Positions 1-24,000 are shown, counted from the first letter of the stretch. The stretch is 24,000 nt of DNA from Halarchaeum rubridurum (GCF_014647115.1 NZ_BMOO01000001.1:582919-606918), one strand, 5' to 3'. The notes: generated by a model not told the origin, from the sequence alone. Program-made: numbers and translations.

Positions 1-457
1 CCGTGGGCTTGCGCGTCCCGTAGTCGCGCACGGAGGAAACGGCGTGCCAGCCGAGACAGCAGACGCCGTCGCTGAAGCACGCCCGGAGCTCGTGGTCGGG
101 GTCGTCGAGGTCGACCGAGAAGCCGCGCTCGACGAGCGCGCTCCCGAGGGCGCGCTCGGCGCGCTGGGTGTCGACGCCCGTCGTGTTGCGGACGTCGCGG
201 GCGCGGACGGCGACGCTCCCGACGCGGTCGGTCTCGGTCACGTCGAGGGCGGCGACGGCGGCGTCGACCGTCGCGTCCGTCCGCGCGAGGAGCGCGTCCG
301 CGTGCCGGGTGTAGGCGAGCGTCCGTACGCCCGCCGCGTCGACGTCGACGGCGACGGCGAGGCCGGGCGCGACTCGCTCGACGTCCGTGGCGGCCCCGGC
401 AGCCGCCTCCGCGGCGGCGAAGGCGTCGTCCTCCCCCGCGAGTTCGAGGCAGTACAC
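1..457 (-). CDS. THUMP-domain tRNA (guanine-N2)-methyltransferase (Trm-G10/Trm11-like), N-terminal 152 codons; the rest lies left of the window
   Basis: Not in the ORF track because it runs off the edge. My minus-strand translation from GTG at 457 gives MYCLELAGEDDAFAAAEA...VAVRARDVRNTTGVDTQRAERALGSALVERGFSVDLDDPDHELRACFSDGVCCLGWHAVSSVRDYGTRKPT. It is acidic and GC3-rich and resembles remembered haloarchaeal THUMP RNA methylase N-termini. The 44..511 + track ORF is its antisense shadow. Confidence 0.7.
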   Translation of the reverse strand, partial: MYCLELAGEDDAFAAAEAAAGAATDVERVAPGLAVAVDVDAAGVRTLAYTRHADALLARTDATVDAAVAALDVTETDRVGSVAVRARDVRNTTGVDTQRAERALGSALVERGFSVDLDDPDHELRACFSDGVCCLGWHAVSSVRDYGTRKPT

Positions 458-533
458 GCGCCCACTCCGTCGGCCACGAACCTCGTTCTGTCGGACGGCG
501 CGGCGATATAAGGCAGGCGGTGTCGGTATCGCC

Positions 534-549
534 AACCTTTATAAAGGTT
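534..549 (+). promoter_or_regulatory. Palindromic TATA box of the tbp promoter
   Basis: AACCTTTATAAAGGTT is a perfect 16-bp palindrome. Its TTTATAAA core is centred about 30 nt upstream of the tbp ATG at 572, which fits a leaderless or very short-leader archaeal promoter. Confidence 0.55.
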
Positions 550-571
550 AAATACGACTTAAAGACGAAGG

Positions 572-1132
572 ATGACCGACCCGAAGGAAACCATCAACAT
601 TGAAAACGTGGTCGCGTCGACGGGCATCGGACAGGAGCTCGACCTCCAGTCCGTGGCGATGGACCTCGAAGGGGCGGACTACGATCCCGAGCAGTTCCCC
701 GGCCTCGTCTATCGCACGCAGAACCCCAAGAGCGCCGCGCTCATCTTCCGCTCCGGCAAGATCGTCTGTACCGGCGCGAAGAGCACCGAGGACGTCCACG
801 AGTCCCTCCGCATCGTCTTCGATAAGCTCCGCGAGCTCGACATCAAAGTCGAGGACGAACCCGAAATCGTCGTCCAGAACATCGTCACGAGCGCCGACTT
901 GGGTCACCAGCTCAACCTCAACGCCATCGCCATCGGCCTCGGCCTCGAGAACATCGAGTACGAGCCCGAGCAGTTCCCCGGTCTCGTCTATCGGCTCGAC
1001 GGCCCCGAGGTCGTCGCGCTCCTCTTCGGCTCCGGCAAGCTCGTCATCACCGGCGGGAAGGAGCCCGAGGACGCCGAGAAGGCCGTCGACAAGATCGTCT
1101 CCCGGCTCGAAGAGCTCGGCCTGCTCGAGTAA
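572..1132 (+). CDS. tbp: TATA-box binding protein (TBP)
   Basis: 186 aa with two TBP repeats. The motif EQFPGLVYR occurs twice, along with AALIFRSGKIVCTGAKS and VALLFGSGKLVITGGK. It is nearly identical to the Halobacterium TbpE as I remember it. Confidence 0.97.
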   Translation: MTDPKETINIENVVASTGIGQELDLQSVAMDLEGADYDPEQFPGLVYRTQNPKSAALIFRSGKIVCTGAKSTEDVHESLRIVFDKLRELDIKVEDEPEIVVQNIVTSADLGHQLNLNAIAIGLGLENIEYEPEQFPGLVYRLDGPEVVALLFGSGKLVITGGKEPEDAEKAVDKIVSRLEELGLLE

Positions 1133-1148
1133 AACGACCGTTTGCTGT

Positions 1149-1236
1149 GGGCCGGCGAAGCCGGCCCGAGCAAAAGCTCGGCCAAAAGCCGTCGTCGGGG
1201 GCGTCGCCCCCTCGCCGGCCTCGCCCTCCGGGCGAG
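1149..1236. repeat. String of four perfect short hairpins in the tbp 3' flank
   Basis: GGGCCGGC-gaa-GCCGGCCC (1149-1167), GAGC-aaaa-GCTC (1168-1179), GGGGGC-gtc-GCCCCC (1197-1211) and CTCGCCC-tcc-GGGCGAG (1220-1236). A 22-nt motif at 1170-1191 recurs at 21179-21200. Confidence 0.7.
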
Positions 1237-1374
1237 TGAACCGCGAACCTACCGGGTTCTCCGAACCGCTCGGTTTGCGGACGCTCGTTCGCGTGGTTTT
1301 CGCTCCCGACTAGTCGGTTGCAAGGCCAGACATTCGGCAGCGACGTTTTGAGGGAGAAACGAGTACTGGCGAAC

Positions 1375-1737
1375 ATGCCGCCCTCCTACCGCCAGCAGGT
1401 GTTCCGGTCGAGCGCCCTGATGGTCGTCGTCGCCCTCGGCCTCGCGGGGCTGAGCGTCGTCGTCGCGCCGAGCGCGCCACTCGCCGCCGCGTTCGGCGTC
1501 GCCTGCCTCGTCGTGTTCGCGGGCGTCGTCACCGACCGGCTCGACGACCGCTTCGGCCTCGTCTGGCTCGGCTTCGGCCTCGCCGCCGCCGTCGTCTATT
1601 TGAGCGGCGACGCCGCGGGCCTGCGCGCGCACGCCGTCGCGCTCGTCGGCGCGGCGCTCGCCGGGGCGCTCCTCTGGTTCGTCCCCGCGAAGGCCGCCGA
1701 ACTCGGCGAGCGCGTCCGGAAGCAGTTCCGGGACTGA
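1375..1737 (+). CDS. Small hydrophobic membrane protein (about 3 TM), function unknown
   Basis: In frame with track ORF 1318..1737. I prefer the ATG at 1375 (MPPSYRQQVF...) because a T-rich TATA-like patch (CGTTTTGAGG, 1344-1353) sits about 27 nt upstream. GC3-rich with long hydrophobic stretches. Confidence 0.55.
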   Translation: MPPSYRQQVFRSSALMVVVALGLAGLSVVVAPSAPLAAAFGVACLVVFAGVVTDRLDDRFGLVWLGFGLAAAVVYLSGDAAGLRAHAVALVGAALAGALLWFVPAKAAELGERVRKQFRD

Positions 1738-1905
1738 CGTCGACAAGGCGGGGCCGACGGACACGGCGTCCGCGCGACGAGTGGATCGGAGTCCAGGGGA
1801 GCGAAGCGCCGACCGCGGGGGAGACGATGTAGTCGCCCGCAGACACCAAGAGGCGTGCAGGCTTTTGTCAGCGTCAGCGGAACTGGCGCGCGACAAACTG
1901 TCGCC

Positions 1906-2754
1906 TCACTCGACCAACCGCTCGATCTCGGTGACGAGGACGTCGCGTGCCCCGACCTCCTTGAGGTCGGCGACGGTGGCGAAGACGTCCCGTTCGTCGA
2001 CGACGGCATGGACGGCGACGCTGTCCTCGCCCTCGACGTCCATGACGGTCGGGCCGCCCATCCCCGGGAGGACGTCCTCGACGGCGTCGAGGTCGGCGGT
2101 GTCGACGTTCAACATCACGTAGCGCTTGCCGGCGGCGTCGAGGACGGAGCGGAGCGCGGTGACGACGCGCTCGACGTCCGGGTCGTCGGCGACGTCGTCG
2201 CGGGCGAAGAGTCGGACGGAGGAGTCGAGGACGTCGTCGACGACCGCGAGGTGGTTCACGCGGAGGGTGGTGCCCGTCGAGGTGATGTCGACGATGGCGT
2301 CCGCCATCTCGACGTGCGGGGTGAGTTCGGTCGCGCCCGTCACCTCGACGACGTCGACGTCGATGCCCGCCTCCTCGAAGTAGTCGCGCGTGACGTTCGG
2401 GAATTCGGTGGCGACGGTGCGGCCGTCGAGGTCGGCGGGGACGGTGAGGCCGCCGTCCTCGGGGGCGGCGAGGACGAGCCGGCAGGAACCGTATTCGAGG
2501 TCGAGGAGGTCGCTGACGCCGTCGACGCGGGACTCGCGGTGCTGGTCGTAGCCCGTGATGCCGAGGTCCGCGGCGCCGTCGGCGACGTACTCGGGGATGT
2601 CGGCGGCGCGGGCGAACAGCACGCTCACGTCGGGGTCGACGGTGTCGGCGTAGAGCTGGCGGTCGGCCCCGGCCTCGACGGCGAGGCCGGCGCGGTCGAG
2701 GAGGTCGAGCGTCGGGTCGTGCAGGCGGCCCTTGTTCGGAACGGCGATCTTCAT
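1906..2754 (-). CDS. hisG: ATP phosphoribosyltransferase (long form HisG)
   Basis: 282 aa: [11 protein letters not shown]...[19 protein letters not shown]...CRLVLAAP...[13 protein letters not shown]...[12 protein letters not shown], followed by a C-terminal regulatory domain. This is the typical HisG pattern. Confidence 0.95.
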
Positions 2755-2875
2755 GCGAACACGTGGCAGGGAGAGACCTAAGGGTTAGCGGTGGGGGCGG
2801 CGGGAGTGCACGAGGGCGCGACGGGCGGGGGCGCGAAACCGACGGATTGACGCGACGCCGCCCGAAGTGACGGGT

Positions 2876-4165
2876 ATGACCACGCTCCGTATCGCGGGCG
2901 GTCGCGTCCTTCACCCGGATTTCTCGGTGACGACGGACGACGTGCTCGTGGACGACACGTCGGGCGAAATCGTCGCGGTGGGCGACGTCGGGTCGGGCGA
3001 CGAGACGCTGGACGCCGAGGGCTGTCTGGTGATGCCCGGGCTCGTGAACGCGCACTGCCACGCGGCGATGACGCTCCTCCGCGGGTACGCGGACGACAAA
3101 CCCTTGGAGAGCTGGCTCCGCGAGGACGTCTGGCCGGTCGAGGCCGAGCTGACCGACGCCGACATCCGCGCGGGGACGGAGCTCGCGCTCGTCGAACTGC
3201 TGAAGTCGGGGACGACCGCGTTCGCGGATATGTACTTCTCGATGGGCGAGGTGGCCGAGGCGGTGGCCGAGGCGGGCCTGCGCGCGCGACTCGGCCACGG
3301 CGTCGTCGGCGTCGGGAAAGACGAGGACGCGGCGCGTGCCGACCACGAGGAGAGCCTCTCGTTCGCCCGCGAGTACGACGGCTACGCGGACGGGCGCGTG
3401 CGGACGATGTACACCCCCCACAGCCTCACGACGGTCGACGAGGACCGCCTCCGGGAGTACGTCCCGGAGGCCCGCGAAGCCGGCGTGCCGCTGCACTACC
3501 ACGCGAACGAGACCGCGGACGAAGTCGAGCCCATCGTCGCGGAGCGCGACGAGCGCCCGCTCGAATACGCGGACGGCCTCGGGATGCTGGGCGAGTCGGA
3601 CTTCCTCGCACACGGCGTGCACAGCGACGCGACGGAGGTCGACCTGCTCGCGGAGCGCGGGACGGCGGTGGTGCACTGCCCGGCGTCGAACATGAAGCTC
3701 GCGTCGGGCGCGGCGCCGGTCCCGGCCTACCGCGAGGCGGGCGTGACGGTGGCGCTCGGGACGGACGGCGCGGCCTCGAACAACGACCTCGACCTCTTCG
3801 ACGAGATGCGCGACGCAGCGATGCTCGGCAAGCACGCGGCGAACGACGCGAGCGCGGTGCCCGCGGAAGCGGTCGTGGAGATGGCGACGGCGGGCGGCGC
3901 GGACGCGCTCGGGTTCGACGCAGGCCGGATCGCGGCCGGCCGGAAGGCTGACCTCGCGGTCGTGGACTTCGAGGCCGCGCACCTGACGCCGACGCACGAC
4001 GCGGTGTCGAACCTCGCGTACGCGACGCGCGGGAGCGACGTCCGGCACACGGTCTGCGACGGCGAGGTGCTCGTGCGCGACGGCGAGGTGCGGACGCTCG
4101 ACGAGGACGCGGTGCGCGAGCGCGCCGCCGAGCACGCGCGTGACCTCGTCGCGCGGGCGGAGTAA
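2876..4165 (+). CDS. mtaD: 5-methylthioadenosine/S-adenosylhomocysteine deaminase (amidohydrolase, MtaD/DadD family)
   Basis: Contains PGLVNAHCHAAMTLLRGYADD (HxH metal motif), HYHANET, and ALGTDGAASNNDLDLFDEMR. It sits directly upstream of ahcY. The start is taken at ATG 2876 (MTTLRIAGG); the track ORF begins at GTG 2867. Confidence 0.88.
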   Translation: MTTLRIAGGRVLHPDFSVTTDDVLVDDTSGEIVAVGDVGSGDETLDAEGCLVMPGLVNAHCHAAMTLLRGYADDKPLESWLREDVWPVEAELTDADIRAGTELALVELLKSGTTAFADMYFSMGEVAEAVAEAGLRARLGHGVVGVGKDEDAARADHEESLSFAREYDGYADGRVRTMYTPHSLTTVDEDRLREYVPEAREAGVPLHYHANETADEVEPIVAERDERPLEYADGLGMLGESDFLAHGVHSDATEVDLLAERGTAVVHCPASNMKLASGAAPVPAYREAGVTVALGTDGAASNNDLDLFDEMRDAAMLGKHAANDASAVPAEAVVEMATAGGADALGFDAGRIAAGRKADLAVVDFEAAHLTPTHDAVSNLAYATRGSDVRHTVCDGEVLVRDGEVRTLDEDAVRERAAEHARDLVARAE

Positions 4166-4220
4166 ACGTCGCACAAGCGAAGTAGACGTCGCACGAGCGG
4201 AGTAGACGCGGACGGAGGGG
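4161..4220. repeat. 3 x 20-bp tandem repeat beginning at the mtaD stop codon
   Basis: AGTAAACGTCGCACAAGCGA / AGTAGACGTCGCACGAGCGG / AGTAGACGCGGACGGAGGGG. The stop triplets at 4163, 4183 and 4203 fall in three different frames. Confidence 0.85.
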
Positions 4221-4478
4221 ACGGGGTGGGAGCGCGCGAGGCGCGTCCCGTCCCGCCGCCGTCGCCGGTGCTCCGCGCGTGACTGGTTAGGGAACGGCCA
4301 GGGGTCTTCTTCCGCCGGCGGACGGAGGTCACGACGCCTGCGGGAGAGGGGGTGTCTCCGCGCGGGCGGACGAGCCATCGGAGCCATCGACGGGGCCGCC
4401 GCACCGCCGGGATGGGCGGGTGCGGCGGCGACACGCGGTATCCGAAGCGTTTTCCACCCGTCCCATCGACGCACACGT

Positions 4479-5762
4479 ATGGACACGGCCGCACCTATCA
4501 GCGACCGCCTCGACGACGTCGACGAGCACGTCGAGGAGGGTCGCCGCAAGATGGACTGGGCGCTCGAACACATGCCCATTCTCACGGCGCTCCGCGAGCA
4601 GTTCGAGGCGGGCGAACCCCTCGCCGACCACCGCGTCGGGATGGCGCTCCACGTCGAGGCGAAGACCGCGGTCCTCGTCGAGACGCTCGCCGACGCGGGC
4701 GCCGAGGTCGCCGTCACGGGCTGCAACCCCCTCTCGACGCACGACGACGTGAGCGCGGCGCTCGACGCGCACGAGAACATCACGTCGTACGCGAAGCGCG
4801 GCGTCGACGACGAGGCGTACTACGAGGCGATGGACGCCGTCATCGCCCACGAACCGACGATCACCGTGGACGACGGCGGCGACCTCGTCTTCCGCATCCA
4901 CCAGGAGTACCCCGAGCTCATCGAGGACATCGTCGGCGGCACGGAGGAGACGACGACCGGCGTCCACCGCCTCCGCGCGATGGACCAGGAGGGCGCGCTT
5001 GAGTACCCGATGTTCAACGTGAACGACACCCCGATGAAGCACCTCTTCGACAACGTGCACGGCACCGGGGAGTCCGCGCTCGCGAACATCGCCATGACGA
5101 CGAACCTCTCGTGGGCCGGCAAGACGGTCGTCGTCTCCGGCTACGGCTACTGCGGGCGCGGCGTCGCCAAGAAGGCCGCCGGGCAGAACGCGAACGTCGT
5201 CGTCACCGAGGTCGACTCGCGGCGCGCCTTAGAGGCCCACATGGAGGGCTACGAGGTCATGCCGATGGACGAGGCCGCGAAGGTCGGCGACGTCTTCGTG
5301 ACGACGACGGGCAACCGCGACGTCATCACGGAGAAGCACTTCGAGGTCATGCAGGACGGCGTCGTGCTGGCGAACGCCGGGCACTTCGACGTCGAGATCA
5401 ACCTCGATCAGCTCTCCGAGCTCGCCGTGAACGAGCGCGAAGCGCGCGAGGGCGTCCGCGAATACGAACTCCACGACGGCAGTCGGGTGAACGTCCTCGC
5501 GGAGGGCCGCCTCGTCAACCTCGCCTCTCCCGTGGCGCTCGGCCACCCCGTCGAGGTCATGGACCAGTCCTTCGGCGTGCAGGCGGTCTGCGTCCGCGAG
5601 CTCGCCGAGCGCGGTGACGAGTACGACGCCGGCCTCCACGGCGTGCCGGACGAACTCGACCGCGAGGTCGCGGAGACGAAACTGGACGCGGAAGGCATCG
5701 AGCACGACGTGCTCTCGACGCAACAAGAGGAGTACATGGGGTCCTGGCGCCACGGGACGTAG
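4479..5762 (+). CDS. ahcY: S-adenosyl-L-homocysteine hydrolase (adenosylhomocysteinase)
   Basis: 427 aa with GCNPLSTHDDV, DDGGDL, GGTEETTTGVHRL, GYGYCGRGVA (NAD-binding motif) and NAGHFDVEI. A TATA-like CGTTTTCC lies about 28 nt upstream of the ATG. Confidence 0.97.
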   Translation: MDTAAPISDRLDDVDEHVEEGRRKMDWALEHMPILTALREQFEAGEPLADHRVGMALHVEAKTAVLVETLADAGAEVAVTGCNPLSTHDDVSAALDAHENITSYAKRGVDDEAYYEAMDAVIAHEPTITVDDGGDLVFRIHQEYPELIEDIVGGTEETTTGVHRLRAMDQEGALEYPMFNVNDTPMKHLFDNVHGTGESALANIAMTTNLSWAGKTVVVSGYGYCGRGVAKKAAGQNANVVVTEVDSRRALEAHMEGYEVMPMDEAAKVGDVFVTTTGNRDVITEKHFEVMQDGVVLANAGHFDVEINLDQLSELAVNEREAREGVREYELHDGSRVNVLAEGRLVNLASPVALGHPVEVMDQSFGVQAVCVRELAERGDEYDAGLHGVPDELDREVAETKLDAEGIEHDVLSTQQEEYMGSWRHGT

Positions 5763-5875
5763 GCGGACGCGAAGCGTCCGCCGAACACGCGAGCGGGGAA
5801 GAACGACCCGCGAGCGACGTAGGCGAACTCGCAGAGTTCGCCGAACACGCGAGCGCTGAAAGCGCGAGCGAGCGC
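5756..5875. repeat. 2 x 60-bp tandem repeat starting at the ahcY stop codon, each unit carrying a perfect 9-bp hairpin
   Basis: Both units begin ACGTAGGCG and share CGCCGAACACGCGAGCG. The hairpins are GGCGGACGC-gaa-GCGTCCGCC (5762-5782) and GGCGAACTC-gca-GAGTTCGCC (5822-5842). Confidence 0.85.
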
Positions 5876-6024
5876 GAGCCCGAGCGCCAGCGAGGGGTCG
5901 CGGGAGATGCGAACGGCGCCAGCCGTGAGACGGAGGTGGCAACCGAGCGTCAGCGAGGGCGCCACCAGTAGGCGAGCGGGAAGGGACGCGCCCCGCGAGC
6001 AACGGTGACAGCCGAGCGCCGCGG

Positions 6025-6531
6025 CTACGGGAGGTAGAAGTCGGATTTCTCGCGCGTGTCGGGCGATTCGTCGGTGAGCATCGAGACCTTCGAGGGCGCG
6101 CCGTTCTGGACGATGTGGACGTCGTAGGCGTCCTCGGCGGCGACGGAGGCCCCGACGCTCCCGAGCGTGGAGGAGAGGCCGCCGGCGTTCTCGCTACCGA
6201 TGAAGACGATGGAGGCGTCCTCTTCGCGGGCGAGGTCGCGGAGTTCGCCGGCGATGGTGCCGGAGGGGGCAAAGCGCCCGACCGTGACGTGCTCGAAGTC
6301 GGCGGCGGGGGCTATCGAGGCGACCTGTTCGTGGAGTCTGGCGACGACGCGGGAGAGTTCGAAGGACTCGTCGTGGTGGAGCCAGCCGCGCTCCCGGGCG
6401 TACTCTCGGTTTCCGGCCGGGACGACGGACGCGGCGACGACGCGCTCCTCGAAGACGTCGGCGAACTCGACGGCGCGGACGAGCGCGGTGCGCGAGAGCT
6501 CCGACCCGTCGAACGGAACGAAGAACGTCAC
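6025..6531 (-). CDS. Universal stress protein (UspA family)
   Basis: 168 aa with a GTG start. Usp-like layout: FFVPFDGSELSRTAL...ASIVFIGSENAGGLSSTLGSVGASVAAEDAYDVHIV (G-2x-G-9x-G(S/T)-type ATP motif region). Confidence 0.8.
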   Translation of the reverse strand: MTFFVPFDGSELSRTALVRAVEFADVFEERVVAASVVPAGNREYARERGWLHHDESFELSRVVARLHEQVASIAPAADFEHVTVGRFAPSGTIAGELRDLAREEDASIVFIGSENAGGLSSTLGSVGASVAAEDAYDVHIVQNGAPSKVSMLTDESPDTREKSDFYLP

Positions 6532-6612
6532 GGGTACACTTGGGTAGCCACCCGGAAATACTCGTCTCCGGTTTCGAGACCGCGGGAACGAACGACGGAC
6601 GGAAGGCGTCGG

Positions 6613-6783
6613 TCAGTCGGGCGAGAGCGCGACGAAGGCGGCGCTGCCGCAGACGCACGTCCCGCTCGTCCCGATAGGTCGGAGGTCGCCGTCGTTGTCA
6701 ACCTGTACGGGGTAGACGCGTCCGCACTCCTCGCATTCGCCGACGTGCTCCGGTTCGCCGCCAGTATCCGGGTCGGTCGCCAT
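6613..6783 (-). CDS. Small zinc-ribbon protein (56 aa, CxxC...CxC)
   Basis: Absent from the ORF track (too short). My translation is MATDPDTGGEPEHVGECEECGRVYPVQVDNDGDLRPIGTSGTCVCGSAAFVALSPD. It is acidic and GC3-rich and resembles the small CPxCG-type zinc-finger proteins common in haloarchaea. The overlapping 86-aa track ORF (6528..6788) is basic and looks spurious. Confidence 0.6.
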   Translation of the reverse strand: MATDPDTGGEPEHVGECEECGRVYPVQVDNDGDLRPIGTSGTCVCGSAAFVALSPD

Positions 6784-6851
6784 CTCACCGTGTGGTTAGG
6801 GGCGTGAAACGAGTTAGCCGTTGTGATACACCAGCTGGGTTATTCGTGTGA

Positions 6852-7682
6852 TCACTCGCCGCCGCGGACGACGTGGCCGTACTTGAGGAGGGCGACGAAG
6901 ACGGTGCCGCCGAGGACGTTCCCGGCGGTGGCGACGACGAGGAAGCGCGCGAAGGCGGTGAGTGGGTAGGCGTCGGCGACGAGGACGCCGCCGAGGACCT
7001 CGGCGGTCCCGGCGATGGAGTGCGGGAGGTGCGCGAGGCCGATGGCAGCGGTGACGAGCCAGACGACGGCGAAGCGCGCCATCGTGCTGTCCGCGCCCGC
7101 GACGAGCCACGAGAGCAGGCCCATGAGCCAGCCGGCGAGGATGGCGCCCGCGAACACCTCGAACGGGCCGTGCGCGAGGAGCGGCGCGGCGAGCTCGACG
7201 AACGCGGAGCGCTCGACGATGCCGTAGGCGGGGGCGAGCCACACCATCGCGGTCGCGAAGACGCTCGCGCCGACGACGTTCCCGGCGTAGACGAGCCCCC
7301 AGAGCCGCGCGAGCGCGCCGAGCGACGCGCGCCGGTCGAGGACGGGGAGGACGGCGAGCGTCGTGTGCTCCGTGAAGAGCTCGGAGCGCCCGAGGACGAC
7401 GAAGACGAACCCGATGGCGTAGGCGTTGGCTATCAGGAACGTCCGGACGGCGTGGTCGTAGAGGCCGGCGGTCAGCGTGAGGACGACGCCCATGAACAGC
7501 GGGCCGAAGCCGATGTCGAGGCCGGCGGAGAGTCCGGAGAGCAGGAGGCCGTCCGCGGGGCGCTCCAGTTCGTTCAGCCCGGAGCGAATCTGGCGCGCGA
7601 GGATGTCCGTGCTGGACGCGCCCGCCGGCGCGGAGTCCTCGCTCGCCGGGACCTCCGGCTCGTCGTCGTGACTGTCGCTCAC
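6852..7682 (-). CDS. Formate/nitrite transporter (FNT) family channel
   Basis: C-terminal 276 aa of track ORF 6852..8081, with six hydrophobic segments (GLDIGFGPLFMG, ELFTEHTT, GNVVGA, LAHLPHSIAG, AGNVLGGTVFVALLKY). The start is taken at GTG 7682 (VSDSHDDEPEV), with a TTAAT-type TATA patch about 28 nt upstream. ATG 7733 is an alternative. The longer track ORF would overlap hjc. Confidence 0.8.
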   Translation of the reverse strand: MSDSHDDEPEVPASEDSAPAGASSTDILARQIRSGLNELERPADGLLLSGLSAGLDIGFGPLFMGVVLTLTAGLYDHAVRTFLIANAYAIGFVFVVLGRSELFTEHTTLAVLPVLDRRASLGALARLWGLVYAGNVVGASVFATAMVWLAPAYGIVERSAFVELAAPLLAHGPFEVFAGAILAGWLMGLLSWLVAGADSTMARFAVVWLVTAAIGLAHLPHSIAGTAEVLGGVLVADAYPLTAFARFLVVATAGNVLGGTVFVALLKYGHVVRGGE

Positions 7683-7740
7683 GCCGCGTGCGTTCGGCGG
7701 CCGGCGGATTAACTCCCCCACTTCCGGTCGCATCGCCCGG

Positions 7741-7760
7741 TTTATCCCCGCCGGGCGGGG
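7741..7760 (+). promoter_or_regulatory. hjc promoter: TATA-like TTTATC followed by a 7+1+7 palindrome
   Basis: TTTATC (7741-7746) is centred about 27 nt upstream of ATG 7770. CCCCGCC-g-GGCGGGG (7746-7760) fills the space between the TATA box and the start. Confidence 0.45.
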
Positions 7761-7769
7761 AGTAGCGGT

Positions 7770-8261
7770 ATGGTGCGAAACGAGAAGGGCGACCGCCGCG
7801 AGCGCGAACTCGTCAACCGCCTCGACGAGGCCGGCTTCGCGGTGATGCGCGCGCCCGCCTCGGGGGCCGCGACGACGCGCGAACTCCCGGACGTCCTCGC
7901 GGGCGACGGCGACGTCTTCTACGCCGTCGAGGCGAAGTCCTCCGCCGGCGACCCCATCTACCTCACCGGCGAGGAGGTCGAGGCCCTCGTCTACTTCTCG
8001 CAGAGCTTCGGCGCGCGGCCGAAGATCGGCGTCCGCTTCGACCGCGAGGACTGGTACTTCTTCCACCCGAGCGACCTCCACGTCACGGACGGCGGGAACT
8101 ACCGCGTGAAAAAGGAGACGGCGCTCGCGGACGGCGAGACGATTCCCGACCTGAAGGCCGTGGGCGAGGCCGACGACAGCGATAGCGACGTCGAGGGCGT
8201 CCTCCAGGCCGTCGCGCAGGGCGTGCTGAGCGTCGAGGAAGCGACCGAGATGCTCTCGTAA
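7770..8261 (+). CDS. hjc: Holliday junction resolvase Hjc
   Basis: [27 protein letters not shown]...[19 protein letters not shown] is the archaeal Hjc nuclease core (E...D...E-x-K). An acidic C-terminal tail follows. Confidence 0.88.
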
Positions 8262-8279
8262 TCGGCCGAATCGGTGTCG

Positions 8280-8921
8280 CTACCCGAGGCGTTCGAGGCG
8301 TCCGCGCGGGAAGGCGTACGTTCGGACGCCGCGCTCGCGGAGGCGTTCGGGCTCCGGGGTCGGCGTCGAGTTCCGACGCGGATAGAGCGCCTCGACGACG
8401 GCATCGGCGGGGTCGTAGCCGTCGTTCGTCGGGTGGGTGGCGACGGTGTGGTCGCCGACGGCGACGTCGCGCGCCCGCGCCGACAGCGTCTCCACGACGA
8501 CGAGGACGTCGCCGCGCTCGCGGTCGCGGACGACGGCCCCCGGGTCGGGCGTGCAGTCGTCGCAGTAGACCGGGTCGGGAGCGTCCGCGTCGGCGAAGGT
8601 CGGCGCGCCGCAGTCGGCGCACGCGGCGTCGCGCTCGCCGGGCGCGGGGACGCGGCCCGCGGTGACGTCGATGGCGACGCGACGGAGGTGTTTGCAGCGC
8701 CGCCCCCGATAGGCGTGGTCGGGACAGGTGCACGTCCCGGCGTCGAGGGCGACCGTGTAGGCCGCGCCGCCGCGGACGACGACGTCGTAGCGGCCGTCGC
8801 CGAGCGCGACGACCGCCATCGGTTCGCTGCGCGCGCGGGCCACCCGACTGTCCGTCGGACCACCCGGCGCGAGGGGCGCGAGCCGCGAATGCGTGGTGCT
8901 GGTGGGTTTCGTAGACACCAT
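8280..8921 (-). CDS. SWIM zinc-finger protein with a second CxxC...CxxC ribbon
   Basis: CTCPDHAYRGRRCKH fits the SWIM CxCxnCxH pattern. CADCGAPTFADADAPDPVYCDDC forms a second ribbon. The ATG at 8921 has a TTTTAG TATA-like box about 26 nt upstream; the internal ATG at 8819 (MAVVALGDGRY) is an alternative start. Confidence 0.7.
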   Translation of the reverse strand: MVSTKPTSTTHSRLAPLAPGGPTDSRVARARSEPMAVVALGDGRYDVVVRGGAAYTVALDAGTCTCPDHAYRGRRCKHLRRVAIDVTAGRVPAPGERDAACADCGAPTFADADAPDPVYCDDCTPDPGAVVRDRERGDVLVVVETLSARARDVAVGDHTVATHPTNDGYDPADAVVEALYPRRNSTPTPEPERLRERGVRTYAFPRGRLERLG

Positions 8922-9039
8922 ACGAGTAGGAGGGGACGAAGCGCTAAAAGGCCATCACCGGCCCGTGTGACGACGGAGACCGGCAGTTCGTCCGAGGGCG
9001 GACCGCCACGCTTTTGCGCGCACTCCGGGAACACGGTGT

Positions 9040-9243
9040 ATGTACATGCAACGCGACACCGCTGTCGAGGCGGGAATCACGCTCTTCGCCGTCGCGGTCT
9101 TCGTCGCCGTCGTCGTCCTCGGCGGCGAGGTGAGCACCGCGGGTCTCACCGAGAGCGGGGCGTACGCCGTCGTCGCCGCCATCGTCGCCTTCATCCTCGT
9201 GATGGCCGGCGCGGGCTACTACCTCTCGACGAAACAGGACTGA
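9040..9243 (+). CDS. Small two-TM membrane protein, function unknown
   Basis: 67 aa with two hydrophobic helices. A TATA-like CTTTTG is centred about 27 nt upstream of the ATG. A perfect hairpin, CCGCG-tca-CGCGG (9248-9260), follows the stop. Confidence 0.5.
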   Translation: MYMQRDTAVEAGITLFAVAVFVAVVVLGGEVSTAGLTESGAYAVVAAIVAFILVMAGAGYYLSTKQD

Positions 9244-9310
9244 ACGGCCGCGTCACGCGGACCATCGACATCGGCGGACTCGCGCCGTCCGCTAGCCGCG
9301 AGCCCTCGTT

Positions 9311-10363
9311 TTACTCGGCCTCGCGCTCTTCTCGCCAGTCCTCCAACTCCTCCTCGTCGGCGTCGTCGATCTTCGCCTCGTAGTAGCCGAGCGGGTGGCT
9401 GATGTGCTCACAGAGCGCGTCCGGGTTCACGCAGTCCCCGTAGGCCTGCATCGTCGCACACGACGGCGCGGTGTACTCCGTCGGGCTCGACTCGCCCTTG
9501 ATGTGGTCGGTCTGATAGCGCGTCATCTCCTCGCCGAACCCCGGGTTCACCTCGTAGAGCTCGACGATCTCGTCCGTCGAGAGCCCGATGTTCCCGAGGA
9601 AGGCCGTGAGGGCGAACCGGGAGTGGTGGGCGAGGTGGTCGCCGCGCTGGACGGCGTCGAGCAAGTGCTGCATGCAGGGCGGGAAGAGGTCGGGGACGAC
9701 GGTGTCGATCTCCCGGGTGAGGTCGAGGTCCGCGAGCGTCTCGCGGATCGACGCGACCGGCTCGTCGAGCGCGTCGCCAATCGCGTCCGGGACGCTCAGG
9801 GGGAGGCCGTCCTTCACGCGCTCCTCGACGGCTTCGCGGAGGAGGTCGTCGAGTTCGGGTTCGCTCACGGGCACGTCGCCGGCGTCGAGCGCGCGGTTGA
9901 CGAGCCGCCACTCGTCGCCCCGCAGCGACGACGCGTAGCGGAGGTAGGCGGCGACGCCGACGTGAAACCCGCCGTCGCGCTGGGGCGTGACGGCGTCGCC
10001 GAGGTCGAACTCGCGGAGGAGCGCGGCGCGCGTGATGGCAGCGCGCCCGTCCTGGCGCCCGAAGTCCTCGCGGAAGCGCTCGGCCGCGCGCGACGCTTCG
10101 GCCTCCGCGTAGTAGCGTGTGCAGACGTTCTCGTCGACGAGCGAGACGACGACGCGCGCGACCGGATACGAGAGGAGTTCGACGCGGTCGGACGCGACCG
10201 ACTCGCCGACGTCGCGGTCGGCGATGGCGCTCGTGACGCGCTCGGTCGCGCGCTCGACGACGGCGTCCTCCTCGCGGACGACCTCGACGAGGTCCACGCC
10301 CGCCTCCTGGACGGCGCGACGGGCGTCACCGAGGAAGGGATACCGGGCGTGGCGGTGTTCCAT
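9311..10363 (-). CDS. priL: DNA primase large subunit PriL
   Basis: Starts at the internal ATG 10363 (MEHRHARYPFLGDA...). Contains PPCMQHLL, HLAHHSRFALTAFL, YQTDHIKG, and Cys ligands APSCATMQAYGDCVNPDALCEHI for the Fe-S cluster. The 502-aa track ORF has a basic, non-halophilic N-terminal extension that overlaps asd. Confidence 0.92.
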   Translation of the reverse strand: MEHRHARYPFLGDARRAVQEAGVDLVEVVREEDAVVERATERVTSAIADRDVGESVASDRVELLSYPVARVVVSLVDENVCTRYYAEAEASRAAERFREDFGRQDGRAAITRAALLREFDLGDAVTPQRDGGFHVGVAAYLRYASSLRGDEWRLVNRALDAGDVPVSEPELDDLLREAVEERVKDGLPLSVPDAIGDALDEPVASIRETLADLDLTREIDTVVPDLFPPCMQHLLDAVQRGDHLAHHSRFALTAFLGNIGLSTDEIVELYEVNPGFGEEMTRYQTDHIKGESSPTEYTAPSCATMQAYGDCVNPDALCEHISHPLGYYEAKIDDADEEELEDWREEREAE

Positions 10364-10451
10364 ACGAAACGTGGGTGGGGGCGGACGCCGATAAAGCGCC
10401 CGGTCCGGCGGGACCGCAAGAGGGTTGGCGCGGCAAGCCACACCACTCGCT

Positions 10452-11033
10452 ATGCGTCTCGCGCCCGGCGCGCGGCGGTACGCGGTCCCGCCGCTCGCCC
10501 TCGCCGTCCCCCTGTTGTTCGTCTTCGCGCCCGCCGGCCTCGCCTGCGCTGCGCTGGGCTGTTTCGCCCTCTGGTTCCACCGCGACCCCGAGCGCGAGGT
10601 CCCCGAGTCGGGCGTCCTCGCGCCCGCCGACGGCCGCGTGAGCGTCCTCCGCACCGAGGACGGCCGCGTCCGCGTCGGCGTCTTCATGAACGTCACCGAC
10701 GTCCACGTGAACCGCGCGCCGCTCGCCGGCGTCGTCGCGTCCGTCGACCACCGCCCCGGCGCGCACCGACCCGCGTTCTCGAAGGAGTCGGAACGGAACG
10801 AGCGCGTCCGCATCACCACCGACAGCTACGAACTCGACCTCATCGCGGGCGCGTTCGCGCGCCGCATCCACCCGTCCGTCGAACCCGGCGACACCGTCGC
10901 GCGCGGCGAGCGCGTCGGCCACATCTCCTTCGGCTCGCGCGTCGACATCCTCCTCCCCCCCGAGTACGACGCGGCGGACGTGCGCGTCGACGTCGGCGAG
11001 CGCGTGACGGCCGGCGAGACCGTCCTCGCCTAG
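10452..11033 (+). CDS. asd: Archaetidylserine/phosphatidylserine decarboxylase-related proenzyme
   Basis: Has an N-terminal TM segment and then HRDPEREVP...APADGRV...FMNVTDVHVNRAP..G, plus the self-cleavage-type FGSR motif (HISFGSRVDILLP). Start taken at ATG 10452; the track ORF begins at TTG 10425. Confidence 0.82.
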   Translation: MRLAPGARRYAVPPLALAVPLLFVFAPAGLACAALGCFALWFHRDPEREVPESGVLAPADGRVSVLRTEDGRVRVGVFMNVTDVHVNRAPLAGVVASVDHRPGAHRPAFSKESERNERVRITTDSYELDLIAGAFARRIHPSVEPGDTVARGERVGHISFGSRVDILLPPEYDAADVRVDVGERVTAGETVLA

Positions 11034-11659
11034 CGGTACTCCTCGAGTAGCGTCCCGAGTTCCGCCGCGTACTCGTCGTAGTCGTAGCCGAGCCGCGAGA
11101 GCCACATGTGCTGGTAGGCGGGATGGAGCACCGGGAGCACCGTCGCCCCGAGCGAGGGACAGGAGACGGGCTCCAGCACCGAATCGAGGAAGGAGTCGAG
11201 GTCGCGGCCCGCGGCGTCGAAGAGCACCCGCGTCGCGTGCTTCCCCGTCGTGACGACCACCGACGGATCGACGGCGTCGAGTTCGGCTTCGAGGTGCGCG
11301 AAGCAGTGTGAGAGCTCCGACTCCCGCGGTTCGCGGTTCGACCCCTCGCCGTCGGGCGGGAAGCACTTCACCGCGTTCGTGTAGAAGACGTCCGTGTGGC
11401 CGCTGTCCGCGAAGAGCTCGCGGACGATTCTGCCGGAGTGGCGCGCCGTGTACGCCATTCCCGTCCAGTTGCCGCCCCGCCAGCGGTCCTCCTCCGGGTT
11501 GCCGGCACCGGGCGCTTCGCCGACCGCGACGACGTCGGCGTCGCGGGGGCCGTTCCCCCACGCGATACACTCGCGCGCCTCGACGAGGTCGGGACAGCGC
11601 GCACACCCCGGCTCGATGGGGTACGCGGTGTCCGGGTCCGGGAAGTCGGGGTCGCTCAT
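11030..11659 (-). CDS. udg: Uracil-DNA glycosylase, family 4-like
   Basis: Starts at the internal ATG 11659 (MSDPDFPDPD...). Contains CARCPDL, GEAPGAGNPEED (GEAPG motif A), FYTNAVKCFP and HPAY. Its stop overlaps the asd stop within CTAG (11030-11033). Confidence 0.82.
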   Translation of the reverse strand: MSDPDFPDPDTAYPIEPGCARCPDLVEARECIAWGNGPRDADVVAVGEAPGAGNPEEDRWRGGNWTGMAYTARHSGRIVRELFADSGHTDVFYTNAVKCFPPDGEGSNREPRESELSHCFAHLEAELDAVDPSVVVTTGKHATRVLFDAAGRDLDSFLDSVLEPVSCPSLGATVLPVLHPAYQHMWLSRLGYDYDEYAAELGTLLEEYR

Positions 11660-11699
11660 ACGCGCTGGGAGGGGCCGCGCGCGAAAGAGCCGTCCGGTC

Positions 11700-11951
11700 C
11701 TACTCGTCCGGCATCGGGAGACCGCCCGCGAAGAGCGACGCGAGCGCGAAGACGAGCGCGAGGACGCCACAGGCGCTCAGCGCGAGGCGCGCGAGGTAGC
11801 GGAGGTCGGGCGCGAACGCCGCCGCGTCGCCGCTCAGGGAAGCGTGCCCGAGGACGTTCGCCTCCGGGACCGCCGCGACGTAGAGCGGATTGGCGAGGCA
11901 GGCCGCGGCGAGGACGAGGAGGCCGGCCGCGAGCCAGTGCGCACGGTGCAT
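11700..11951 (-). CDS. Small membrane protein, function unknown
   Basis: 83 aa with two or three hydrophobic segments and GC3-rich codons. No family recognised. Only 40 bp separate it from the upstream endonuclease-like gene. Confidence 0.4.
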   Translation of the reverse strand: MHRAHWLAAGLLVLAAACLANPLYVAAVPEANVLGHASLSGDAAAFAPDLRYLARLALSACGVLALVFALASLFAGGLPMPDE

Positions 11952-11991
11952 ACGCGTGGATGGGGGCGCGGGTACGAGGGACTGTCGGTGC

Positions 11992-12741
11992 TCAGGTGAG
12001 CGTTCGCGTCGCGTGTTCCTCGTACGCCGTGCGTTTCAGCCGGTCGTACTCGTCCTTCGAGTCGAGTCCCCACTTGTACGCGAACCCAGGCGGCGCCTCG
12101 CCCAACCACTCGACGAGGCGTTCGGTGTCGTCGCAGGAGAAACGAATCTGATACCGTTGGAACGTCGGCGAGAACCCGGCGTCGACGAAGAGAGATTCGA
12201 GGAACGCCGCGCGCTCGGTCTCGTTAGCCGCCTTGATACCGAGTCTCGGCCGACCCCAATCACCGAAGTCGAGAAATCCATCACAGAGGTACCAGAACTT
12301 CGCGACGGTCGGCGTGAGTTCGAGGTCGTCGGGGAAGCGTTTCTCGCCGCCCGGATACCACGTCTCGCGGAGTTCCGTGAAGAAGGGATGCGTCCGCGTC
12401 CAGATCGTGTACATGTCGTGGTAGTTCTCGGGTTCGGCGTTCGGGCTGAACCCCGACGCTGCGTTGTTCGCCGCGAGCTCGGTCGCGGTCTTCTTCAGCG
12501 TGACACCGCCGGTCGTGAGGACGCCGAGTTCGTCGTCGAGCCACTCGAGGAACGTCCGGTTCGTCATCGGGACGTGAAGGATGTTGTTCGCGTGCGGCGT
12601 CGTCGGAATCGACGCGTCGCCCATCAGTAGGCCGATGACCGTCTCTCTCGTGCGGCGGTCGATCTCCGGGTACGGGCACGCACCGTGGTACCAGTGCATC
12701 CCGAGCCGCTCGAACTCCTCACCGCAGGACGGACACGTCAT
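11992..12741 (-). CDS. Free-standing LAGLIDADG-like homing endonuclease with an N-terminal zinc ribbon
   Basis: 249 aa. CPSCG...HWYHGAC forms the N-terminal ribbon. VIGLLMGDASI and KFWYLCDGFLDF look like the two LAGLIDADG-type motifs. A GGAGGT Shine-Dalgarno sequence sits 6 nt upstream of the ATG. GC is visibly lower than in neighbouring genes. Confidence 0.6.
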   Translation of the reverse strand: MTCPSCGEEFERLGMHWYHGACPYPEIDRRTRETVIGLLMGDASIPTTPHANNILHVPMTNRTFLEWLDDELGVLTTGGVTLKKTATELAANNAASGFSPNAEPENYHDMYTIWTRTHPFFTELRETWYPGGEKRFPDDLELTPTVAKFWYLCDGFLDFGDWGRPRLGIKAANETERAAFLESLFVDAGFSPTFQRYQIRFSCDDTERLVEWLGEAPPGFAYKWGLDSKDEYDRLKRTAYEEHATRTLT

Positions 12742-12943
12742 CGAGCGACCTCCACGGTCGCGCGATAGAGCGATGGGGGCGGTCGTGCCGAACGGGCGGG
12801 TCGAGTCGTTGCGATACCGCTTTCCGACGGCGGAATAGTCGTTGGCATGGGTTTGCTGCTCTGCGAACCCGGGTCGCGTGTCTCCAGCACGCGGCCGTTC
12901 TCGCGACGGCGTCCCGAGCTCGTGACAGTTTTCGTCAGCCGCC

Positions 12944-12974
12944 TATATAAAAGCGTAGGTTCTACGGCGTAGGT
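12944..12974. promoter_or_regulatory. Strong TATA box plus operator-like repeats between the endonuclease and wHTH genes
   Basis: TATATAAAA (12944-12952) is followed by GCGTAGGT (12953-12960) and a second GCGTAGGT (12967-12974). The first copy is embedded in the palindrome CGTAG-gtt-CTACG (12954-12966). Confidence 0.5.
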
Positions 12975-13030
12975 ATTTTGTTCAAGGTCGGACGGCACAG
13001 ACTAAGGAGTGGCCACCGTATCGTGGATAA

Positions 13031-13237
13031 ATGCTCGACCCGTCAGACCTCGCTCCCGCCGACGAGGCGCTCTTGAGCTTGCTGCGAGAGGGACGAATCA
13101 CCGCACCGTACGCGGCCGCCGAGACGGGGTACAACCTCCAGTACGTCCGCGACCGGCTGACGAGACTCGTCGAACACGGGAACGTCGAGAAGGTACACGA
13201 GGGCCTGTACGAACTCGTCGAAGACCCGCGAGAGTAA
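13031..13237 (+). CDS. Small winged-helix DNA-binding protein (PhiH1-repressor-like / MarR-like wHTH)
   Basis: 68 aa: ADEALLSLLREGRITAPYAAAETGYNLQYVRDRLTRLVEHGNVEKVHEGLYELVEDP. This is the typical halovirus/plasmid small wHTH pattern (helix-turn-helix followed by a G-L-Y-x-L wing). Confidence 0.75.
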   Translation: MLDPSDLAPADEALLSLLREGRITAPYAAAETGYNLQYVRDRLTRLVEHGNVEKVHEGLYELVEDPRE

Positions 13238-13279
13238 CCGAACGGAGAGTTGAAGAACCCTAAACAGGCGTTACAGGCC

Positions 13280-14023
13280 CTAATTCGACTGAATACGTGG
13301 AGCTAGCATGAATGTGACGGAGCCGAGGCCTTCGGCGAAGTCGAAGTGCATCTTGACGGGGAACTCCTCGCCGAGTTCGAGGGTGACCTCGGCGTCCTTG
13401 GGGAACGCCTTGTTCATGTCCTTGAGGTAGTCGAGGCTGAACAGCGAGCGGGCGTCGCCGGCCTCGAGGTCGATGAGGTCCTCGCGTTCGAGTTCGAGGT
13501 GGACGTCGTCGGTGTCGCCCTCGGCGTCGACGTAGAAGCGTTCGTTCTCAGCGTCGACGCCGAGCGCGATGTGGTCGGAGACCATGTCGGCGGCCCGGAC
13601 GGCGCGGTCGATGTCCGCGCCCTCGACGACGACCTGCGCGGGGAGGTCGAGGTCGGGGAGGTCGGGCTCCTGGCGGATACTGTCGGGGTCGATGAGCGCG
13701 AGGGTGTATTCGAGGCCCTCGATCTGGATGTGGAGCTTCCGGGTCTCCTCGTCCAGTTCGAGCTGGACGAGCTGGCCGGCGTCGGCCATCCCGGCGATGT
13801 CCTCGAGCCGGGAGAGGTCGACGCCGATGAGTCCGCCGTCGGCCTCGTAGGACTCGAAGGCGTCCGCGGAGAGGGTCAGGTCCACCATCCCGACGTTCGC
13901 GGGGTCGACGGCGCGAATCTCGATGCCGTCGTCGTTGAGGTGGATCTTGCACTCGTCCACCAGCACGCTCACGGAGTCGAGCGTGTCCCGGAGCGTGTCG
14001 GCGCTCACGATCGCCTTGAACAT
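13280..14023 (-). CDS. pcn: DNA polymerase sliding clamp PCNA
   Basis: 247 aa from the internal ATG 14023: [49 protein letters not shown]...[11 protein letters not shown]...FMLAPRI. This is the canonical archaeal PCNA. Confidence 0.95.
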
Positions 14024-14105
14024 CTTGACCGTCGGTAGGACTGGCCCGTACAATAAACCCCCGGATGCGCGCGCACGCGTGAGAGAGGGCGACGCGGTCG
14101 GTGCC

Positions 14106-15146
14106 TCAGTACTGCGCGACGAGTCGCTCGCCGGCGTCGAGCCCGCAGCGGAGCGCGGCGTGGAGGCGGGGCGCGCCGGCGACCCAGTCGCCGACGACGT
14201 GGAGGTCGTGTTCGCGCGCGGCGGCGACGGGCGCGTCGGCGACGCCGTCGCGCGGGAGGGCGTAGCGCCACCCCTGGGTGTCCGTCCAGTCGGGGTCGGC
14301 GAGCCGGTCGTCGTCGAGGACGGCCGCGGCGGCGTCGGCGAGCGCGGCGGCGTTCTCGCTCGGCGGGTCGTCGAAGTGCGCCTCGCTCCAGTCGGCGTTC
14401 GCCTGCACGACGAGGACGCTCTCGCCGTCGGGGACGTGGCCGGGTTTGCACTCCTCGCGGGCGATCCAGCCGACGTCGTGGTCCTTCTCGGGATTCACGA
14501 GCGCGTAGTACGGCGTCTCCACCTCGAAGGGGTAGTGGAGGACGGCGGTGTAGATGGGGTCGAAGGGGACGGCGGCGGCCGCGGCGTGCAGCGTCTCGCG
14601 GGTCTCGGCCGCCCAGTCGGCCTCGCGGAGGAGCGCGGCGGTCTGGGGCGCCGGGGGGGTGCAGACGAGGGCGTCGAAGGGGCCCCAGCGCCCATCGTCG
14701 GTGTCGACGACGGTCCACGTCTCGTCCTCGGCGTTCCGTGCGAGCGTCTCGACGCGCGTGTGACGGTGGACGGTCGCGTCCGTGCCGGCGAGGAGGCGCT
14801 TTGCGATCTGCGTCAGCCCCTCGGCGTAACACCACTTGCGCCGGTCGTCGTCGCGGCCGGGCGAGACCGTGCCGTCGGCGTCGAAGGTGTAGACCGGTTC
14901 CGTGACGTCCGCGAGACCCGCCGTTCCGAGGACGTCGCGGACGAGGTCGTTCACGCGCTCGTCGTCGTCGCGGAGGTAGTTCGCCCCGTAGTCGTAGGTG
15001 ACGTCGCCGCGACGACGGGTGGCGGCGCGGCCGCAGACGCCGCCGGACTTCTCAAGCAGCGTCACGTCCGCGTCCGTCCCCGCATCGACGACGTGCGCGA
15101 GGGCCGCGGCGGCCGGGCCGGCACCGACGACACCGATGTGCGTCAT
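14106..15146 (-). CDS. NAD(P)/FAD-dependent oxidoreductase (amine-oxidase/renalase-like, COG3380-type)
   Basis: N-terminal dinucleotide fold [14 protein letters not shown]...[11 protein letters not shown] and a C-terminal GDWVAG motif. A TATA-like CTTAACA lies about 27 nt upstream of ATG 15146. Confidence 0.8.
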
Positions 15147-15298
15147 ACGCGGACCACGGGCGGCGGGGTGTTAAGCGACCGGGCGGGGGGAGGGTCGGGG
15201 ACCGTCCGACGTACCTTTCCCGTTCGGCCCCGTTTCCGGGGGTATGAACGCGGACGCGTCGCCCAGCGGGGCGCGAAGCGAGGGACGTGGTGAGCACG

Positions 15299-16075
15299 AT
15301 GGCCGGTAAGGACGACTACTACAACCGGGCGAAACAGCAGGGGTATCGGGCACGCTCGGCGTACAAGCTGAAACAGCTCGACCGGGAGTTCGACCTGATC
15401 GAGCGCGGCGACACGGTGGTCGACCTCGGCGCGGCGCCGGGCGGGTGGCTCCAGGTCGCCGCGGAGGAAGCCGGCGGGGGCGGGCGCGTGATCGGCGTCG
15501 ACCTCCAGCGCATCGACGACGTGGAGCGCGGCGACGCGCCCGTCGAGACGATTCGCGGCGACATGACGGAGGACGACACGAAGGCGGCGATCCGCGAGGC
15601 CGCCGGCGGCCGCGTGGACGTCGTCGTCTCCGACATGGCCCCGAACATGACCGGGGAGTACAACCTCGACCACGCTCGGTCGGTCCACCTCGCGCGCCAG
15701 GCGTTGGAGACCGCGGAGGACCTCCTCGGCGAGGGCGGGAGCTTCGCCGTGAAGGTCTTCCAGGGGCAGGACCTCGCCGACTTCGAGGCGGACGTCGAGC
15801 GCGAGTTCGCCTTCACGCGGACGACGAGCCCGGACGCCTCCCGGGAGTCCTCCTCCGAGGTGTACGTCGTCGGCAAGAACAAGCTCACCGGGCCGGTGCG
15901 CGTCGGCGACGAACTCACCGTCGAGGTGACGGACGTCGGCGAGGAGGGCGACGGCATCGCCAAGGTCGAGGGCTTCACGCTGTTCGTCGACGGCGCCGAG
16001 GCGGGCGACGAACTCCGCGTCGAGGTGACGGACGTGAAACCGCGCTTCGGGTTCGCGGAGCCGATCGAGGAGTAG
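15299..16075 (+). CDS. rlmE: 23S rRNA 2'-O-ribose methyltransferase RlmE/FtsJ fused to a C-terminal TRAM domain
   Basis: YRARSAYKLKQLD, VVDLGAAPGGW (SAM motif), VVSDMAPNMTG, and a TRAM-like tail (GDELTVEVTDVGEEGDGIAKVEGFTLFV). Start taken at ATG 15299 (MAGKDDYY). Confidence 0.9.
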   Translation: MAGKDDYYNRAKQQGYRARSAYKLKQLDREFDLIERGDTVVDLGAAPGGWLQVAAEEAGGGGRVIGVDLQRIDDVERGDAPVETIRGDMTEDDTKAAIREAAGGRVDVVVSDMAPNMTGEYNLDHARSVHLARQALETAEDLLGEGGSFAVKVFQGQDLADFEADVEREFAFTRTTSPDASRESSSEVYVVGKNKLTGPVRVGDELTVEVTDVGEEGDGIAKVEGFTLFVDGAEAGDELRVEVTDVKPRFGFAEPIEE

Positions 16076-16120
16076 GCGTTTCGCGCCGGGGCGACTCGGA
16101 GCCCCGTCGAAGCGAAGCGA

Positions 16121-16840
16121 CTATTCGGTCGGTGCGACACGGCCACCGGAGCCGCGCTCGCCGAGGAGGGCGACGGCTGCGTAGACGAACGGCGTGTCGA
16201 GCAGCGCGATCAGGAGCTTGAGGACGTACTGGCCGACCATGAGGGACGCGAGGACGGCCGCGGGGAGCGGTCGACCGCCGAGGAGGGTCGGGGCGAGCCA
16301 GAAGCCGACGCCGACGAAGATGACGGTGTCGATGGCCTGACTGGAGGCAGTGGAGCCGATGTTGCGCAGCCAGAGGTACGCGCCGTCGGTGCGCCGCCGG
16401 AGGGCGTGGAAGACGAAGACGTCCCAGTTCTGACTGACGAGGTAGGCGCAGAGCGACCCGGCGACGATGCTCGTCGAGGAGCCGAGGACGGCGGCGAACG
16501 TCCCGGGGTCGATGGAGGAGGCCGCGGCGGGCGCGAGAATCGTCGACCAGACGAGGGCGAGCAACACGAGGTTCATGGCGAACCCGGTGTTGACGACGAC
16601 GGTGGCGGCCCGGCGACCGTAGAGTTCGCTGTAGCAGTCGCTGGCGAAGTAGGTGAGCGCGTAGGCGAGCGCCGCGCCCGGCATCACGAGCGTGCTCCCC
16701 GTGACGGGGAGGGAGACGGGGATGTCGAAGGCGAGAATCTTCGCGGCGGTGAGTTGGGCGGTGACGAGCGCCGTGACGAAGAGGGCGACGAGGACGACCC
16801 GGCCGGTGGCGAGCGGCGTCTCGGTCGCGCCCTCAGACAT
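16121..16840 (-). CDS. yhhQ: Queuosine-precursor (preQ0/preQ1) transporter YhhQ/DUF165 family
   Basis: Multi-TM protein with YFASDCYSELYGRRAA, NIGSTASSQAIDTVIF and LKLLIALLDTPFVY, typical of the YhhQ/VUT family. The ATG at 16840 overlaps the upstream RHH gene's stop (ATGTCTGA). Confidence 0.82.
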   Translation of the reverse strand: MSEGATETPLATGRVVLVALFVTALVTAQLTAAKILAFDIPVSLPVTGSTLVMPGAALAYALTYFASDCYSELYGRRAATVVVNTGFAMNLVLLALVWSTILAPAAASSIDPGTFAAVLGSSTSIVAGSLCAYLVSQNWDVFVFHALRRRTDGAYLWLRNIGSTASSQAIDTVIFVGVGFWLAPTLLGGRPLPAAVLASLMVGQYVLKLLIALLDTPFVYAAVALLGERGSGGRVAPTE

Positions 16841-17039
16841 CCTCGGCGTCCTCGGCGTTCTCTGTGTCGTCCGCACCGAGGCGGCCGTGGCGGGCGTCGA
16901 TGTCGTCGAGGACGTCGAGCGTCTTGCGCAGGGAGGCCCGGACGGCGTCGGATCGGTTCACGAACTTCCCGTCGTCGCCGACGTGGTCGTCGAGGTCGTC
17001 GAGGAGCTCCTGTGGGACGTCGACGGAGATTTTGGGCAT
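16833..17039 (-). CDS. Ribbon-helix-helix (CopG-like) DNA-binding protein
   Basis: MPKISVDVPQELLDDLDDHV...NRSDAVRASLRKTL fits a beta-strand plus two helices. An acidic tail follows. A TATA-like CTTAACTATT lies about 28 nt upstream of ATG 17039. Confidence 0.72.
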   Translation of the reverse strand: MPKISVDVPQELLDDLDDHVGDDGKFVNRSDAVRASLRKTLDVLDDIDARHGRLGADDTENAEDAEDV

Positions 17040-17079
17040 AGTCGAGTATTCGCAGCCGAATAGTTAAGCGGCGCGTTCG

Positions 17080-19401
17080 TTACGCCGGGCGTTCGTCGGG
17101 CGCGGGGTCGTCGGGGCTCGCGCCACCGCCGCCGCGCCGGCCGCCGAGCGTGACGACCCAGAGGCCGGCGAGGCCGAGGAAGAAGGCGATGGCGATGGGC
17201 GCGCCGACGACGACCATCGTGTAGAGGCTGTCCGGCGTGACGAGCGCGGCGAAGCCGAACGCCGCGATGACGAAGACCCGCCAGCGCCGGCGCATGCTCG
17301 GGTAGCCGACGACGCCCGACCAGTGCGCGAGCCACATCGTCACCGGGACCGTCGCGAGCAGGCCGATACCCGCCGTCGTCATGAAGACGAGCCAGAGGAA
17401 GTCGCTGATCCGATAGCTGATGATGACCTGCGCCTGCAAGGCGTCCCAGACGAGGTAGGAGATGATCGACGGCGCGACGAAGATGTAGCCGAGGACGCTC
17501 CCCGCGACGATGGTGACGGTGATGGCGCCCGCCCAGACGGTGACGACGCCGCGACGCGCCGCGATGAAGCCGCGTTCGCGCAGCGCCGGCCAGACGAAGA
17601 AGAGGACGAGCGGGACCGAGGCGACGGCGGCGACGACCGTCGAGAGCTTCACCGAGAAGATGAGCGCCTCGACGGGGTGGAGCGCGACCGGCCAGCCGAG
17701 CGCCTCGGGGTTCCCCTGGAGCGCCTCGGCGGGGATGCGCCCGATGAAGTCGTCCCGAACGAATCCCAGGCCGCCCTGATAGAGGAAGCCGAAGACGACC
17801 GCGAGGACGAGCATGAACCAGCCGACGAGCCAGAAGAGCCGCGAGCGCAGGCTCCCGACGATGAACTGGAGGTCGTGGTAGTAGCCGCCGATGTCGTCCT
17901 CCGTCGTCTCCTCGTCCGTGAAGGCGTCGAGCATCCCCGCGCTCGTCCGCGAGAAGACGTTCCCGGACGCCTCACCCTCGCCCTCGGCTTCGTCGGGTTC
18001 GCCCTCGCCCTCGGCGGTCGTCGCACCGTCGCCCTCCCCCTCGCTCTCGGCCGCTTCGGCCTTCGCGCGGGCCTCGGCCGCGTCGAAGCGGTCGAGAATC
18101 GCGCCGGCCTTCTCGGGGTCGTCGGCCTCCATCGCCGCGTTGGCGAGGCTGAGGGCTTCCGCTTCGTCCATCGCGTCGAAGCGCTCGTCGGGGGCGGCGC
18201 GGACGCCCGCGGCGTCGAGCACGTCGAGGTTCATGTTCTCGGGCTTCGGGGCGCGCCCGCCGTAGACCGCGGACTCGGCGCGGGCGGCCGCGGCGATGGC
18301 GTCGTAGACCGCGTAGGCGAGCGCGACGACGAGCACGAAGAACGCGACGGCGACGCCGACGACGGCGAGCGAGGCGTCCGCACCGAGGCCGACGAGGTCG
18401 GCGGCGCTCGGGACGCCGCTCGCGGCGAAGGTGTCGAACGCGCCGCCGACGAGCGGGAGGTCGGCCGCGGCGACGGCCGCGAGCGCGCCGTTGACAGCGC
18501 TCACGCCGCCGTAGCCGAAGAAGCCGTAGCCGAGGAGGAAGCCGACGACCGCGCTCCCCGCGAGGACGTTCCAGCGCGAGCGGAGCTGTGCGCGGAGGTC
18601 GATGCGCTCGCTCCCGCGGCGGGCGAGCGTCACGACCTTGGCGAGATAGAGGCTGATCGCGTAGAGGAAGAGCAGCGGCACCGCCCACATGATCTGCGTG
18701 AAGGGGTCGGGCGGGGAGAACAGCCCGCCGAAGATGAAGATGGCGACGACGGCGTGCTTCCAGTAGTCGCGGAACGTCTCGTAGGGGACGACGTCGAGGT
18801 AGGAGAGCGCCGTCATCACGAGCGGGAGCTGTGCGGCGACGCCGAAGGAGATGGCGAGCACGAGGATGAACTGCGTCCACGCGACGATGGAGTACATCGG
18901 CTTGATGTTCGCGCTCATCGCGTTCCCCGCGAGGAACTCGAACATCAGCGGGAAGAACAGCTCGTAGGCGTAGGCGACGCCGACGAACGCGAGGAAGAGC
19001 GCGACGAGCGCGCCGCCCGCGAGATGCCAGAGCGAGAGCGAGACGTCCGGGACGATGTCACGCTCCGCGAGCGGTGCCTTGGCGAAGTACAGCAGGATCG
19101 GGAGCGCGAGCAGGACGCCGACGACCATCCCGATTTTCACCTGGAGGAGGATGACGTCGAAGGGCGTCTGGAAGATGACCTCGACGCTCGAATCGAGGCC
19201 GAGCTTCGTGATGAGGTCGCGCTTGAGCGCCGGCCAGATGTACGTCCGCATCGCCATGATGCCGCCAAAGAGCCCGACGACGAACGCGATGAAGACGACC
19301 TGGAGGCGCTTGCGGGCGGCCCCGACGAAGACGCCGATGGTCTCGCGGCCCTTGTCGACAGCGCGGGCCGTGTCCTCGCTGATGACCCCCGAGTCGCTCA
19401 T
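17080..19401 (-). CDS. tatC: Twin-arginine translocase subunit TatCt (duplicated, 14-TM TatC fusion typical of haloarchaea)
   Basis: 773 aa with two TatC-like halves joined by an acidic Ala/Glu-rich linker (AEAAESEGEGDGATTAEGEGEPDEAEGEGE). TatC signatures appear in both halves, for example FSPPDPFTQ and LVTPDSLYT. Confidence 0.92.
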   Translation of the reverse strand: MSDSGVISEDTARAVDKGRETIGVFVGAARKRLQVVFIAFVVGLFGGIMAMRTYIWPALKRDLITKLGLDSSVEVIFQTPFDVILLQVKIGMVVGVLLALPILLYFAKAPLAERDIVPDVSLSLWHLAGGALVALFLAFVGVAYAYELFFPLMFEFLAGNAMSANIKPMYSIVAWTQFILVLAISFGVAAQLPLVMTALSYLDVVPYETFRDYWKHAVVAIFIFGGLFSPPDPFTQIMWAVPLLFLYAISLYLAKVVTLARRGSERIDLRAQLRSRWNVLAGSAVVGFLLGYGFFGYGGVSAVNGALAAVAAADLPLVGGAFDTFAASGVPSAADLVGLGADASLAVVGVAVAFFVLVVALAYAVYDAIAAAARAESAVYGGRAPKPENMNLDVLDAAGVRAAPDERFDAMDEAEALSLANAAMEADDPEKAGAILDRFDAAEARAKAEAAESEGEGDGATTAEGEGEPDEAEGEGEASGNVFSRTSAGMLDAFTDEETTEDDIGGYYHDLQFIVGSLRSRLFWLVGWFMLVLAVVFGFLYQGGLGFVRDDFIGRIPAEALQGNPEALGWPVALHPVEALIFSVKLSTVVAAVASVPLVLFFVWPALRERGFIAARRGVVTVWAGAITVTIVAGSVLGYIFVAPSIISYLVWDALQAQVIISYRISDFLWLVFMTTAGIGLLATVPVTMWLAHWSGVVGYPSMRRRWRVFVIAAFGFAALVTPDSLYTMVVVGAPIAIAFFLGLAGLWVVTLGGRRGGGGASPDDPAPDERPA

Positions 19402-19493
19402 TTGTGTCCGGTAGCCGGTTTCCCGTTATCAATCTTCCCGTCGGTACCCAAAAGAAAGCCTATAACGCCCGCGTCGCCAACCGTAGGCAGAGA
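19402..19493. promoter_or_regulatory. Divergent tatCt/tatCo promoter region
   Basis: GTTATCAAT (19425-19433; minus-strand ATTGATAAC) lies about 28 nt from the tatCt ATG at 19401. TATAA (19461-19465) lies about 31 nt from the tatCo ATG at 19494. Confidence 0.45.
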
Positions 19494-20762
19494 ATGGGAG
19501 ACGCACCGGACGGGCCGTCCGACGACGGGCCCGACGGGGACGACGCCGACGGCGAGGACGTCACCCACGCCGAACCGGTGGACACCGGCCGGATCGAGCC
19601 GGACGTCACCGACGTGAGCGAGGGCGACGCGACGGCCCCCGACGGTGCGACGACCGACGACGACAGCGAGACGGACGCCGACGCATCGGACGGGGACGAC
19701 GCGTCGGCGGAGGGCGCGGCGGACACCGCGGACGAGTCGGCGGACGACGCCGATGACGAGTCGGCGGACGACGCCGATGACGAGTCGGCGGACACCGCGG
19801 ACGACGGTCGATCGGACGGTGCCGACGACGCGGCGGACGAGGAGTACGCGGACCCGCCGGACGACGTCCCCGACACCGGCGACCCGTCCGTGCCCGACGA
19901 GGGGCCGACCGTCGCCGAGAGTGGCGTCGACCTCGAAGAACACACCGGCGAACACCGCGACGCGACGGAGGCGACGCCCGCGCCCGCGGACACCGAGGTA
20001 GACGCGAATGCGGACGTGGACGACGAGGGCGTCTTCGGTGAGGGGCCGGAGAGCGACGAGGAGCAGCCGGTTGCCGTCCACGTCGAGGAGATGGTTCGTC
20101 GCCTCGGCATCGTCGTCCTCGTCGCCGGCGTCGTGAGCGCGCTCCTCTTCCCCTTCGGCGACACCCTCATCACGTTCATCTGGGACGGCGTCCTCCCGGC
20201 GAGTTCGACCGCCCAACCGCACGTCTACGCGCCGCTCGAACTCATCGTCACGCAGTTCAAGGTCGCCTCCATCGCCGGCGTCGTCGTCGCGCTCCCCGTC
20301 ATCGTCTACGAGACGTACGCCTTCATGCGCCCCGGGCTCTACCCGCACGAGCGACGCTACTACCTCGCCGCGATTCCGACCAGCCTCGTCCTCGCCGTCG
20401 TCGGCGTCGTCTTCGCCTACTTCGTCGTCGTCCCGAGCGTGATGTCCTACTTCCTCTACTACTCGACGAGCGTCGCCAACGCCGCGCTCGCGCTCGGCTC
20501 GACGTTCAACCTCATCCTCGTCCTGATGGCCTACCTCGCCATCGTCTTCCAGATTCCGCTGTTCGTCATGCTCGCCATCATGATGGGGCTCACGACCCGG
20601 CGGTGGCTCGCCGACCGCCGCCTCCTCTTCTGGGGGGCGTTCGCCGGCGTCTCCTTCCTCGCCACCCCCGACCCGACCGGCGTCGCGCCCGTCGTCGTCG
20701 CCGCCACCATGATCGTCCTCTTCGAGGGGACGCTGTTGCTCCTCCGGTGGACCGGGAACTGA
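19494..20762 (+). CDS. tatC: Twin-arginine translocase subunit TatCo with an acidic N-terminal extension of about 200 aa
   Basis: The C-terminal 220 aa or so are a standard 6-TM TatC (FMRPGLYPHERR, FQIPLFVMLA, LATPDPTG). The N-terminus is Asp-rich and low-complexity. Start taken at ATG 19494; the track ORF begins at 19404. Confidence 0.88.
   Translation: MGDAPDGPSDDGPDGDDADGEDVTHAEPVDTGRIEPDVTDVSEGDATAPDGATTDDDSETDADASDGDDASAEGAADTADESADDADDESADDADDESADTADDGRSDGADDAADEEYADPPDDVPDTGDPSVPDEGPTVAESGVDLEEHTGEHRDATEATPAPADTEVDANADVDDEGVFGEGPESDEEQPVAVHVEEMVRRLGIVVLVAGVVSALLFPFGDTLITFIWDGVLPASSTAQPHVYAPLELIVTQFKVASIAGVVVALPVIVYETYAFMRPGLYPHERRYYLAAIPTSLVLAVVGVVFAYFVVVPSVMSYFLYYSTSVANAALALGSTFNLILVLMAYLAIVFQIPLFVMLAIMMGLTTRRWLADRRLLFWGAFAGVSFLATPDPTGVAPVVVAATMIVLFEGTLLLLRWTGN
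19731..19802 (+). repeat. 3 x 24-bp in-frame tandem repeat (DESADDAD units) inside the tatCo N-terminal extension
   Basis: GACGAGTCGGCGGACGACGCCGAT occurs twice and is followed by GACGAGTCGGCGGACACCGCGGAC. Confidence 0.85.
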
Positions 20763-20763
20763 C

Positions 20764-21077
20764 CCTCCATCTTTTTCCGCGAAGGGGTCGCGCGGAGCGC
20801 GACCCTCGACGCGCAAAAACATGGGTGAAAAACTCCCGAGCGACGGAGTCGCTCGGTGAAACGCGGCGCGAAGCGCCGCGTACGCTGGACTGCAGACTGC
20901 ACCGCGACGTTATAGGTTCAGCTAGCGAGCCGAACGCCAGCGTTCGCGCGAACGAGCGGTCCGAAGGACCCGGTAGTGAGCGATTCCCCGCGACGCTACG
21001 CGTCGCGGCCTTTTTCACCCATGTTTTTGCCGCGAGCGGTTCGCCGCAGGCGAACCCGAGCGGGAAAAAGATGGAGG
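20764..21077. mobile_element. 314-bp non-coding element with composite terminal inverted repeats (MITE-like, or a structured RNA gene)
   Basis: The 15-bp block 20764-20778 equals the reverse complement of 21063-21077. The 19-bp block 20814-20832 equals the reverse complement of 21011-21029. The interior is filled with perfect hairpins, and no credible ORF is present. Confidence 0.45.
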
Positions 21078-21078
21078 T

Positions 21079-21156
21079 TCAATCGTCCGCTTCTACGCCC
21101 TCGTTCGCCGGCGACACAGACCCCGTCCGATAGCCGTGCAGGTCCAGCGTCACGTG
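21079..21156 (-). pseudogene. Orphan duplicate of the last 25 codons of the PP-loop ATPase gene
   Basis: Encodes HVTLDLHGYRTGSVSPANEGVEADD-stop. The 73-bp segment 21084-21156 matches 21227-21299 at 72/73 positions, and the single difference is synonymous. Confidence 0.6.
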
Positions 21157-21166
21157 GTGCGACCAT

Positions 21167-21200
21167 CTTTTGCCGGGGGCAAAAGCTGGACCAAAAGCCG
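21167..21200 (-). terminator. Candidate terminator of the PP-loop gene: hairpin plus oligo-T tracts on the minus strand
   Basis: CTTTTGCC-ggg-GGCAAAAG (21167-21185) has a perfect 8-bp stem. Read on the minus strand, CGGCTTTTGGTCCAGCTTTTGCC supplies two T4 runs 15-50 nt after the stop at 21216. Confidence 0.4.
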
Positions 21201-21215
21201 GAGCAACCGTCGGCT

Positions 21216-22049
21216 CTAGTCGTCGGCGTCCGCTTCTACGCCCTCGTTCGCCGGCGACACCGACCCCGTCCGATAGCCGTGCAGGTCCAGCGTCACGTGC
21301 TCGAAGCCGACGTCCGAGAGGTGCTCGCGCGCCGCTTCGGCGAACTCGGTCGTGAGCGCGACGTCGAGTTCCTCTGGAGCGACCTCGATGCGCGCGAGGC
21401 CGTCGTGGTCGCGGACGCGGAACTGCTCGAAGCCCCACGTGCGAAGCAGCTTCTCGGCCTTCTCGACCCGCGAGAGCTTCTCCTCGGTCACTTCGAGGCC
21501 CGTCGGGATGCGCGAGGAGAGACACGCCATCGAGGGTTTCTCCGCGACGCTCAGGTCGTAGCGCTCGGCGATCTCGCGCACCTCGTCCTTCGTGATGTCC
21601 GCCGCACGGAGCGGCGAGTAGGCGTCGAGTTCGTCGACGGCGCGGAGACCGGGACGGTGACCCTCGCCGGGGTCGGAGGCGTTCGTCCCGTCACAGACGG
21701 TCCCGATGCCGAGGTCGCGCGCCGCCGAGAACATCTCGGAGAGGCGCATCGAGCGGCAGTGGTAGCAGCGCTCGCCGTCGTTCTCGACGAAGTTCGGATC
21801 GTCGAGCTCGCTGAAGGAGACGAGCTCGTGGCGGATGCCGATCTCGTCGGCGACGCGCTTGGCGTCCGCGAGTTCGGCCTCGGGGAGCGTCTCGCTCTTC
21901 GCGGTGCAGGCGACGGCGTCGTCGCCGAGCGCGTCGTGCGCGAGGGCGGCGACGACGGCGGAGTCGACCCCGCCGCTGAACGCGACGAGCACGCCGTCGC
22001 GCTCCGCGAGGGCGTCGCGGGCCGCGTCGAGTTTGGCCTCGACGGTCAT
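21216..22049 (-). CDS. PP-loop superfamily ATP-utilising enzyme (LarE-like / TIGR00268-type)
   Basis: 277 aa from the internal ATG 22049: VLVAFSGGVDSAVVAALA (SGGxDS PP-loop), ERCYHCR, GTNASD, ACLSSRIP. GGAGGTGGGAGG (Shine-Dalgarno-like) lies just upstream of the ATG. The longer track ORF has a basic, implausible N-terminus. Confidence 0.85.
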   Translation of the reverse strand: MTVEAKLDAARDALAERDGVLVAFSGGVDSAVVAALAHDALGDDAVACTAKSETLPEAELADAKRVADEIGIRHELVSFSELDDPNFVENDGERCYHCRSMRLSEMFSAARDLGIGTVCDGTNASDPGEGHRPGLRAVDELDAYSPLRAADITKDEVREIAERYDLSVAEKPSMACLSSRIPTGLEVTEEKLSRVEKAEKLLRTWGFEQFRVRDHDGLARIEVAPEELDVALTTEFAEAAREHLSDVGFEHVTLDLHGYRTGSVSPANEGVEADADD

Positions 22050-22141
22050 GCCTCCCACCTCCGTCCGCCACCGCCTTCCGTGTACCGATAGGGGTGGCCG
22101 CGACGGGCGTTTTAAGCCCTCGGGGCGCGTTCGGACGCCCG

Positions 22142-22474
22142 ATGCCCGACATCGAGGACGTCGCGCGCTGGCTCGGCGGGCGCGCCGTCTGGTGGTCGTT
22201 CGCGGTGCTCGCACTGCTCGTCCTGACGAACGCGCTCGTCGGCACGGGCGGGACGCTCGGGGTGCTCGGCGTCCCGGGCGCACTGCTCGTGGAGGGCGCG
22301 ACGCGGGCGTTCGAGGCGCTCGGCCTCGCACGCGACGGCACGGCGTGGACGGCCGGCCTCGCGCTCGTCTGCTACGCGCCCGCGCTCGTCGTCGGTGCGG
22401 CGCTGCGGACCGTCAACGCGGCGTGGCGCTGGCGGAAGGCGCTGCTCTACCCCGAGGAGTACGCGCACTACTAG
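22142..22474 (+). CDS. Small membrane protein, function unknown
   Basis: 110 aa from ATG 22142 (MPDIEDVARWL...) with three hydrophobic segments. TTTTAA (22111-22116) is centred about 28 nt upstream of the ATG. Confidence 0.5.
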   Translation: MPDIEDVARWLGGRAVWWSFAVLALLVLTNALVGTGGTLGVLGVPGALLVEGATRAFEALGLARDGTAWTAGLALVCYAPALVVGAALRTVNAAWRWRKALLYPEEYAHY

Positions 22475-22482
22475 GCGAGGGC

Positions 22483-22488
22483 TTTTTT
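22483..22488 (+). terminator. T6 tract: candidate oligo-T terminator of the 22142-22474 gene and/or TATA surrogate for the next gene
   Basis: TTTTTT begins 9 nt after the TAG stop at 22472-22474. It is centred about 27 nt upstream of ATG 22513. Confidence 0.35.
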
Positions 22489-22512
22489 CCGATGCCGTCC
22501 GACTCACCGGCG

Positions 22513-24000
22513 ATGGACTTGGAGGACGTGCCCGGCGTCGGCGCGAAGACGGCCGAGCGGCTCCGCGAACTCGACGACCCGGCGGGGGCGCTCGAACGCG
22601 AGGACGTCGCGGCCGTGGCGTCCGCGCCCGGCATCTCGACGGGCCGCGCGGCGCGTATCGTCCGCGGCGCGATCCGGGCGCGCCACGACGACCCCGGTGG
22701 CTTCCTCGCCACCGACCGCGCCCGCGAGGTGTACGACGCGGTGCTCGCGCTGTTGCAGGAGCGCGCGACGACGGCGTACGCGGAGCACCGCCTGGCGACG
22801 CTCTACCCGACGGCGTCGGCCTCCCGAATCGAGGAGGTCGCGGCGTTCGCGGAGCGAGCGCGCGAGCGGTCGCTCGACCCGGCGGTGCGGGAGGCGCTCA
22901 CCGATGTCGAGCCGATCACGCGGCCGGACGGCGTCACCGTCCGGGATCGCTGTCTCGCCACCGCCGACGCCGAGACGTATCAGGCGGCGACGGCGGCGTT
23001 CCCCGAACTTCCGGTGGAGATCGTGGACGACGCGCGCGGACTCGCGGACCTCGCGCGGGGCTACTCGTCCGTGGTCGCGCTCGACGAGGCGTTCGCGGGC
23101 GTCGCCATCGACGGGGACGTGACGGTCGACCCGAACGCGTTCGACCACCCGGCGGAGCACGTCCCGGAGCGCGCGCTCGCGTTCTTCGCGACGAACCGGG
23201 CGTCGCTGCGCGCGGCCGCGACGGTTCACCGACGCGCGGGGATGGACGCACCGGTGGACCTCGACGAACTGGAGGGCGCGCTCGCCGACCTCGCGGCGGA
23301 CGGAAGCGTCGCGGGCGACGACGAGCTGGAGCGCTTGAGCGTCGCCGTCGACGACCTCGACGCCGCGGTCTCGACCGCGGAGTCGGTGGCGAACGACCGC
23401 CTCCGGGAGGCAATCGAGGAGCGCGACGTCACCATCGAGGGGGCGGACCTCCTCTCGCTCGTCGAGCGCGGCGCGGGCGTGGACTCGCTGCTCTCGCGCG
23501 AACTCGCCGACGAGTACGCGGAGGCGGTGACGGCGGCGCGCGAGCACGTCGCGGACGCGCTCGCGCTCCGGGACGACGAGGCGGACCTCGCGGTGCGAAT
23601 CTTCGGCGACGAGCCGACGTACCCCGTGGAACGCCGCGATGAGGCCGTCTCACGCCTCCGCGAGGAGCTCGTCGCGGAGCGGGACCGACGCGCCGCGAAG
23701 CGAAAGCGCGACCTCGCGGCGCGCCTCGCGGACCTCCGGGCGGGCGCGAGCGACCTCGTGCGGGACGCCCTCGAACTCGACGTCGAGCTCGCCGTCGCGC
23801 GCTTCTGTGCGGACTTCGACTGCGCGCCCGCGACGCGTGGCGGTGCGGGCTTCGACATCGAGAGCGGGCGCTCGCCGCTCCTCGACGTGCCGTTCGACGA
23901 GGTCGAGCCCGTCGATTACGGCGTCGATGGCGTCGCGCTCCTCTCCGGGGTGAACTCCGGGGGGAAGACGAGCACGCTCGACCTCGTCGCGGTCGTCGTC
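22513..24000 (+). CDS. Archaeal MutS-like (MutS2-type) ATPase with an N-terminal helix-hairpin-helix; 3' part lies right of the window
   Basis: Not in the ORF track because there is no stop in the window. My translation gives MDLEDVPGVGAKTAERLRELDDP... and ends ...LLSGVNSGGKTSTLDLVAVVV (MutS-type Walker A). It is in frame from ATG 22513; the upstream ATG 22492 is an alternative start. Track ORFs 22395..23642 + and 22504..23547 - are off-frame or antisense shadows. Confidence 0.8.
   Translation, partial: MDLEDVPGVGAKTAERLRELDDPAGALEREDVAAVASAPGISTGRAARIVRGAIRARHDDPGGFLATDRAREVYDAVLALLQERATTAYAEHRLATLYPTASASRIEEVAAFAERARERSLDPAVREALTDVEPITRPDGVTVRDRCLATADAETYQAATAAFPELPVEIVDDARGLADLARGYSSVVALDEAFAGVAIDGDVTVDPNAFDHPAEHVPERALAFFATNRASLRAAATVHRRAGMDAPVDLDELEGALADLAADGSVAGDDELERLSVAVDDLDAAVSTAESVANDRLREAIEERDVTIEGADLLSLVERGAGVDSLLSRELADEYAEAVTAAREHVADALALRDDEADLAVRIFGDEPTYPVERRDEAVSRLREELVAERDRRAAKRKRDLAARLADLRAGASDLVRDALELDVELAVARFCADFDCAPATRGGAGFDIESGRSPLLDVPFDEVEPVDYGVDGVALLSGVNSGGKTSTLDLVAVVV

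Follow-up and report, generated by a model that had tools for sequence, protein, structure and literature searches.

The 314-bp element that lies between the convergent tatCo and larE genes of Halarchaeum rubridurum is a back-to-back dimer of one hairpin-rich, non-coding repeat module. The module belongs to a Halobacteria-wide extragenic repeat that is apparently undescribed, and its sequence makes it probable that it works as a bidirectional, REP/REPIN-like terminator that recombines between copies. Within Halarchaeum, modules have been gained at the larE|tatCo locus and the core of the dimer has inverted between its inner 20-bp inverted repeats; across the family, module parts have been swapped between copies. 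The element occupies positions 20764-21077 of the window, the whole 24,000-nucleotide stretch that was analysed (NZ_BMOO01000001.1:582919-606918). It had been singled out by a sequence-only reading as a candidate MITE or structured RNA; every detail of that observation is correct, and its interpretation is half right.

Anatomy of the 314-bp element

The element fills the whole gap from the tatCo stop codon (TGA, 20760-20762, plus strand, coordinates recomputed) to the stop codon of an orphan larE fragment (TGA, 21079-21081, minus strand), and its reported extent was reproduced. So was the outer block (20764-20778), a match at 15 of 15 positions to the reverse complement of 21063-21077. The inner block, described as a 19/19 match, is in fact longer and matches over 20 of 20 positions (20813-20832 versus 21011-21030). 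The inverted repeat reaches into both stop codons (TGAnCCTCCATC...). Neither block has a further copy in the 24-kb window with two to three mismatches allowed, and none of 100 shuffles matched either one. Each of the seven hairpins that had been claimed is perfect, and both the doubled GACTGCA and the low-GC patch GTTATAGGTT are present where they had been placed. Folding is predicted to be very strong on either strand (z = -10.9 for plus and -9.0 for minus), with 0 of 100 shuffles equally stable. A single stop-free frame of 104 codons spans the element; because such a frame is expected at 64% GC, it is not evidence of a gene, and the view that the element holds no plausible ORF stands.

What had been taken for the composite inverted ends of a transposon are instead the conserved blocks of two opposed module copies, the module in this form being ~120-155 nt long. 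The left module (20764-20888) is inverted and lies on the minus strand, where its 5′ start motif reads GCGTACG. Its terminal motif (20764-20778, reverse complement CCTCCATCTTTTTCC), hairpin B (20785-20805), central motif (20813-20833) and hairpin 0 (20862-20880) were read against family alignments, and hairpin A (20836-20856), then a TTCACC-like linker, fall between the last two. The right module (20925-21077) is forward on the plus strand and begins with a 5′ extension, followed by the start motif GCGTTCG at 20939, a compound hairpin 0 that includes GGTCC-gaa-GGACC (20958-20970), hairpin A (20988-21008) and the central motif CTTTTTCACCCATGTTTTTGC (21010-21030); hairpin B (21038-21056) comes next, and the terminal motif GGAAAAAGATGGAGG (21063-21077) closes the module. 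Covariance model R1, which was built from 74 copies and whose E-values are rough, matches the left module at 20767-20835 on the minus strand (69.7 bits, E = 6e-12) and the right module at 21008-21074 on the plus strand (89.7 bits, E = 3e-16). Over 152 nt, the right module is 85.5% identical to a single module on a plasmid of Halarchaeum CBA1220. The 5′ ends of the two modules are separated by a 36-nt spacer (20889-20924), which contains the two GACTGCA copies and the low-GC patch.

The stretches between the blocks had also been called unrelated in the two arms. They look so because parts have been exchanged at the conserved blocks. Identical blocks surround unrelated hairpins because the stretch enclosed by the inner 20-mers runs in opposite directions in the window and in L131, a metagenomic Halarchaeum sequence with the same dimer. 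In each arm, the outer ~70 nt are colinear in the two sequences, and window positions 20912..20767 and 21081..20942 match L131 in inverted orientation only. The 36-nt spacer is a shortened, inverted counterpart of the L131 core, which holds ~130 nt more.

A classical MITE, derived by deletion from a DDE transposon and moved in trans via its terminal inverted repeats, would account for the perfect 15-bp terminal and 20-bp subterminal repeats, for a non-coding length of ~300 bp and for a presence that varies among Halarchaeum relatives. These repeats, however, stem from two opposed modules, and most family members are single modules with one such 'end'. Known Halobacterium MITEs are low in GC and have target-site duplications; here, as noted before, the flanks (TGAC and GTTCA) are not repeated. 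No transposase or transposase-bearing element with matching ends was found in ~1 Mb of flanking sequence, in plasmids or in viral contigs. The inverted repeats on which the proposed MITE architecture was founded are present, but with neither a fixed-length target duplication nor an autonomous partner found, that origin is very improbable.

Distribution and layout of the module family

A sensitive BLAST search against plasmids returned partial matches on six haloarchaeal plasmid records, from Halarchaeum, Haloarcula, Halomicrobium, Natrinema and Natronosalvus. All are 'half' matches to 20925-21074 and all lie in unannotated intergenic DNA. From these matches we derived a single exact 21-mer pattern (CTTTTTCRYCSAHGTTTTTGC) and scanned a species-representative genome set, so that the counts are lower bounds. 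At least 120 stretches matched the pattern, and all but five among the matches listed come from Halobacteria; those five, which are bacterial, lack the remainder of the module. The module is present at more than 115 archaeal loci in at least 21 named haloarchaeal genera, and several genomes hold at least four to five seeded loci each, plus extra copies found with the covariance model. A matching terminal motif follows 32-116 nt downstream in 114 of the 123 archaeal instances among the matches listed. The element is thus a member of a non-coding repeat family, as its relatives in the plasmid search and the pattern scan demonstrate.

The shared layout reads hairpin 0-TTCACC-hairpin A-CTTTTTC-nnCCAT-GTTTTTGC-hairpin B-GGAAAAAG-ATGG. 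In fuller form, GCATCCG precedes hairpin 0 and GTTCACC follows it, the central block opens as GC-CTTTTTC-(A/G)(C/T)-CCAT, and linkers flank hairpin B. Modules measure about 65-155 nt, contain at most three hairpins besides the T5/A5 blocks, and vary among copies in their 5′ boundary. Halosimplex-type loci (L101, L048, L113 and L030 among them) carry an extra conserved TTCAGTnnnTnnCCTGYACTGA ~22 nt upstream of GCATCCG, and the 5′ boundary therefore differs between lineages.

Most often the family occurs as a single module without terminal inverted repeats. Among the matches listed, close pairs stand back-to-back at 12 loci, in tandem at about nine and face-to-face at none, and a ~29-nt spacer recurs in Halosimplex-type dimers. 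From this back-to-back pairing and the recurring spacer, we conclude that the 314-bp element is the standard dimer form for a convergent gene pair.

No family in Rfam matched the window at gathering scores, and at E ≤ 10 only chance-level hits (E ≥ 0.7) appeared, so the element, which the earlier reading did not recognise as SRP RNA or RNase P RNA, belongs to no known RNA family as far as that scan reaches. A full-text literature search for the conserved motif strings returned no paper containing them. In IMG/VR viral contigs, four sequences matched the pattern and all four fail the covariance model. With copies on only six plasmid records, we rejected a viral or plasmid origin of the family.

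Pairing, gene ends and probable termination

In 114 of the 123 archaeal copies listed, the module ends on its 3′ side in the exact reverse complement of a 4-mer from the central block. The variants of this pair (CCAT/ATGG, CCAC/GTGG, CGAA/TTCG and CGAC/GTCG) show zero mismatch in 72 sequences. In the hairpin that we tested, a U5/A5 helix stands between two 4-bp helices, set off from each by a G-G mismatch, and tandem G-A pairs and hairpin B follow. Over an alignment of 74 sequences, 90.4% of cells pair, versus 46-56% when the partners are slid; both-side changes occur in 186 cells versus 13-71 in the slid controls, and the covariation score reaches 0.26 versus at most 0.078. At pair 15-73, C-G is found 35 times, U-A 20 times and A-U 17 times, with none unpaired. 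The co-varying hairpins of the sequence-only reading are therefore borne out by compensatory changes across the family. Shared ancestry is not the sole source of this signal, because different 4-mer variants coexist within one genome (Halomicrobium katesii and Halorientalis brevis) and orthologous Halosimplex sites (L058 and L085) have differing matched 4-mers, CCAT/ATGG versus CCAC/GTGG. The same two sites share a TATA-like GA(A/G)ATTTATAAAAGAGGCC just past the module 3′ end.

The hairpins themselves are nearly all different in sequence, with 104-106 distinct among 109 copies. Their stems are almost purely Watson-Crick on both strands (G-U pairs, 2-7%), which made G-U versus A-C asymmetry uninformative as a test for an RNA strand. 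The triloops are strand-specific: in module orientation, C-GNA-G occurs 90 times versus 14 for C-TNC-G, and it frequently caps tandem G-A pairs, a combination that is very stable in DNA. These strand-specific loops argue, at the level of sequence, that the single-strand form of the T-rich strand, as DNA or RNA, is under selection.

Modules keep close company with gene ends. In 38 of the 114 copies listed, a gap of 0-6 nt separates the outer (3′) end from the stop of a convergent high-GC3 ORF, and in short forms hairpin A begins 0-8 nt past a co-directional stop. Strict but crude gene calls, based on ORF length and GC3, gave 13 convergent contexts (->M<-), 10 ->M->, 9 <-M<- and 1 divergent (<-M->) among 33 copies. 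A single divergent case in 33 indicates that promoter-side intergenic regions are avoided. Both module orientations are used relative to the preceding gene. Some modules sit 1 nt from the 3′ end of tRNA-Arg(TCT) or tRNA-Ser(GGA) genes (L038 2417-2574, L120 3433-3599 and L035 ~7760), where the tRNA 3′ end thereby runs into CCA(T/C)CTTTTTCC, that is, CCA followed by a T5C tract. Two back-to-back pairs enclose small ORFs (L023 5425-6428 and L088 603-1757), which shows that a pair of modules can surround a short piece of cargo DNA. The L023 ORF (164 aa) has no Pfam match and the L088 ORF (215 aa) is hydrophobic and membrane-protein-like; neither suggests a mobility enzyme.

Each strand of the module carries T5C, one reading CTTTTTC and its opposite CCATCTTTTTCC. 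In the element, one T5C tract lies at 20772-20777 on the plus strand, 10 nt past the tatCo stop, and is the proposed first terminator of tatCo; another lies at 21064-21069 on the minus strand, 10 nt past the ancestral larE stop. The plus strand has further T5C (21011-21016) and T5G (21024-21029) tracts, with equivalents on the minus strand. A terminator scan also picked out two intrinsic-terminator-like arrangements: hairpin A then CCTTTTTC (20988-21016, plus strand), facing plus-strand read-through, and a hairpin then GAGTTTTTC (20826-20856, minus strand), facing minus-strand read-through. According to Berkemer et al. 2020 (PMC7237163), intergenic termination sites in Haloferax volcanii share a T stretch ending at C, some of them preceded by a hairpin, and T5C in a reporter stopped 95% of transcripts in vivo in that species. 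The module resembles these sites in placing its T stretch ending at C just past the gene. It differs in being a conserved, repeated and recombining unit of ~100 nt with T5/A5 arms and co-varying 4-mers, which the H. volcanii terminators are not.

Terminator activity of the module is likely, judged from its sequence and by analogy with this other genus. With T5C on each strand, the module may serve gene 3′ ends as a bidirectional terminator or insulator. Transcription that enters at its outer end would meet T5C within ~10 nt of the gene's stop, and transcription from the other side would meet a GC hairpin, then T5C, then T5G. The dimer between convergent tatCo and larE would put a T5C tract first, and a hairpin-plus-T5C site as back-up, in the path of either gene. 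If so, a two-way T5C module shared across genera would account for the insulation of tightly packed convergent genes in haloarchaea, would serve annotation as a recognisable 3′-end landmark and would supply haloarchaeal genetics with a compact bidirectional terminator part. The T5 tracts alone would suffice to terminate, which leaves over the 4-nt pair, the A5 partners, hairpin B and the strand-specificity of the loops. They suggest that a single strand, as DNA or RNA, has a further role. The 0-6 nt gap to stops is likewise tighter than termination obviously needs, and could reflect a targeting mechanism.

An alternative reading is a structured non-coding RNA with a function of its own, either one of ~300 nt or one small RNA per module. 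The very strong folding signal, the compensatory changes and the strand-specific loops would suit it, and TTATAG lies ~25 nt upstream of the 5′ start of the right module. Each module nevertheless holds two T5 tracts on the structured strand, modules follow genes in both orientations, G-U pairs are rare on either strand and an Rfam match is absent. We rejected an own-promoter small RNA, since the regions upstream of 69 module starts share no conserved AT-rich or TATA signal. The single ~300-nt RNA closed by its ends, as previously envisaged, is unlikely because T5C tracts stand on both strands, with T5C and T5G inside the element, and no conserved promoter was seen. An RNA with its own function is, taken overall, improbable, and we consider the element to be neither a classical MITE nor a stand-alone RNA gene.

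Locus turnover and the spread of copies

The minus-strand neighbour of tatCo is larE, which encodes a PP-loop sulfur transferase, and the spacer between the two genes varies widely among relatives. It is empty in H. grantii (27 nt) and in H. acidiphilum (14 nt). A Halarchaeum MAG has 60 nt, filled nearly stop to stop by a 55-nt minimal unit, CCATCTTTTTGC-hairpin-GGAAAAAGATGG. Strain P4 has 182 nt with a T4-type relative, strain CBA1220 has 163 nt made up of a mini T4-type module and a duplicated larE end and then the ancestral 27-nt spacer, and L131 has 443 nt with the same dimer as the window. Presence thus differs between Halarchaeum relatives, from empty through minimal and T4-type to dimer spacers, as had been foreseen. 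In both dimer-bearing sequences (the window and L131), the ancestral spacer is gone and there is no target duplication, and the tatCo stop is TGA in this pair versus TAG in the other relatives that share the tatCo C-terminus.

Hairpin terminators are to be expected between convergent genes, and palindromes that arose by chance or as local terminators could in principle make up an ordinary, vertically inherited spacer. Tested against relatives, this explanation keeps almost no probability. The congener spacers of 14-27 nt (H. acidiphilum and H. grantii) are unrelated to the element, the same conserved 20-mer and 12-mer blocks recur in at least 21 genera, and shuffled sequences yielded no match at all.

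A stretch of 133 nt covering the tatCo 3′ end and the adjoining arm (window 20700-20832 versus L131 3702-3834) is 98.5% identical, versus 87-90% on the larE side. Because the two sides differ in this way, the comparison suggests a recent recombination tract that may end inside the element. Orthologous sites elsewhere keep the module with swapped parts or a changed 4-mer pair; this rests on hand-checked pairs only, tblastx clustering of flanks having been swamped by spurious GC-rich matches.

Next to the element, the minus strand holds a copy of the larE 3′ end (21079-21156), whose C-terminus ...EGVEADD* is the ancestral one, as in 275-aa orthologues. It is followed by a small T4-type module, CTTTTGGTCCAGCTTTTGCC ccc GGCAAAAGATGG (21157-21215, minus strand, palindrome 21163-21189), which lies between the larE-end copies, and by the new 3′ end of the live larE (21216-21299, minus strand), with its stop at 21216-21218, a C-terminus of ...EADADD* and the second repeat copy. 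The direct repeat of 73 nt (21084-21156 and 21227-21299) is identical at 72 of 73 positions and brackets the mini T4-type module. The insertion and the larE-end duplication are also found in Halarchaeum CBA1220 and are absent from H. grantii; strain P4 has a larger relative of the small T4-type module.

Such long flank duplications accompany 14-15 of 104 modules (~13%), the longest shared string in the control being 10 nt. What is duplicated is 18-95 nt from the 3′ end of the co-directional upstream gene, usually with its stop, directly after the module 3′ end. Across the family, we found no short target duplication, and only this minority with variable duplications of 18-95 nt. Neither DDE nor IS200/IS605 transposition fits duplications so long and variable. 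The junctions that were inspected showed no clear microhomology at the 3′ side. At L069 (4500-5060), three tandem units each consist of ~70 nt of a gene 3′ end, with its own stop, and a module; the gene-end copies are mutually similar and the hairpin B sequences are unrelated.

To look for a partner enzyme, we clustered ORFs within 3 kb of ~115 loci (~1 Mb of flanks) and found no enriched protein family; the largest clusters, ABC ATPases and PAS kinases, reach six loci. Neither tnpA nor tnpB adjoins modules in the flanks examined, and a TnpB/IscB omega-RNA or an IS605 right end, considered for the first 'half' matches, was set aside with no tnpB or tnpA nearby. No RAYT (Y1 HUH) gene lies near any locus, a search of flanks in which a single genomic copy is easily missed. 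In the literature searched, RAYT classes are reported only from Bacteria, and Archaea have IS200-type TnpA (Y1).

These results bear on a reading of the module as an element that moves as single-stranded DNA, like REP/RAYT sequences or IS200/IS605 PATEs, in which a Y1 HUH enzyme acting in trans would recognise hairpins on one strand and the CCAT guide would pair with an ATGG 3′ cleavage site. Several features would be expected of such an element: almost purely Watson-Crick stems with C-GNA-G triloops and tandem G-A pairs on one strand, a perfectly co-varying 4-nt pair with one partner exactly at a sharp 3′ boundary, the absence of a short target duplication, REPIN-like inverted doublets in abundance, and the occurrence of IS200-type TnpA in Archaea. 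The lack of any enriched protein family within 3 kb of ~115 loci and the restriction of reported RAYT-type classes to Bacteria stand against it, as do a conserved tag that is neither GTAG nor CGTC, a variable module 5′ boundary and duplications of 18-95 nt that IS200/IS605 transposition does not make. On balance we think this unlikely.

Our best guess for the spread of copies is recombination between modules, a dedicated transposase being less likely. Copying or recombination would take place at the conserved blocks, by template switching or gene conversion, and spread would sometimes duplicate 18-95 nt of the upstream gene's end. The candidates are thus block recombination or template switching, and an enzyme acting on single-stranded DNA. 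The 4-nt co-variation, the GNA triloops, the placement at stops and the flank duplications go beyond termination alone and would speak for a propagation or recognition mechanism.

The bidirectional-terminator reading invites comparison with REP, BIME and REPIN sequences, which have long been familiar from bacterial genomes and are mobilised by RAYT transposases. Like these, the modules are GC-rich, short and imperfectly palindromic, lie in extragenic DNA where genes end, and occur in many copies per genome, often as inverted doublets. They share conserved tags around variable stems, the lack of target-site duplication and a proposed part in termination and in the stability of mRNA 3′ ends. Unlike REP/REPIN sequences, the modules are archaeal, a domain from which RAYT classes are unreported; they are longer (about 65-155 nt, up to three hairpins plus T5/A5 blocks), their tags are CTTTTTC..GTTTTTGC and GGAAAAAG-ATGG rather than GTAG/CGTC, no repeat-flanked single-copy transposase gene was seen near ~115 loci, and ~13% of copies have long duplications of the neighbouring gene's end. 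We found no report of an archaeal REP-element equivalent in the literature searched. The family might, we suggest tentatively, be the first recognised archaeal counterpart of REP/REPIN: Halobacteria-wide, self-propagating and recombining bidirectional terminators, spread by an undescribed mechanism (hairpin recognition with a 4-nt guide/cleavage pair, or transposase-free template switching) that would set modules against stops and tRNA 3′ ends and sometimes duplicate up to ~95 nt of the neighbouring gene.

Neisseria Correia elements and pneumococcal BOX and RUP are small intergenic hairpin repeats that can supply terminators or RNA processing sites. Correia elements, which are bacterial, end in true terminal inverted repeats and duplicate a TA target. 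The module shares with Correia, BOX and RUP its small size, intergenic position, hairpins and apparent ability to supply terminators to neighbouring genes; it differs from them in that they are bacterial and unrelated in sequence, and from Correia also in the latter's terminal repeats and TA duplication. By analogy, the module would act most like REP/REPIN or Correia elements that supply terminators, and it appears to fall outside both the MITEs and the REP-RAYT elements.

Within the haloarchaea, the small mobile repeats (SMR) and PATE elements of Haloquadratum walsbyi invite comparison, a relation that appears to be one of concept. In Dyall-Smith et al. 2011 (PMC3119063), these are described in one low-GC species, often inside IS605-type elements, and their mobilisation is called enigmatic. 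As portrayed there, they resemble the module in being haloarchaeal, transposase-free, ~50-110 bp or longer and without target duplication, with inverted ends or near-terminal palindromes (PMC3119063). On that description the module family is set apart by being GC-rich, present in at least 21 genera, abutting stops and carrying T5C.

The tatCo ORF beside the element encodes a long, extremely acidic, low-complexity N-terminal extension (19404-20100, plus strand) with D/E/A-rich repeats such as DESADDADDESADDADDESAD, and the called lengths of tatCo orthologues range from 351 to 422 aa.
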